The notes under the pieces: model-generated
Told to the model about the DNA's origin: nothing
What the model saw: only the letters and a program-made list of their open reading frames with translations
Database searches by the model: none
In this document: piece by piece, positions 1 to 64,000 of the stretch
Layout of the letters: each line of letters begins with the position of its first letter
Numbering within the stretch: the stretch's first letter is position 1
Translations under genes and position numbers: made by a program
From: Gemmatimonadales bacterium
Lineage (GTDB): Bacteria; Gemmatimonadota; Gemmatimonadetes; Gemmatimonadales; GWC2-71-9
NCBI GenBank assembly: GCA_038321865.1
Contig: JBBQFH010000005.1
Span: 32,001-96,000 of the forward strand
DNA length: 64,000 nucleotides
Reading direction: 5' to 3'

Positions 1-2
1 AC

Positions 3-1274
3 GAGCACAAACTCACCAGCGAGGTCCATCTCGTCCGGGGGCAGGAGGACGGCCCGCAGTCCGTCGTAGCTCGCGCGCTGACGCTCGCCGGTGACCCGGC
101 GGCCGTCACGGCGCGGGAATCCCAGGCGAGCCTGGACCACAGCGCCGAGAGCTCGTTCAAGGCGGATTACGCCAGGCCGCTGGCGGGACACCTGCAGCTC
201 GAAGCGGGCTACAGGGGATCGTTCCAGCGCTTCCACACCTCGCTCGACACGCAGGTCTTCGATACGACGCAGGCCCTGTATGTTCCCGATCCGGCCCGCA
301 TCAACGACTTCACCTACCACCAGAACGTCCACGCCGTCTACGGCATCGTGGACGCCCAGCCCGGAAAATTCGTGATGCAGGCCGGCGCCCGCGTGGAGCA
401 CGCGTCCACCCATTTTCACCTGACGAACGCCGGCACCACCTACGACAATGGCTACAACAGCGTCTTTCCGAGTGCGCTGGTCGCCTACAATTTCGACGAG
501 TTCCGCCAAGTCAAGCTGAGCTACTCGACCCGCATCCGGCGGCCCGACGACACCGATCTGCTGGACCCGACACCGCACTTCGCCGATCCGCTCAACCTCT
601 CGATCGGCAACCCGAACCTGAAGCCCGAGTACATTCGCGCCTTCGAGCTCGGACTGCAGCGGAGGGCCGGCCGCATGACGGTCCAGCTGACGCCGTACTA
701 CCGGCACACCCTCGACGCCGTCCGCTCCATCCGCACCATCGACACCCTGGGCGTCACGACGCGCACCTTCGCCAACATCGCGTCGAGCGACGCGTACGGC
801 GGGGATGCGACCCTCGCCCTGAACGGCGGCCGCCTGAGCGGGTTCCTGAGCGCCAGCGCGTTCCGGCAGGTGAGTAACGCGCCCGACCTCGGGCCCGGCT
901 TTGCGATTCGGACCTTCGGCTGGTCGGTCCGGACCAACGCGTCGTTCCGCGTCTCCCCCTCGCTCGACTGGCAGGTCTTGCTGGCGTACCAGGCGCCGAT
1001 GACGGTCGAGCAGGGCCGGAACGGGAGCCGGACCCGATTCAGCTTCGCCGCGCGGCAGAAGCTGATGGCCGACCGGATGAGCGTTACCTTTCGCGTGATC
1101 GATCCGTTCAACGTGTCGAAGGAGACATCCACGACCGTCGATCCGCAATTCACGCTCTCATCGGTGCGCCGGCGCGCCATCCGGGCCCTCCAGCTCAACG
1201 TGACCTGGATGTTCGGTCAGCCGCCGAAGAAGGCGCACGCGCCCGGCGATCTCCTCGGCCCGGACGCGGGGTGA
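3..1274 (+). CDS. TonB-dependent receptor / outer-membrane beta-barrel protein, C-terminal part (5' end outside window)
   Basis: Frame open from position 3; alternating beta-strand pattern; 'SYSTRIRRP', 'GNPNLKPE' and 'DPFN' motifs typical of TBDR barrels. Confidence 0.85.
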   Translation, partial: EHKLTSEVHLVRGQEDGPQSVVARALTLAGDPAAVTARESQASLDHSAESSFKADYARPLAGHLQLEAGYRGSFQRFHTSLDTQVFDTTQALYVPDPARINDFTYHQNVHAVYGIVDAQPGKFVMQAGARVEHASTHFHLTNAGTTYDNGYNSVFPSALVAYNFDEFRQVKLSYSTRIRRPDDTDLLDPTPHFADPLNLSIGNPNLKPEYIRAFELGLQRRAGRMTVQLTPYYRHTLDAVRSIRTIDTLGVTTRTFANIASSDAYGGDATLALNGGRLSGFLSASAFRQVSNAPDLGPGFAIRTFGWSVRTNASFRVSPSLDWQVLLAYQAPMTVEQGRNGSRTRFSFAARQKLMADRMSVTFRVIDPFNVSKETSTTVDPQFTLSSVRRRAIRALQLNVTWMFGQPPKKAHAPGDLLGPDAG

Positions 1275-1374
1275 GCGGCCGCCTCCGCGCGATACCTCAT
1301 AGGGTGCGGACGGTGATAGCTTCATGCTGCAGGGTGCTTCCCTCGCACGACCCATATCCAGCCAGGAGGTTTGC

Positions 1375-1578
1375 ATGTCCGTCGCCAAGATCACCGAAAT
1401 TCAATCATCCTCGAAGAAGAGCTTCGACGAGGCGCTCCTGACCGGCATCGCGCGGGCCGAGAAGACGCTGCGGAATCTCACCGGCGCGTGGGTCAAGAGC
1501 CAGAAGGTCGTGATCGAGAAGGGCAAGATCACCGAGTACCGGATTCTCCTGAAGGTGTCCTTCGTGCTGAACGACTGA
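1375..1578 (+). CDS. Dodecin family flavin-binding protein
   Basis: 67 aa MSVAKITEIQSSSKKSFDEAL...EYRILLKVSFVL; AGGAGG RBS at 1364-1369. Confidence 0.9.
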   Translation: MSVAKITEIQSSSKKSFDEALLTGIARAEKTLRNLTGAWVKSQKVVIEKGKITEYRILLKVSFVLND

Positions 1579-1584
1579 ACTGAC

Positions 1585-3633
1585 ATGAATCGCCTGCTCG
1601 GCGCGCTCGCGCTCGCGCTCGCGCTCGCCGCGGCCGCGCCGCTCACGGCCCAGCATGCCACCCTGGGCCTCGACACCGCCGGCATGGACCGCTCGGTCCG
1701 CCCCGGCGACGATTTCGTCCGCTATGCCGGCGGCCGGTGGTTCGACCGCACCGTGATCCCGGCCGACCGAAGCGGCTACGGCGCATCCAGCATCTCGGCC
1801 GAGGTGGCGGAGAGGCAGGTGACCGCCGTGGTCCGTGGCGCCGCGGCGGCCCACGCGCCGGCGGGCTCCGACCTCCGCCGGATCGCGGATTTCTACGCGA
1901 GCTTCGTCGATACGACCGCGATCACGACGGCCGGCCTCACCCCGCTCCAGCCGCAGCTCGCGCGCATCACTGCGATCAACGACCGCACGGCACTGGCGCG
2001 CTTCATCGGTGCAACGCTCCGGGCCGATGTGGACGTCATCAACGACGGCGCGCTCCACACCGACAACCTCTTCGGCCTCTGGGTGGACCAGGATTTCGAC
2101 GATCCGGCTCGCAACTCCGCCGCGCTGCTGCAGGGCGGCCTCGCCATGCCTGACCGGAGCTACTACCTCGACACGTCACCGTCGATGGAGCGGATCCGGA
2201 AGGCGTACCGCACGCACGTCGCCACGATGCTTTCGCTGGCCGGGATCGCCGAGCCGGAGCTGAAGGCCGACGCGATCCTCCAGCTGGAAACCAGGATCGC
2301 CGGCACGCACTGGAAGCGGGAGGACAGCTGGGACGTGGTCAAGGGCAACAATCACTGGGTCCGGGCCGATTTCATGAAGAAGGCACCCGGGCTCGACTGG
2401 GACGCCTTCTTCTCCGCCGCCCGGCTCGGCGACATCCCCGTCTTCGTCGCCTGGCAGCCGAGCGCCATTACCGGGCTCTCCGCGCTGGCGGCGAGCGAGC
2501 CGCTCGACGCATGGAAGGCACTCCTGACCTATCACGCGATCGAGCACGCGGCGCGCGTGCTGCCGGTGGCGTTCGACCGTGAGGCGTTCGCTTTCTTCGG
2601 CCGGACGCTGAGCGGCGCGCCGGAACAGACCCCGCGCGCCAAACGGGCGATCCAGGCCACCAGCGCGGCACTCGGCTTCGCGGTCGGCCGGCTGTATGTC
2701 GAGCGGTACTTCCCGCCCAGCGCCAAGCGGCGTGCCGAGGTGATGGTGGCCGGCATCATCCGGGCGCTCGACGCGCGGATCGTGCGGCTGGCGTGGATGG
2801 CGCCCGCGACCAAGGCGGAGGCGCGGGCGAAACTCCGGACGCTGCGGGTGAGTGTCGGGTATCCTGACCAGTGGCCGGACTACACCGGACTCGACATCGC
2901 CGCCGGGGATGCGTACGGCAACGCCGAACGGCTGGAGCAGTTCCAGTACGACCGGAATCTCGCCAAGCTGCACCGGCCCACCGACCGCACCGAGTGGTCC
3001 ATGACGCCGCAGCTGGTCAACGCGGTGAACATGCCGGCGATGAACGCGATGAACTTCCCCGCGGCGATCCTCCAGCCGCCGTTCTTCGACCCGTCCCGGC
3101 CCGAGGTGATGAACTACGCGGCGATCGGCGCGGTGATCGGCCACGAGATCAGCCACAGCTTCGACAACCTCGGCGCCAACTTCGACGCCCACGGCCGGCT
3201 CCGGAACTGGTGGACGCCGGAGGACCTGGCCCACTTCAATGCGGGGGCCGAGCAGCTGGTGCGACAGTACGACGCCTACCGGCCGTTTCCCGACCTCGCC
3301 GTGAACGGCAAGCTCACCCTGACCGAGAACCTCGCCGATCTCGCCGGCCTCACCGCGGCGTACGACGCCTACCGCGCATCGCTCCATGGGAAGAAGTCGC
3401 CGACGATCGCGGGACTCACCGGCGATCAGCAGTTCTTTCTGAGCTTTGCCCAGATCTGGCGGACCAAGTCGCGCGACGCCATGCTGCGCCAGCGGGTGCT
3501 GACCGACGGCCACTCGCCGGCCCAGTACCGCACGCTCACGGTGCGAAACATCGACGCGTGGTACCAGGCGTTCGGCGTGCGGCCGGGGCAGGCGGAGTAT
3601 CTGGCGCCGGGGGATCGGGTGCGGATCTGGTGA
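1585..3633 (+). CDS. M13 family (neprilysin/PepO-like) metallopeptidase, secreted
   Basis: Signal peptide; 'PGDDF', 'VNA', HEISH zinc motif, ENLAD, 'DGHSP'. Confidence 0.95.
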   Translation: MNRLLGALALALALAAAAPLTAQHATLGLDTAGMDRSVRPGDDFVRYAGGRWFDRTVIPADRSGYGASSISAEVAERQVTAVVRGAAAAHAPAGSDLRRIADFYASFVDTTAITTAGLTPLQPQLARITAINDRTALARFIGATLRADVDVINDGALHTDNLFGLWVDQDFDDPARNSAALLQGGLAMPDRSYYLDTSPSMERIRKAYRTHVATMLSLAGIAEPELKADAILQLETRIAGTHWKREDSWDVVKGNNHWVRADFMKKAPGLDWDAFFSAARLGDIPVFVAWQPSAITGLSALAASEPLDAWKALLTYHAIEHAARVLPVAFDREAFAFFGRTLSGAPEQTPRAKRAIQATSAALGFAVGRLYVERYFPPSAKRRAEVMVAGIIRALDARIVRLAWMAPATKAEARAKLRTLRVSVGYPDQWPDYTGLDIAAGDAYGNAERLEQFQYDRNLAKLHRPTDRTEWSMTPQLVNAVNMPAMNAMNFPAAILQPPFFDPSRPEVMNYAAIGAVIGHEISHSFDNLGANFDAHGRLRNWWTPEDLAHFNAGAEQLVRQYDAYRPFPDLAVNGKLTLTENLADLAGLTAAYDAYRASLHGKKSPTIAGLTGDQQFFLSFAQIWRTKSRDAMLRQRVLTDGHSPAQYRTLTVRNIDAWYQAFGVRPGQAEYLAPGDRVRIW

Positions 3634-3640
3634 CGTCGCC

Positions 3641-4042
3641 ATGACAGCGCCGGCCGAACGCTGGTCCATCGCCCCGTATTTCATCGTGGACGACGTCATC
3701 TCCACCGCCGCCTGGTACCGTGACATGCTCGGTTTCGGCTACGAGCGGCTCTGGGGCGAGCCGCCCGCGTTCTGCATGGTCCGGCGGAGCGGCGTCGTCA
3801 TCATGCTGGCCCAGCTGGAGCAGGTTGGTGTCATGCGCCCGAACCGCACGGTGAACCCGGAAGCAGCCGCCTGGGATGCCTACATCTTGGTGGCGGATGC
3901 CACCGCGCCCCGCGATGAGTTCGCGTCGCGCGGCGTTACGGTGGTGCGGGATCTCTGCGATCAGGTCTACGGATGCCGGGATTTCGAAATCGACGACTGG
4001 AACGGGTACCGCCTCTGTTTCGGCCAGGATCTCAACCGATGA
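3641..4042 (+). CDS. VOC/glyoxalase (bleomycin-resistance-like) protein
   Basis: 'WYRDMLGF', 'YGCRDFEIDDWNGYRLCFGQ'. Confidence 0.85.
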   Translation: MTAPAERWSIAPYFIVDDVISTAAWYRDMLGFGYERLWGEPPAFCMVRRSGVVIMLAQLEQVGVMRPNRTVNPEAAAWDAYILVADATAPRDEFASRGVTVVRDLCDQVYGCRDFEIDDWNGYRLCFGQDLNR

Positions 4043-4063
4043 CGCCGTCGGTCAGCACGTGAA

Positions 4064-5215
4064 ATGATTCGGACACTCGCGTTGCTGCTCGCCGCCACGA
4101 TGGCGGCCACCGCAGAGGCACAGTCCACCTGTCGCACGGCATTCGCCGACTCGGTATCGGTGCGCGAGCTTCGTGCGTTCGACCGCGTGGCGGCCGTCCC
4201 GCCCGTCTGGGACGGCTACCGCCTGGCGCGGCACCCGCTGCTCCTGCTGGCGGATTCGACGCACCACGGAGGACCAGTCACGCCGGTGTGCGCAGCCATC
4301 TGGAAGGCAGGCGCGCGGCTCCGGATCGTCGAGCTCGCGGCGCGCCCCGCGTTCTCCACTGCGCTCTACGGCATGATCGACCTCGATCCCGTCGGGCCGC
4401 ACGCCCGGAATGCCACCGAGCTGGCCGCCGCCTTCCACCAGCCCACTCCCGTCGTTGCCTCGGCGCTGCGCGCGCAGGGCGTGCGCCGCGCCATCGTGCT
4501 GAACGTCCCGCTCGATTTCGGGCCGCTCGGCGCGCTCGGCCGGATGCTCACGACGATGAAGGCCGACCCCGCTCTCCTCCACGCCGATCTCGCCGTGCAC
4601 GAGAGCTTTCACCTGCACACACAATTCCCCGCGTGGCTCGATCAGCATCGGACCTACGCATGGCCCGCCTGGGACGTCCAGCCCGACCGCCGGCAGCTCC
4701 GTGAGCGATGCTACGCCGGCACGACGGAGCTGTCCGCGGCGCTCGAGTCCGAGATCGGGACGCTGCTGGCGGCATTCGACGCGCTCTATGCCGACTCCGC
4801 CAGCCCGGATCCCGTCCTCGCGCTGGCTCATGCACGCCGCTTCGTGGACGCGCGCGCGGCGCGCCGGAGGCTGCAGGACACCATGAGCGTCGCGCGGGGT
4901 GCCACCCGGATTTCCTGCGCGCTGGCCGAGGACCTGATGGAGCTCGAGGAAGGGACGACCCAGTGGATCGGTCACGCGACGACGGTTCGCGCGGGACTGA
5001 CCACGCTGGCGCGGCAGCGCGGTTCATATGCGGGAAAGCAGCCGGACGCGTACTATCGGACCGGGCCGCTGCAGCTCTGGATTCTCGAGGGGCTGCTGGG
5101 CCGCGACGCGATGCGGCGCGTCACCGCGTCCATCGCACGCTCGGCTGGCCCGGATGGCGGCGTGTTCGGGCAGTTCGCGCAGCGGACGCTCGTGCTGGCG
5201 GACGCGCGGAAATAG
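4064..5215 (+). CDS. Secreted hypothetical protein with HExxH zincin-like motif
   Basis: Signal peptide (AxA); 'VHESFH' and downstream 'ELEEG'. Confidence 0.6.
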   Translation: MIRTLALLLAATMAATAEAQSTCRTAFADSVSVRELRAFDRVAAVPPVWDGYRLARHPLLLLADSTHHGGPVTPVCAAIWKAGARLRIVELAARPAFSTALYGMIDLDPVGPHARNATELAAAFHQPTPVVASALRAQGVRRAIVLNVPLDFGPLGALGRMLTTMKADPALLHADLAVHESFHLHTQFPAWLDQHRTYAWPAWDVQPDRRQLRERCYAGTTELSAALESEIGTLLAAFDALYADSASPDPVLALAHARRFVDARAARRRLQDTMSVARGATRISCALAEDLMELEEGTTQWIGHATTVRAGLTTLARQRGSYAGKQPDAYYRTGPLQLWILEGLLGRDAMRRVTASIARSAGPDGGVFGQFAQRTLVLADARK

Positions 5216-5242
5216 CCCATGCTTCCAACGACAGAGGACGCG

Positions 5243-6652
5243 ATGACGGCAGTTCCCGACCGGCAGCAGGCCACCCTCGAACGGGCGACCGAGCTCGCGG
5301 TCGCCTTTCTCGAATCGCTCGACGCGGCACCGGTGGCCGCGACGACGTCGCTCGCTGAGCTGCGCCGGCGCTTCGCGGTGGAGTTGCCCGCCGAGGGCGT
5401 TGATCCCGTCACCGTCATCGACGACCTGGCGCGCGATACCGACGGCGGATTGCTCGGCAGCGCCGGCGGGCGGTTCTACGGATGGGTGATCGGCGCCGGC
5501 CTGCCCGCCTCGCTCGCGGCCGACTGGCTCACCGCAACGTGGGACCAGAACGCCGGCCTCTACGCCTGCAGCCCTGCGGCGGCCGTCGTCGAGGAGGTCT
5601 GCGGCACCTGGCTCAAGGACGTGCTCGGGCTCCCGCCCTCGGCATCGTTCGCGCTGGTCACCGGCTGCCAGATGGCGCACGTGACCTGTCTCGCGGCGGC
5701 GCGGCATGCGGTGCTCGCGCGTGTGGGGTGGGACGTGAACCGTGACGGATTGCCCGGAGCGCCGCCCATCCGCATCATCACCTCCGCCGAGGTGCACGGC
5801 ACCTGCACCCGCGCGGCCAAACTGCTCGGGCTCGGCACCTCGAACATGCTGGTGCTGCCGAGCGACGCGGCCGGGCGCCTGCCCGCGGCGGCGCTGCGAG
5901 AGGCCCTCGCGGCCGATCCCGGCCGGCCCACGATCGTCATCCTCCAGGCGGGCGACGTGAACTGCGGCGTTTTCGACGAATTTCCCGAGCTGATCGCCAT
6001 CGCGCACGAGGCCCGGGCATGGGTCCACATCGACGGCGCCATGGGACTCTGGTGCAACGCGACACCCGCACTCCGGCACCTGCTGGCCGGCGCCGAGCGG
6101 GCCGACTCGTGGGCGACCGACGGCCACAAGTGGCTCAACGTGCCGTACGACTGCGGCTACGCGTTCGTGGCGCACCCGGAGCACCATCGCGCCGGAATGG
6201 AGCACCGCGCCAGCTACCTGGTGCACGCCGAAGACGCGCGGGACGAGCTCGACTGGACGCCAGAGCATTCGCGCCGCGCCCGCGGCTTCGCCACCTGGGC
6301 GGCGCTCCGGGAGCTCGGCCGCTCGGGCCTCGCCGACCTGATCGAGCGCTGCTGCCGGCATGCGTACGATATCGTGACCCGGATCGGCGCGCTGTCGGGT
6401 GCGCAGGTCGTATCCGTGCCGCAGATCAATCAGGGCCTCGTGCGCTTTCATGACACGCAGCCCGGCGCGACCGCCCGGGACCACGACCGCCGCACCGACG
6501 AGGTGATGGCCGCCATCAACGCCACCGGCGAGGCGTTCTTCACCGGGACCACCTGGCGGGGAATGCGCTGCATGCGCGTCTCTGTCTCCAGCTGGCGCAC
6601 CACCGCAGGCGACGTGGACCGCGCGGTGGCGGCGGCGGCGCGGGTGCTGTGA
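5243..6652 (+). CDS. PLP-dependent group II amino-acid decarboxylase
   Basis: 'WVHIDGAMG', 'DGHKWLNVPYDCG' (PLP lysine); GAGG RBS before ATG 5243 (alternative start 5219). Confidence 0.9.
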   Translation: MTAVPDRQQATLERATELAVAFLESLDAAPVAATTSLAELRRRFAVELPAEGVDPVTVIDDLARDTDGGLLGSAGGRFYGWVIGAGLPASLAADWLTATWDQNAGLYACSPAAAVVEEVCGTWLKDVLGLPPSASFALVTGCQMAHVTCLAAARHAVLARVGWDVNRDGLPGAPPIRIITSAEVHGTCTRAAKLLGLGTSNMLVLPSDAAGRLPAAALREALAADPGRPTIVILQAGDVNCGVFDEFPELIAIAHEARAWVHIDGAMGLWCNATPALRHLLAGAERADSWATDGHKWLNVPYDCGYAFVAHPEHHRAGMEHRASYLVHAEDARDELDWTPEHSRRARGFATWAALRELGRSGLADLIERCCRHAYDIVTRIGALSGAQVVSVPQINQGLVRFHDTQPGATARDHDRRTDEVMAAINATGEAFFTGTTWRGMRCMRVSVSSWRTTAGDVDRAVAAAARVL

Positions 6653-8349
6653 CATCCAGGCGCGATTTCGTCGAGCGCGCTGCGCTCGCGACGATGGGTC
6701 TCGCACTCCCTGCCCCGCTGGCTCGCCCGCTGATCCGTCCGCCGAACAGGGCGGCCGGCGGCTTTCTCGATCTGGTCCGCCCGCCCGACCGCGTCACGGT
6801 GCAGGGAGGCAGCGGCGACATCGTGCTCGCGAGCGGCCCAGCCACACGCTGGACCGGCGCCGGCGGCATCGTCGTCTCTACCGCCGTTCGATCGGGTGCG
6901 CTGCACATCACCCTTGGCTCACCCTCCGTCGGCATTTACCGTCTTCACCTCCGCTGGCGCGGCCGCATCCCGGGCACACCCGCGATCGCCGGCGACGCGT
7001 GGGAGCGCGGCTACGGCGACCTGGAATGGCGCGGGTGGGTGCCCGACCGTGTCATGCCCTGGTACTTCGCCATGCACGACGGCGCGCTCACCCACGCCTA
7101 CGGCGTGCGCACCAACCCCGCGGCCTTCTGCAGCTGGCAGGTCGACGCCGACGGCATCAGTCTCTGGGCCAATGTCCGGAGCGGCGGCGCGGGCGTCGCG
7201 CTCGGCGACCGGACGCTCGACGTCTGCGACGTCGTCTGCCGGGCCGGCCACGCCGGCGAGTCGGCGTTTGCGGCGCTGCACGCCTTCTGCCGCGTGATGT
7301 GCCCCCAGCCACTGATGCCCTCCGCGCCGGTGTACGGCAGCAACGACTGGTATTCCACCTACGGCGCCAACAGTGCAGAGACGGTGCGTGCCGACGCGGG
7401 GCGCATCGTCGAGCTCTCTCCCGCCGGGCCCAACCGGCCGTTTGCCGTGATCGACGATGGCTGGCAGCCCGGTGGCGGGAAGGATCTGCCCGGCGCCGGC
7501 ATCTGGGATCGCGGCAATGAGAAGTTTCCCGACCTGCCCGGGCTCGCCGCTTCGGTGCACGGGGCGGGGGCACGGCCGGGGATCTGGGTCCGTCCGCTCC
7601 AGGCCGCGGCTGACTCACCGGCTGGCTGGCGGCTCGCGCGCGAGCGCGGCACGCTCGACCCGAGCATTCCCGAAACGCTGCACAAGGTCACCGCCGACAT
7701 CGCCCGGCTCCGTGAGTGGGGCTTCGAGCTGATCAAGCATGACTACACCACCTTCGACATCTTCGGCCGCTGGGGATTCCAGATGGGTTCGGCGATGACG
7801 AAGGACGGGTGGACCTTCGCCGCCGGATCGTCCCGCACGACGGCTGAGGTGATCGACGAGCTGTATCGCACGATCCGGACGGCGGCGGCCGGGAGTCTGG
7901 TGATCGGGTGCAACACGGTGAGTCACCTCTCCGCGGGCCGTTTCGAGATCTGCCGCATCGGCGACGATACCAGCGGCACCGAGTGGGCGCGCACCCGGAA
8001 GATGGGCGTCAACTCGCTCGCCTTCCGCGGTGTGCAGCACGGAGCGTTCTACGCCGCTGATCCGGACTGCGTCGGCGTTACGATGGCGGTGCCGTGGGCG
8101 CTCAACCGCCAGTGGCTCGACCTGGTGGCGCGGAGCGGGACGATGCTGTCGGTCTCCCTCGCCGCCGACGCGCTGGGCGCCGAGCAGCGGCGGGATCTCA
8201 GGGCCGCGCTCGCGCTCGCGGCGGTGCGCCAGCCGCTGGCTGAGCCGCTCGACTGGGAGCGCTCGGCGTATCCGGCGCGCTGGCGGATGCTGGGCCGGGA
8301 GCGGGTGTTCGACTGGGTGGGCCCGGACGGGGCCGGAGCCCCCCAGTGA
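6649..8349 (+). CDS. Tat-exported GH36/GH27-like (clan GH-D) glycoside hydrolase
   Basis: SRRDF Tat motif; 'IDDGWQ', 'KHDY' nucleophile, 'RIGDD' acid/base. Confidence 0.75.
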   Translation: MTSRRDFVERAALATMGLALPAPLARPLIRPPNRAAGGFLDLVRPPDRVTVQGGSGDIVLASGPATRWTGAGGIVVSTAVRSGALHITLGSPSVGIYRLHLRWRGRIPGTPAIAGDAWERGYGDLEWRGWVPDRVMPWYFAMHDGALTHAYGVRTNPAAFCSWQVDADGISLWANVRSGGAGVALGDRTLDVCDVVCRAGHAGESAFAALHAFCRVMCPQPLMPSAPVYGSNDWYSTYGANSAETVRADAGRIVELSPAGPNRPFAVIDDGWQPGGGKDLPGAGIWDRGNEKFPDLPGLAASVHGAGARPGIWVRPLQAAADSPAGWRLARERGTLDPSIPETLHKVTADIARLREWGFELIKHDYTTFDIFGRWGFQMGSAMTKDGWTFAAGSSRTTAEVIDELYRTIRTAAAGSLVIGCNTVSHLSAGRFEICRIGDDTSGTEWARTRKMGVNSLAFRGVQHGAFYAADPDCVGVTMAVPWALNRQWLDLVARSGTMLSVSLAADALGAEQRRDLRAALALAAVRQPLAEPLDWERSAYPARWRMLGRERVFDWVGPDGAGAPQ

Positions 8350-9188
8350 CACTGTCGTACGCGGCCATGCTCGCGATCGTGACGGCATCCGCCGCGCTGC
8401 CGGCCTGTGCGACGGTGCGCGCCGCGCGCGGCAGTAGTTCAAACGCATCCCCGCTCAGCATCGGCGAAACCTTCACCATCGACTCGCGCGTATTGGGAGA
8501 AGTCAGGCGCATCAACGTCTACCTCCCGCCGGGCCATGCGGATTCGTCCAACGTGCGCCTGCCGGTGCTCTACATGCCGGACGGCGGCATGAAGGAGGAT
8601 TTCCTCCACGTCGCCGGGCTGGTGCAGGTGCTGGTCGGGAACGGCACCATGCGGCCGTTCCTGCTGGTCGGCATCGAGAATACGGCCCGCCGCCGAGATC
8701 TCACGGGGCCCACCGATAACCCCGACGACCGGAAGATCGCGCCGGTGGTCGGCGGATCGGAGGCGTTTCGGCGCTTCATCCGCTCCGAGCTGATGCCCGC
8801 GGTGCGCGCGCGCTACCGCACGACTGGCGAAACGGCCATCGTCGGCGAATCACTGGCCGGGCTGTTCGTGGTCGAGACGTTCTTCCGTGACCCGACGCTG
8901 TTCAACACCTACATCGCCTTCGACCCGAGTCTCTGGTGGAACAACGGCGAGCTGGTCGATCACGCTGCGGAGCGGCTCGGTGCCGCCGGGGGGCGCTCGC
9001 TCTACCTCGCGAGCAGCAGCCAGCCTGATATCGCGCTGCTCACGCTACGGCTGGCGGAGGTGCTCGCGGCTCACCCGCCGCGCGACGGGTGGTGGCACTA
9101 CGAGCCGATGCCGGAAGAGACCCACGGCACCATCTATCACCCGGCGGCGCTGCGGGCGTTTCGCCTGGCGTTCGGGCCCGGTCGGTGA
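8346..9188 (+). CDS. Alpha/beta hydrolase, IroE/Fes-like esterase
   Basis: 'PVLYMPDG', GESLAG nucleophile elbow, 'PSLWW', 'ETHGT'. Confidence 0.85.
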   Translation: MTLSYAAMLAIVTASAALPACATVRAARGSSSNASPLSIGETFTIDSRVLGEVRRINVYLPPGHADSSNVRLPVLYMPDGGMKEDFLHVAGLVQVLVGNGTMRPFLLVGIENTARRRDLTGPTDNPDDRKIAPVVGGSEAFRRFIRSELMPAVRARYRTTGETAIVGESLAGLFVVETFFRDPTLFNTYIAFDPSLWWNNGELVDHAAERLGAAGGRSLYLASSSQPDIALLTLRLAEVLAAHPPRDGWWHYEPMPEETHGTIYHPAALRAFRLAFGPGR

Positions 9189-9216
9189 GCCAACTCCCCC
9201 CTGAGGCGAGAGACTG

Positions 9217-10032
9217 ATGCCAGGTGTACGGAGACAACCGTTGGTATTGCTTTGGCTGCTGTCCGCCTGCACCGGAGCCGCGGAAACGCCGGACCCGCGC
9301 CCGGTGCCGGTTCGGCGAGTCCTCTTCGTCGGCAACAGCCTCACGTATGTGAACGACCTCCCGTCCGTTGTCACCGCCGTGGCGGCCTCGGCCGGGATCC
9401 GGCTTGAGACCGGGACCTCCGCCGGGCCGAACCTCGCGCTGATCGATCACCTCGACGGCCAGACCGATGCACTCGCCAGGCTGGCGACGCAGCACTGGGA
9501 CTGGGTGGTGCTGCAGCAGGGGCCGACCACGATCGGCCTCTGTCGTGACTCACTTCTGCTGTGGGCTCGCGAATTCGGCGCGCGTATTCGGGCGCGGGGC
9601 GGCAAACCGGCGCTGCTCATGACCTGGCCGGCCAAATCGTCTCCCGAGCACTTCGACGACGTGCGGCTGTCGTTCCAGAGCGCCGCGGCGGCGGCGGACG
9701 GCATCTTTCTGCCGGCCGGCGAGGCCTGGCGGCTGGCGCTGGCCGGTGCGGCGGGGGCGCCGCTCTACGCGCGCGACGGATTCCATCCCGCCCCCGCCGG
9801 GACCTATCTCGCCGCACTCGTCGTCGTGGAGCGGCTCACCGGCCGCGACCCGCGCACATTCCCGGTCACGGGAGTCGTGAACGGCGTTCCCGCCAGGCTC
9901 TCACCGGCAACGGTCCGGCTGCTTCAGGAGTCGGCGCACGCCGCCAACGAGCGCTGGCCCGCGGGACGCCCCGGGCCGCTGGCCGCACTCGGCAACACAT
10001 CGCACGCCTCGCCGCCCGGCGGGCGGTGCTGA
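9217..10032 (+). CDS. SGNH/GDSL hydrolase-family lipoprotein
   Basis: LSAC lipobox; 'FVGNSLT', 'VVLQ', 'DGFHP'. Confidence 0.8.
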   Translation: MPGVRRQPLVLLWLLSACTGAAETPDPRPVPVRRVLFVGNSLTYVNDLPSVVTAVAASAGIRLETGTSAGPNLALIDHLDGQTDALARLATQHWDWVVLQQGPTTIGLCRDSLLLWAREFGARIRARGGKPALLMTWPAKSSPEHFDDVRLSFQSAAAAADGIFLPAGEAWRLALAGAAGAPLYARDGFHPAPAGTYLAALVVVERLTGRDPRTFPVTGVVNGVPARLSPATVRLLQESAHAANERWPAGRPGPLAALGNTSHASPPGGRC

Positions 10033-10070
10033 ACGCACTCCCCACTTCAACTCCAGCGGAGCGAGCACCC

Positions 10071-10526
10071 ATGATCCGGATACTCTGCGCGATGAGTGTG
10101 GCAATCCTGGCCGTGACACCGGTCGGCGCATCCGACAAGACGGACGTGATGGCCACCGTGCATCAGTTCGTGGACAGCTTCAACAAGGGTGACACGAAAA
10201 CCGCCGCGGCCGCCTGCGCCGATCAGACATCCATCATCGACGAGTTTCCGCCCCATGAGTGGCACGGAAGCGGGGCGTGCCTCCGGTGGATGGCTGACTA
10301 CGATGCCGACGCCGCAAAAAATGGGATCACCGGGGGAGTCGTCACCCTCGGCACCCCGCGGCACATCGATATCATGGCGGATCGCGCCTACGTCGTCATT
10401 CCCTCGAACTACGCCTTTCAGAGGAAGGGGAAGCCGGTGAAGGAGATCGGCTCGATGTTTACGTTCGCCCTCGCGAAGGGCGCAACCGGCTGGCGCATCA
10501 CCGGCTGGGCGTGGGCCAAGCGGTAA
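10071..10526 (+). CDS. Secreted NTF2-like (SnoaL-like) protein
   Basis: GGAG RBS; signal peptide; 'FVDSFNKGD', 'IIDEFPPHEW', 'GWRITGWAW'. Confidence 0.75.
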   Translation: MIRILCAMSVAILAVTPVGASDKTDVMATVHQFVDSFNKGDTKTAAAACADQTSIIDEFPPHEWHGSGACLRWMADYDADAAKNGITGGVVTLGTPRHIDIMADRAYVVIPSNYAFQRKGKPVKEIGSMFTFALAKGATGWRITGWAWAKR

Positions 10527-10557
10527 TGACTGATCTGACATCTTCCGGAGCGATCCC

Positions 10558-11304
10558 ATGCGCAAGCTGATCCTCTCCTGCATCCTGGTCGCCGTTCCCG
10601 CCGCGGCCGTCGCGCAGGTCGCCGGCCATTTTCCACCGGACTCGCTGGTCAACACCAAGGTGATCGCGCACAACACACCGGTCATCCAGGTGGTGGGCAT
10701 GATGCGGAACTTCGCCGGCGGGCTGGGCGTCCGCTGCCCGTACTGCCACGTCGGCGAGGAGGGCCGGCCGCTAGAGACCTTCGATTTCCCCAGCGACCAG
10801 AAGCGCACCAAGCTCGTCGCCCGGCAGATGATGCTGATGGTCCAGGAGATCAACCGTCGGGTGGACACCCTGCCCGGCCGCACGAATCCCGGACTCCAGG
10901 TCACCTGCGCGACGTGCCACCACGGCGCCAGCCGCCCGGTGCCGCTCGGCATGCTCATCGCCGATGCCGCGACGGCCGGTGGTGCCGATTCCGCCGTCAG
11001 GACCTACCGCGCGCTACGCGAGCGGTATTACGGTCGCGACACCTACGACTTCAGTGAGAACTCGCTCAACACCGCCGCCTTCCGCCTGGCGCGCGCGAAC
11101 AAGTACGACGAGGCGTTCGCGCTCCTTCGGCTGAACGAGGAGTTCTATCCCACGTCGTCCGGCATGTACGTCTTCCGCGGCAATATCGAGCTCCTCAAGG
11201 GCGACACCACCGCCGCGGCGAAGGCGTTCGGTGAGGCGGTGCTGCGCGACCCGAAGAACCAGGAGGCGCAGGGGCGGCTGCGGGACATCGGCCGGAAGCC
11301 ATAA
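10558..11304 (+). CDS. Periplasmic di-heme c-type cytochrome with C-terminal TPR repeats
   Basis: Signal peptide; CPYCH and CATCH; C-terminal TPR-like helices ('LLRLNEEFYP', 'AVLRDPKN'). Confidence 0.8.
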   Translation: MRKLILSCILVAVPAAAVAQVAGHFPPDSLVNTKVIAHNTPVIQVVGMMRNFAGGLGVRCPYCHVGEEGRPLETFDFPSDQKRTKLVARQMMLMVQEINRRVDTLPGRTNPGLQVTCATCHHGASRPVPLGMLIADAATAGGADSAVRTYRALRERYYGRDTYDFSENSLNTAAFRLARANKYDEAFALLRLNEEFYPTSSGMYVFRGNIELLKGDTTAAAKAFGEAVLRDPKNQEAQGRLRDIGRKP

Positions 11305-11320
11305 TTAGCCAGCCGAACTT

Positions 11321-11368
11321 GGCGATATGTCTGCTATGCTTGACATATTGCCTGCTGAAGAGTACATT
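11321..11368 (+). promoter_or_regulatory. Sigma70-type promoter overlapped by an inverted-repeat operator upstream of the XRE regulator
   Basis: TTGACA (11340-11345)-17 nt-TACATT (11363-11368); IR GGCGATATGTC-N10-GACATATTGCC (11321-11352, 10/11 match). Confidence 0.7.
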
Positions 11369-11395
11369 GCTTCTGCACCCCAATAAGGCGGGCGA

Positions 11396-11614
11396 GTGGA
11401 CACACCCCGGTTACGAAACCGACTTCGCGTGGCGCGCGCCGAGCTGAGGATCTCGCAGGAGCAGGCCGCCGTCCTCGCCGGGGTCACCCGGCAGACGATC
11501 AGTTCGATCGAGACCGAGCAGTACACCCCATCGGCTCTGCTGGCATTCGTCCTGGCGCACCGATTGGGGAAGCCGGTCGGCGAACTCTTCTTCCTGGAAG
11601 GAACCGCATCATGA
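11396..11614 (+). CDS. XRE/Cro-family HTH transcriptional regulator
   Basis: 'LRNRLRVARAELRISQEQAAVLAGVTRQTISSIETEQYTPS'. Confidence 0.92.
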   Translation: MDTPRLRNRLRVARAELRISQEQAAVLAGVTRQTISSIETEQYTPSALLAFVLAHRLGKPVGELFFLEGTAS

Positions 11615-11904
11615 CATCCGCAGCCGTGGAGCGCGACGAACGGACCGTCGCCCTGGAGAACTCGGGCTACCGCTGGTCCTACCTGGTGCTGTCGTTCGGT
11701 CTGCTGCTGAGCGTCGCGTACCGGAGCTTCGCACGCGGTGAGACATCGTGGGACCTGTTCGCGTTGGTGCTGGTGGGAGGCGCCGTGAACGCGGTGTACC
11801 AGGCCACGCACCACGTGCTGTACCGGCGCTGGGCGGTGTTGTCCACGCTGGCGATACTGGTCGGAGCGGCACTGGCCGCGATGCTCGTCGTGTTTCGGCA
11901 CTAG
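11611..11904 (+). CDS. Small 3-TM membrane protein ('DER' motif), typical partner of XRE genes
   Basis: ATGA overlap with XRE gene; 'ERDERT' followed by hydrophobic helices. Confidence 0.7.
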   Translation: MTSAAVERDERTVALENSGYRWSYLVLSFGLLLSVAYRSFARGETSWDLFALVLVGGAVNAVYQATHHVLYRRWAVLSTLAILVGAALAAMLVVFRH

Positions 11905-11939
11905 GGCCAGGCCATCATCGCTCTTCGCGAAACGCTGCG

Positions 11940-12743
11940 ATGATCATCGGACTGGCGTCGCCGGGCGTGGCGGCCAGTCTGGAGGACGGCCTCGGGCGTA
12001 TCGACCGGCTTCTGGCGGATGCATCGGGCCGGGGCGCCGAGATCGTGTGCTTCCCCGAGGCGTACCTCCCGGGACTGAGGGGTCAGGACTTCGACGTGCC
12101 GCCGTTCGGCGAGGCGCAGCAGGAGGAGACGCTCCAGGCCGTCGGCGACCTGGTTCGACGGCACGGAGTCACCACGATTCTCGGCATGGAACGCGTGACG
12201 CCGGCCGGCCGCCAGATCGCCGCCTTCGTCATCGATCATCGCGGCCGGCTGCAGGGCTTTCAGACCAAGAACCAGCTCGATCCCACCGAAGACCGCCATT
12301 ACATCCCTGGACACACTCGCCGGCTCTTCGAGGCCGGCGGCGTGAAATTCGGCATCGTGATCTGCCACGAGGGGTGGCGATATCCGGAGACGGTCCGCTG
12401 GGCGGCGGTTCGTGGCGCCAGGATCGTCTTCCACCCGCACCATGCGGGAAGCGACCGAACCGGGGCGCGCCCCCAAAGCTGGGGCGCCGCGGGCGGTGCC
12501 TACTACGAGAAGGCGATGATGCTCCGGAGCATCGAGAACACCATCTATTTCGCCAGCGTCAACTACGCGCTGCGGTTTCCGGAATCGGCCACCAGTCTGA
12601 TCGAGCCGTCGGGCCAATGTGAGGCGTATCTGCCGTACGGAGAGGAAGGGGTACTGGTGCGGGAGATCGATCCCGCCCGGGCGACCGGACTACTGGCCGG
12701 CCGGTACGCGCCCGACCGCTATCAGGACGAGAGCGTCGAATAG
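11940..12743 (+). CDS. Carbon-nitrogen hydrolase (nitrilase superfamily)
   Basis: E-K-C triad contexts 'CFPE', 'QTKNQL', 'VICHE'. Confidence 0.9.
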   Translation: MIIGLASPGVAASLEDGLGRIDRLLADASGRGAEIVCFPEAYLPGLRGQDFDVPPFGEAQQEETLQAVGDLVRRHGVTTILGMERVTPAGRQIAAFVIDHRGRLQGFQTKNQLDPTEDRHYIPGHTRRLFEAGGVKFGIVICHEGWRYPETVRWAAVRGARIVFHPHHAGSDRTGARPQSWGAAGGAYYEKAMMLRSIENTIYFASVNYALRFPESATSLIEPSGQCEAYLPYGEEGVLVREIDPARATGLLAGRYAPDRYQDESVE

Positions 12744-13537
12744 CCGGCGGTCAGCGCCGGCCACTCCGCCGCATCGAACCGCAGGTGTGGGACGACACGG
12801 GCGCCGAGGGCGGCCGCGGCCGGCACCAGTCCGGCGTTGACGGCCGCCCCGCCCACCAGGATCGGTCCGGTGAAGGCGGGCGGGCGGGCGAACGCGTCGA
12901 GCAGGACGCGAAGTGCCGGAGTCTGTGAGGGCATGGAAATCGACAGGCCGACGGCTGTGCACCGCTCCGACAATGCCGCGTCGACGATGGCCTGGGGGCT
13001 GAATCCGTAACCCAGGACCGTGGTGCGCACGCCCATGCTCTCGAATCCCAGGCTCGCGAAGCGAAGCCCGAGCATGTGCATGTTTCCCGGAACCGCGGCG
13101 ATCAGGATCGTCGGTGCGTTCGGCGCCGGCGCGCTCAGCGCCGCCGCCTGAATGTGGCGCTCGATCAGATCGACCAGCGCCTCGCAGGCTTCGGTGAAGC
13201 GATGCTCTTCGCACACCGTCAGCAGGTTCGCTTCCCAGCGCCGGCCCACGGTGACCAGCTGGGGTCCGGCAAAGCCGAACAGCATGTCGAGCGGTCGGAT
13301 GCCCGCCGCAAACCCTTCGACAGCGAGCGCTTCCATCTCGAGTGGCGCGCCCTTGCGCCCCGCAGCCCAGAACCGGCGGTTGAGGTCCGCGAGATACCGC
13401 ATTCGCCGCTCCTGCTCTCCGGTCCACTGCAGGACGGAATCGCCGCAGGCATCGCAGAGCCCGTGCGATACTTCATGGGTCTCGTACGGCGAACTCTCAC
13501 CCTGGAACCGCTGACAGTACGCGCACCATTTGATCAC
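12722..13537 (-). CDS. Zinc-ribbon + CarH-type cobalamin-binding (cap + Rossmann) protein
   Basis: GTG start overlapping upstream TGA; CAYC...SHGLCDAC; W-x9-EH ('WEANLLTVCEEH'); 'NMHMLG...GLSIS...LVGG'. Confidence 0.8.
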   Translation of the reverse strand: MIKWCAYCQRFQGESSPYETHEVSHGLCDACGDSVLQWTGEQERRMRYLADLNRRFWAAGRKGAPLEMEALAVEGFAAGIRPLDMLFGFAGPQLVTVGRRWEANLLTVCEEHRFTEACEALVDLIERHIQAAALSAPAPNAPTILIAAVPGNMHMLGLRFASLGFESMGVRTTVLGYGFSPQAIVDAALSERCTAVGLSISMPSQTPALRVLLDAFARPPAFTGPILVGGAAVNAGLVPAAAALGARVVPHLRFDAAEWPALTAGYSTLSS

Positions 13538-14775
13538 GAGACACTCGCCGCTGCGTCCAGCGCGACGGACAGCTCGCGCACCGCCGCCCGCCACTCGTTG
13601 CCGAAACGGGTCTCATCGGTCAGCCACGACTCGATGGCCGCGTAGGCGCCGGGCACGCCGGCCGCCTCGTCGGCATGCGCCGAGGCCAGCAGCGGCACCG
13701 CACCATGGAGGGCGGAAAGGCGTTGGTCGAATCGGGCGTTCAGGTCTTCCACCGCCGCATCGGGCAAGTGAGCCCGCCGGCTTGCGCCCAGCTCCCCCAC
13801 CACGCGCCTGAAGCTGGCGGTCTCCCGGGTGCGCGCCGGCGCCGCGGATTCTATCTCCGTCGCCAGCTCACGCATGTGTGTCTCGAGAATCAGCGTGGGA
13901 ATGCCGCGGCTCGCCAGCACCGTGCGTAGCCACGCGATGCTTCGGGCGATGGATTCATACTGGAGCGGCATGAGGGTAAGCAACCAGCAGCTGTCGCTCG
14001 CGGTGAACCGCCGGCCGCGTTCGCCGAAGCGCCGCTCGAGGTACGGATACCGTTCCCGCGCACGGACCCCCGCACGGATCGCGATGGCGATCTCGGCCGG
14101 ATCGTCCGGCAATGCGTGCCGGCCCGCCTCGGGATTGAGCGCCGTGAGCTGCACGGTGACGTTGGCGGCGGTGAAGGGAAAAAGTGCCAGCACGATGGTC
14201 TGCAGCCCCGCGAAGGCGGCGACCGCGGCCGCCTCGATTCTGCCTCCTTCGGGGTCAGTCAGCCGGATCGCGTCGAGGTCGGTCACGAACCGCGTCCAGG
14301 CCCTGCGGGTCTCCTTGCCGTAGCAGCCGAAGTAGCGAAGGGCGTCCGGCGCCACGTCGAGCGACTTGGCAAAGAGCGACTTCAGCGCGATACCACCGTT
14401 CTGCGAACCCTCGAACACGTACAGATAGCCGAGCAGCTCGATCTCGGGTGACTGCACGAGCTGGTCGGCCATCGCGAGTGCGGCGCGGACGGCGGGATCG
14501 ATCGCCGTAAGGTGCCCTTCGGGCCGCAATGCCAGGTCTTCGATCAGGTGCGGCAGTTTTGCGAGATCGTCCCGCCAGACCCGTCCGACCCGGGGGTCCC
14601 GGGCGGTCGAGAGGCCGCGCTCGAGCACGGCATGGATGATCGCAAGACAGTGGAGATACGATTCGGCCGCGGCGGCGGGCAGCGTCCCCGCCCGCAGCGC
14701 GTCGTAGAAGGGCGTCGCCTCGATGCCGTCATGAGCGTTCGATGTCGCCGCCTGCAGGCGGGCTCTCACGGACAT
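13534..14775 (-). CDS. Biliverdin-producing heme oxygenase (BphO/HemO-like) fused to a C-terminal photoglobin/phycobiliprotein-like helical domain
   Basis: 'LQAATSNAHDGIE' (proximal His), 'GYLYVFEGSQNGG', 'YFGCYG...WTRF'; C-terminal 'RFGERGRRFTASD...WLRTVLASRGIP'; AAGGA RBS. Confidence 0.8.
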   Translation of the reverse strand: MSVRARLQAATSNAHDGIEATPFYDALRAGTLPAAAAESYLHCLAIIHAVLERGLSTARDPRVGRVWRDDLAKLPHLIEDLALRPEGHLTAIDPAVRAALAMADQLVQSPEIELLGYLYVFEGSQNGGIALKSLFAKSLDVAPDALRYFGCYGKETRRAWTRFVTDLDAIRLTDPEGGRIEAAAVAAFAGLQTIVLALFPFTAANVTVQLTALNPEAGRHALPDDPAEIAIAIRAGVRARERYPYLERRFGERGRRFTASDSCWLLTLMPLQYESIARSIAWLRTVLASRGIPTLILETHMRELATEIESAAPARTRETASFRRVVGELGASRRAHLPDAAVEDLNARFDQRLSALHGAVPLLASAHADEAAGVPGAYAAIESWLTDETRFGNEWRAAVRELSVALDAAASVS

Positions 14776-14960
14776 GCACATCCTTGATGCCGCCCGGGAC
14801 GGCGGAGATTGCGGGGCTTCGCTACCGGATGGAACATAGCGGGTGGTGGACGCGCTCGCCTTTCACGCAGTGCCAGCCGCGCGATGAACTCCTCATCCCC
14901 GGGCGCATAGCTCCGTGCAATACGAAGGAACTCGCTCCCGCTTCACACGGTCCGGTCGGG

Positions 14961-15443
14961 CTACCGGTTGAGGGCGCCCCGGATGCGGCCAAGATGGTGA
15001 TAGCTGTGGCGGACGGCGTGATCCTCGAGCACGAACTGGCTGGTGAGCGGCGCGTCGAAGTAGAGTGAGACGGGCGCTGCCCGGTCCAGCTCGGCGTCGC
15101 TCAGCGCGCGGATCGCCGCGGCCGCGGCCGCGCTGTTGGTGCGCAGCAGCGCCAGCGCCTCCTCCCTGGTCACGGCGTCGTTGTCCCGCGCGTGCCCCGC
15201 GTTCATCGCATGAACGTCGGCCATCGTCACTCCGGCCACCGGCTTGCCCGCCGCGACGGTCTGGGCCAGCTGGATTTCGAGCGGATACACGCTGGCGACA
15301 TGGTGCACGATGACGCCGATCTTGCGGCCATCGCCTGGTACCGGCGTCCGCCATTCAGCGTCTGTGAGCGTGGCGGCCAGGCTGGCGAGTGCGTGTGCGC
15401 CCTGTTCGAGACAGTCAGCCAGGGCATCGGAACGTTTGCTCAT
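14961..15443 (-). CDS. DinB superfamily protein
   Basis: 'LTDAEW', 'IVHHVA', 'RALSDAELDR', 'HAVRHSYHHL'; GGAG RBS. Confidence 0.8.
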   Translation of the reverse strand: MSKRSDALADCLEQGAHALASLAATLTDAEWRTPVPGDGRKIGVIVHHVASVYPLEIQLAQTVAAGKPVAGVTMADVHAMNAGHARDNDAVTREEALALLRTNSAAAAAAIRALSDAELDRAAPVSLYFDAPLTSQFVLEDHAVRHSYHHLGRIRGALNR

Positions 15444-15661
15444 GGTCAGTCCACTCCGTTAAGAGTCGGGGCGCGCCCTCGTGGCGCGAGAGCCAAGGTA
15501 CGATGGTGTCGCCCATTCACAAGAGACTGATCGCCCTGCACCGGAGGGTGGGGTTGTGGCGGGACCGCCCGGAACGGTACTGTAGGACGGCGGACTGCAA
15601 ACCTCTCTCGAGAAACGTGCGTGAGGGCCGAGGCCGCGTTCATCCAGGAGAATCTCGATTA

Positions 15662-16507
15662 ATGGACCCCAGCGCTTCCCCCAACGCCGCCTTCGTCGGG
15701 TCCATCCCCGAGTACTATCACCGGCACCTCGGGCCGCTCCTCTTCGCGGACTACGCGGCCGACCTCGCGGCGCGGATGCGCTTCGCCGAGGGGCGCGGGT
15801 CGGCGGTGCTGGAGCTGGCAGCCGGCACCGGCATCCTCACCCAGCAGGTGCTCGCGCGGCTGCCGGAGGGCGCCACACTGACCGCGACCGACCTGAACGC
15901 GCCGATGCTCGACGTGGCCCGGCACCGGCTCGGGACCACCGGCCGAGGGGAAGGGGTGACCTGGCAGGTGGCGGACGCCACGGCGCTTCCCTTTCCGGAT
16001 TCGGCGTTCGATGTCGTCGTCTGCCAGTTCGGCGTCATGTTTTTCCCCGACAAGCCACGCGCGGCCGGCGAGGCGTTCCGCGTGCTTCGGCCCGGCGGCC
16101 AATGGCTGCTGAACGTCTGGGGCTCGTGGGACGAGAACCCCTTCGCGCGCATCGTGCATGAGACGATCGCCCGTTTCTTTCCCGACGATCCGCCCGGGTT
16201 TTACCGGGTGCCGTTCGGCTTTTCCGATCCCGCCGGGCTCGAGGCGATGACCAAGGGGGCGGGGTTCGCGCGCCTGGAGCTGGTGACGCTGGACCGCCTC
16301 GTCGAAGCGCCGTCGGCCGCCGACGCCGCGCTGGGCCTGGTGCTCGGCAATCCCGTGATCACGGCAATCGAGGAGCGTGCCACCGCCAATTCGCCGGAAA
16401 TCGTGTGGGCGGTCGCGGAGGCGCTGGCGCGCGCCTTCGGCGATCACCCGCTGCGATTGCCGACCAGGGTCCGGGTCATGTCCGCCACGCGGCCGCAGCA
16501 TGGCTGA
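15662..16507 (+). CDS. Class I SAM-dependent methyltransferase
   Basis: 'VLELAAGTG', 'ADATALPF', 'FRVLRPGG'. Confidence 0.9.
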   Translation: MDPSASPNAAFVGSIPEYYHRHLGPLLFADYAADLAARMRFAEGRGSAVLELAAGTGILTQQVLARLPEGATLTATDLNAPMLDVARHRLGTTGRGEGVTWQVADATALPFPDSAFDVVVCQFGVMFFPDKPRAAGEAFRVLRPGGQWLLNVWGSWDENPFARIVHETIARFFPDDPPGFYRVPFGFSDPAGLEAMTKGAGFARLELVTLDRLVEAPSAADAALGLVLGNPVITAIEERATANSPEIVWAVAEALARAFGDHPLRLPTRVRVMSATRPQHG

Positions 16508-17669
16508 CGCGCCGGCCGCGCGGACGCGCCTCGAAGCGGTCGACGTCGTCCGCGGCGTCATCATGATCATCATGGCGCTCGATCACACACGGGATTACTT
16601 CGGTATTCCGGGCCAGAATCCCACCAATCTCGCCACCGCTTCCGCGGCGCTGTTCCTCACGCGCTGGATCACCTTTTTCTGCGCGCCCGTCTTCTTTCTG
16701 CTGACCGGCACCGGCGCCTATCTGGCGCTGCGGCGGAAGACGCGGGCCGAGCTGTCCCGATTTCTGGTGACGCGCGGACTCTGGCTGATCGTCGTCGAGC
16801 TGGTGCTGATGCGGTGTCTCGCCTACCAGTTCAACTTCGACTATCGCGTCACCATGCTGCTCGTCCTCTGGGCGCTCGGCTGGGCGATGATCGCGCTTTC
16901 GGCGCTCATGTGGCTGCCCGCGTCCATCGTCACCACGATCGGCGTGGTGCTGATGGCCGGGCACAACCTCCTGGACTCCATCCGGTCCACCAATCCGCTC
17001 TGGGCCATTCTGCATCAGCCGGGCTTCGTGCTCAACACGCCGGCGCACGTCGTGTTCGCCGCGTACCCGCTGATTCCGTGGATCGGCGTCACCGCAGTGG
17101 GCTATGGCCTGGGACAGGTATACCGGTGGGATCAGGCGCGCCGCAGGACGCTGCTCCTCCGCCTGGGCATCGCGCTGACGGTCGCGTTCTTCGTGGTGCG
17201 CGGCATCAACGTCTACGGCGACCCGTCCCGCTGGGCCGCGCAGAAGACGTCCCTGTTCACCGTGCTGTCGTTCCTGAACGTCACCAAGTATCCGCCCTCG
17301 CTGTCGTTCCTGCTGATGACGCTGGGGCCGGCGCTGATCTTCCTTTGGGCGGTGGACCGGCGGGTACCGCCAGCGCTGCGCCCGGCGGTCGTGATCGGTC
17401 GGGTGCCGATGTTCTACTACATGATCCACTTCGCGCTGATCCACCTGCTTGCGGTCATCGTCTGCCATGCGCGCTACGGCTCGGCCCACTGGATGTTCCA
17501 GTCACCCGATCTGGGTAACTACCCGTTCACCCCGCCGCCGGGATGGGGCTGGTCACTGCCGGTGGTCTATCTGGTCTGGGCACTCGTGGTGACGGCGATG
17601 TACCCGCTGTGCCGGTGGTTCGCGGGTGTCAAGCAGCGGCGGAGCGACGCCTGGCTGAGCTACCTGTAA
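16500..17669 (+). CDS. DUF1624 / HGSNAT-like membrane acyltransferase
   Basis: 'DVVRGVIMIIMALDHTRD', 'KYPPSL'; many TM helices. Confidence 0.85.
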   Translation: MADAPAARTRLEAVDVVRGVIMIIMALDHTRDYFGIPGQNPTNLATASAALFLTRWITFFCAPVFFLLTGTGAYLALRRKTRAELSRFLVTRGLWLIVVELVLMRCLAYQFNFDYRVTMLLVLWALGWAMIALSALMWLPASIVTTIGVVLMAGHNLLDSIRSTNPLWAILHQPGFVLNTPAHVVFAAYPLIPWIGVTAVGYGLGQVYRWDQARRRTLLLRLGIALTVAFFVVRGINVYGDPSRWAAQKTSLFTVLSFLNVTKYPPSLSFLLMTLGPALIFLWAVDRRVPPALRPAVVIGRVPMFYYMIHFALIHLLAVIVCHARYGSAHWMFQSPDLGNYPFTPPPGWGWSLPVVYLVWALVVTAMYPLCRWFAGVKQRRSDAWLSYL

Positions 17670-17697
17670 TCGTCCTTCCCGCACCATCGGAGCCGGT

Positions 17698-17970
17698 ATG
17701 GAACCCACGACCGCATTCGTGCTCGGCGCGCTGATCGCGTCGGTGAAGGGGATCGGACTGGTCGCCATCGGGGCCGGCATCGCCTGGTGGCGCGCCCGGC
17801 GCCGGGTTCGCGAGCTGGAAGCGCAGCTGGCGGCCGCCGCCCTGCCGGACGGCGGCGATCTTGCCCGGCTCGAGCAGGGTATCGACTATCTCGGCGGCCG
17901 GATGAATACACTGGCCGAGCAGCAGCAGACCCTCCTCCGACGCCTTTCCCCCGGCGGCGAGGGTCCATGA
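17698..17970 (+). CDS. Small single-TM coiled-coil hypothetical protein
   Basis: Hydrophobic N-terminus followed by 'LARLEQGIDYL...LAEQQ' coiled coil. Confidence 0.6.
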   Translation: MEPTTAFVLGALIASVKGIGLVAIGAGIAWWRARRRVRELEAQLAAAALPDGGDLARLEQGIDYLGGRMNTLAEQQQTLLRRLSPGGEGP

Positions 17971-18072
17971 GAACGGCGATTCAGTTGCCCCCGCCCATTC
18001 CAGGGCGTACGTTATCGGCGCCCTTCCGTTCCTGATCCGTCTCTGCCACTCTCCGTAACCTGGGAGCACGAC

Positions 18073-18552
18073 ATGCGTAGCCTCGCAGTGTGCTGTGCCG
18101 TGGTCGTCACTGCTGCGTGCGCCAAAGGCGAGCAGAAACCCACCATGGATTCGACGGCGACCGCACCGGTCACGGCGGCTCCCGCCCCGCCGGCCCCGGC
18201 GCCGGTCTCGCTCGCCAGCGTCGCCGGCACCTGGAACATGCGGACGATGGCGGCCGGCAGCGACAGCGTGCTGGTGAGCTACCAGATGGTCGCGACAGCC
18301 GACACCACGGGCTGGGCCTTCCACTTCCCCAAGCGCGCGCCGGTCGCCATTCGCATCCTGTCCGTCGCGGGCGACAGCATCGTCACCGAGTCCGGCCCCT
18401 ACCAGAGCGTGCTGCGCAACGGCGCCAAGGTGACAACCAACAGCGTGATGCGCCTGCAGGACGGCAAGCTGATCGGCAGCACGGTCGCCCATTACACCAG
18501 CGGCCCCGATACGGTGCGGAACCTCCGGACCGAAGGCACGCGCGCGCCGTAA
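18073..18552 (+). CDS. Hypothetical beta-barrel lipoprotein (paralog of 36354-36848)
   Basis: TAAC lipobox, Pro/Ala linker, 'AGTW', 'GDS..E.GPY.S.LR', 'VAHY', 'RTEG'. Confidence 0.7.
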   Translation: MRSLAVCCAVVVTAACAKGEQKPTMDSTATAPVTAAPAPPAPAPVSLASVAGTWNMRTMAAGSDSVLVSYQMVATADTTGWAFHFPKRAPVAIRILSVAGDSIVTESGPYQSVLRNGAKVTTNSVMRLQDGKLIGSTVAHYTSGPDTVRNLRTEGTRAP

Positions 18553-18580
18553 GCGGGACTGGATACGCGGGAGGCCACTC

Positions 18581-18985
18581 GTGCTGGTCCACGGCCTGAC
18601 GCCGATTCTCAACGTATCGAACCTCACGCAGAGCTTCGAGTGGTTCGCGAAGCTGGGCTGGACCAGGTGCTGGGACTGGGGCGACCCACCGAGCTTCGGT
18701 TCGGTCCAGAACGGCACGATCCAGATCTTCCTCTGCCTGGATGGACAGGGCTGCCGAGGCGGGCCGTCTCCCCGCTTTGCGGGAGACGATGAAACGGGCG
18801 GCACCTGGATGAGCTGGTGGGTCGACTCACCGGCGGCGGTGGATGCAGCACACGCGGCCGCGCTCGCCGCCGGCGTGACCGTCACCTGGCCGCCGACCGA
18901 TGAACCATGGGGGGTGCGTGAATGTCATGTTCGACATCCCGACGGTCACACCTTCCGCGTGAGCGCATCATTGGAGGAGGAGTGA
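18581..18985 (+). CDS. VOC/glyoxalase family protein
   Basis: 'TPILNVS', 'PTDEPWGVRECHVRHPDGHTFRV'; GGAGG RBS. Confidence 0.88.
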   Translation: MLVHGLTPILNVSNLTQSFEWFAKLGWTRCWDWGDPPSFGSVQNGTIQIFLCLDGQGCRGGPSPRFAGDDETGGTWMSWWVDSPAAVDAAHAAALAAGVTVTWPPTDEPWGVRECHVRHPDGHTFRVSASLEEE

Positions 18986-20205
18986 TCCAGCGCGCCCTGG
19001 CGATCGCGGTCCTCGCCGTGGGCCCCGCGGCTGGCACGGCCCAGGCCCAGCACCCGGCGCCGTTCCTGTATGTGTGGAGCGGCGACGCCGACAGGACCGA
19101 CAGCGATTTCCTCGCGGTCATAGACGCGCGGCCCGGGTCGCCGACGTATGCGCGCGTAATCTCGACCCTGCCGGTCGGCGCGCGGGCGACCGGTCCCCAC
19201 CACACCGAGCACCAGCTCGAGCGCGACCAGCTGCTGTTCGCCAACGGATTCGGTTCCGGTCGCACCTTCCGCTTCGACCTGACCCACCCCGGCCAGCCTC
19301 GGCTGCTCGGCTCCTTCACCGAAGAGGGCGGGTTCAATCATCCGCATTCGTTCGTGCGGCTGGCCAACGGACACCTGCTGGCCACCTTTCAGGGCCACGG
19401 TCCGAAGAACACTCCGCCCGGCGGACTGGTCGAGCTCGATCGCGAGGGCCGCTTCATTCGCGGCACCAGCGCCCGCTCCGCCGCGTTCGACAGCACCCAG
19501 CTGCGGCCGTACAGTCTGGCCGTACTGCCGGCGATCGACCGCGTCGTGTCCACCAGCACCGACATGACCGGCGATTTCGGCGCGCATCTCCAGATCTGGC
19601 GCCTGTCCGACCTCAGCCTGCTCCGGACCGTCGAGCTGCCGGCCACCGCCGCGAACGACGGCCATGTCCACGACGGCGCGATCAGCCCGCACGAGGATCA
19701 CCATCTCTTCCCCGGCGAGCCGCGCCTCCTCGCCGATGGCCGGACCGTGCTCCTCGCCACCTTCACCTGTGGCTTCTACCGGGTGACCGACATCGCCGCG
19801 CCCAGCCCCCACGTAGAGTTTCTCCGCGCCTTCGCCGGCGAGAACTGCGCGGTGCCGCTGCTGGTCGGTTCCACCTGGATTCAGACGGTGCCCGACGAGC
19901 ATGCCCTCATCACGCTCGATGTCTCCGACCCGGGCCGTCCACGGGAAACCGGTCGCGTCGTCTTCGATTCCCTGTTCGCGCCCCACTGGATGGCGTACGA
20001 CGCAGGCGGATCCCGCCTCGTCGTGAACGATGCCAAGACCCGCCTGTTCATCGTCGCGCTCGACCGCCGGACGGGCAGTCTCCGGATCGATGAGACGTTT
20101 CGTGATTCGGCGGCCGCGGTGGCCGGCGTCAGCTTCGCGCGCGCCCAGTGGCCGCACGGCGCCACCGGCCCCGCCGTGCCCCACGGTTCGGTGTTCGCAC
20201 GCTGA
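18982..20205 (+). CDS. Secreted SBP56/methanethiol-oxidase-like beta-propeller protein
   Basis: GTGA overlap; 'DFLAVIDARPGSPTY', 'PHHTEH', 'PHSF', 'PHW', 'WPHG...PHG'. Confidence 0.65.
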   Translation: MIQRALAIAVLAVGPAAGTAQAQHPAPFLYVWSGDADRTDSDFLAVIDARPGSPTYARVISTLPVGARATGPHHTEHQLERDQLLFANGFGSGRTFRFDLTHPGQPRLLGSFTEEGGFNHPHSFVRLANGHLLATFQGHGPKNTPPGGLVELDREGRFIRGTSARSAAFDSTQLRPYSLAVLPAIDRVVSTSTDMTGDFGAHLQIWRLSDLSLLRTVELPATAANDGHVHDGAISPHEDHHLFPGEPRLLADGRTVLLATFTCGFYRVTDIAAPSPHVEFLRAFAGENCAVPLLVGSTWIQTVPDEHALITLDVSDPGRPRETGRVVFDSLFAPHWMAYDAGGSRLVVNDAKTRLFIVALDRRTGSLRIDETFRDSAAAVAGVSFARAQWPHGATGPAVPHGSVFAR

Positions 20206-20241
20206 CCAGGCCCCGGCGCTACCGCGAGATCGACGACCCGT

Positions 20242-22146
20242 TCAGCGTGCCCGCGGTGCCGCACCCCAGCGGTTGTTCGTACTGTCCGCGTCCATCCAGA
20301 TCCCTCCCGCCAGCGCCACCGACGTGATCCGCTTCTTCGTCGGAATCACGACAGTCGTGCGCCGAGGGTTCGCCTTCCACACGGCTGCGCTCTGTCGCAG
20401 GGTGGCCGACGAGCCGTCGCTGTAGCCGACGTTCAGATCCACTGGCGCCGGCATCCCCCCGACGTTGTCGATCACGACCTGCCATCCGCGGGCGGTCCGG
20501 GTCACCCCTCCGACCGCGAAATCGATGTAGCTGGTGCTGAAGAACCACCCCTGCCAGAACCAGTCCAGGTTCCGGCCGGTGGCGCTGTTGAATGAATTGA
20601 AGAAGTCCCACGGAATAGGGTGCTTGCCGTGCCAGCGGTCCATGTACGCGTGAAGTCCTGCACGAAACAGTGAGTCGCCCAGCATCTCTTTGAGGGCGAG
20701 GTAACCCAGGGCCGGCTTGACGTAGCCGTTGTCGCCGGAGGCGTACGGCGTGACGATGGGGAGCTCGTCCTGGATCGGCGGGTTGTAGGTCCAGCCGTCG
20801 ACCCGGAACTGGCGGAAATTGTCGGCGGCCTTGGCAGGCCCCAGGTCGGCCTGCGACACCAGGTACTCGAAGGTCGTGGCCCACCCCTCGTCCATAAAGG
20901 CGTGGCGGGTTTCGTTGATGCCCATGTAGAAGGGGAACCAGGTGTGCGCGATCTCGTGCTCGGCGACGAAGCGCGAGAATGTCGTATCCGCGTAGCTCTC
21001 GTCGTTCACCATCATCGGGTATTCCATCCCGGCAAATCCCTCGACGACCGTGGTCTTCTCGTACGGGTACGGGACGCCGGGCCAGTTGCGCGAGAGCCAC
21101 TGGAGCCCGTGCGCCGCATAGCGCGCCATCTGGTGGTAGTCGGCCGCGGTGTCGTTGTAGGCCGCCTGCGCACTGGCCCGGCGGCCCGTCGCATCGTCCA
21201 CGACGACGCTCGTGGCGTCCCAGTCGTAGTGGTCACTCATGGCGAAGGTCATGTCGGGAACGTTGGTGGCCGTGAAGTGCCATGCGTTCATCGCCTGCTG
21301 CGCGGTAACGCGCCTGGCCGACAGATCGGCCGCCGTCGCGACACGAATCGTCGTATCCGAGGTGAGCGACTGTCGCAGCCGCTCCGCGATCGCGGGCTGG
21401 AGTACGTCCGCCGGATTCTGCAGCGTGCCGGTGCCCCAGACGACATAGTTGGCCGGCGCCTGCACCGTCACGTCGTAGTCGTTGAAGTCGCTGTAGAACT
21501 CGAGCCGGTCGTCGAACGAATAGGTGTCCCAGCCGTTGTAGTCGTCATAGACGGCGACGCGGGGATAGAAGTAGGCCAGGTAGAACGTCGTCGAATCGAT
21601 GGCCCCCTCCCGCCCGCTCTGCCGCGACATGTCGTAGTGCCACGCGAGGGCGAGATGCACCGAATCGTGCGGCATGAGCGGCGCGGGAAGGGCGACGAAC
21701 TGGCTGGTGAACACGTTGGCGTCCGGGGGCCACGCGGCCTTGTGGCCGTTCGCCGCGAAGGAGTCCACGTGGACGCCGGAGGTGAGGTAGTCGGCACCGG
21801 CGTTTCCGGCCCGTGCGGCCCCCGGCTTGTGGATGTTGACCAGCAGCTTGAACACCAGTCGCCGCAGCGTGTCCGGACTGTTGTTCGTGTACACGATCTG
21901 CTCGGTCCCGTAAATGGCCCGCGCCGGCGGCGCGGCCGTCACCGTGATGGTGTAGCGACCATGGTTCTGCCAGTAGGCGGCGCCGGGCCGGCCGTCGGGG
22001 GACCGCGTGTGCCGGACATAGGCGCGCTTCACGGCGCGCGGCTGGTACAGCGCCTGGGCAGTGGCTTCCTGCGCAGACAGGGCGGCGAGCAGCCCGATCA
22101 GTCCAAGGACCGTGAGGACGCTGGCGGATCGTGAGAGGCGGATCAT
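20242..22146 (-). CDS. M1 family metallo-aminopeptidase, secreted
   Basis: GMEYP; HEIAH-x18-E ('MDEG'); 'PGAAYWQN'. Confidence 0.92.
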   Translation of the reverse strand: MIRLSRSASVLTVLGLIGLLAALSAQEATAQALYQPRAVKRAYVRHTRSPDGRPGAAYWQNHGRYTITVTAAPPARAIYGTEQIVYTNNSPDTLRRLVFKLLVNIHKPGAARAGNAGADYLTSGVHVDSFAANGHKAAWPPDANVFTSQFVALPAPLMPHDSVHLALAWHYDMSRQSGREGAIDSTTFYLAYFYPRVAVYDDYNGWDTYSFDDRLEFYSDFNDYDVTVQAPANYVVWGTGTLQNPADVLQPAIAERLRQSLTSDTTIRVATAADLSARRVTAQQAMNAWHFTATNVPDMTFAMSDHYDWDATSVVVDDATGRRASAQAAYNDTAADYHQMARYAAHGLQWLSRNWPGVPYPYEKTTVVEGFAGMEYPMMVNDESYADTTFSRFVAEHEIAHTWFPFYMGINETRHAFMDEGWATTFEYLVSQADLGPAKAADNFRQFRVDGWTYNPPIQDELPIVTPYASGDNGYVKPALGYLALKEMLGDSLFRAGLHAYMDRWHGKHPIPWDFFNSFNSATGRNLDWFWQGWFFSTSYIDFAVGGVTRTARGWQVVIDNVGGMPAPVDLNVGYSDGSSATLRQSAAVWKANPRRTTVVIPTKKRITSVALAGGIWMDADSTNNRWGAAPRAR

Positions 22147-22249
22147 GGGCGATCGCTTTCGGCTCTGAAGGCGGCGGCGGACGGACGACCTCATCAAGTG
22201 TAGCGGAGACGGGTGGATCCTACGTGTCCGAAAGGAATTGGTTGCAGGA

Positions 22250-23698
22250 CTAGGCGACGGTGCCGCCGGCCGCGCGCGCGATGCCGCGCAGCATGCCGCG
22301 AAACACCAGTTCGTGGACCGGGTACAGGGCATACCAGTAGAGCCTGCCGGTCAGGCCCGACGGGTCGAAGGTGGCGGTTTGCCTGATCGTCGTCGTCGAG
22401 CCGTGGCCGACGACCTCGAACTCGAGCCACGCGCGGCCCGGCAGCTTCATCTCCGCCACCAGCCGGAGCCGCCGGTTCGGCTCGATCGCCTCGACGCGCC
22501 AGAAGTCGACCGGATCGCCGGCTCGGAGCGTCGACCGCGCCGGACGGCCGCGCCGCATCCCCACACCCCCGCCCAGCAGGTCCAGTGCGCCGCGCAGCCG
22601 CCAGAGCCAGTTCCAGGCGTACCACCCAGTATCACCTCCGATGCGCTCGATGGCACGAAAGGCCACGTCAGGCATCACGGCGACCACCGCACTGCGCGAG
22701 TCGCTCAGCCGCGCGTCTGGCGTCGCGTCGCTCCCGACCCGCGGTGCTCCAGCCGAAGACACGGCATCGTACCATCGCGTCTCGGCAGCGGCCTTCGCGT
22801 CACTTGCGATGGCGCGCCGCACCGCCTCCTCGACGCCGACCGGCCGGATGGCGAAGGCCGTCAGCGCTTCGGGATCCCGGACAACGGTGGAATGCACGAT
22901 GCTTTCGATGAGCTTGCGTCCGATGCGGGCGTACAGCGGGGTCACCAGGCCGAGCCAGAGGCTGGACACGAACGGCGTCAGCACGGGCACCGGAATCATG
23001 TGGCAGGGAAGCCCTCGCAGGCGGGCATAGACCCGCATGATATCGGCGTAGGACACCTGGTCGGCACCGCCTATCTCGTAGACCCGGCATTGGCGGGCCG
23101 AGAGGTTCAGCGCGAGCACCAGGTAGTCGAGGAGGTCGTCGATCGCGATCGGCTGGGCCGGCACCTTGACCCATCGCGGCGTGATCATCACCGGCAGGCG
23201 CTCGACCAGCGCGCGAATCATCTCGAACGACAAGCTATTCGATCCGATGACGATCGAGGCGCGAAACTCGACGACCGGAATGCCGGAGGCGCTCAGGATG
23301 CGGCCGACTTCGTGGCGGCTCCGGAGATGCGCCGACAGCCGCTCCTCCTCCCGTCCGAGTCCGCCGAGATAGATGATCCGCTCCACGCCGGCCGCCTTTG
23401 CCGCGGCGGCGAAATTGGTCGCCGCCTGCCGGTCGGCGGCTTCGAACGAGCCAGTTGCGCCCATCGAGTGCACGAGATAGTAGGCAACGGAGACACCCGT
23501 GAGCGCCGCGTCCAGGCTTGCGCGATCGAGCACGTCGCCGGCGACGATCTCGGTGGATGACTGCACCCGATGAGCCAGCACTTCCGGCCGGCGCGCCAGG
23601 CAGCGCAGCCGCGGGCCGCGGGCCTCGAGGCGCGCGAGCAGGCGTCCGCCGACGTAACCGGTGGCACCGGTCAGGAGGATGAGGGGCGAATCGGGCAC
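22250..23698 (-). CDS. NAD(P)-binding SDR + DUF2867 protein (YbjT-like)
   Basis: 'LLTGATGYVG', 'YYLVHSM', 'IGGDTGWY', 'EMKLPGRAWLEF'. Confidence 0.88.
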   Translation of the reverse strand: MPDSPLILLTGATGYVGGRLLARLEARGPRLRCLARRPEVLAHRVQSSTEIVAGDVLDRASLDAALTGVSVAYYLVHSMGATGSFEAADRQAATNFAAAAKAAGVERIIYLGGLGREEERLSAHLRSRHEVGRILSASGIPVVEFRASIVIGSNSLSFEMIRALVERLPVMITPRWVKVPAQPIAIDDLLDYLVLALNLSARQCRVYEIGGADQVSYADIMRVYARLRGLPCHMIPVPVLTPFVSSLWLGLVTPLYARIGRKLIESIVHSTVVRDPEALTAFAIRPVGVEEAVRRAIASDAKAAAETRWYDAVSSAGAPRVGSDATPDARLSDSRSAVVAVMPDVAFRAIERIGGDTGWYAWNWLWRLRGALDLLGGGVGMRRGRPARSTLRAGDPVDFWRVEAIEPNRRLRLVAEMKLPGRAWLEFEVVGHGSTTTIRQTATFDPSGLTGRLYWYALYPVHELVFRGMLRGIARAAGGTVA

Positions 23699-23824
23699 AG
23701 CGCAATGTACCCGGCGGCGGCGATCGGCGGGGAATGGCTGAGTGTGGCCACTATCACCGCATCCGCGGGTCGCATACGGCCACCTTGTGAAGGTATGTCG
23801 ATCCATCACCCTTCGGAGGTCATT

Positions 23825-24733
23825 ATGTCCCGCTTTTGCATGCATGCAGCACGCGTGGCCGCCGTGGCGATCGTCGCCCTGGTGATACCGCGCCATTCGG
23901 CGCAGGCGCAGGAGGCCCGCATGACCTGCGGCAGCACCTCCGACGTGCAGCAGACCTGCCGGACCAACAACTACATCACCGCGGCTCGGGTGGAGCGGGA
24001 CCTCAACGGGAACCGCTGCCGCCAGGGCTCGACCTGGGGCTTCAACAGCACGTCGATCTGGACCAACTCCGGCTGCCAGGCCGATTTCATTGTGACCTAC
24101 GGCAACGGCGGCGTCGGGGCGGGCTCGGGCGTTGCCGGCACCACGCGCACGATCCGCTGCGGCGACTCGCACGGCGCGCTCGTACAGTGCAGCACCGGCG
24201 GCGGAGCCAGCAGCGTCCGCCTGAAGAGTCAGCAGCTGATGGGCGCGTGCCGCGAAGGCACCAGCTGGGGGTTCACCGATGCCTACGTCTGGACCAGCAA
24301 GATGTGCATCGGCGATTTCGAAGTGACCTACAACGGCCAGCCCACCGTCTATTCGAACGGCAACGTACCGGGCGGCGTGATCCAGAATGGCACCGCGGGC
24401 ACGCGTATCATTACCTGCGGGGCCGGCACCGCCAACGCGAACGGCGGGTACGGAGTCGATAACGGCAACGGCAACGGCAACGGCAATGGTAACGGCAACG
24501 GCAACGGTAACGGCAACGGCAACCGCGGCTACGGCAACGGCAACGGTCGGGGGAATACCTTCTCCTGCGATGCCGGCGGCCGAATTGCGAGCGCGCGTCT
24601 GGTCCGGTCGGATAACGCACGGCGCTGCCGGCTGGGCAACAGCTGGGGCTTCACCCGGCGGCAGATCTGGACCAAGGCAGGGTGCCGTGGGGATTTCGAA
24701 GTCACCTACGCGGGCCAGTATCGCAATCAGTAG
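23825..24733 (+). CDS. Secreted protein with three DUF3011-like Cys-rich repeats and an Asn-Gly tract
   Basis: GGAGGT RBS; three 'C...C..G.SWGF....IW....C..DF.V' units. Confidence 0.8.
   Translation: MSRFCMHAARVAAVAIVALVIPRHSAQAQEARMTCGSTSDVQQTCRTNNYITAARVERDLNGNRCRQGSTWGFNSTSIWTNSGCQADFIVTYGNGGVGAGSGVAGTTRTIRCGDSHGALVQCSTGGGASSVRLKSQQLMGACREGTSWGFTDAYVWTSKMCIGDFEVTYNGQPTVYSNGNVPGGVIQNGTAGTRIITCGAGTANANGGYGVDNGNGNGNGNGNGNGNGNGNGNRGYGNGNGRGNTFSCDAGGRIASARLVRSDNARRCRLGNSWGFTRRQIWTKAGCRGDFEVTYAGQYRNQ
24461..24520 (+). repeat. Hexanucleotide tandem repeat (AAYGGY)10 encoding (NG)10
   Basis: aacggc x4, aatggt, aacggc x2, aacggt, aacggc x2. Confidence 0.95.
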
Positions 24734-24747
24734 ACCCGCCGGGCTCG

Positions 24748-24784
24748 CGGCCGTCGCATCGGGGCGTTCCCGGTGCGGCGGCCG
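24748..24784 (+). terminator. GC-rich 16-bp hairpin after the DUF3011 gene (possible terminator or processing site)
   Basis: CGGCCGTCGCATCGGG-GCGTT-CCCGGTGCGGCGGCCG (2 G-U pairs); no U tract. Confidence 0.4.
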
Positions 24785-24809
24785 ACGGCGCCGGGCACTA
24801 CCTTCCAGC

Positions 24810-26888
24810 ATGATCTCCCACCCATTTCGCCTGCTCTGCACCGTTGCGCTCCTTGCCGCAGGCGGGCGCGACGCCGGCGCGCAGCGCGCCATGCCTCGCC
24901 TGCAGCAGCTCCAGCGCCTGCTCACGGCCGAGGACGCACGCGGCCTCGGCGCCGACAGTGTGCAGCCGCTGATCGAGGGCGCGGGCGACCGCGATCCCGT
25001 GATCCGTCGCGTCGCCGTCCGGGGCATCGGCCGCCTCCAGCGACCGGAGATGGTGCCCCGCCTGACCGTGGCGCTGTCCGACGCGGTGCCGGCAGTGCGA
25101 GCCGAAGCCGCCAATGCCATCGCGCAGTCGGTTCGGCATCTCCGCCGCGCACCTGCCGCTGACCCTGGATGGAGATTCGCCCTCGACGGCGAACGCGCCC
25201 TGCTTTCCGCGCTCGGGCGTGAGCGGAACGACCCGGCGGCCGATGCGATCGCTGAGGCGGTCGGCCGCCTCCCATTCGACAGCAGCCGCGCACGTGCCGC
25301 CGAGCGGATGATCCGGGAGCGGGCGGGGTCGTCGCCCGGCTACGGGGCGCTGCACGCGTTCTACACGCTCGCGCTCGCCCGGCGGCAGACCGGGAATCTG
25401 GAGCCGGAGAGCATCGGCCGGCTGAAGACTGCTTCTCGCAGCGCAGCGGATCCTCGGGCTCGCCGCATGGCCATGCTGACGCTCGGCGTCTCCTCGGCGC
25501 TGGACAGCGGCACCACCCTGGCCGGGACCCGGGACGCGGACGACCAGGTGCGCCGGCTCGCACTGACCGGCGTCGCCGCGCTGCCGGCGGCGGTTCGCAG
25601 CGACATCCTGGCACGCGCCCTCCGTGATACCAGCATCATCGTCAGAGCGGCCGCCGTCGCGCTGGCACGCGCACGCGGCACGCCGGCCGAGTGCGCCGGG
25701 CTGATCGCCGCCACCGGCGATGCACATCCCTATGTCGCGATGGTCGCACTCGACTCGCTTGGCCCTCCGTGCCCGACCGACAGCGTCCGCGCGACGCTCG
25801 CAGCAGTGCTCGACCAACCGCGCACGGGGCTCCCCGCACACGCATGGCAGGCCCCCGCGCATGCGCTGGTCTCACTGGCGCGCGCAGATGCCGGTGCCGC
25901 CGCACCGTTCATCGAGCGGTTCGCCGCTGCTCCGCGGTGGCAGGAACGGCTCTACGCCGCGCGGTCAGCGGCGATCACGCATTCGGTCCCGCTGCTCCTG
26001 CGCCTTGCCGCCGACTCCGACGACAATGTGCGCGAGGCGGCCGTGGCCGGGCTGATCCCCCTGCAGCAGCATGCCGCGGATAGCGTGTACATCACGGTAC
26101 TCGGCTCCGAGGGAAACCAAGCCGTGCTGATGGCCGCGCAGGCGCTGGCCGGCTCGACTCATCCGGCGGCGGTGCCTGCGCTGTTTGCGGCACTCGATCG
26201 GCTCAGTGCCCGACGGAGTGAGAACCCCCGTGACCCGCGCCTCATGATTCTCCGCCGTATCGGCGAGCTCGGCCGACCGGCGGACAGCCTGCGGCTGGCA
26301 CCCTACACCGCCGCTTTTGATACGACGGTCGCCGCGATGGCGGGGGTGCTGCTGACCAGGTGGACGGGACATGCCGTAGCGGCCCGGCCGGCCCGGCTCC
26401 CAATCAGCCCGGTGCCGCTGGCGGCCGTCTATGCCAGCCCGGACGTTCGGCTCCGTGTCACCTTGGCGAAGGCCAGCGGCGGCGGATCGTTCGTGGTGCG
26501 CCTGTTCACCGACGAGGCCCCCGCCACCGCGGCGCGCATCATCGGCCTGGCGCGGTCACACTATTACGACGGTGTCGTGCTGCACCGGGTCGAGCCCAAC
26601 TTCGTCTGGCAGGGTGGCGGGCCGGGCGCATCCGAGTACATCGGGAATCCGCGATTCATGCGGGACGAGCTGGCGTGGCGTTCGCACCTGCGGGGAACGC
26701 TGGGTATCTCGTCCCGCGGACGCGACACCGGTGACGCGCAGTGGTTCCTCAACCTGGCGGACAACCCGCTGCTCGATCACGAGTACACCGTCTTCGGCGA
26801 GATCGTGTCCGGCCGCGCCGCGGCCGAGCGGATCGTCGAGGGCGACACGATCGCGCGGGTGGACGTGCTCGGCGCACCCGCGCGATAA
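24810..26888 (+). CDS. HEAT-repeat protein with C-terminal cyclophilin-type peptidyl-prolyl isomerase
   Basis: Signal peptide; repeated 'D.D..VRR.A' HEAT units; 'HYYDGVVLHRVEPNFVWQGG', 'YTVFGEIV'. Confidence 0.85.
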   Translation: MISHPFRLLCTVALLAAGGRDAGAQRAMPRLQQLQRLLTAEDARGLGADSVQPLIEGAGDRDPVIRRVAVRGIGRLQRPEMVPRLTVALSDAVPAVRAEAANAIAQSVRHLRRAPAADPGWRFALDGERALLSALGRERNDPAADAIAEAVGRLPFDSSRARAAERMIRERAGSSPGYGALHAFYTLALARRQTGNLEPESIGRLKTASRSAADPRARRMAMLTLGVSSALDSGTTLAGTRDADDQVRRLALTGVAALPAAVRSDILARALRDTSIIVRAAAVALARARGTPAECAGLIAATGDAHPYVAMVALDSLGPPCPTDSVRATLAAVLDQPRTGLPAHAWQAPAHALVSLARADAGAAAPFIERFAAAPRWQERLYAARSAAITHSVPLLLRLAADSDDNVREAAVAGLIPLQQHAADSVYITVLGSEGNQAVLMAAQALAGSTHPAAVPALFAALDRLSARRSENPRDPRLMILRRIGELGRPADSLRLAPYTAAFDTTVAAMAGVLLTRWTGHAVAARPARLPISPVPLAAVYASPDVRLRVTLAKASGGGSFVVRLFTDEAPATAARIIGLARSHYYDGVVLHRVEPNFVWQGGGPGASEYIGNPRFMRDELAWRSHLRGTLGISSRGRDTGDAQWFLNLADNPLLDHEYTVFGEIVSGRAAAERIVEGDTIARVDVLGAPAR

Positions 26889-26893
26889 TTCGC

Positions 26894-27442
26894 TCAGGTC
26901 GCCTTGCGGTGGTAGGTGACTTCGACCGTCGCGGGATTTCCGGCATCGTTGAGGATGTCGGAGTGTCCCACGAACTCGTCCGGACCCTTGCGAATGAAAC
27001 TGGTCGTTCGCGGCTGCGTGGACATCACGCCCTTCTCGAAGGGCGTGGCATTGGTGAAGATGTCGCGGTCGGCCAGGTGCGACGTGAGCCGCATGTTCTG
27101 CCTGAACACCGGCTCGTAGGCCTCGAGCTCGGCTGAGAAGTGCCGGAACCGCATCTGCACGCCGTCCGCGGCGTCCGTGATGGTCAGGAGCTCGACGACG
27201 AGCACCTTCCCCTGCTCATCCACCAGCCGCATGGTGCCGGTCATCAGCCCGGCCTTCGGCGTGCTGAAGCTGATGTCGGCGACGGCCGTCATCCCGGTCA
27301 TCCGGCCCTCCCAGGTACCGGTGAGCCAGCCGAAATCGGCGGTGGTCGCGCGCGCCGCGGGCATGACGCCCTGGGCGGCCGCCGCGGCCGCCATGAGCAT
27401 CAGCGCCAGCGCGCAGCCGAGGGATTTCGCAACAGACGGCAT
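26894..27442 (-). CDS. Secreted DUF6265-like protein
   Basis: Signal peptide; 'FGWLTGTWEG', 'MRFRHF'; AAGGAG RBS. Confidence 0.65.
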   Translation of the reverse strand: MPSVAKSLGCALALMLMAAAAAAQGVMPAARATTADFGWLTGTWEGRMTGMTAVADISFSTPKAGLMTGTMRLVDEQGKVLVVELLTITDAADGVQMRFRHFSAELEAYEPVFRQNMRLTSHLADRDIFTNATPFEKGVMSTQPRTTSFIRKGPDEFVGHSDILNDAGNPATVEVTYHRKAT

Positions 27443-27453
27443 GGAAAGCTCCT

Positions 27454-28047
27454 TCAGTGGGTGGGACCGCGATCGAGACTTCGGATGTATCGTTCCAGCT
27501 GGGCCACCGACGCGTCGAACAGCTCCACGCTCCGGTGGGTGCGCGCCTGCATCACGGCGCCTTCCATGACGGTGAGGACCAGCGTGGCCAGTCCCGCGCG
27601 GTCGGTGTCGGCCGGGAGGCGCTCGCCGGCCGCCTCGAAGCACTGCTGGATGGCGGCCCGCCACTGCTCAAAGTTTTGGGCGATCCTGTCGCGGGCCGCG
27701 GGTGAGCTCTCGCCGACCTCGAGCGCCAGGCTGCCGATCGGACAGGAATAGGTGCACCCGGAGCTCCGGACGCGTTCGCGGTAGTCCTCGAGCACGGCGA
27801 ATACGCGCTCGATCGGATCCTCCGTCCGGCCAAACGCCGGATTCATGACGATCGGCCACAGGCCGGCCAGGTAGGCATCCAGCACCGCGAGCAGCAACGC
27901 TTCCTTGCCGTTGAAGCAGTGATAGAGGCTGCCGCTGTTCGCATTGGCCGCCTCCAGCACCTGGCCGATGCTGGTCGCCTCGTAACCCTGACGATGGAAG
28001 AGCTCCATCGCGGCGAAAACGATCCGGTCCCGGGTGGGCGTCGCCAT
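27454..28047 (-). CDS. TetR/AcrR family regulator (NemR/LmrA-like C-terminus)
   Basis: 'AAMELFHRQGYEATSIGQVL...GSLYHCFNGKE', 'SCPIG', 'MEGA'. Confidence 0.92.
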   Translation of the reverse strand: MATPTRDRIVFAAMELFHRQGYEATSIGQVLEAANANSGSLYHCFNGKEALLLAVLDAYLAGLWPIVMNPAFGRTEDPIERVFAVLEDYRERVRSSGCTYSCPIGSLALEVGESSPAARDRIAQNFEQWRAAIQQCFEAAGERLPADTDRAGLATLVLTVMEGAVMQARTHRSVELFDASVAQLERYIRSLDRGPTH

Positions 28048-28060
28048 GAACACTGCTCCC

Positions 28061-28080
28061 TTGGTTGAACGATCAATCAA
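28061..28080. promoter_or_regulatory. Putative TetR operator (palindrome)
   Basis: TTGGTTGAACGATCAATCAA, 16/20 self-complementary, AT-rich, 13 bp upstream of tetR start in the divergent gap. Confidence 0.7.
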
Positions 28081-28129
28081 GGTGGAGCAGCCCGCTGTTC
28101 CCCGCAAGGCCCCGGGCCGAGGAAAGGCC

Positions 28130-28978
28130 GTGAATCTTCAGCGCGATCGCACCGCCACCTTCCGGAAACTCCACCAGGCGGGCTGTTTCGTGATGCCCAA
28201 TCCCTGGGATGCAGGCAGCGCCCACCTCCTGGCGATGCTGGGCTTCCCCGCCCTCGCGACGACCAGCTCCGGCCTCGCCTGGTCGCAGGGTCGGCGCGAC
28301 AACGCCCTATCGCTCGAGGGGACGCTGGCCCACTTCCGCGCCCTGGCGCTCGCGGTCACGGTGCCGGTCAACGCAGATTTCGAAGGCGGTTTCGCGGTTG
28401 AGGCCGAAGGCGTCGGGCGAAACGTGGCGGCCGCGATGGGCACCGGCATCGCCGGCATCTCGATCGAGGACTCGACCGGCGATCCCTCGCGCCCGCTGTT
28501 CGAGTTCGCGGCGGCGGTGGAGCGGATCCGCGCCGCGCGCCGGGCCATTGACGCAGCCGGCAGCGGTGTGGTGCTCACGGGCCGCTCGGAGGGCTTCATC
28601 GTCGGCCGGCCTGATCTCGGGGAGACGATCCGCCGCCTGCAGGCCTTTGCGGAGGCCGGAGCGGAGTGTCTCTACGCGCCCGGCATCCGGCGCCGGGAGG
28701 ATATCGTTGCCGTGGTCGAGGCGGTGGCACCGAAGCCGGTGAACGTGCTGGTCGGGAGCGATTTCACTACGGTGGAGGAGCTCGCCGGACTGGGTGTCCG
28801 CCGGATCAGCGTGGGTGGAGCACTGGCACGCGTGGCGTGCGCCGGTTTCCTTCAGGCGGCGAGGGAGATCGCCGAGCTGGGGACGTTCACCGGGTTGGCC
28901 CGAGCGGTGTCGTTCGACGACCTCAACGGGGCGTTCCCTCCGAGCGACGTCGATCCAGCCCGGGGCCATTCCTCGTGA
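28130..28978 (+). CDS. Isocitrate lyase / PEP mutase family protein
   Basis: 'MPNPWDAGSA', 'ATTSSG', 'VNADFEGG', 'SIED', 'RRISVG'. Confidence 0.9.
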   Translation: MNLQRDRTATFRKLHQAGCFVMPNPWDAGSAHLLAMLGFPALATTSSGLAWSQGRRDNALSLEGTLAHFRALALAVTVPVNADFEGGFAVEAEGVGRNVAAAMGTGIAGISIEDSTGDPSRPLFEFAAAVERIRAARRAIDAAGSGVVLTGRSEGFIVGRPDLGETIRRLQAFAEAGAECLYAPGIRRREDIVAVVEAVAPKPVNVLVGSDFTTVEELAGLGVRRISVGGALARVACAGFLQAAREIAELGTFTGLARAVSFDDLNGAFPPSDVDPARGHSS

Positions 28979-29044
28979 CGGTGGGACCCGTCATGCCTGT
29001 GCGATCTCCCATCCCGGATTCTCACGTTCAGCGGAGACACGACC

Positions 29045-29128
29045 ATGCGGTTCATGATGCTGGTAAAGGCCGACGATGCGAGCGAAGCCATGCAGGCCGA
29101 AAATGAATTCCGCAAGCGCAGCTCGTGA
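29045..29128 (+). pseudogene. Remnant of a YciI (DGPF)-family gene, 27 codons
   Basis: GGAG RBS then MRFMMLVKADDASEA-MQAENEFRKRSS*; N-terminus resembles YciI-family starts but the core is absent. Confidence 0.6.
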
Positions 29129-29156
29129 TCCATCCACTCTCCGACGGCGGTCATTC

Positions 29157-31337
29157 GTGAAGCAGCACTTCCTCCTGGCGGCTGGACTGCTTGTCCCGCA
29201 CAGCCTCCCGGCCCAGTCGCCTCGTGCCGAGCTTCTCCGGTGGCAGCGCGAAGCGGCGCGCGTCACCATCGTCCGCGACGACCACGGAATTCCGCACCTC
29301 CACGGCCCGACCGACGCCGCCGCCGTCTTCGGCCTCATGTACGCGCAGGCCGAGGATGATTTCAACCGGGTGGAGACCAACTATCTCACCTCGATGGGCC
29401 GGCTGGCGGAGGCGGAAGGCCAATCCGCGGTCTACAGCGACCTCCGGATGAAACTGTTCATCGATCCCGACTCGATGAAGGCGATGTACGCGAGAAGCCC
29501 CGTCTGGCTGAGGAAGGTGATGAACGGATGGGCCGACGGCCTCAATTACTACCTTGCGACGCATCCCGCCGTGCATCCGAGGGTGCTCACGCGGTTCGAG
29601 CCCTGGATGGCGCTCACCTTCAGCGAGGGAAGCATCGGCGGGGACATCGAGCGGATAAGCCTGGCTCAGCTCGAGGCGTTCTACGGCCGGGAGACGCACG
29701 GCGAAGCGCCGCCCGAGCCCGAGCCGTCCGGTGACGGAGAGCCGCGCGGCTCCAACGGAATCGCGATCGCGCCGTCCAACACGCTGGCCCATCGCGCGCT
29801 GCTGCTCATCAACCCGCACACCTCGTTCTTCTTCCGGGCCGAAGTGCAGGTCACCAGCGACGAGGGACTCAACGCCTACGGTGCGGTGACCTGGGGCCAG
29901 TTCTTCGTCTACCAGGGCTTCAACGAACGTGCCGGGTGGATGCACACCAGCAGCGGCGTGGACAACATCGACGAGTATCGCGAGGTGGTGACGCGGCGGG
30001 GAGACCGTTTCACCTATCGGTATGGCGGCACGGAACGGCCGGTGAGCGCCCGCCGCGTCGTCGTGCCGTACCGCACGCCGAACGGCATGTCCCGGAAGGA
30101 GTTCACGGTGTTCCGGACGCATCACGGGCCGATCGTGCGTCAGGCCGGCGGGAAGTGGATCAGCGTGCGATTGATGCAGGAGCCGCTCAAGGCACTGACG
30201 CAGTCGTACGCGCGGACGAAGACCCACAGCTATCGTGAGTTCCGCGCCGTCATGGACCTGCATACCAACTCGTCCAACAACACGATCTTCGCCGATGCCG
30301 ACGGGAACATCGCGTACTTCCACGCCAACTTCATCCCTCGGCGCGATCCCCGTTTCGACTGGTCCAAACCGGTGGACGGCAGCGACACCGCCACCGAATG
30401 GCACGCGCCCTTCACGGTGGAGCAGAGCCCTCACCTGCTGAATCCCGCCGGCGGCTGGCTCTACAACAGCAACGACGCCCCCTGGACCGCGGCCGGCGCC
30501 GACAGCCCGCGGAAGGCGGGTTTTCCGGCGTACGTGGAGACCGGCGGGGAGTCCGCCCGGGGCCATCACGCGGTGATGGTGCTCGAGCACACCACGGATT
30601 TCACGCCGGCTTCGCTCAACGCCGCGGCGTACGACAGCTACCTGCCGGCGTTCGCCAGGCTGATTCCACCGCTGCTGCGGGGCTACGACTCCCTGCCATC
30701 AGGCGACCCGCTGAAGGACCGGCTTCGCGATCAGATCGCGACGCTCCGCACCTGGGACTACCGCTGGTCCGTCACATCGGTCCCGACCTCGCTTGCCGTC
30801 TTCTGGGGCGAGGAGCTGGGCCGCCGTGCCTCACCCGGCGCCCGAGCGGCCGGCGTCCCGCTGGACACTTACGCCGCCACTGCCGACATCGGTGGACTGA
30901 GGCTCCAGGCACTCATCGCGGCGTCGGACAAGCTCTCGGCCGACTTCGGCACCTGGCGCACGGCGTGGGGCGACATCAACCGCTTTCAGCGCCTGACCGG
31001 CGATATCGTGCAGCCGTTCAACGACGCGGGGCCAAGCATCCCGGTGGGGTTCACGTCGGCAGTCTGGGGCTCGCTCGCATCATTCGGCGCGAACCAGTAC
31101 CCCGGCACGAAGAAGCGGTACGGCACCAACGGCAACAGCTTCGTGGCGATCGTGGAATTCGGGAAGGACAGCGTGCGCGCGCGGGCGGTGACGGCCGGCG
31201 GTGAGAGCGGCGACCCGGCATCGCCGCATTTCAACGATCAGGCGGAGCGATACAGCACCGGCGACCTGCGTGCGGTCTACTACTACCCCTCCCAGCTGGC
31301 GGGGCACACCGAACGGACCTATCACCCCGGGCACTGA
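29157..31337 (+). CDS. Penicillin acylase family Ntn-hydrolase (AHL acylase/GL-7-ACA acylase-like)
   Basis: 'RDDHGIPH', 'YAQAED', 'GSNGIA' (Ser nucleophile), 'NPH', 'GGESGDPASPHFNDQA'. Confidence 0.92.
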   Translation: MKQHFLLAAGLLVPHSLPAQSPRAELLRWQREAARVTIVRDDHGIPHLHGPTDAAAVFGLMYAQAEDDFNRVETNYLTSMGRLAEAEGQSAVYSDLRMKLFIDPDSMKAMYARSPVWLRKVMNGWADGLNYYLATHPAVHPRVLTRFEPWMALTFSEGSIGGDIERISLAQLEAFYGRETHGEAPPEPEPSGDGEPRGSNGIAIAPSNTLAHRALLLINPHTSFFFRAEVQVTSDEGLNAYGAVTWGQFFVYQGFNERAGWMHTSSGVDNIDEYREVVTRRGDRFTYRYGGTERPVSARRVVVPYRTPNGMSRKEFTVFRTHHGPIVRQAGGKWISVRLMQEPLKALTQSYARTKTHSYREFRAVMDLHTNSSNNTIFADADGNIAYFHANFIPRRDPRFDWSKPVDGSDTATEWHAPFTVEQSPHLLNPAGGWLYNSNDAPWTAAGADSPRKAGFPAYVETGGESARGHHAVMVLEHTTDFTPASLNAAAYDSYLPAFARLIPPLLRGYDSLPSGDPLKDRLRDQIATLRTWDYRWSVTSVPTSLAVFWGEELGRRASPGARAAGVPLDTYAATADIGGLRLQALIAASDKLSADFGTWRTAWGDINRFQRLTGDIVQPFNDAGPSIPVGFTSAVWGSLASFGANQYPGTKKRYGTNGNSFVAIVEFGKDSVRARAVTAGGESGDPASPHFNDQAERYSTGDLRAVYYYPSQLAGHTERTYHPGH

Positions 31338-31362
31338 TCCGCCGGCGCCGCACCCGCGCGCA

Positions 31363-31392
31363 GAAATGGCCGCCATCGCTGGCGGCCATTTC
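31363..31392. terminator. Bidirectional intrinsic terminator between convergent genes
   Basis: Perfect 13-bp stem GAAATGGCCGCCA-TCGC-TGGCGGCCATTTC. Confidence 0.8.
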
Positions 31393-31417
31393 CGTTTCCG
31401 TCAGACGGGCGGCGAGA

Positions 31418-33412
31418 TCAGTTCGATCCGCTCGCCATTCCCCGCACCGTCGCCGCGAGCAGGCGGACACGGGCACCATCGCTGGCGCTGGCCGCGTCGC
31501 CATCGAGCTCGACGGCCAGAGCCGTCAGCGCGGTCTGCCGCCCGGCGCCGCTCATGTGATCCGCGGTGTTCAGCGCGCGGGAGATCGCCGAGAGGCGCGA
31601 GCCCGAGAGGCCCTTGCCGCGGGTCAGCTGGTCGAGGTACGCGCGAGCCACGACCGCCGTGTTGGGCCAGACGAACTTCGGCTGATCCTGCGGATTGAAG
31701 TAGGTGAGGTGCACCGACTTCGCCGCGTCGATTTCGTTCTGCGAGAGCAGCGGGCTCGGCGTAAGCTCGAGGATATCGAGCCCGCGCGCGATCTCGGAGC
31801 TCACGATCACGCCGTTATACCAGTAGGCCGACCAGGTACCGCCGGGGCCCTGCTTCGTCGAATCCGACGGACCGCGGTCGAAGAACGCGATTTCCTTCGG
31901 ATGCGCCGCGTCGGTCCAGTCGAACACCGATACGCCGCCCTGGTACCAGGACTGGGCCATGATGTCACGGCCGGGCACCGGAATCAGCGAGCCGTTGTGC
32001 GCGACGCAGTTCTCGAATGACGTCTGCGGGGCCGGCATCTTGTAGTAGCTCTGGAAGACGAGCTTGTCATTTACCCTGGTGAAGATGGCATCCGCGCCCC
32101 ACTCGTGCTTGTCGGTCACGCGGCACTTCGGCTGGCCGCCGCCGCCCCACTCGTCCGAAAAGAGCATCTTGGTGCCGTCGTTGTTGAACGTCGCCGAATG
32201 CCAGTAGGAGAAGTTGGAGTCGGCGACGGCGCCGATGCGCTTCGGGTTGGCCGGGTCGCTCAGGTCGAGCAGCAGGCCGTAGCCGCCGCAGGCGCCGCCG
32301 GCGCGTGCGAGGGTGGGGTAGACGGTGATGTCATGGCACTGGTTTGGGCCGGTGCGCTGGGCGCCCGGGCGCGGCGCGCCGATGAGGCGATCGATGATGC
32401 CGGGCAGCGCGGCGCGGAGCGTGGCGCTGTCGGCGGCCGTCGGTGCGCCGGTGCCGCCACGGGCCTTCACCACACTGTCGAGCATCGGATTGATGAACTG
32501 CGGCGGAAGCACCCGCTCAGCGCCCTGGATCATGGCGGTGTAGCCACCATGCGCGCGGGCGTCGGCGGCCGCCTTGGCGGCGGCGGCGATATCCTGCGGC
32601 GCTTCCCCGTGAACCGGCGGCGCGGCCAGACCCTGAAAGATGCGCGCGGAGTTCACGACCGCGGCCTGCTCCGGGTGAGCCAGCGGCACCTTGATGACTT
32701 CGATGCGGAAGAGCGCGGAGTTGGGATCCTGATCGGGCGCGAGGCGCGAGCAGCCCGCGAGCTCGTTCGGCGAGCGGACGCCGGCGGAGCCGGAGATATA
32801 GACGTAGACGTTTTCCTTGTCCTTCGGATCCTCGACCACGGTGTGCGTGTGCGATCCGCGGCAGGTCTGCACGTTGGCGATGTACTTCGGGCTGCTGATG
32901 TCGGTGATGTCGAAGATGCGGAGGCCACGGACGCGGTCATGGCTCACGGTGTCGCGCACGCCCTGGGCGCCGCAGTCGAGCCGGCCCGACGTGCCCTCGC
33001 TCGAGACGAAGAGGAGGTTGTGCCAGACCGACACGTCGCTCTGCGAGGCCGGGCAGAAGAACGACGTCTTCAGCGTGGGTGCGGCCGGGTTGGAGATGTC
33101 CCAGACCTGGTAGCCGTTGTAGTTGCCCTGAATGGCATAGTTCTGCGAGAACGAGAGATCCGAGTTGGTGCTGCCCAAAAACTTCTCGGACGGGTGCGTG
33201 TTGGACACGAGCCGGAGGTTCCACGTCGCCTGGGCGGCATCCCACATGCCGGCCTTGAGGCCGACGCGCGGATCGGGGCTCGGCGCCACCGCCGACATGT
33301 TGGGCGTCACCGACATGTCGGAGCCCGCTGACGAGGTCTTGGCGCACGACGCGAGGCTGAACGCCCCGATCGCGAGCGCGAGCGTGGTACAGGCTTTTGA
33401 TACTGAGGCCAT
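31418..33412 (-). CDS. LVIVD-repeat beta-propeller lipoprotein
   Basis: LASC lipobox; 'NSDLSF', 'GLRIFDITD', 'CRGSHTHT', 'CHDITV', 'CVAHNG'; alternative start 33469. Confidence 0.8.
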   Translation of the reverse strand: MASVSKACTTLALAIGAFSLASCAKTSSAGSDMSVTPNMSAVAPSPDPRVGLKAGMWDAAQATWNLRLVSNTHPSEKFLGSTNSDLSFSQNYAIQGNYNGYQVWDISNPAAPTLKTSFFCPASQSDVSVWHNLLFVSSEGTSGRLDCGAQGVRDTVSHDRVRGLRIFDITDISSPKYIANVQTCRGSHTHTVVEDPKDKENVYVYISGSAGVRSPNELAGCSRLAPDQDPNSALFRIEVIKVPLAHPEQAAVVNSARIFQGLAAPPVHGEAPQDIAAAAKAAADARAHGGYTAMIQGAERVLPPQFINPMLDSVVKARGGTGAPTAADSATLRAALPGIIDRLIGAPRPGAQRTGPNQCHDITVYPTLARAGGACGGYGLLLDLSDPANPKRIGAVADSNFSYWHSATFNNDGTKMLFSDEWGGGGQPKCRVTDKHEWGADAIFTRVNDKLVFQSYYKMPAPQTSFENCVAHNGSLIPVPGRDIMAQSWYQGGVSVFDWTDAAHPKEIAFFDRGPSDSTKQGPGGTWSAYWYNGVIVSSEIARGLDILELTPSPLLSQNEIDAAKSVHLTYFNPQDQPKFVWPNTAVVARAYLDQLTRGKGLSGSRLSAISRALNTADHMSGAGRQTALTALAVELDGDAASASDGARVRLLAATVRGMASGSN

Positions 33413-33465
33413 AGGAGATTCCGGTGAAAGGACGGAGTGGGGCGACTGGGTGTCGGAACGGAACA

Positions 33466-34152
33466 TCATGGCGCGCTGCCCCCGCCGGGGAGCGTCGCGA
33501 GCAGCTTCTGCATGCGATCAATTTCAGTGGACTGGTCGGCGTAGACGTCGGAGGCGAGGCGGAACACCGGCTCGTCCTGCCCGGCGCCTTCGGTCCCGAA
33601 GAGCTCGTTGACCATCGTGAGCGCGCCGGTGTGGTGCTGAATCATGAACGTGAGAAAGAGTCGGTCGAAGGCGGAACCGCGCGCCGCATCCAGCTGGGCC
33701 ATCTGCTCCGGGGTGAGCATCCCCGGCATCAGCATCGGATGGTTCATCCCCGGCATCGACATGTTCATCGGCGCATCGGGGCTCGGCACCGGCAGATTCC
33801 GGTCGCGAAGCCAGTTCTGCATCAGCGTGATCTCGTCGCTCTGGCCGACGATGATGCGCTCGCCCAGCGCGCGGAGCGCGGGACTCGAGCCGTGGCTGGG
33901 AATCCAGCGGGCCATGACCAGCGCCTGGCCATGGTGGCCGATCATACCGGTCATGAAGTGGACGTCGGCCGGGACGAAGGCGCGCCGGAGGCTGTCGGCC
34001 ATCAGCGCATCGCGTGAACGCGGGACCGTCGCAGCCGACACGGGTGCCGGCGCCGGTGTGGTGGGTGCATGCCCGGCCGCGGGGCTGCAGGCGGAAATGG
34101 CGAGCGCGGCGACCAGGCTGCCTGCGCCCATCCGCCGGGACGATCTGTTCAT
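33466..34152 (-). CDS. DUF305 (ferritin-like) lipoprotein
   Basis: ISAC lipobox; 'DVHFMTGMIGHHGQA', 'FLTFMIQHHTGA', 'Q..EI..M'. Confidence 0.88.
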   Translation of the reverse strand: MNRSSRRMGAGSLVAALAISACSPAAGHAPTTPAPAPVSAATVPRSRDALMADSLRRAFVPADVHFMTGMIGHHGQALVMARWIPSHGSSPALRALGERIIVGQSDEITLMQNWLRDRNLPVPSPDAPMNMSMPGMNHPMLMPGMLTPEQMAQLDAARGSAFDRLFLTFMIQHHTGALTMVNELFGTEGAGQDEPVFRLASDVYADQSTEIDRMQKLLATLPGGGSAP

Positions 34153-34261
34153 TGGGTCACGTATCCTCGGGATGGTGAAAATGCCATGGCCCTCAATTAT
34201 CGGGCGTATATTCCGGAACGCAAGCGGCACCACCAGACTCGCCCCGCCCCGGAGGCCCTCG

Positions 34262-36274
34262 TTGCGGCCCATCAGCCTGCTCCTGCCCATCTTCATGGTA
34301 TCGGCTCCGGCGCTCGCCCAGACCCGGGCGGCGGCGGCCGGGGATCCGGCGGGGATCGTGTCGGCCGGCCGGCCGCTCCCAGGTCCCGTCTTCGAGATTC
34401 CGGAGTTCAGTGCCGCCGTGGCCCGCGGGTCCCGGACCCGCACCGGCCGGCCGGGAGCGGCCGGCTGGGTGCAGCAGGCCCGCTATCGAATAGACGCCCG
34501 TCTGGACGCCGCCACCTCGCGGCTGACCGGCAACGAGACCATCACCTACCTCAATCGCTCGCCCGACACCCTCAGACGAATCGCAGTCTACCTGCGCCAG
34601 AACGTCTTCGCCGCCGGCAGCCCCCGCCGGGAGCCGGTGCCGGTCACTGGCGGGGTCTCGCTTTCGCGCGTCGTCGCGGCCGGCCGGGAGCTGCAGCCGA
34701 TCGACGGGGGCCGGCGGCGCCGGGGCGAGGGAGTGGCCGCGGGCTATCAGACGAGCGGCACCGTCATGTGGATTCAACTTCCGGCGCCGCTCCTGCCACA
34801 TGACAGCGTCGGACTCGAGTTCGGCTGGTCCTTCACCCCGCCCACGGGGCCTGCGGATGGCCGCGAGGGAATGGAAGATCACCTGTACTTCTTCGGGTAC
34901 TGGTACCCTCAGGTTGCCGTGTACGACGACGTAAACGGCTGGGTGACCGACCCTTACCTCAATGGCGCCGAGTTCTACATGGACCCGGCCGACTACGAGG
35001 TGCGGTTGACGGTTCCCCACGGCTGGGTCGTTGGCGCGACCGGCGTCCTCCAGGACCCGGCGACGGTACTCTCGCGCCGCTCGCTCGACCGGCTGGCCCT
35101 GGCTCGGCGCGGGCGCAGCCCGGTTCGTGTGATCGGCGCCGACGACCGCGGCACCGGTGGCGGCTTCGCGCCCGGTGGCGCCGCGGCGGTCTGGCATTTC
35201 CGGGCGACGGATGTGCGGGACTTCGCCTGGGGAACCAGCGACCGGTACGCGTGGGATGCCGCGAGCGCCGTCGTCCGCGACTCGGCGCGGGGCCGCGCCG
35301 ACACGGTGGCGATCAGCAGCTTCTTCCGGCTCGACAGCGCGGCGGCCGCGTGGCCGCTGGGCGGAGCGCGCTACACCCGCGATGCGATCGAGCAGATGTC
35401 GGCCTATCTCTGGCCGTATCCCTACCCGCAGATGACCTCCATGGAGGGCGTGATCAACAGCGGCGGGATGGAATATCCGATGATGACGCTGATGCAGCCG
35501 TGGGCCGATACCCTCTCGCTCGCCGGCGACCTGATGCACGAGACCGGTCACATGTGGTTCCCGATGCAGGTCGGCTCCAACGAGACTCGCCATCCGTGGA
35601 TGGATGAGGGCCTGACCCAGTTCGACGTCGCCCAGGCGATGCGTGTCCTCTACGGCGAGCCTCGGCCCGGCGGGCGTCCCAACGACTCCGAGCAGGGCCA
35701 GCGCGGGCGCTACCTGCGCGCGGTGCAGACCGGCCACGACCAGCGCCTCATGGTCTGGGGCGACCTGTTCCCGCTCGAGTTCTACTCGATGTACTACGAC
35801 AAGACGGCACAGGTCCTCGCCGCGCTGCGGGGCGTGCTGGGTGAGGACGTGTTCCACCGAGCGCTGCGGGAGTATGGCCACCGCTGGGTGGGTCGCCACC
35901 CCTATCCGGCCGACTTCTTCAACACCTTCAGCGACGTGTCGGGTCGCGACCTGTCGTGGTTCTGGCAGAGCTGGTTCGACGAGGCATGGCCGCTCGACCA
36001 GGCGATCGCATCGGTCCGGCAGGACGGTGATTCGGTCACGATCGGCGTGGAGGATCACGGACTCGCGCCGATGCCGGTCCGGCTGGCCATCACCCGGACC
36101 GGCGGCGCGGTGGAACGGGTCGAGCTGCCGGTGGATGTCTGGCTGCACGGGGCCCGCACCGCCCCGGTCAGGGTCGCGGCGAATCCCGCCATCACCCGCG
36201 TCGAGATCGATCCCGATCAGGCATTCCCGGACCTGAACCGCGACAACAACGTCTGGCAGCGGTCGGCGCGGTGA
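34262..36274 (+). CDS. M1 family metallo-aminopeptidase, secreted
   Basis: GGAGG RBS + TTG; GGMEYP; HETGH-x18-E ('MDEG'). Confidence 0.9.
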   Translation: MRPISLLLPIFMVSAPALAQTRAAAAGDPAGIVSAGRPLPGPVFEIPEFSAAVARGSRTRTGRPGAAGWVQQARYRIDARLDAATSRLTGNETITYLNRSPDTLRRIAVYLRQNVFAAGSPRREPVPVTGGVSLSRVVAAGRELQPIDGGRRRRGEGVAAGYQTSGTVMWIQLPAPLLPHDSVGLEFGWSFTPPTGPADGREGMEDHLYFFGYWYPQVAVYDDVNGWVTDPYLNGAEFYMDPADYEVRLTVPHGWVVGATGVLQDPATVLSRRSLDRLALARRGRSPVRVIGADDRGTGGGFAPGGAAAVWHFRATDVRDFAWGTSDRYAWDAASAVVRDSARGRADTVAISSFFRLDSAAAAWPLGGARYTRDAIEQMSAYLWPYPYPQMTSMEGVINSGGMEYPMMTLMQPWADTLSLAGDLMHETGHMWFPMQVGSNETRHPWMDEGLTQFDVAQAMRVLYGEPRPGGRPNDSEQGQRGRYLRAVQTGHDQRLMVWGDLFPLEFYSMYYDKTAQVLAALRGVLGEDVFHRALREYGHRWVGRHPYPADFFNTFSDVSGRDLSWFWQSWFDEAWPLDQAIASVRQDGDSVTIGVEDHGLAPMPVRLAITRTGGAVERVELPVDVWLHGARTAPVRVAANPAITRVEIDPDQAFPDLNRDNNVWQRSAR

Positions 36275-36353
36275 CGCCCCCGCTTGACGGCACCTTGCCC
36301 GCATTCTATGTAGGCAGTGCCGGCCGGACGTTTCTCTCGCAGTGGAGCGCAAC

Positions 36354-36848
36354 ATGACATGTCACCGGACTCACCCGATCCTGCTGACTTTCGGCGTTCT
36401 GGCCTCGTCGTGCAGCTCCGGAGACCGTGCGAGCGGTGCCCCCGCCGCCGACACCCTAATCTCGCCCGGCACAGTGCACGCCGCATCGACGACGGTACCG
36501 AACCCGCTCGCCGCGATGGCTGGAATCTGGGATATGCGCGTACTGAGCCGGAAGGGCGACAGCCTGGCGGCGTATACCCTGGTCGCGACCACCGATTCGA
36601 GCGGCTGGAGCATGAACTTTCGCGGGCGGGAGCCGATTCCGCTCCACGTCATCGGCAGCCGGGGAGACAGTGTGATGGCCGAGGTGGGCCCCTATGTGAG
36701 CGAGCTTCGCCCCGGTATCAGCGTCACGACCAACTTCGTCGGCCGGATACACAACGACAGCTTCATCGGCAGCTGGGTGGCGCATTATCGGTCCAAGTCG
36801 GCCGACTCCGTGCTGCGCGGACGCACCGAGGGTGTCAAGGCGCGCTGA
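36354..36848 (+). CDS. Hypothetical beta-barrel lipoprotein (paralog of 18073-18552)
   Basis: ASSC lipobox; 'AGIWDMR', 'GDSVMAEVGPYVSELR', 'VAHY', 'RTEG'. Confidence 0.7.
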   Translation: MTCHRTHPILLTFGVLASSCSSGDRASGAPAADTLISPGTVHAASTTVPNPLAAMAGIWDMRVLSRKGDSLAAYTLVATTDSSGWSMNFRGREPIPLHVIGSRGDSVMAEVGPYVSELRPGISVTTNFVGRIHNDSFIGSWVAHYRSKSADSVLRGRTEGVKAR

Positions 36849-36863
36849 GCCGCCGAGGCAAGA

Positions 36864-39122
36864 TCAGATCGCAGGCGCCGAGCGGCCTCCCGCGGGGAGG
36901 TGCTCCAGCAGATAGCGATTGAGCAGCGAGTAGATGTGCTGGGTGGTGCCGGGTCCCTCGAAGATCCCGTGGGTCCGGTTGGGATACACCATCAGCTCGA
37001 ACGGCTTCCCCAGCGCCACGAGGCGGTTGACCAGGCGCTCGGTGCCCTGGTAGTGCACGTTGTCGTCGCCCGAACCGTGCACGATCAGCAGGTGGCCCCG
37101 CAGTCCCTCCGCGAAGTTGATCGCCGACCCGGCCTTGTAGCCCTCGACGTTCTCCTGGGGAAGCCCCATGTACCGTTCCTGATAGATCGTGTCGTACAGC
37201 TTCTGATCCGGGACCGGCGCCACGGCCATCCCGACCCGGAACAGGTCGGCATCGCGGAACATCGCATTGAGGGTGTTGGTGCCGCCGCCGCTCCAGCCCC
37301 AGATCGCCACGCGCGTCGTATCCACGAAGCGATGCAGCGCCGCCAGCGCGCGAACCCCTGCCGCCTGGTCCGCCGCGGCCAGCACGCCGACCGAGCCGTA
37401 GATGCTCTTCCGCCAGGCCCGGCCCTTCGGGGCCGGCGTGCCGCGGTTGTCGATGCTCACCACGAGGTAGCCCTCGTTGGCGATCATCCGGTGGAAGAGC
37501 GTGCCGGCCCCGCCCCACACATCGTTGACCGTCTGGGCCGCCGGCTCCCCGTACACCTCGACCAGCACCGGGTACGACTTCGTCGAATCGAATCCGGCGG
37601 GGCGCATCAGCCAGCCGTCGAGCGGGACGCCCTCCGGGGTCTTCACATGGAAGAATTCGGTCGGGGGCGCGTGGAGGGCGGCGATCTTCTCGCGAAGCGC
37701 CGCGTTGTCTTCCAGCACCCGCACCACGGCGTGCGACGGCAGGCGGATCAGCTCGACTCTCGGCGGGGTGTCGAAGCGCGAGGTCGTGTGCACGGCCCAG
37801 CGCCCGTCCGGCGAGACGTCGTACCCGTGGCGGCCCGCCTGATCGGCCGGCGTGACCCGCAGCGCCTTGCCGCCCTTGAGCGGCACCCGGTACAGATAGC
37901 GCTGCGTCGCATTGTCGGGGGACGCGAGGAAATAGAGCAGTCCGCCTTTTTCATCCACACCGGCGAACTGGATCACGTCGTAGGGCCCGTCGGTCAGCTT
38001 GCGGAGCCCGCTTCCGTCGCGGCGCATGCTGTAGACGTGGCGCCAGCCGTCGCTCTCACTCTGGAACAGCGCGGTCTTCCCGCCATCGATCCAGCGGAAA
38101 TCCTGCTGGTCGACCCACGCGCTGTCACGGTCGGTGTGGGCGACGCGGCCTTTGCCGGTCGTCGCGTCGCCGATCCAGAATTCATTGGCGTTCTGCCGCC
38201 GGTTGAGGTGCTGCACCAGGAGCGTCGTCGGGTCGGTCCACTCCACGCCGGCGATGTAGCTCGTGGCGGTGTCGCCGGCCACGTCCATCCAGGTGACGGC
38301 ACCGCCAGTGGGAGCCACGACGCCGATCGTCACCCGGGAGTTCGTCGTGCCGGCCTTCGGGTACGGAATCCGTGTCGTGGCCGGATACAGCGAGTCCGTG
38401 TCGTTGATGAGCAGGAAGTCGCGGACCGGCGAGGCATCGAAGTGCCAGAACGCGATCCGCCGGCCGTCCGGGCTCCACTGGAAGGCCTGGCGGACGTCCA
38501 GCTCTTCCTCATAGACCCAGTCCGACGTGCCGTTGATGCTGGTGGGAGTTCCGTCGCGAGTCAGGCGCGTGATGGTCCCGTCGGCGAGATTTTCGACATA
38601 CATGTCGTTCTCCCGCACGTACGCCACGCGACTCCCGTCCGGTGAAAATGTCGCGAACATCAGCGTGCTGGGCCGCGCGTCACCGCCAAGCTTGGCCAGC
38701 TTGCCCGTCTTGCGGTCGAGCACCCAGTAGTCACCGCGGGTATTTTGGCGCCAGACCTTCTTGGTATTGGTGAAGAGCAGCAGCTTCGAGTTGTCCTCCG
38801 ACCAGGCGAAGCTCTGGAAGCCGAGCGGGGCGCTGGCGCCGGCCGGCGTGAGCTGGGCCGCGGTGACCAGCACGGTGCGGGCGTCGGTCGCCGTCTCGTG
38901 CCGCACGATCTCCCGGCCGGTGCCGCCGGCGGCCGGCTCCACGGTCAGAAATCCCGTCCCCCCGTCCACCCAGCGCAGCTGGCCCACGCCGCGGGCGCCG
39001 AACTCGTTCGAGAAGATGCGCTGAACCGTAAGACTGTCGGCCGGGCTCCGGGCGGGCATCTGGGCCGTGAGCCCGGGAGCGACGAGGAGGAGAGTCGCGA
39101 GCGTGCTGGCGAAGTGGCGCAT
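36864..39122 (-). CDS. S9B dipeptidyl peptidase IV
   Basis: 'DWVYEEE', 'YPKAG', GWSGGG, 'DDNVH', 'THGI'. Confidence 0.95.
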   Translation of the reverse strand: MRHFASTLATLLLVAPGLTAQMPARSPADSLTVQRIFSNEFGARGVGQLRWVDGGTGFLTVEPAAGGTGREIVRHETATDARTVLVTAAQLTPAGASAPLGFQSFAWSEDNSKLLLFTNTKKVWRQNTRGDYWVLDRKTGKLAKLGGDARPSTLMFATFSPDGSRVAYVRENDMYVENLADGTITRLTRDGTPTSINGTSDWVYEEELDVRQAFQWSPDGRRIAFWHFDASPVRDFLLINDTDSLYPATTRIPYPKAGTTNSRVTIGVVAPTGGAVTWMDVAGDTATSYIAGVEWTDPTTLLVQHLNRRQNANEFWIGDATTGKGRVAHTDRDSAWVDQQDFRWIDGGKTALFQSESDGWRHVYSMRRDGSGLRKLTDGPYDVIQFAGVDEKGGLLYFLASPDNATQRYLYRVPLKGGKALRVTPADQAGRHGYDVSPDGRWAVHTTSRFDTPPRVELIRLPSHAVVRVLEDNAALREKIAALHAPPTEFFHVKTPEGVPLDGWLMRPAGFDSTKSYPVLVEVYGEPAAQTVNDVWGGAGTLFHRMIANEGYLVVSIDNRGTPAPKGRAWRKSIYGSVGVLAAADQAAGVRALAALHRFVDTTRVAIWGWSGGGTNTLNAMFRDADLFRVGMAVAPVPDQKLYDTIYQERYMGLPQENVEGYKAGSAINFAEGLRGHLLIVHGSGDDNVHYQGTERLVNRLVALGKPFELMVYPNRTHGIFEGPGTTQHIYSLLNRYLLEHLPAGGRSAPAI

Positions 39123-39267
39123 GCGATGCCTGTCTGGTGAAAAGTGGGTGTCGGCCACAGCATGACGCGGGCAGCCGCCATCCTGTTTCGAGTGGTTCCA
39201 TGTCGGTGAATTCAGTCTAGCTTTCTCCCTAGTCGTGGCGGTTCGGCACCTGTGCTCCGGAGGTCGC

Positions 39268-39636
39268 ATGCGCATTCCCCTGTTGTCCCTGATCCTCACC
39301 ATCGCCGCCGGGTGCGCTCACGAGCCCGATGCCATGCTCGACGGCGTCTGGCAGGCGGCGTTTCAGCCCGTGCCGGGCGTGAACCACACGCTCACGCTCA
39401 CCCAGCACGGATCAGCCGTCACCGGCACCGGCACCTGGACCGGCGAGGCGATCAATCCACCGGGCGGGTCGCTCACCGTCTCGGGAACGGCGAGCGATCG
39501 CCACGTCCTGCTCACATTCACCTACGACAACAACCGGACGACCACCTACAAGGCGACGCTTGTGGACGCGACGCACCTGGCGGGCAGCGAGACCTTCGCA
39601 GGCGGCACCGACAGCCTGGTCTTCACGAAGGAGTGA
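39268..39636 (+). CDS. Hypothetical all-beta lipoprotein
   Basis: GGAGG RBS; AAGC lipobox; 'LDGVW', 'LTLTQHGSAVTGT'. Confidence 0.7.
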   Translation: MRIPLLSLILTIAAGCAHEPDAMLDGVWQAAFQPVPGVNHTLTLTQHGSAVTGTGTWTGEAINPPGGSLTVSGTASDRHVLLTFTYDNNRTTTYKATLVDATHLAGSETFAGGTDSLVFTKE

Positions 39637-40030
39637 CGCGGACCGCCCACCCGGCCGCGATACCGGCGAGGCCCACCAGGGGAATCACCCAGCCGTACCA
39701 GCCGGGCTGGCTGGCGGCGGCCGGCGTCGAGCGCATCGTCATGGCGCTGATCACGCCCATCACCAGCAGGAGCGCGCCGAGTGCCAGCACGTGCGTACCC
39801 GGGCTGCTCGCGGCGAATCGGGTCACCAGCCACCCGGCCAGCACGGCGGCGAGGAACGAGATGACGAGATTCGCGCCGAGGTACGACGCGGGGAGCCGGC
39901 CGGTGGGGCCATTGCGCATGGTGGCGAGTCCGCCGGGCACCACGGCCGCGGTGGCGGCCATGGTGCCGAGCATGACGACGATCGCCATCACGATGAATCC
40001 GCCGAGCACGACGCCAATGCTGCGCAGCAT
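39623..40030 (-). CDS. 4-TM membrane hypothetical protein
   Basis: GGAGG RBS; 'MLRSIGVVLGGF', four hydrophobic segments, 'QPGWY'. Confidence 0.7.
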   Translation of the reverse strand: MLRSIGVVLGGFIVMAIVVMLGTMAATAAVVPGGLATMRNGPTGRLPASYLGANLVISFLAAVLAGWLVTRFAASSPGTHVLALGALLLVMGVISAMTMRSTPAAASQPGWYGWVIPLVGLAGIAAGWAVRVTPS

Positions 40031-40117
40031 GACGACCTCCGGACTAGGGGAAGCTGGATCGGGGATACTCAAGTATATGCGAACCGTTGCCGGACCTGGG
40101 TTCCGGGGTCCGTCGCC

Positions 40118-40585
40118 ATGACCAACCCGCCGGTGGTCAGTGCGGGCATTCTCCTCTATCGCCGTCACGGCGAGGCGCTGGAGGTCCTGCTCGCGCACCC
40201 GGGCGGCCCGTTCTGGTCGCACCGCGATGCCGGGGCGTGGACCATTCCGAAGGGGATCGTGATGGACGGCGAGGGCCTGCTCGCGGCGGCGCAGCGCGAG
40301 TTTGCCGAAGAAACCGGCGCTTCACTCGCCGGTCCGTTCATCGAGCTCGGCTCGGTCCGGCAGAAGGCCGGCAAGGTCGTTCACGCGTGGGCCTGCGCGG
40401 GAGACCTCGATCCGGCACGCGCCGTGAGCAATACGATGACGACCGAGTGGCCGCGCGGGTCGGGCCGCCGGATCACCTTTCCCGAGATTGACCGCTGCGC
40501 CTGGTTCGGGACGGCGGAAGCCCGGACCCGCATCAACCCGGCCCAGGCCGAGCTGCTGGAGCGGCTGGAGCGGCTGACTCCATGA
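40118..40585 (+). CDS. NUDIX hydrolase
   Basis: 'SAGILLYR', 'HPGGPFW', 'AAQREFAEETG', 'EWP..SG....FPEIDR'. Confidence 0.92.
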   Translation: MTNPPVVSAGILLYRRHGEALEVLLAHPGGPFWSHRDAGAWTIPKGIVMDGEGLLAAAQREFAEETGASLAGPFIELGSVRQKAGKVVHAWACAGDLDPARAVSNTMTTEWPRGSGRRITFPEIDRCAWFGTAEARTRINPAQAELLERLERLTP

Positions 40586-41568
40586 GCGACGCACTGCGGG
40601 ACCTGTTTTTCGGCGCCCGTGCGCGGCTGGTCGAGACCATCGCCCCCAGGCGCACCTTCGACGATGTGGTGCTGCCGCCGTCCACGCTCGACTCGATCCG
40701 TCATGCACTGGCATTGATCCGGAAGCAGGACCTCATCTTCCGGCAGTGGGGGCTGGCCGAGCGACATGGCGGCGGCCTGGGTCTGGCGTTCCACTTTGCC
40801 GGACCGCCGGGCACCGGCAAGACGATCGCCGCCGAAGCGATCGCCGCGACGCTGGGACGGGAGCTGCTCGTGGTGCGGTACGCCGAACTGGAATCCCGCT
40901 GGGCGGGCCAGACGGCCAAGCACGTCGCCGCGGTCTTTCGCGCGGCGGCCGACGCCAACGCCGTGCTCTTCTTCGACGAGGCGGACGCGATCGCGGGCCG
41001 GCGCTTCACCAACCTGACGCAGGGCTACGAGCGGGACTCCAACGCCACCGTCGCGGTGCTGCTGAACGAGCTGGAGCGCTTCCCCGGGGTCGTGATTTTC
41101 GCGACCAATCTCGCGACCAACATCGATCCGGCCTTCGAGCGCCGGATCCGGCACCACATCCGCTTCGAGATGCCGGGACCGTCCGAGCGCGAACGCATCT
41201 GGCGCGCGCAGCTCCACGCCACCAAGACCCCGCTCGCGCCGGACGTGAATTTCGCCGAGCTGGGAGACCGTTTCCAGCGCGCCGGCGGCGACATCAAGAA
41301 CGCGGTGCTGAAGGCCGCCCAGATGGCGACGCTCGAGCCGGGCCCCGACGACGAAAAGCGGATTCATCAGCGCCATTTCATCAATGCGATGCAGCAGGTC
41401 GTCGGTGCCGGGGAGGTCATGTCGCAGTCGCTGTTCGACGGCCGCGAGACCGATCCACTCGCGCCGCTGGCCGGCGCCCTCCAGGCGCGGGAGCGGCAGC
41501 TCGTCCTGCTCGCGGGGGGCGCGCTGCTGGTCGCGCTGATCGCGCTCGCCGTGGCGCTGTTCCGCTGA
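40582..41568 (+). CDS. AAA+ ATPase (single domain) with C-terminal TM helix
   Basis: GPPGTGKT, FFDEAD, 'FATN', 'DPAFERR'; C-terminal 'LVLLAGGALLVALIALAVALFR'. Confidence 0.88.
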   Translation: MSDALRDLFFGARARLVETIAPRRTFDDVVLPPSTLDSIRHALALIRKQDLIFRQWGLAERHGGGLGLAFHFAGPPGTGKTIAAEAIAATLGRELLVVRYAELESRWAGQTAKHVAAVFRAAADANAVLFFDEADAIAGRRFTNLTQGYERDSNATVAVLLNELERFPGVVIFATNLATNIDPAFERRIRHHIRFEMPGPSERERIWRAQLHATKTPLAPDVNFAELGDRFQRAGGDIKNAVLKAAQMATLEPGPDDEKRIHQRHFINAMQQVVGAGEVMSQSLFDGRETDPLAPLAGALQARERQLVLLAGGALLVALIALAVALFR

Positions 41569-41569
41569 G

Positions 41570-43777
41570 CTAGTTGGCCGCGAGCGCTGCCCGATACTTG
41601 CCGGCCAGGCGCCGGGCAACCTCGATCGCATCCCCCCGTGGCACCGTCGGGTACCGCTCCCGCCCCCGCGACCACGCCCGCTCCCACGTACACATCGCCT
41701 CGGCGTAGGGCCTCCGGTCGAAGGTCGTGCCCTGATCCAGCGAGCGGTGCAGGGCCGCAAAGAAGGCGGTCCAGCGCGGCAGATAGTATCCGGTGAACAT
41801 CCCCTGCCACTGCTTGTAGGCGTACAGGTTGAGGTCGTCGTTCTGGCCTTCGGTGCATTTCTCGCCCCAGAGCGTGATGATGTTCCGCGCATTCCACTGG
41901 TAGAGCGCCCGTTCGCCGGGCGTTCGCCCCCAGCGCCCGGCGTCCTCGAGCCACCGGCCAAGGAGAAATTCCGGCCGCGTGCCGACCAGCTCGTCCAGAT
42001 CGCGGAGCAGGCCGGTGATGCGCCGCTCGGCGCCTGCGATCCCCACCCGATCCTTGCGTTCGTATGCCGCCTGCAGCGCATTGACCAGCGGCAGCCCGAG
42101 CCCACCGAGGACCTGGCGCGTGAGGTTGACGACATCGTAGCGGTAGGCGTCGTTCGTCGCGAGGCCGTCGGACGCCGCGAGCAGCGTATCCAGCGCCTGC
42201 GCCAGCACCCGTGCGTCATACGGCGGCGTCGGCTGTGTGCGGTACGCCGCCTTCGGGTCATAAAACCCCGGCCGCTCGGCGAGAAAGGTTCCGGTCTGCT
42301 GGGCGGACCGGTACGCTGTCGCGAGCAGCAGCCGCCACGCGTTCCAGGCGTGCGCCCCGGGCCCGCCGTAGCGGCGGCTGACGTACTCGTGCGCCCATGC
42401 CTCGAGATCGGGTACACGGTCGCGCCAGGCGAGGTCCATCACGAAATCGGGCACGATCGGGTTGTATCCCAGGCCCTCCATCATCATGCCGAGTCCGGCG
42501 AGCCTGCCCCGGGCCGGACTGCGGAGCGCGTCGCCGAGATTCGCGGCGATCTTTGGCAGATCGCCGTTGACGGTGACCTGGCCGCCGAAGTTGTACAGCA
42601 CGTTCCAGATCCACGGCTTGCCGTAGAACGCCTGCCGCTCCTTCCAGACCGGATGGAGGTCGCCGTAGAGATCGAGCACCAGCATGCGATCATCAGGCAC
42701 CGCCCCAAGGAGCGCCCGCGCCTGCGGCTCCTTCCAGAATTTGGCCTGGTAATAGAGAAACCACCCCTGCAGCACCCACACCGCGTCGGGATCCGCGGCG
42801 TGCATCGACTCGTACACCGTGCGCCCCATCCCGGCGAGAAACACGGAGTCGTTCGTCGGCGGGTCGATTTCGTTGAAGCTGTCGGCGGCGTAGAAGTGGT
42901 CGGTGCCGAAGAGCTCGGTCTGCCGCTCGATGAAGCGGCGCCCCATCCGCTGGAAAAGCGGGTCGAGCGGGTCGAGGAACCAGGTGCCGGAAAAGCCGGC
43001 CGACCAGTCGCCGGTGCGGTGGATCTTCGCCCCCGGGAAGTGAGCCCGGATCGACTCCGGCACATGGCCGGTAAATCCCTGAAGCACGGGGCGCATGCCC
43101 AGCGCCCGCTCGCGCGCGAGGATCCGGCGCTCCAGCGCCACATGGCTCGTGATCCATGACCGGGGCAGCGGCCCGCCCAGTCCGTCGATGTTGCCCATCC
43201 AGCCCCACGGCAGATACGCCGGCCCCACCAGGAACTGGCCGATCTCCCGGTCGCTGAAGCCCAGGTCGCGCAACACCAGCTGCCAGGTGCCTTCCTGCCC
43301 GGTCGCTGCCAGCGGCAGGTTGACCCCCTTGAGCGCCATCCAGTCCACCATCCGCTCCCAGTCGGTCCAGTCCCACCAGGCCATGCTGTAGGAGAAGGTG
43401 CAGTAATTGAAGAAGTAGCGGTATCGGTATGGGGTACTGATGCGGACCCGGCTCGTCACCGGCGGCAGTCTGCCGAGGTTCAGTGGCCGCAGCGGGTTGG
43501 CGACGGTGACTCCGGCGACGTGCTCCAGATACCAGTTGAGCGCCGACGCGATGGCGACGCCGCTCGATCCGCGGAGCACGATCCGGTCGCCCCGGCTCTC
43601 GACCTCGAACACGTCGAGCCCGGCGGAGTCAGGGATCGCTTCGGCGATGAAGTTCCCGGACTGCCCGGGCACGACCCGCGCGATCAGCGCCCGCACCGCC
43701 GGGAGGTCTATCGGACGCGTGACCGAGACCGCAGCCGGGGGCGCGCCCGCGAGCAGCAACAGGACAGAGGCAATCAC
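41570..43777 (-). CDS. Alpha-N-acetylglucosaminidase (GH89)
   Basis: 'RYFFNYCTFSYSMAWW', 'WMGN', 'DSFNE', 'MMEG', 'YYLPRW'. Confidence 0.95.
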   Translation of the reverse strand: MIASVLLLLAGAPPAAVSVTRPIDLPAVRALIARVVPGQSGNFIAEAIPDSAGLDVFEVESRGDRIVLRGSSGVAIASALNWYLEHVAGVTVANPLRPLNLGRLPPVTSRVRISTPYRYRYFFNYCTFSYSMAWWDWTDWERMVDWMALKGVNLPLAATGQEGTWQLVLRDLGFSDREIGQFLVGPAYLPWGWMGNIDGLGGPLPRSWITSHVALERRILARERALGMRPVLQGFTGHVPESIRAHFPGAKIHRTGDWSAGFSGTWFLDPLDPLFQRMGRRFIERQTELFGTDHFYAADSFNEIDPPTNDSVFLAGMGRTVYESMHAADPDAVWVLQGWFLYYQAKFWKEPQARALLGAVPDDRMLVLDLYGDLHPVWKERQAFYGKPWIWNVLYNFGGQVTVNGDLPKIAANLGDALRSPARGRLAGLGMMMEGLGYNPIVPDFVMDLAWRDRVPDLEAWAHEYVSRRYGGPGAHAWNAWRLLLATAYRSAQQTGTFLAERPGFYDPKAAYRTQPTPPYDARVLAQALDTLLAASDGLATNDAYRYDVVNLTRQVLGGLGLPLVNALQAAYERKDRVGIAGAERRITGLLRDLDELVGTRPEFLLGRWLEDAGRWGRTPGERALYQWNARNIITLWGEKCTEGQNDDLNLYAYKQWQGMFTGYYLPRWTAFFAALHRSLDQGTTFDRRPYAEAMCTWERAWSRGRERYPTVPRGDAIEVARRLAGKYRAALAAN

Positions 43778-43943
43778 GGAGACTCCAGTGCCGGCGAGGA
43801 TTCGCAGTTCGTTAGGGATTTACGTCAAGGAAGGGAATCGCCGCAAGCGGGCTGGCGCGACGCCGCGCCGCCGTCCATCTTCCGGTCACTCGCTTCTCCC
43901 TCCACTCGCGTCTCCCATCGTCGGCTTCGGCCGGGAGATCACC

Positions 43944-44522
43944 GTGAACCGCCGCACCCTGCTTCGCCTGATCGGCGGGGCCGCCATTCCCGCCTCACTG
44001 GGTCTCAGCGCGGACGATCTGCTGGCGGCCGGCCGGCGCCTCGGGCAACGTGCCGCGCGGCGCGGTGCGCTCGGTCCGTTCGACGCCCATCAGCGGGAAA
44101 CCGTCGCCGCGCTGGCCGAGCACATCATTCCGGCCACCGACACGCCGGGCGCACGCGCCGCGCGGGTGGACGAATTCATCGCCCTCCTGCTCGATGAATG
44201 GTACCCGGCGGAAAAAAAGACCGAATTCCTCGATGGACTCGCCGCGTTCGACGCGCGGAGCGTGCGTGAGCTGGGGCATCCCTTCGTAACCGCCGTTCCT
44301 GCCGACCAGCTCAGATTGCTCGCCGCCCTCGACGCCGAAGCCCACGCGCCGCGCCCGGCCGGCTCCGCCAAGCCATTCTTCCAGTGGATGAAGGAGCTGA
44401 CCGTCAGCGGCTACTACTCGTCCCGCATCGGCATGAACGACGAGCGGCATTACGTGATCTGGCCGGGCCGGTACGACGGCTGCCGCACCATCGGCGCCCG
44501 GCCGGGCGGAGCGCCGTCGTGA
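43944..44522 (+). CDS. Gluconate 2-dehydrogenase subunit 3-like (Tat) protein
   Basis: 'NRRTLL'; 'IIPATDTPGA', 'FFQWMKELTVSGYYSS'. Confidence 0.88.
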   Translation: MNRRTLLRLIGGAAIPASLGLSADDLLAAGRRLGQRAARRGALGPFDAHQRETVAALAEHIIPATDTPGARAARVDEFIALLLDEWYPAEKKTEFLDGLAAFDARSVRELGHPFVTAVPADQLRLLAALDAEAHAPRPAGSAKPFFQWMKELTVSGYYSSRIGMNDERHYVIWPGRYDGCRTIGARPGGAPS

Positions 44523-46204
44523 GCCGCGGAGTCGAGCAGTACGATGCGATCGTCATCGGCTCCGGCATCACCGGTGGCTGGGCGGCCAAGGAGCTGACGG
44601 AAAAGGGGCTGCGGACCCTGGTGCTGGAAGCCGGCGGCCCGATCGATCCCGCGAAGGATTTCGTGGAGCACGTGCAGCCCTGGCAGCTCCATTTTCGCGG
44701 ATGGGGAGACCGGCGGGCGCTCGAGCGCGATCAGTTCATCCAGAAGAACTGCTACGCCTGTGACGAATGGAGCGGCAAGTTCTTCGTGAACGACCGCGAC
44801 AACCCCTACACCTTCGACACCGACAAGCCGTTTCACTGGATTCGCGGCCGTCAGGTCGGCGGCCGGTCCATCATGTGGGGCCGCCAGGTCTACCGCTGGA
44901 GCGACCTCGATTTCGAAGCGAACGCGCGGGACGGCCACGGGGTGGACTGGCCGATCCGCTATGCCGACATCGCTCCGTGGTATTCCTACGTCGAACGCTA
45001 CATCGGCGTGACCGGAGAGCGGCTCGGCCTGGCGCAGCTCCCCGATGGCGAGTTCCTCAAGCCGATGGAGCTCAACTGCGCCGAGATCGCGGTCAAGGCC
45101 GGCGTGGCGTCGCACTTCGGCGGCGAACGAGTGCTGACCGTGGGGCGCGCCGCGATCCTGACGGAAAACCACAACGGGCGCGCCGCCTGTCACTATTGCG
45201 GCACCTGCGAGCGGGGCTGCATCACCCGGTCCTATTTCAACAGCATCGGCGTGACACTGCCCGCCGCCCGCGCCACTGGCCGGCTCACGCTCCGGCCTCA
45301 CAGCGTGGTCCATAGCCTCAGCTTCGACCCCCGGACCCGGCGGATTTCCGCCGTCAACGTGATCGACGCGCAAACTCATGCGGCGCTCGCATTCCGTGCT
45401 CGCGTGGTCTTTCTCTGCGCCTCGACGCTCGAGTCCACCCGGATCCTGCTCAACTCGAAATCGGCCGCGTTTCCGGACGGCCTGGCAAACTCGAGCGGGG
45501 AACTCGGCCGGAACCTGATGGATCATGTGATGGGTGGCGGCGCCGGCGGCACGATTCCCGGCATGGAAGACAAGGAGTCCTACGGCCATCGGCCCAACGG
45601 CACCTATTTGCCGCGGTTTCGGAACGTGAAGACCGAGAGCCCGGATTTTCTCCGGGGCTATGCTTTTCAGGGCGGCGGGGGGCGCGGCGGTTTCGGCGCC
45701 GACGTGCCGGGATTCGGGAAGGCGTTCAAGGAGAAGCTCCGCGAGCGCGGCAGCTGGTACTTCTCGTTCTATGGCTTCGGCGAATGCCTGCCCCGCCCGA
45801 CCAACTTCGTGGCGCTCGATCCGGACAAGGTGGATGCCTGGGGCATTCCGGCGCTCCGCATCAACTGCACCTGGAGCGACAACGAGCGGAAACTGCTTCA
45901 GGACATGTCGGTTACGGCAGCCGAGATGCTCGAGGCCTCCGGCGCGACGAACGTGAAGCCGTTCGTGCAGGACAATCCGCCGGGCCTCACGATTCACGAG
46001 ATGGGAACCGCCCGGATGGGCCGCGATGCGAAGACCTCGGTGCTCAACGGACACAACCAGGCACACGATGTGCCGAACCTGTTCGTGACCGATGGCGCCT
46101 GCATGGCATCGTCGGCCAACCAGAATCCGTCCATCACGTACATGGCGCTCACCGCGCGCGCGGTGGACTACGCCGTCGGCCAGCTGAAGCAGCACTCGCT
46201 GTAG
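44519..46204 (+). CDS. GMC oxidoreductase (glycoside 3-dehydrogenase-like)
   Basis: GSGITG FAD motif, CHYCGTCERGC, 'HEMGTARMG', 'NPSIT'. Confidence 0.92.
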   Translation: MSRGVEQYDAIVIGSGITGGWAAKELTEKGLRTLVLEAGGPIDPAKDFVEHVQPWQLHFRGWGDRRALERDQFIQKNCYACDEWSGKFFVNDRDNPYTFDTDKPFHWIRGRQVGGRSIMWGRQVYRWSDLDFEANARDGHGVDWPIRYADIAPWYSYVERYIGVTGERLGLAQLPDGEFLKPMELNCAEIAVKAGVASHFGGERVLTVGRAAILTENHNGRAACHYCGTCERGCITRSYFNSIGVTLPAARATGRLTLRPHSVVHSLSFDPRTRRISAVNVIDAQTHAALAFRARVVFLCASTLESTRILLNSKSAAFPDGLANSSGELGRNLMDHVMGGGAGGTIPGMEDKESYGHRPNGTYLPRFRNVKTESPDFLRGYAFQGGGGRGGFGADVPGFGKAFKEKLRERGSWYFSFYGFGECLPRPTNFVALDPDKVDAWGIPALRINCTWSDNERKLLQDMSVTAAEMLEASGATNVKPFVQDNPPGLTIHEMGTARMGRDAKTSVLNGHNQAHDVPNLFVTDGACMASSANQNPSITYMALTARAVDYAVGQLKQHSL

Positions 46205-46232
46205 CCATGCCGACCTCGAGGAAACCCAGCCG

Positions 46233-47066
46233 ATGACCGACCGTCGCTCCTTTCTCGCCCTGTCCGCCGCCGCCCTCGGCGCCGGCCGACTGCATGCGCT
46301 CGGCCAGGCGGCGCTGGGTGCCGCGCGGCTCGGCCGGATCGGCGTCCAGCTCTATACCCTGCGCGACGCGATGAAGCGCGACTTCGAGGGCACGCTCGCC
46401 CGTGTGGCGAGCATCGGGTATCGGGAGGTCGAGTTCGCCGGCTACTTCGAGCGGCCCCCCGCCCAGGTGCGCCACGTGCTCGAGGCCAGCAGGCTCACGG
46501 CGCCCGCCGCGCACATTTCGCTGGAGGACATCCGCAACCGCTGGCCGCAGACGCTTGACGCCGCCCACACCATCGGGCACGACTACCTGGTGTGCGCGTG
46601 GATCAACGACGAGGACCGCACGGTGGACCGATACAAGCGCGTCGCCGACGAGTTCAGCCGCGCCGCGGAGACGGCACGGAAGGCCGGCATCGGCTTCGGT
46701 TATCACAACCATTCCTACGAGTTCGTGCCGATCGCCGGACAGCGGCCGTACGATATCCTGCTCGCCAACTCCGACCCGAAACTGGTGCAGTTCGAGATGG
46801 ACCTGTTCTGGATCGTGCAGGGCGGCGGCGATCCGCTCGCCTACTTCGCGAAGTACCCGGGCCGCTTCCCGCTGGTCCATGTCAAGGATCGGGCGGCGGA
46901 CGGCAAGATGGTGGACGTCGGCCAGGGACGGATCGACTTCCGGACGATCTTCGCGCACCGGAACCAGGCGGGGATCCGGCACTTCTTCGTCGAGCACGAC
47001 GAGCCGGCCGACCCGTTCGTGAGCATCGCGGCGAGCTACGGCTACCTGCGCGGACTGCGTTTCTGA
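46233..47066 (+). CDS. Tat-exported sugar-phosphate isomerase/epimerase (AP_endonuc_2 TIM barrel)
   Basis: DRRSF; 'GVQLYTLRD', 'YHNH..E', 'EMDLFW', 'HVKD', 'VEHD'. Confidence 0.88.
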   Translation: MTDRRSFLALSAAALGAGRLHALGQAALGAARLGRIGVQLYTLRDAMKRDFEGTLARVASIGYREVEFAGYFERPPAQVRHVLEASRLTAPAAHISLEDIRNRWPQTLDAAHTIGHDYLVCAWINDEDRTVDRYKRVADEFSRAAETARKAGIGFGYHNHSYEFVPIAGQRPYDILLANSDPKLVQFEMDLFWIVQGGGDPLAYFAKYPGRFPLVHVKDRAADGKMVDVGQGRIDFRTIFAHRNQAGIRHFFVEHDEPADPFVSIAASYGYLRGLRF

Positions 47067-47071
47067 CCGAC

Positions 47072-47932
<861 letters not shown>

Positions 47933-47953
47933 TGTGCGCGTCCCCGTGATGCC

Positions 47954-49882
47954 ATGACCGACACGTTTGCGCGGGAGCGCATTCCGACCCGCGTCTTCCC
48001 CACCGCGGAGGAGGTGAGTGTCGCCGTCGCCAGAGACATCGCGGCGCTGATCGGCGCACGCGCGGCCGAGCGCCGGACCTGCGTCCTCGGGCTGGCCACC
48101 GGTTCCACGCCGATGACGGTGTACGCGGAGCTCGTGCGGCTGCACCGGACCGAAGGCCTGTCGTTCCGGAACGTCGTCACGTTCAACCTGGACGAGTATT
48201 TCCCCATCCAGCCGGCCGCGCTTCAGAGCTATCACCGGTTCATGCACGAGCACCTGTTCGACCACGTGGACATCGAGCCCGCCAACATCCACGTTCCGGA
48301 CGGCACCATCGCCGCCGCCGAGGTGGCCCAGTACTCCCGCGATTACGAACGGGCGATCCGCGATGCCGGCGGCATCGACCTGCAGATCCTCGGCATCGGC
48401 CGCACCGGGCACGTCGGCTTCAACGAGCCGGGATCGGGCGCCGACAGCCGGACCCGCCTGATCACGCTCGACCGGGTGACGCGCCTCGACGCGGCGAGCG
48501 ATTTCTCCGGGGTGGAGTTCGTCCCCCGGCGTGCGATCACCATGGGCGTCGGCACCATCCTCGAGGCACGCCGGCTGGTGCTGATCGCCTTCGGCGAGCA
48601 CAAGGCCGCCGTGGTGGCGCAGGCGATCGAGGGGCCGGTCACCCCCAAAGTCGCCGCGAGCTACCTGCAGCAGCACCCGAACGCCGAAGTGGTGCTGGAC
48701 GAGGCCGCCGCGGCGGAGCTGACGCGCTTCCGGACGCCGTGGCTGGTGGGTGCCGTCGAGTGGGGGCCGACCTCCACCCGGAAGGCCACGATCTGGCTGG
48801 CGCGAAAGCTCGGCAAGCCGATCCTCAAGCTCACCGATGGCGACTACAACGAGGAGGGCCTGCAGGACCTGGTGGCCGAGCGCGGGTCGGCTCACGAGAT
48901 CAACATCGACGTGTTTCGCGGCCTCGCCGAGACGATCACCGGATGGCCAGGGGGAAAGCCGGTCGCGCTCAAGCGACCGGGCGACATCGCCCGGCCGACC
49001 GACGCGATCTTTCCCAAGCGGATCATCGTCTTCTCACCGCATCCCGACGACGACGTGATCTCGATGGGCGGCACCCTGATCCGGCTCCAGGAGCAGGGGC
49101 ACGAGGTGCACGTCGTGTATCAGACCTCGGGCAATCTGGCGGTGTTCGACGTGGACGCGATCCGGTTTGCGGAGTTCGCGGCCGAATTCAACGGCATCTT
49201 CGGCATCGGCGCCGATCTCGCCGAGCGGATCGAGCGGCACATCGAGGACGCGCTGCGACGGAAGGAGCCTGGGCAGATCGACACACCGGAAGTCAGGCAG
49301 ATCAAGACCCTGATCCGCCGCGGCGAGGCGCGGGCGGCTGGCCGTGACAGTGGCATCCCGGTGGACCGGCTCCATTTTCTCGACCTGCCGTTCTACGAGA
49401 CCGGCGCCGTGCGCAAGAACCCGCTGGGCGAGGCCGACATCGCGCGTGTCGCCGAGGTGCTGGCCCGCATCCGCCCGCAGCAGATCTACGCCGCCGGCGA
49501 TTTGTCCGACCCGCACGGCACCCACCGGGTCTGCCTCGCCGCGATCGTCGCGGCCTTCGACCGCTGCCGTGACGCCGACTGGTTCCGCGCCTGCGAGGTC
49601 TGGCTCTATCGCGGCGCCTGGCAGGAGTGGGAGCCCGAGCGGATCGAGATGGCGGTGCCGCTGAGTCCCGATGAAGTGCTGCGGAAGCGGAACGCCATTT
49701 TCAAGCACCAGTCGCAGAAGGACCGCGCGATGTTTCCCGGCACGGACGAGCGGGAATTCTGGCAGCGTGCCGAGGCGCGCAATCGGGAGACGGCGCAGAT
49801 CTTCGACCGGCTGGGGCTGGCGGAGTATGCGGCGATCGAGGGCTTCGTCCGCTGGCGCGAGGGGTTTCGGGCACTCGCCTGA
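47954..49882 (+). CDS. nagB: Glucosamine-6-phosphate deaminase, long form with C-terminal PIG-L-type domain
   Basis: 'LGLATGSTP', 'NLDEY', 'GIGRTGHVGFNEPG', then 'SPHPDDD', 'DPHGTH', 'HQSQ'. Confidence 0.93.
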   Translation: MTDTFARERIPTRVFPTAEEVSVAVARDIAALIGARAAERRTCVLGLATGSTPMTVYAELVRLHRTEGLSFRNVVTFNLDEYFPIQPAALQSYHRFMHEHLFDHVDIEPANIHVPDGTIAAAEVAQYSRDYERAIRDAGGIDLQILGIGRTGHVGFNEPGSGADSRTRLITLDRVTRLDAASDFSGVEFVPRRAITMGVGTILEARRLVLIAFGEHKAAVVAQAIEGPVTPKVAASYLQQHPNAEVVLDEAAAAELTRFRTPWLVGAVEWGPTSTRKATIWLARKLGKPILKLTDGDYNEEGLQDLVAERGSAHEINIDVFRGLAETITGWPGGKPVALKRPGDIARPTDAIFPKRIIVFSPHPDDDVISMGGTLIRLQEQGHEVHVVYQTSGNLAVFDVDAIRFAEFAAEFNGIFGIGADLAERIERHIEDALRRKEPGQIDTPEVRQIKTLIRRGEARAAGRDSGIPVDRLHFLDLPFYETGAVRKNPLGEADIARVAEVLARIRPQQIYAAGDLSDPHGTHRVCLAAIVAAFDRCRDADWFRACEVWLYRGAWQEWEPERIEMAVPLSPDEVLRKRNAIFKHQSQKDRAMFPGTDEREFWQRAEARNRETAQIFDRLGLAEYAAIEGFVRWREGFRALA

Positions 49883-49933
49883 GCGCATAGCTTCAATTCT
49901 TCCGCAGTTCTACATCATACCTCACGAGGCTCC

Positions 49934-51628
49934 ATGGGCTTCGCACCTCCCCGCAAGACATACGACGTCTGCATCGTCGGCTCGGGCGCCGGCGGCGGCA
50001 TGGCCGCACACATGCTCACCCAGGCCGGGGCCGACGTCGTCGTGCTCGAGGCCGGCGGCATGTGGGACAACATGAAGGACAGCGCCATGCTCAAGTGGCC
50101 GTACGACTCGGAGCGGCGCGGTGCCTCCACCAAGGAGCGGCCGTTCGGGGAGTTCGACGCCTGCATCGGCGGCTGGAGCATCGAGGGCGAGCCCTACACC
50201 CGGGCCCCCGGCACCCAGTTCGACTGGTGGCGCGCCCGGATGCTGGGCGGCCGGACCAATCACTGGGGCCGGATCTCGCTCCGGTTCGGTCCCGACGACT
50301 TCCGCGGCAAGAGCCGCGACGGCCTGGGAGACGACTGGCCCATCAGCTACGACGAAATCAAGCCCTACTACGACAAGGTCGACCAGCTGGTCGGCATCTT
50401 CGGCAGCCGGGAGAACCTGCCCAATCATCCCGACGGGTTTTTCCTCCCGGCACCGAAGCCCCGGTGTTACGAGTTGATGGTCAAGAAGGCATCCGACAAG
50501 CTGAAGGTCACCTGTATTCCCGCACGCCTCTCGATCCTCACGCGCCCGCTCAACGGCCGGCCTGCCTGTCACAACTGCGGTCAGTGCAACCGCGGCTGCG
50601 CCGTCAACGCCAACTTCACCTCCACCAACGTCCTGCTGCTTCCGGCCCTCAAGACCGGCAAGCTGACCATCCTGGCCAATGCCATGGCGCGGGAGGTGAC
50701 GACGGACCGGAACGGCCTCGCCACCGGTGTCGCCTACGTCGACAAGGCGAGCGGCGCCGACGAACACGTGCTCGCGCGCGTCGTCGTGCTCGCGGCCAGC
50801 GCCTGCGAGTCGGCGCGCCTGCTGCTCAACTCGAGGTCATCCCGGTTCCCGCAGGGCCTGGCCAACTCGAGCGGTGTCGTCGGCAAGTACCTCACCGACA
50901 CCACGGGCACCGACGTCGCCGGCTTCATCCCCAGGTTGATGGACCACGTGCCGCACAACGAGGACGGCGTCGGGGGCGGGCACATTTACATGCCGTGGTG
51001 GGTGGACAACCGGAAGGTGAACTTTCCGCGGGGATACCACATCGAGGTGTGGGGCGGGCTGGGCGCGCCGTCGTATGGATTCATGGGCGGCATCCACCGC
51101 TATCCCACCGGCGGCGGCTACGGCGCCTCGCTCAAGAACGACTATCGCCGCTACTACGGCGCCACGGTCGGCTTCTCCGGCCGCGGCGAGATGATTCCCA
51201 ACGCCGATTCGTACTGCGAGCTCGACCCGGACGTGGTGGACAAGTACGGCATTCCGGTGCTCCGCTTCCACTGGAAATGGAGCGACCACGAATACAACCA
51301 GGTGAAGCACATGCAGGAGACGTTCCGGGCGCTCATCGCCGAGATGGGCGGGGAAGTGTTCTCCCCGATGCCGACCAAGGAACAGGGATACGGCATCGCG
51401 TCCGGCGGCCGCATCATCCACGAGCTCGGCGTGACCCGCATGGGGAAGGACTCGAAGACCTCGGTGGTGAACGCCAACTGCCAGGCCCATGACGTGAAGA
51501 ACCTGTTCATCGCCGATGGCGGGCCGTTCGTCTCCCAGGCCGACAAGAATCCCACCTGGACCATCCTCGCCCTCGCGATGCGGACGGGTGAGTACATCGC
51601 CAGCCAGCGGAAGCAGGGGGCCGTATGA
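49934..51628 (+). CDS. GMC oxidoreductase (second copy)
   Basis: GSGAGG, CHNCGQCNRGC, 'HELGVTRMG', 'KNPTWT'. Confidence 0.92.
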   Translation: MGFAPPRKTYDVCIVGSGAGGGMAAHMLTQAGADVVVLEAGGMWDNMKDSAMLKWPYDSERRGASTKERPFGEFDACIGGWSIEGEPYTRAPGTQFDWWRARMLGGRTNHWGRISLRFGPDDFRGKSRDGLGDDWPISYDEIKPYYDKVDQLVGIFGSRENLPNHPDGFFLPAPKPRCYELMVKKASDKLKVTCIPARLSILTRPLNGRPACHNCGQCNRGCAVNANFTSTNVLLLPALKTGKLTILANAMAREVTTDRNGLATGVAYVDKASGADEHVLARVVVLAASACESARLLLNSRSSRFPQGLANSSGVVGKYLTDTTGTDVAGFIPRLMDHVPHNEDGVGGGHIYMPWWVDNRKVNFPRGYHIEVWGGLGAPSYGFMGGIHRYPTGGGYGASLKNDYRRYYGATVGFSGRGEMIPNADSYCELDPDVVDKYGIPVLRFHWKWSDHEYNQVKHMQETFRALIAEMGGEVFSPMPTKEQGYGIASGGRIIHELGVTRMGKDSKTSVVNANCQAHDVKNLFIADGGPFVSQADKNPTWTILALAMRTGEYIASQRKQGAV

Positions 51629-52242
51629 GCGAGCTGAACCGCCGGGACGTGCTCCGCATGCTCGGGGTGAGCGTCGCCGCCGCGACGATGTCATGCACAC
51701 CCGAGGTCGCGGACAAGGCGCATCAGGCCGGACAGGCAGCGCGCGACAGTGCCGCCGCGACGGGCGGGAAGGTGCCGACGAAATTCTTCACTCCGCATGA
51801 GCACGCGACCGTGACGCTGCTCGCCGACCTGATCATCCCAAAGGACGACCGCTCCGGGAGCGCGAGTGACGCCGGCGTGCCCGAGTTCATGGACTACATC
51901 CTCACCGAGTACCCCGATGGCCAGACCGCGATCCGCGGCGGCCTCGCGTGGCTCGACAACGAGTCCCGCGACCGCTACGACAAGGCGTTCGTCGACTGCA
52001 GCGTCCCGCAGCGAAAGGCGCTGCTCGACGACATCGCCTGGCCGAAGAAGGCCAGGCCCGAGCTGAGCCAGGGGGTGGCGTTCTTCAACCGGTTCCGCGA
52101 CTTCACGGCGTCCGGCTTCTTTTCCAGCAGGATGGGGACGGAGGACCTGCGCTACATCGGCAACACCGTGGTGCCTGTCTGGAACGGCTGTCCGCCGGAG
52201 GCGCTCGCCAGGCTCGGCGTGTCCTACGAGGGCTACACATGA
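51625..52242 (+). CDS. Gluconate 2-dehydrogenase subunit 3-like (Tat lipoprotein)
   Basis: NRRDVL, 'LADLIIPKD..SGSASDAGV', 'FRDFTASGFFSS'. Confidence 0.88.
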   Translation: MSELNRRDVLRMLGVSVAAATMSCTPEVADKAHQAGQAARDSAAATGGKVPTKFFTPHEHATVTLLADLIIPKDDRSGSASDAGVPEFMDYILTEYPDGQTAIRGGLAWLDNESRDRYDKAFVDCSVPQRKALLDDIAWPKKARPELSQGVAFFNRFRDFTASGFFSSRMGTEDLRYIGNTVVPVWNGCPPEALARLGVSYEGYT

Positions 52243-53480
52243 GCGGGAGACCCCTGGGCGTCGGCTTCATCGGCAGCGGCTTCAACGCCCGCTTCCACAT
52301 GCAGTCGTGGACCGGTGTCCGCGACGCCGACGTACTCGGCGTGTGGAGTCCCAATGCCGCGCGCGCCGGTGAGGCGGCCGCGTACGCACGGAAGCTCGAT
52401 ATCGGCCGCGCCAGGGCGTACCGGTCGATCGGCGAGATGGTGGCCGATCCGAAGATCGATGCGCTCTGGCTCTGCGGGCCGAATCAGGCCCGGATCGAGA
52501 ACGTCGAGGAGATCGTGGACGCGATCGAGCGCGGCAAGGGAGAGCTCAAGGGACTCGCCTGCGAGAAGCCGCTGGCCCGGAACGTCGCCGAGGCGAACGA
52601 GGTCATCCGGCTGGTGCGGCGCGCCGGGCTCGCGACCGGCTACCTGGAAAATCAGCTCTTCGCGCCGCAGGTCGAAACCGGCCGGAATCTGATCTGGGCG
52701 CGCGGCGCGAAGCTCACCGGTCGTCCCTATCTCGCGCGCGCCGCCGAGGAGCACAGCGGCCCGCACATGCCGTGGTTCTGGCAGGGGAAGCTGCAGGGCG
52801 GCGGCGTGCTGAACGACATGATGTGTCATTCGGCGCTGGTCGTCCGCCATCTGCTGACCCGGCCGGGCGAGCCGCTGTCGACCGTCGCGCCGGTCAGTGT
52901 CACGGCCCGGATCGCGAGCCTCAAGTGGTCGCGCCCGGCGTACGCCAGGAAGCTCAAGCGTACCATGGGATCCGAGGTGGATTACCGCCGCCGCCCCTCG
53001 GAGGACTTCGCCAGCGTCACCATCGAATTCATGACCGATGACGGTTACCGGGTCTTCGGCGAAGCCACGACGTCGTGGAGCTTCGTCGGCGCCGGCCTCA
53101 GGCTCTCCGCCGAGCTGCTGGGGCCCGAGTATTCGATGTCATGGAACACCCTCGATGCGGGGCTCAAGCTGTTCTTCAGCCGGGAAGTGTCGGGTCGCGC
53201 GGGGGAAGATCTCGTCGAAAAGCAGAATGCCGAGACCGGCCTGATGCCGGTGGTGGCCAACGAGCCGATGGCGTACGGCTATGAGGCCGAGAATCGGCAT
53301 TTCGTCCGCGTGTTTCAGGGAAAGGCGAAGCCACTGCTGACGTTCGAGGACGGCCTCGAGGTCGTGAAGATGCTGATGAGTGCCTACATGAGCGCGGAAC
53401 AGGGGCGCACGATTGCGTTTCCGCCGCGCGGACTGGCCGGCTTCATGCCGGCTGTTGCGAAAGGGAAGTGGAGACCGTGA
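52239..53480 (+). CDS. Gfo/Idh/MocA oxidoreductase
   Basis: 'GFIGSGF', 'CEKPLA', 'GGGVLNDMMCH'. Confidence 0.9.
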   Translation: MSGRPLGVGFIGSGFNARFHMQSWTGVRDADVLGVWSPNAARAGEAAAYARKLDIGRARAYRSIGEMVADPKIDALWLCGPNQARIENVEEIVDAIERGKGELKGLACEKPLARNVAEANEVIRLVRRAGLATGYLENQLFAPQVETGRNLIWARGAKLTGRPYLARAAEEHSGPHMPWFWQGKLQGGGVLNDMMCHSALVVRHLLTRPGEPLSTVAPVSVTARIASLKWSRPAYARKLKRTMGSEVDYRRRPSEDFASVTIEFMTDDGYRVFGEATTSWSFVGAGLRLSAELLGPEYSMSWNTLDAGLKLFFSREVSGRAGEDLVEKQNAETGLMPVVANEPMAYGYEAENRHFVRVFQGKAKPLLTFEDGLEVVKMLMSAYMSAEQGRTIAFPPRGLAGFMPAVAKGKWRP

Positions 53481-54247
53481 CGAGCGCAAAGATCGCGGGA
53501 CTGGCGATGTTGGCGGCTGTGGCCACGGCCGGCCCATGTCTGGCCCAGGGCGACCGGACGTGGCCGCCCAATTCGATGGACCGTCCCCGGCCGCCGGTTA
53601 TTTCGGCGCCGGCCGGCACGGCGGGACTGGTTCCGCCGCCCTCGGACGCAGTCGTACTCTTCGACGGCAAGTCGGCCGCCGCGTGGCAGACCGACAGCGG
53701 CGCACCGGTGAAGTGGACGCTGCGCGGCGGGTATCTCGAGGTCGCGCCCGGCGCGGGCACCATCCGCACGCGACGCAGCTTCGGCAGCGTGCAGCTGCAC
53801 GTGGAGTGGGCCTCCCCGGTGCCGGCCGAAGGCGAGAGCCAGGAGCGGGGCAACAGCGGCGTGTTCCTGATGGGTCGCTATGAGATCCAGGTACTCGATA
53901 CCTACCACAACCTGACCTACGCCGATGGCATGGCCGGCGCCGTGTACGGCCAGACGCCGCCGCTGGTGAACGCGAGTCGCGCGCCGGGCCAGTGGCAGAC
54001 GTACGACATGGTGTTCCATCGTCCGCGCTTCGACGCGCGCGGCAACGTCACCCGGCCGGCGCGGGTCACCGTGCTGCACAACGGCGTGCTGGTGCAGGAC
54101 AACACCGCGATCACCGGATGGACCGTGCACGGAGAAATCGCGAAGTATCAGCCGCACGCCGACCGCCTGCCGCTCGCCCTCCAGGATCATGGCCGCAAGG
54201 TTCGGTACCGGAACATCTGGCTTCGGGAGCTCGCCGACACGGACTGA
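53477..54247 (+). CDS. DUF1080 (3-keto-disaccharide hydrolase-like) secreted protein
   Basis: '[11 protein letters not shown]', 'GNSGVF', 'YEIQVLD', 'LQDHG..VRYRNIW'. Confidence 0.9.
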
Positions 54248-54372
54248 GCTCGGCACACCGTTTGCCTCTGACGGCCGAACGAGGCGCCGGCGGCCCCCAG
54301 GGCCGCGATCATCGGCGCTCCGTTCACCGGAATGAGCCAGGATTGGTCCTCACGCAAACGGAGGAGGCCGAA

Positions 54373-54786
54373 ATGTCCCTCGCACGGTTGGTTGGTTCAG
54401 CGGGTGTGCTCGCGCTGGTCGCGGTGCACCCGCTGCTCGCGCAGAAGCCGGTGGCCGCAACTTCCGCAAAGCCCCGCCCTGCCGCCGCGGCCCCGGCCCC
54501 GGCCGCCGCCGCCGGGGCGGCTCAGCCCTCCGCCTCGCCGGTCAGGGCGCCGGCCGCGACCAGCACCAGAACGACGGCCACGACCACGGCGGCCGCGACG
54601 CTGCTCGATCTCAATGCCGCATCCGCCGATCAGCTGGCGGCGCTGCCGGGAATCGGTACGGCATATTCGGCGAAGATCGTGCAGGGCCGGCCCTATCGTG
54701 CCAAGGACGACCTGGTCCGCCGGCACATCATCCCCGCGGCGACGTACGCGAAGATCAAGGACAAGGTGATCGCGCGGCAGAAATAG
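54373..54786 (+). CDS. ComEA-like helix-hairpin-helix secreted protein
   Basis: Signal peptide, Ala/Pro linker, '[18 protein letters not shown]...KIVQGRPY'. Confidence 0.85.
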
Positions 54787-54792
54787 ACGGCG

Positions 54793-55533
54793 TCAGCACT
54801 TGATGGGCGAATCCCATTTGGGGATTTGCTGCGGTTGCGGAGAGGGAGGAACCGAATGGGGCGCCGCGGATGGAGTGGGCCGCGGTGCCTCATTGCGTGT
54901 GCGCGGCCCGCCGCCGGCCGCCGCGGTGATCAATGCAAGGCTTCCGGCGACCGTGGCAACGGCCAGACGGCGGCGCCCGGAGTGCCGCTTGCGCTCGATC
55001 CGCTCCGCAAGCGCAAAGGCCAGCACGGCCCCCACGACGAGCAGCGCGACCCCAGCACCCTTGGAAAGCCCCGCCAGTCCGTACCAGGTGACGGGGCCAA
55101 GCGGTGTAGCGTCGAAGAGAGGCCGAATCCAGTGAAAAAGCTCGGCGAAGGCAAAGGTCCCCGCCAGCATCCCGCCAATCAGTGCCAGCGCGTCGCCCCG
55201 CCCGGCGGCCGCCGCGACGCACGACGTTCCCGGGCAGTAACCGCCGACGACGAACCCGACGCCGAAAATGAGTCCACCGATCAGCTGCGGCAGCACGTAG
55301 GTCGGCGGCAGGTACACGGCCGCCGGATCGAGCCATCCCATGCGGGCCAGCCAGAACAGCCCAGCGGCAGCCGTCACGATCGCCGTCATCATCACCTTCA
55401 GCACCGTGAGGTCGGTGAGGGTGAACTGTGCGGCGAGCTTGCGCGGGTCGGCCAGGCCGGCGCGCTCGAGGACTGCCCCGAACGCGGCCCCGATCGGCAG
55501 CGCGAGCCAGAGTGCCGCGCGGGGAGAGATCAT
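54793..55533 (-). CDS. YeeE/YedE (thiosulfate/sulfur transporter) family protein
   Basis: 'QFTLTDLTVLKVM', 'GGLIFGVGFVVGGYCPGTS'. Confidence 0.88.
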   Translation of the reverse strand: MISPRAALWLALPIGAAFGAVLERAGLADPRKLAAQFTLTDLTVLKVMMTAIVTAAAGLFWLARMGWLDPAAVYLPPTYVLPQLIGGLIFGVGFVVGGYCPGTSCVAAAAGRGDALALIGGMLAGTFAFAELFHWIRPLFDATPLGPVTWYGLAGLSKGAGVALLVVGAVLAFALAERIERKRHSGRRRLAVATVAGSLALITAAAGGGPRTRNEAPRPTPSAAPHSVPPSPQPQQIPKWDSPIKC

Positions 55534-56048
55534 CGCCACTGCTTCCGGGACAGCGCGACCGCTCCATAGGCACCCGCGAAAAGCGCCAGCATGAACACCC
55601 AGCTGCCGGCAGCGAGCACGGCGCCGCCGCTCAGCGCCTGCCCACTGGTGCAGCCGCGCGCCAGTCGCGCGCCGAAGGCCATGACGGTTCCACCGGCGAA
55701 TGCCATCAGCACACGGCCTGGCCGCCGCGTGGTCGGCCCTCGTTCGACCACCGCATGCCACCGCCCTGCGGCGGCGGCGGAGATCGCCCCTCCCACGGCC
55801 ATCCCGGCCACTTCGAGCAGCAGCCAGTTGACCATCGGTCCGCCCGCCTCGTCGCCCGCATCCCGGTAGACCGGATTCGCCATGACGCGGGCCGGCGCTA
55901 CAGTCTCGACCCCCAACGATACCATGCGCATGAACGCACCGGAGGCGCCGAGCCCGCGCCCCACCAGCACGAACGTGCCCAGCAGCACGATCCCCAACGC
56001 GAGGCCGGCCGCGTACGGATTCCAGTAGCGGGGAAGCTGCGTGCTCAC
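55530..56048 (-). CDS. YeeE/YedE family protein
   Basis: 'YWNPYAAG', 'GLGASG', 'GARLARGCTSGQALSG'. Confidence 0.88.
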   Translation of the reverse strand: MSTQLPRYWNPYAAGLALGIVLLGTFVLVGRGLGASGAFMRMVSLGVETVAPARVMANPVYRDAGDEAGGPMVNWLLLEVAGMAVGGAISAAAAGRWHAVVERGPTTRRPGRVLMAFAGGTVMAFGARLARGCTSGQALSGGAVLAAGSWVFMLALFAGAYGAVALSRKQWR

Positions 56049-57439
56049 GCGCTCCTCCGCTGAGGGATGGCCGTCGGCAGCTCAGGATGCGTCCAGCTTC
56101 CCGCCACGGGATCGAGCACGTAGCCGCGCCGGAATCGTCCGGCCGCGATCTCCGCCAGAGCGGTGACCAGCATGTCCACGTCATCCTCGGTGTTCTGCAG
56201 TCCGATGCTCGCGCGGACCATTCCGGGGGCGTCCGACCGGTCACCGCGCAGGATCCGGAGCTGCGCCTGGGCTTCAGCGAGCGGAGAGAGGCCCAGCAAC
56301 CGCTTTACGTACGGATGGGCGCAGAAGCATCCGCTGCGGGTCCCGATGCCCCACTCGTCAGCCAGAATCTCGGCGACCAGGGCGTGAGGCAGTCCGGCGA
56401 CGTTGAACGGGATGACACCCAGACGGTCGTCGGCGTCGGCCGGCTCGGCATCTCCGTACAGGGTCACGCCGGGAATAGCCCCGATCTCCAGACGTGCGCG
56501 CGACGCGAGCGCCCTCTCGTGCTCGATGATGCGCGACCAGCCAATTTCGCCGTAGATCCGCATTGCGGCGCCGAGCGCCACCGCGCCCAGAACGTTCGGC
56601 GTCCCCGCCTCTTCCCGGTCCGGCAATTCCGTCCATGCGACGGCATCGGGGTCCACGGTTTCCACCGTGCCGCCGCCCGACTGATAGGGCCGGTCCGGAT
56701 CGAACAGCGCCGCTGGCGCGACGAGCACGCCGATGCCGAACGGCGCGTACATCTTGTGGGCGGAGAATGCGACGATGTCCAGATGCTCGGGATCGTCCGG
56801 ATCGCCGACGTTGATCTGACGGTGCGGCGCCAGCTGCGCCGCATCCACCGCGATGCGCGCACCGGATTCATGCAGCCAGCGCGCCCAGCGATGCACCGGG
56901 TTCACGATACCGGTGACGTTCGATGCACCGCTCACCGCGAACAACGCCACCCGCCGCCCGTATTCGCGCAGCCTGGCTCGCAGGTCGCGCTCATCCACCC
57001 GGCCCGACGCGTCCACCGCCACGTGGACGACCCGCGCGACGTTCCGCCACGGGAGATCGTTCGAGTGATGCTCCATCCCGCTCACCAGGACCACCGCCCC
57101 CGGCTCGAACCGGTACGAGGCCGCGACGTGGTTGAGCGCCTCGGTGGTGTTCCGGCCGAACAGCACGACACTACGACTCGAGTCGGCGCCGACGAACCGC
57201 TGGACGTCCTGGCGGGCCGAGTCGTACGCATCGCTGGAGATGCGCGACTTGAATCCCGCCCCGCGGTGCACACTGCCGTACCACGCCGCCATGCCGCCGA
57301 TCGCGTCCAGCACCCTCGCAAACGGTGGCGTGCTCGCCGCGTTGTCGAAGGGGACGTAGCGTCGCTCGCCGCCGCCGAGCACCGGCACGCGTGCGTCCGA
57401 GCCCGTCACGACTCCGGCCAACCCGGCGATGCGCGTCAC
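56045..57439 (-). CDS. Class V aminotransferase, SufS/CsdA-like cysteine desulfurase / selenocysteine lyase
   Basis: 'FDNAAST', 'EHHSN', 'DAAQ', 'SAHKMYAP', 'RSGCFCAHP'. Confidence 0.9.
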   Translation of the reverse strand: MTRIAGLAGVVTGSDARVPVLGGGERRYVPFDNAASTPPFARVLDAIGGMAAWYGSVHRGAGFKSRISSDAYDSARQDVQRFVGADSSRSVVLFGRNTTEALNHVAASYRFEPGAVVLVSGMEHHSNDLPWRNVARVVHVAVDASGRVDERDLRARLREYGRRVALFAVSGASNVTGIVNPVHRWARWLHESGARIAVDAAQLAPHRQINVGDPDDPEHLDIVAFSAHKMYAPFGIGVLVAPAALFDPDRPYQSGGGTVETVDPDAVAWTELPDREEAGTPNVLGAVALGAAMRIYGEIGWSRIIEHERALASRARLEIGAIPGVTLYGDAEPADADDRLGVIPFNVAGLPHALVAEILADEWGIGTRSGCFCAHPYVKRLLGLSPLAEAQAQLRILRGDRSDAPGMVRASIGLQNTEDDVDMLVTALAEIAAGRFRRGYVLDPVAGSWTHPELPTAIPQRRSA

Positions 57440-58359
57440 TGCCCTGCCGCCGCGGTGTGATGGCTGTCGCCCTCGACGGGCAGGTCGGCCCGCGCGCTCC
57501 ATTCCTGAAACGATCCGTCATAGAGCCGCGCGTCATAGCCGAGCGAGCGCGCCACCAGGCGGACCCAGCTCCCCTGCTGCCCGATGTGGCAATAGACGAC
57601 GAGGATACGGCCCGGCGCGGCGCCCGCGGCACGGAACGCACTCCGCAGTGCGCCCTCGCTCTTCAGGTTGTCCAGCGAATCTGTCAGGCTGGTGTAGGGG
57701 ATGCTGTGCGCGCCGGGAATGTGCCCGCCGCGCGGCATGCTGCTCTTGATGGTGTCGAGGTAAAATCCCGCGTCCCGCGCGTCGATGATCGCCACCTTCG
57801 GATCGTGCAGGTGCGCCTGGACGAAGTCAGCGGACACGAAGTAGGCCGGATGTGGCCGGGTACGGGCCGTTCCGGGCGACACGGAGGGGAGGTCGGCGGT
57901 GAGGGCGCCGCCGCTCCGCCGCCATCCCTCCGCGCCGCCCTCCATGAAGCCGACTCGGCCACCGAACCCGGCCCAGTCCAGCGTGAGCGCCAGACGGGCG
58001 GTCGGAGTCACCCATCCGCTGGTGGCGTACACCACGATTCTCGAGTCGTCCGTGATGCCCAGTGTTCGCAGCGTGGAGTCGAAGCGCGCGGACGTGGGCA
58101 GTTCGAGCGCCAGGCCTGGATGCTGCTTGCCATCCATCGCCATCGGCGCGGTGAATGCGTGGAAGTCGACGTAACGCGCGCCCGGCAGATGCAGGGAATC
58201 GTACGCCGGCCGGGGGCCGACAGTCAGGATGATCAGCCTGGGATCCGTCAGATGAGCCTTCACCCATGCCGGGCTGACGACCAGCGGCACCGCCGGATCG
58301 GCCGGCTGTCTGGGTGCGCCGTTCATGGAGAGGAGCGCGGCGGCGAAATGAGCGATCAT
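57436..58359 (-). CDS. Two-domain rhodanese sulfurtransferase (SseA/TST-like), possibly exported
   Basis: 'HLPGA', 'GHIPGA', active-site loop 'CHIGQQG', 'LYDGSFQEW'; GGAGG RBS. Confidence 0.9.
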   Translation of the reverse strand: MIAHFAAALLSMNGAPRQPADPAVPLVVSPAWVKAHLTDPRLIILTVGPRPAYDSLHLPGARYVDFHAFTAPMAMDGKQHPGLALELPTSARFDSTLRTLGITDDSRIVVYATSGWVTPTARLALTLDWAGFGGRVGFMEGGAEGWRRSGGALTADLPSVSPGTARTRPHPAYFVSADFVQAHLHDPKVAIIDARDAGFYLDTIKSSMPRGGHIPGAHSIPYTSLTDSLDNLKSEGALRSAFRAAGAAPGRILVVYCHIGQQGSWVRLVARSLGYDARLYDGSFQEWSARADLPVEGDSHHTAAAGQ

Positions 58360-58446
58360 GGCGGAACCTCCGGTGGATGAAGTCGAACCCCGACGACATC
58401 ATAGGGAGGCGGTCACCGGCAATGGCGCAGGTTCGGTCGCCGATTC

Positions 58447-58462
58447 GTGCGAGTTCTGTGCG
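58447..58462 (-). promoter_or_regulatory. Putative OmpR-family binding site (CGCAC direct repeat, 11-bp period)
   Basis: Minus strand CGCACAGAACTCGCAC upstream of the rhodanese gene; same repeat occurs at 60890-60905. Confidence 0.5.
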
Positions 58463-58482
58463 GAGATGTCGCGAAGGGGCCG

Positions 58483-59172
58483 TCAGGGACGGAAGCGGTA
58501 TCCCACCTTCCAGACCGTGAGGAAATGACCGGGCTCCGCCGCGTCGTCCTCGAGCTTGCGGCGAAGTTCCGCCATATGCGAGTCGACGGTGCGCGTAAGC
58601 ACGTCGCCCTCCTGGCCCCAGACCTCGCGCAGCAGGTCCACGCGAGTCGCCACCGCGCCGTTGCGGCGCACCAGCGCAAGCATCAGCTCGTACGCCTTGG
58701 GCGTGAGCGTCACGGCAGCGCCGGAGCGGGTGACTCCGCGCGATGCGGGTTCCACCTCGATCGTGCCGAAGCGAATCGGCGCCAGCGCGGGATGCGCCGC
58801 GCCGTTTGCGGCCCGTCGGAGCAGCGAGCGGATCCGTTCGAGCAGCTCGAGCAGGCCGAACGGCTTCGTGACGTACTGGTCAGCATCGAGCCGGAAGCCC
58901 CGCACCTTGTCCGCCTCTTCGCCGCGGGCGCTGAGAATCAGCACCGGCACCCGGTTGCCCGCGGCGCGCATGGCCTGCAGTACCCGATAGCCATCCACGC
59001 CCGGCAGCATCAGATCGAGCACGACGAGATCGGGGCGCCACTGGCGGGCCAGCTCGATCGCGCGGTGCCCGTCGCCGGCGACGGACACTTCATATCCCTC
59101 GAGCTCAAGGTTGTACCGTACGCCATCAGCCAGCTCGGCGTTGTCCTCGACCACGAGGATGCGGCTGGTCAT
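58483..59172 (-). CDS. OmpR/PhoB-family response regulator
   Basis: 'ILVVED', 'LDLMLP', 'TKPF', 'TRTVDSH...LRRKLE', 'VGYRF'. Confidence 0.95.
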   Translation of the reverse strand: MTSRILVVEDNAELADGVRYNLELEGYEVSVAGDGHRAIELARQWRPDLVVLDLMLPGVDGYRVLQAMRAAGNRVPVLILSARGEEADKVRGFRLDADQYVTKPFGLLELLERIRSLLRRAANGAAHPALAPIRFGTIEVEPASRGVTRSGAAVTLTPKAYELMLALVRRNGAVATRVDLLREVWGQEGDVLTRTVDSHMAELRRKLEDDAAEPGHFLTVWKVGYRFRP

Positions 59173-60812
59173 GGCGACACGCCAACGGGCGCGGGACGAG
59201 TCGCCGGCAGGCCAGGAATCTCGATGATGACGGTCGTGCCGCGCGATACGTTGGGATCGATCCAGGCACTGCCGCCGTGGCGCTCCACCGCCTCACGCAC
59301 GACGGACAGGCCGATCCCACTTCCGCCGATGGCCCGCACATCGGGACTGCGACCGCGGAAGTATGGCTCCCACACCCGTTCCCGCTCGGCCGGCGGGACG
59401 CCGGGGCCTTCGTCCGCGACGCTGACGCGAACGGAGGATCCGCGAGTCGTAGCTCCAACGGTGACGGTCTGGCCCGGCGGCCCGTATTTCACCGCGTTGT
59501 CGAGCAGGTTGAGCACCAGTTGGCGGAAGCGCGCCCGATCGAGCGGCGCGACCAGGCCCGGCGCAAGCTCCATGCGAATCTCCACCCGGCGCGAGCGCGC
59601 CAGCGGCGCGAATGCCCGGACGGTCTCTCCGACTTCCGTGGCCACATCAAGGGGCTCGAGTGGCGGCGGCGTGGGCTGATGGCCCGCCGGGGAAAACTGC
59701 AGCACGTTATCCACCAGGTTCCCCAGCCGAGTGGTTTCGCGGTCCAGGTGGGCAAGGAGCCATTCGCGCTGTTCCTCGGTCTCGAACCGGCCGAGTCGCA
59801 GTGTTTCGAGAAACAGGCGTACCTGTGCGAGCGGTGTACGCAGCTCGTGGGAGACACTGGAGACGAAATCGGAACGCAGCCGTACGAGCTCGCTTTCGCG
59901 GCGGAGCTGGCGCAACGCGACCACCGCGAGAGCAGCTGAAATCAGGACCAGTGCAAGGAGGAGACCGGATGTCGACCGTCCGCCCCGCAGTACCTGCCCT
60001 GCCAGCGCCGGGCGAACCGCGGCGGTGATGTGGAGGCCCGCCGCCGCGGTGCGGACTGTGTCATTGGCCGCTCGGCTCCAGTCCGCATCGCTGGATGATG
60101 CGAACAGCCGGACGCCGCCCGCAGTGGTGACCCGCACGGCCAGAATCGAGTCGTTGGGCAGGCCGCGGGTGACCGCCGCCGGGAGCAGCCCGTTCGCCGT
60201 AAACGCATCCGCAAAGACCGCGGACATCGTCGCCGGATCGAAGGTGAAGCCGTAGACGATCGTGTCAGCATGCCAGTTCGGCATCAGGCCGTACGCGAAC
60301 ATGCGCTCCTGCCCGTGCACCCGCCCGGACACCAGCGCCATCCGCTCGCTCGTCCGGGCCAGCCCCCGTAACCTGGCGGTCAGTTCGGAGTGGATCCAGC
60401 GCCGCATAGCGGAATCCGGCTCGGCGCCGGCGGTCCCCATCGTGTCGGCGCCGAGCGTGAAGGCAAAGAACATTTCGGCGCGATACTTCGGATTGCAGTT
60501 GCACTGGGCGAGCGACGTGCGCTGGTAGTCGAGCAGGCGGGCGGCGCTCGGATGGTTCAGCAGCATGTGGGTTTCCCGATGCAGGATCGGGTTGAGCACC
60601 TGCCACCCTGCTTCACTCAGCGCATTGTTCACATGGCGCTGGTAGCTCCACGCCGCGAATGCCGCGTAGTCATGCACCAGCTGTTCCGCTGTCTGCCGCT
60701 GGAGCCGCGCCGCGCGCTGGGCCTGGATCGCCGCGAGCGCCATTGCGGCGAATGTCGCGACGAGCAGGAGGAGTGACCAGGCGATCGGGCGACTGGGACG
60801 CGAAACGGGCAA
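59169..60812 (-). CDS. Membrane sensor histidine kinase (2 TM, HisKA + HATPase)
   Basis: GGAG RBS + TTG; 'SHELRTPL', 'NLLDNAVKY', 'DEGPG', 'GSGIGL'. Confidence 0.92.
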   Translation of the reverse strand: MPVSRPSRPIAWSLLLLVATFAAMALAAIQAQRAARLQRQTAEQLVHDYAAFAAWSYQRHVNNALSEAGWQVLNPILHRETHMLLNHPSAARLLDYQRTSLAQCNCNPKYRAEMFFAFTLGADTMGTAGAEPDSAMRRWIHSELTARLRGLARTSERMALVSGRVHGQERMFAYGLMPNWHADTIVYGFTFDPATMSAVFADAFTANGLLPAAVTRGLPNDSILAVRVTTAGGVRLFASSSDADWSRAANDTVRTAAAGLHITAAVRPALAGQVLRGGRSTSGLLLALVLISAALAVVALRQLRRESELVRLRSDFVSSVSHELRTPLAQVRLFLETLRLGRFETEEQREWLLAHLDRETTRLGNLVDNVLQFSPAGHQPTPPPLEPLDVATEVGETVRAFAPLARSRRVEIRMELAPGLVAPLDRARFRQLVLNLLDNAVKYGPPGQTVTVGATTRGSSVRVSVADEGPGVPPAERERVWEPYFRGRSPDVRAIGGSGIGLSVVREAVERHGGSAWIDPNVSRGTTVIIEIPGLPATRPAPVGVSP

Positions 60813-60889
60813 GCAGGGCTCCGGGTGACGGCTAGGCCAACTGTAGCGGCCGGGCCTGGTGCCAGCAATGCCGACCTGGTGCTGGAATT

Positions 60890-60905
60890 GTGCGGAAACG
60901 GTGCG
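60890..60905 (-). promoter_or_regulatory. Putative OmpR-family autoregulatory site (CGCAC direct repeat, 11-bp period)
   Basis: Minus strand CGCACCGTTTCCGCAC upstream of the kinase gene. Confidence 0.5.
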
Positions 60906-60925
60906 AAGTTGGTTGCGGTCGGGAA

Positions 60926-61681
60926 TCAACGCTGAGGGGAGACGGATGCCTTGCCGATGAGCTCCACCAGCCGGCGGATTCGGTTTGCATCCGTGACCAT
61001 GCGGGAGCCCTCCGGCGGCACCGCCCTGATCATCGACACGAGTGGATTGTGGAACTGCATCTGGTCGGTCTTGACCGAAACACCACGCGCATGCACCTCG
61101 CTGACCCCGGTGGCACCGATCAGCGCGGCCACGTTTTTTTCGCTGACGCCGCCTCCGGCCAGCACGATGATGCGGCCGGCGGCCTGCCGAACCAGCGCGG
61201 CGAGGGCGACTGCGCCCTCGAGAGCCGTGGCGGCCTGACCCGATGTCAGCACGCGGTCGACTCCGAGCTCGATCAACTCCTCGAGGCCTCGGCTGGCGTC
61301 CCGGCACCCGTCGAAGGCGCGGTGGAAGGTGACCGCCATCGGCCGGGCAGTCTCGACGAAGCGAGCGGTCGTCTCCAGGTCGACGCGTCCGTCTGACCGA
61401 AGGGCGCCGATGACTACACCATCCACCTCGAGCTCGCGGCACATGATGATGTCGCGACACATCGCCTCGACCTCGAGATTCGAATACACGAAGTCGCCGC
61501 CGCGGGCGCGAATCAGTACGAAAAGCGGTATGCCGACCTGCTCCCGGCATACCGCGATGATTCCGGCACTCGGTGTCGTCCCGCCTTCGGCGAGATTGTC
61601 GCACAGCTCCAGCCGGCCCGCGCCACCCGCCTCGGCGGCCAGCGCGGACTCGATCGAGTCCACGCAGGCCTCCAGGATCAC
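60926..61681 (-). CDS. cutC: CutC family TIM-barrel protein
   Basis: 'LEACVDS', 'RLELC', 'GGTTPS', 'TFHRAFD', 'RVLTSG'. Confidence 0.93.
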   Translation of the reverse strand: MILEACVDSIESALAAEAGGAGRLELCDNLAEGGTTPSAGIIAVCREQVGIPLFVLIRARGGDFVYSNLEVEAMCRDIIMCRELEVDGVVIGALRSDGRVDLETTARFVETARPMAVTFHRAFDGCRDASRGLEELIELGVDRVLTSGQAATALEGAVALAALVRQAAGRIIVLAGGGVSEKNVAALIGATGVSEVHARGVSVKTDQMQFHNPLVSMIRAVPPEGSRMVTDANRIRRLVELIGKASVSPQR

Positions 61682-63009
61682 AACGTCCAGCCCTTCCGAT
61701 ACACCGGCTTGAGATACTCGGGCGGCACACCGGTATTCCTGATCTCACCCGTTTCCGAATTGAGCTCGATCGGCTGCTGCATGCGCACCGCAAAATTGCC
61801 CAGCAGCACCATCTGGGTCAGCGGCCCCGAATGACCGTTGAAGTTGGAGCCCGGCTGGGTGCCGCCCTTGATCGCGGCGATCCACTCCTTGTGGACCCCC
61901 TCGGTGCGTGGATACTTCTGCGCCGGCGGATGCGCCTTGAGCTCCTTGTCATGCGCGGGGTCCACGAGCCGGACATTGTCACCGTACACATCGGCCACGA
62001 GCATGCCGGCGGTGCCGACCCAGAGCTGGTGGCCGGGATCGCCGCCGAGCGGCCAGATCGCGTCCGCCGGATATCCGGCCGGCCGGCCCGGCGTCAGGCC
62101 GCCGTCGCGCCAGAACACCTTCAACGCGGGCCGGGTGCCGCGGGCGGGAAACTCATAGATGATGCGCGACATCTTGGGCGCGGTCTCGGCGTAGGTCGGC
62201 GACGTCTCGGCTTCGATGCGTGTCGGAAACCCGAGGTTGAGCGTCCAGAATGCCGCGTCCATCGCATGAGGCGCGATGTCACCGAGGGCGCCACAGCCGA
62301 AATCCCACCAGCCACGCCAGCGGAATGGAGCGTAGGCGGGATTGTAGGGGCGTTCGTTCGCCGGGCCCAGCCAGAGGTTCCAGTCGAGCGTGGGCGGGAC
62401 GTTGAACGCCTCGCTCGGCCGGTCGATGCCCTGGGGCCAGATGGGGCGGTTGGTCCAGTAGTGGACCTCCTTCACCGCGCCGATTGCGCCGGCCTCCACC
62501 AGCTCGCGAATGAGCCGGGTGCCGGCGCCGGCATGTCCCTGATTGCCCATCTGCGTCGCCAGTTTCGGTGACCGGCGTGCCTGCTCCATCAGCGCCCGCA
62601 CCTCGCCGATGGTCCGGGCCAGCGGCTTCTGGCAGTACGTGTGCTTCCCGGCCCGAAGCGACAGGAGCGCGGCAGCGGCGTGCGAGTGGTCCGGCGTCGA
62701 CACGGTGATCGCATCGATATTCTTTCCCTCCTTGTCGATCATCTCGCGGTAGTCCTTGTACCGCCGGACCTTCGGATAGGTCTTGAAGGCGTCCTCGGCG
62801 CTCTTCCAGTCCACGTCGGCAAAGGCGACCAGGTTCTCGCCGCTCATGCCGGTCACGTCGTTCCGACCCATGCCCCCCACCCCGATGCACGCTACATTCA
62901 GCGTGTCGCTCGGCGCGCGGTATCCGCGGCCCAGCACATGCCGCGGTACGATGGTGAACAGGCCGGCCGCCGCGCCGGTCCCGACGAACTTTCGCCTCGA
63001 CACTCCCAT
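61678..63009 (-). CDS. Tat-exported Gfo/Idh/MocA oxidoreductase
   Basis: SRRKF; 'IGVGGMG', 'TPDHSH', 'CQKPL', 'WRGWWDFGCGALGD'. Confidence 0.92.
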   Translation of the reverse strand: MGVSRRKFVGTGAAAGLFTIVPRHVLGRGYRAPSDTLNVACIGVGGMGRNDVTGMSGENLVAFADVDWKSAEDAFKTYPKVRRYKDYREMIDKEGKNIDAITVSTPDHSHAAAALLSLRAGKHTYCQKPLARTIGEVRALMEQARRSPKLATQMGNQGHAGAGTRLIRELVEAGAIGAVKEVHYWTNRPIWPQGIDRPSEAFNVPPTLDWNLWLGPANERPYNPAYAPFRWRGWWDFGCGALGDIAPHAMDAAFWTLNLGFPTRIEAETSPTYAETAPKMSRIIYEFPARGTRPALKVFWRDGGLTPGRPAGYPADAIWPLGGDPGHQLWVGTAGMLVADVYGDNVRLVDPAHDKELKAHPPAQKYPRTEGVHKEWIAAIKGGTQPGSNFNGHSGPLTQMVLLGNFAVRMQQPIELNSETGEIRNTGVPPEYLKPVYRKGWTL

Positions 63010-63027
63010 GCGATCTCCTTTGGTAGA

Positions 63028-64000
63028 CTATGCGGCGGCTGTGCCCGCCCGCGAAGCGGGGCGGAACAGCAGTGCGAACGTGACCAGCACCACCAGCGCC
63101 ATCACCGCCGGCACCATCCAGATCGACTGCCAGTCGTGCCCGGAGCCGTCGGCCAGCTTCCAGTTGTCCACCACCGACCCCGAGACGAACGCGCCGACGA
63201 AATATCCCAGCCCGTTGGTCACGAAGTTGATGAATCCCTGTGCCGCCGCGCGGATTGTCACGCCGGCCTTCTCGTCGGTGTAGATCTGGCCACCCACGAA
63301 GAAGAAGTCGTAGCAGATGCCGTGCAGCAGGATGCCGATGTAGATGAGCCACATGCCGGCACCCGCGTTGCCGTTGCTGAAGGCGAAGTAGCGCAGCGAC
63401 CAGGCCAGCATGCCGCCGAGCATGATGCCCTTGATGCCGAAGCGCCGGAGGGCGAAGGGTAGCAACAGCATGAAGAAGAACTCGGACATCTGGCCGAAGG
63501 TCTGGATGTAGGCAGCGTCGCGCACCCCGATCTCGTTGAGATACGCGTTGGTCCAGGTGTAGTAGAACTGCAGCGGCACGCAGAGCAGGAACGACCCGAT
63601 CACGAAAATGAGGAACGAGCGGTCCTTCAGCAGCCCCAGGGCGTCGAGTCCCAGCGCGTCACGCGCGCTGAACGGCGTGCCGGCCGCCTTGGGCGGCGTG
63701 TGCGGCAGCACCAGCGAGAAGAGGCCGAGTACGATTGAGCCGATTGCTCCCACGCGCATCGGCAGGGCGAGCGGGTCGGCGTGCATGACGCGCCCGATCA
63801 GGACGCCCGCCACGATCCAGCCGATGGTGCCGAGTACCCGGATCTTCGGAAAGTCCCGTGCCGGGTCGGCGATATGGTGGAACGAGATCGAATTGGTGAG
63901 CGAGAGCGTGGGCATGTAGCAGAGGGCGTAGAGAATCAGAACCGGATAGAAGCTCCCGAACGTCGTCTGGGTGGACACCAGCCAGAGCAGCACGCCGCCG
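63028..64000 (-). CDS. MFS nucleoside:H+ symporter-family (NupG/YegT-like) permease, 5' end outside window
   Basis: '[10 protein letters not shown]', 'RVLGTIGW', 'GQMSE', '[11 protein letters not shown]'. Confidence 0.9.

Follow-up and report, generated by a model that had tools for sequence, protein, structure and literature searches.

Overlapping genes for a heme oxygenase-globin fusion and a Cys4 finger-B12 protein as a candidate two-protein, self-supplying photocobilin

Two overlapping minus-strand genes of the window, by which we mean the whole 64,000-nucleotide stretch of DNA that was analysed, appear to form a two-protein, self-supplying photocobilin, a reading that we hold with somewhat more belief than doubt. 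Gene 1 couples a heme oxygenase (HO) to a bilin-type globin, while gene 2 joins a Cys4 finger to a B12-binding module. The unusual part is this small finger, which stands in the place taken by a dedicated signalling kinase in related systems; the surprise is limited, since the basic concept of a photoglobin, a B12 protein and an HO has already been published. The features are listed below by their positions in the window.

13534..14775 (14775-13534), minus strand: gene 1, 413 aa, heme oxygenase and photoglobin-type globin fusion with a C-terminal helical tail
14176..14766, minus strand: heme oxygenase domain, residues 4-200 (PF01126; HO structures, Z 17.8-24.5; HO-1/HO-2 alignment; conservation)
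14101..14163, minus strand: conserved linker, residues 205-225, N214-P-E-A217-G218-x-H220 (NPEAGxH)
13771..14109, minus strand: bilin-type globin, residues 223-335, with T258-x-x-D261, W264, W282, L287 and R290
13537..13767, minus strand: C-terminal helical tail, residues 337-413, with conserved A366, D369, G373, W384 and F391
13534..13537, minus strand: GTGA start/stop overlap of genes 1 and 2, translational coupling
12722..13537 (13537-12722), minus strand: gene 2, 271 aa, Cys4 finger, B12 cap bundle and B12 Rossmann domain
13427..13537, minus strand: N-terminal Cys4 finger, residues 1-37, W-C5-x-Y-C8 ... H25-G-x-C28-x-x-C31, hairpin-strand-helix model
13142..13399, minus strand: B12-binding_2 cap bundle, residues 47-132, G98-x-x-W101-x9-E111-H112
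12746..13120, minus strand: B12-binding Rossmann domain, residues 140-264, G151-N152-x-H154-x-x-G157, S199 and G229-G230, without GxxxP

Gene Calls

The first-pass annotation had proposed a minus-strand pair overlapping at GTGA, and both open reading frames were recovered at the positions given above. Longer open frames are available from an ATG at 14781 for gene 1 and a GTG at 13594 for gene 2, but the starts at 14775 and 13537 were preferred, since AAGGA lies just 5' of the former and M1 is invariant in 29/29 gene 2 homologues, whose start is the residue matching the latter. The finger of gene 2 is not a chance reading, because the finger profile, run against the six-frame genome, matched this single frame (E 1e-17). 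A scan for promoters and terminators found none, and a plasmid search returned no match.

Gene 1 Carries a Heme Oxygenase and a Bilin-Type Globin

The heme-oxygenase motifs claimed for gene 1 were borne out. PF01126 matched residues 4-191 (E 6.5e-14, 52.7 bits against a cut-off of 23), the model reached a pLDDT of 96.5 and a pTM of 0.91, and Foldseek listed heme oxygenases alone. Gene 1 has both the proximal His (H15) and the Gly-rich distal helix (G123-S-Q-N-G127-G128); among 110 homologues His15 is kept in 96, G123 in 100 and G127 in 103, the distal-helix values being column counts, as a strict regex misses GA/GS variants. The modelled fold and the catalytic motifs suggest that this domain makes biliverdin from heme and O2. 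The most conserved segment of the protein is the linker, whose N, A, G and H are invariant in 110/110 homologues and which is also retained in the HO-less globin genes P0118, P0119 and L128.

The remainder had been described as a helical C-terminal domain of about 200 aa; it is helical but has two parts, the globin (about 223-335) and a separate tail (337-413), which the fold search of the full-length gene 1 model hardly covered and for which it gave no match. The bilin-type globin proposed for this half was upheld by fold comparison, with 8J2W, a photocobilin, as the best globin match (Z 12.3, rmsd 2.2 over 107 residues) and phycobiliproteins at Z 9.2-11.4, although helical domains may score as high as this through a common arrangement. 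The profile match to the 8J2W/8J2X globin was weak (E 0.14-0.17). Photoglobins have an Asp/Leu pair and a Cys/Ser/Thr site (PMC8717448). Gene 1 has the helix-3 Asp (D261, 110/110), the helix-4 Leu (L287, 110/110) and, three residues before the Asp, T258 (91/110), L287 being placed through the 8J2W alignment and D261 by motif and spacing (26 versus 31 residues, with a shorter loop), not by residue-level alignment. W282 and P293 are also invariant in the homologues, the latter within an RGIP motif in the query. The fold is that of a phycocyanin-related globin without the proximal heme His, and a heme-binding globin was ruled out, because Leu287 occupies the proximal site.

The invariant W282 aligns with Trp296 of SasPcob (SasPcob numbering is offset by +6, W55/E65/H66 being Trp61/Glu71/His72), a residue in contact with corrin as well as biliverdin (PMC10979010), and this counts for a two-protein photocobilin. 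Cys263 is kept in 26/29 finger-associated globins versus 7/39 others. A single-sequence PDB search with the globin half (positions 13537-14160, 208 residues) returned chance matches alone, Pfam on 68 globin rows gave no notable family and the Atlas gave unnamed clusters alone, all <0.9. Among 8000 candidates none was a longer protein (724-2065 aa) with the globin half fused into it, which is weak evidence.

Gene 1 encodes the sole HO found in the genome. No PHY domain was found in this 89.85% complete genome, and one occurs in 1/31 genomes having the gene pair; an HO serving a phytochrome was ruled out, as 30/31 pair genomes are without phytochrome, and the fused globin is therefore the evident biliverdin customer. 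A photosynthesis link was rejected as well, no PufL/M being found, and no bilin reductase family was detected by Pfam among the 112 flanking genes scanned. The statement that no bacteriophytochrome, HTH, kinase or cyclase is encoded nearby needed one correction: no GGDEF/EAL was found in the window and the sole His kinase and receiver found there lie about 44 kb away, but a small HTH_3 gene is present at 11396-11614, 1.1 kb off, on the opposite strand and in a different gene run. Adenosyltransferase is present in the source genome and in 27/31 pair genomes, which discriminates little because the enzyme is common (9/14 control genomes).

Gene 2 Resembles B12 Photoreceptors with a Divergent Lower-Ligand Loop

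Both PF02607 and PF02310 exceeded their Pfam cut-offs in gene 2. Photocobilin, CtMerR and CarH were its top fold and profile matches, with methyltransferases ranking lower, and by fold photocobilin 8J2W (Z 22.3) stood above AerR (18.2) and AppA (15.3). The motifs reported earlier (CxxC...HGLCxxC, W-x9-EH and HxxG/S/GG) were confirmed and are conserved across the 29 family rows, with C5, C8, H25, C28, C31, W101, E111, H154 and S199 invariant (29/29) and H112 and G229/G230 each in 27/29. G-x-x-W-x9-EH is retained in 27/29 globin-linked members; W-x9-EH is retained in just 72/115 members of the wider finger-B12 family, which counts against our reading.

As for the proposed CarH type, gene 2 has the upper-face signature of CarH and photocobilins, but its lower-ligand loop departs from it. 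The SignatureFinder motifs GxxW (G98-R-R-W101), EH (E111-H112) and GxxH (G151-N-M-H154) are present, whereas in place of GxxxP, one of the four motifs of that set (PMC11796333), gene 2 has G176-x4-P181; the GxxxP regex matched 2/29 finger-B12 rows versus 13/25 finger-less partners. Asn-x-His replaces Glu/Asp-x-His as the lower-ligand motif in 28/29 family members. The same loop holds SasPcob His137, a proposed biliverdin contact (PMC10979010), and its degeneracy in the finger-B12 family also counts against a photocobilin. Where CarH/LitR proteins have an N-terminal MerR-type HTH, gene 2 has the Cys4 finger, and NF052513 gave 20.5 bits against a cut-off of 400.

It is very improbable that gene 2 encodes a methyl-carrier corrinoid protein whose Cys4 site activates a thiol acceptor, with an HO devoted to unrelated iron scavenging. 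The source labels read 'methanogenic corrinoid protein MtbC1', methionine synthase came first in a single-sequence search and TIGR02370 and MtbC matched weakly; yet the NCBIfam matches were far under cut-off, photoreceptors came first in the profile and fold searches, W-x9-EH is present and no corrinoid methyltransferase family was found among the 112 flanking genes scanned.

The pair might instead report O2, heme or thiol-redox state and not light, with a globin loaded only in O2 and with the N-x-H cobalamin/heme site and the Cys4 finger, perhaps together with Cys263, as redox elements. The lower-ligand motif unlike that of CarH, the distribution of Cys263, the sharing of gene 2's fold by AerR and AppA SCHIC, and the MerR-type CarH-like gene that the source genome already has beside carotenoid genes are all in line with this. 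So is the occurrence of family members in Desulfuromonadales, Geobacteraceae and Bacteroidales, which are anaerobic lineages. The O2 requirement of HO (PMC10151467) adds to these points. We nevertheless consider a redox reporter distinctly unlikely in view of the adenosyl-binding signature of the globin-linked members, the photocobilin Z above those of AerR and AppA, and the proximal Leu, which makes the globin something other than a heme globin.

The Cys4 Finger

The four finger Cys are invariant in 31/31 rows, with Zn or Fe as the putative metal. The finger was modelled as hairpin-strand-helix with a local pLDDT of 65-77. A treble clef consists of a CxxC knuckle, a hairpin and a second CxxC that starts a helix. 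Of the Zn ribbon claimed for gene 2, the Cys4 motif stood, but we tentatively read the modelled topology as treble-clef-like and not as a classical zinc ribbon. The finger is homologous to the I-C-x-x-C-K-K-I-R...S-H-G-I-C-x-x-C C-terminal tail of REC/PAS proteins (hhalign 94%, E 1.3e-7) and is present in 114/115 full-length top matches of the finger-B12 family.

Pfam on the 31 finger rows gave sub-threshold matches alone and no family above cut-off, the Atlas gave unnamed clusters alone (all <0.9), and fold searches with the full-length model, in which the matches do not cover this region, gave none for the finger. Searches of open-licence papers found neither a zinc ribbon or treble-clef finger joined to a B12-binding photoreceptor nor an HGIC zinc tail of response regulators; the finger-B12 family was likewise not found in this open-licence literature, in which the Schneider figures and Rockwell Figs S11 and S12 could show such proteins.

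Recurrence of the Pair and Its Likely Output

The co-occurrence for which a neighbourhood survey had been suggested was found: the two genes occur together, and overlap, in many phyla, and the pair recurs in 31/78 distinct loci, a count that overstates independence because the loci are related. Counts exclude the duplicates L009 and L023 and 25 duplicates among 80 metagenome loci; flanking genes came from a purpose-written gene caller (704 genes, starts approximate). A B12 gene adjoins the globin here and in 56/78 distinct loci, the adjacency typical of photoglobins, and among the genomes of the other 22 loci 5 have an unlinked finger-B12 gene, versus 3/300 in one background family. Co-occurrence counts for the two-protein partnership, but the globin has no obligatory companion in the finger-B12 protein.

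Finger-B12 genes frequently occur by themselves. Some portion of gene 1 lies near finger-B12 in just 21/55 distinct metagenome loci (in some as fragments alone), HO and globin are present in 7/25 metagenome finger-B12 loci having at least 1.3 kb upstream, and 3/3 further finger-bearing genomes are without the gene 1 globin family. This would suit a stand-alone green-light or cobalamin-availability sensor, with the HO-globin as an optional accessory, or as a heme degrader and biliverdin sink, that is co-expressed and not optically coupled. The degenerate His137-bearing loop, the BBAG-2 globins, which are biliverdin-specific yet photo-inert alone (PMC10151467), and the weak biliverdin binding of AbDPcob, at only about 20% occupancy (PMC10979010), also favour it. 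We judge it unlikely, however, as several observations oppose it: the genes overlap in 21/22 same-order loci examined (17 by 7 nt), W282 is invariant at a corrin-contacting position, P0065 is a single-chain HO-globin-B12 fusion (a lone sequence from a contig of 2.7 kb), and partner type, finger-B12 or not, tracks the globin tree. In this tree of 70 rows, from which 8 further loci with no usable globin row were dropped, the finger-B12-partnered globins form a supported group, making up 27 of its 33 rows (support 100/97). A 718-aa 'fusion' at L029 was not counted, as it contains an out-of-frame stretch.

The output, formerly listed as unknown, could be narrowed to the finger itself as the likely candidate. 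The next gene is a co-oriented dedicated His kinase in 17/23 finger-less loci versus 0/28 finger-bearing ones, and at L039 the input module of this kinase family bears a homologous finger in place of the kinase core (E 4.6e-12); the finger is therefore probably the output of the system. Against this, the swap comes from one locus with a weak pairwise BLAST (E 9e-4), and some kinase, receiver or EAL gene lies at most 2 genes away in 11/31 finger loci, compared with signalling genes nearby in 22/25 finger-less loci. L022, which the tree places within the finger group, encodes PAS-PAS-finger-B12.

Proposed Mechanism and Significance

In the two-protein photocobilin that we favour, the HO domain, whose fold and motifs were observed, would turn heme and O2 into biliverdin and hand it to the tethered photoglobin-type domain, where Asp261 and Trp282 would hold a photo-inert red antenna. 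The co-translated gene 2 protein would take adenosylcobalamin His-on, with His154 below and Trp101, Glu111 and His112 above, and would dock on the globin like the fused domains in SasPcob, so that the Co-C bond could be broken by green light directly or by red light via biliverdin. The cap bundle would then shift and reposition the Cys4 finger on its first helix; gene context suggests that the finger would serve as output, a module for protein contacts that would work in trans, on a partner encoded elsewhere, and do the job of the dedicated adjacent His kinase in the sister lineage. Since HO needs O2, the response to red light would be tied to O2 and heme and that to green light would not.

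More tentatively, and with doubt outweighing belief, these genes may represent undescribed B12 photoreceptors that have as sole effector a Cys4 finger of 37 residues, descended from the one at the end of many REC/PAS proteins, and that, with the HO-globin, make and channel their own red chromophore; linker His220 might move to the cobalt in trans after photolysis, locking both proteins. Since it would make and channel its own red chromophore, such a sensor would respond as an AND gate with red light and O2 as its two inputs.

Photocobilins extend B12 photoreception to red but rely on biliverdin from elsewhere. With an HO tethered to the antenna, chromophore channelling and the way two distinct proteins are coupled become open to direct testing, and the HO-globin and B12 pair could yield a red-light tool that supplies its own chromophore. 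The alternation of finger and kinase gives access to a Cys4 domain that has neither a name nor a Pfam family, and the conserved Asn-x-His variant is a natural test of Co-C photolysis tuning. Were the finger-effector reading true, the REC/PAS-type finger would gain its first function, and the system would be a compact red-light switch that makes its own chromophore.

Comparison with Known Systems

The novelty once suggested for this architecture was overstated, as HO-photoglobin fusions and globin-B12 pairs are in PMC8717448 and separate sets in PMC10151467. Schneider 2022 describes WP_045221611.1 as a biliverdin-producing heme oxygenase carrying a photoglobin domain, names Heme_oxygenase in the legend of its architecture figure, and reports that stand-alone photoglobins nearly always adjoin B12 domains and are associated with signalling genes 'in almost all instances' (PMC8717448). 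Gene 1 shares the domain fusion of WP_045221611.1, a likeness by description that does not imply the same subfamily; the signalling-gene linkage is weaker in the finger loci here (11/31), and the main text of PMC8717448 makes no mention of zinc or ribbon.

Rockwell 2023 reported sets of a separate globin, a B12 protein and an HO, the latter in the cluster or elsewhere in the genome, with bound biliverdin (PMC10151467; related BBAG-2 work in PMC13446030). Here too the globin and the B12 protein have a gene each, but the HO, not described as fused in that account, is fused in gene 1, the BBAG-2 motif RGMC is RGIP, and pre-2 clusters contain a bilin reductase, in contrast to the flanking genes scanned here.

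Known heme oxygenases (HmuO, HO-1/HO-2, HemO and PigA; PF01126) share the fold and heme-ligand motifs of gene 1, which differs in its fusion to a bilin globin and in the lack of a phytochrome in 30/31 genomes searched. CarH/LitR, CtMerR, AerR and the SignatureFinder set share GxxW, EH and GxxH with gene 2, which is without HTH and GxxxP; the partner domains given for that set are HTH, DGC, BBD, GAF, MEDS, ANTAR, DICT and PDE, with no Cys4 finger (PMC11796333).

Also among the closest known systems are the photocobilins SasPcob and AbDPcob (Zhang et al. 2024, PMC10979010; 8J2W, 8J2X, 8J2Y), the top fold match for the sensor parts of both proteins, which share the cap and Rossmann domains, W-x9-EH, the lower His and the bilin globin Asp and Trp at matching positions. 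Photocobilins have E-x-H and the GxxxP/His137 loop, whereas gene 2 has N-x-H without that loop; they are also one chain, whereas here there are two polypeptides, one joining the globin to an HO and to a helical tail, the other carrying the Cys4 finger on the B12 protein. Since a photocobilin in the strict sense has the B12 domain and globin in one polypeptide and here they are on two genes, we regard the pair as photocobilin-like in working and do not file it as a photocobilin.

The gene pair and its genomic setting

The unit consists of two genes whose positions, strand and overlap agree with the first-pass annotation:
14775-13534, minus strand, gene 1, heme oxygenase (HO)-globin fusion, 413 aa
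13537-12722, minus strand, gene 2, Cys4 finger and B12 domain protein, 271 aa

The stop and start codons overlap as GTGA, and Pfam analysis placed a DinB-family gene upstream of the unit and a convergent nitrilase-family gene at the other side. The latter (11937-12743, plus strand) overlaps the end of gene 2 (12722) tail to tail by 22 nt. The unit has a G+C content similar to the remainder of the window, and the nearest homologues of both genes carry consecutive accessions in one Gemmatimonadales assembly. The full fusion was found in none of 60 relatives of the source genome, three of which returned HO-only matches, thus indicating a patchy distribution. On the opposite strand, a small HTH_3 regulator (11396-11614, plus) overlaps a small membrane protein gene (11611-11904, plus), and in a secreted-looking protein (10558-11304, plus) TPR repeats come after a region that matches c-type cytochromes (PF02276) and has two CxxCH motifs.

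In the source genome (completeness 89.85%) we found one HO, a PduO-type adenosyltransferase and two mutase matches, and neither a phytochrome (PHY) domain nor PufL/M. A separate, CarH-like MerR-B12 gene (L081, 6836-7774, G000:C13) adjoins carotenoid genes, directly preceding one that resembles phytoene desaturase and a match to phytoene synthase. Among the 31 genomes having the gene pair, PHY occurred in one and adenosyltransferase in 27.

Gene 1 joins a heme oxygenase to a photoglobin-like domain

Pfam located Heme_oxygenase at residues 4-191 (E 6.5e-14), and 127 homologues, most of them full-length at about 420 aa, were retrieved from 8000 candidates. A confident structure model built from 110 homologues (pLDDT 96.5, pTM 0.91) was submitted to a fold search, in which residues 1-203 matched heme oxygenases (Z up to 24.5). 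Residues 223-335 resembled the photocobilin 8J2W globin (Z 12.3 and rmsd 2.2 over 107 residues) about as closely as they did phycobiliproteins (Z 11.4 and 10.9), values that helical domains can reach through common arrangement. The photocobilin structures 8J2X and 8J2W were also the top two sequence-profile matches, albeit weak (E 0.14 and 0.17). The globin originally proposed for the C-terminal 200 or so residues is therefore supported for residues 223-335, residues 337-413 being an extra helical tail.

The HO proximal His15 is kept in 96/110 homologues, and the Gly-rich distal helix is conserved too; in the globin, D261, W264, W282 and L287 occur in all 110 and T258 in 91. Since SasPcob Trp61/Glu71/His72 correspond to W55/E65/H66 of the PDB sequence, an offset of 6, the Trp aligned to W282 is Trp296, which contacts both the corrin and ring D of biliverdin (PMC10979010); L287 is then the photoglobin Leu. 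T258-x-x-D261 fits the photoglobin Cys/Ser/Thr-x-x-Asp of Schneider et al. (PMC8717448), the Asp being matched by motif and spacing. The linker N214-x-x-A-G-x-H220 is a further extra feature and is invariant. HO-less versions (linker, globin and tail, about 215-230 aa) occur at L057, L061, L066, L075, L077, L121, L123, L128 and L148, some convergent with finger-B12 genes.

Gene 2 carries a Cys4 finger and an altered lower face

B12-binding_2 and B12-binding were found in gene 2 (Pfam), and photocobilin, CtMerR and CarH led its fold and profile rankings (Z 22.3); that it is a methyl carrier appears very improbable. G-x-x-W-x9-EH is present in 27 of 29 aligned family members and His154 in all; finger-B12 genes of L038 and L062 have ER in place of EH. 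The family departs from CarH at the lower face, where N-x-H occurs in 28/29 members, versus E/D-x-H in 24/25 partners lacking the finger, and GxxxP is mostly missing (2/29 versus 13/25). This lower-ligand motif, together with Cys263 in 26/29 finger-associated globins versus 7/39 others, speaks for an O2/redox sensor, a reading we still consider quite unlikely.

The N-terminal 37 residues hold four invariant Cys and one invariant His, and were modelled at moderate confidence as hairpin, strand and helix, a topology that we take to be treble-clef-like. No Pfam family covers this finger, and the database gene call drops it by beginning at Met46. It shares homology (hhalign 94%, E 1.3e-7, with a target profile of only 4 rows) with an unnamed Cys4 finger, also outside Pfam, that forms the C-terminus of PAS/REC proteins adjoining HO-globin genes at four loci, L039 (5270-5899), L079 (5280-5918), L022 (1551-3155) and L027 (8611-8934). 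A finger profile search gave 1218 matches at E 0.001 and 295 at 1e-10; among the best 150 of the 1218, 115 had at least 225 aa, and these contained a B12 domain in 114, N-x-H in 108 and W-x9-EH in 72.

Co-occurrence and gene neighbourhood

The best 80 of 123 confirmed genome loci, after removal of two duplicates, included 31 with finger-B12, 25 with a finger-less B12 gene and 22 with none, the last scored on available DNA, in many cases short contigs. Finger-B12 genes coming after gene 1 overlapped it in 21/22 pairs. The anticipated co-occurrence was supported from the gene 1 side. From the gene 2 side it was only partial: 80 metagenome loci (55 distinct) had any part of gene 1 nearby in 21/55, and HO plus globin in 7 of the 25 with enough upstream DNA; the finger occurred in 3/300 genomes of one family, none of the 3 with the gene 1 globin family. 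Finger-B12 is therefore a family in its own right, with HO-globin as one among its partners. That it is an autonomous sensor with HO-globin optional seems unlikely. L110, L138, L147 and L158 show runs of kinase, REC-EAL and finger-B12 with gene 1 absent or a short fragment, which suggests repeated loss of HO-globin.

Unlinked finger-B12 was present in 5 of the 22 genomes whose locus has no B12 gene. In a 70-row globin tree, a 100/97 branch grouped 27 finger loci, five loci without B12 gene (three from genomes carrying unlinked finger-B12) and one locus scored as B12, L022, which encodes PAS-PAS-finger-B12; four finger loci fell outside.

A co-oriented His kinase directly followed the B12 gene in 17/23 finger-less loci versus 0/28 finger loci, and a kinase, receiver, EAL or GGDEF gene lay within two genes in 22/25 versus 11/31 (Fisher p 9e-5, overstated by kinship of loci). 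The kinases (about 380 aa, PAS-like and coiled-coil input; L028, L032, L037, L046, L050, L055 and others) may form with HO-globin and finger-less B12 genes a separate three-gene light-kinase system. Searched against 704 called genes, their N-terminal input-module profile returned 17 seeds, one further kinase and one non-kinase, at L039, where the finger terminates a kinase-type input module (E 4.6e-12; pairwise BLAST weak). Among 112 genes flanking finger loci, Pfam revealed no family common to most, and REC-EAL recurred in three. Single-locus light/tetrapyrrole neighbours at L002 (3831-5065), L012 (3520-6392) and L040 (735-3044) were a sigma factor with ChrR cupin, a Mg-chelatase-like ChlI/ChlD pair and phytoene synthase.

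Proposed mechanism

The folds, motifs and linkage observed lead us to favour, with some reserve, a mechanism whose chemistry, docking and output we infer. The HO domain would make biliverdin for the tethered globin, where the pigment would serve as an antenna, itself photo-inert; the B12 protein would dock on the globin in trans, green or red light would break the Co-C bond, and the finger would pass the change on to an unlinked partner.

Comparison with known systems

The gene pair is real and conserved, and the architecture is novel only in part. Schneider et al. (PMC8717448) name an HO carrying a photoglobin, the type to which gene 1 belongs, list Heme_oxygenase among photoglobin architectures and report stand-alone photoglobins adjoining B12 genes; Rockwell et al. 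(PMC10151467) describe globins generally accompanied by HO and separate B12 proteins and binding biliverdin without photoactivity. PMC13446030 also gives a split arrangement for pre-2 clusters, and Zhang et al. (PMC10979010) demonstrate optical coupling in fused proteins. No finger fusion appears in the accessible part of the SignatureFinder listing (PMC11796333), and no description of a finger-B12 photoreceptor was found in the literature searched, although supplements of the cited papers may contain such sequences. The novelty lies in the finger-B12 family with its changed loop at the lower ligand, and in the alternation of finger with dedicated kinase. The pair would work like a photocobilin, yet it is divided between two genes and so lies outside that single-chain class.
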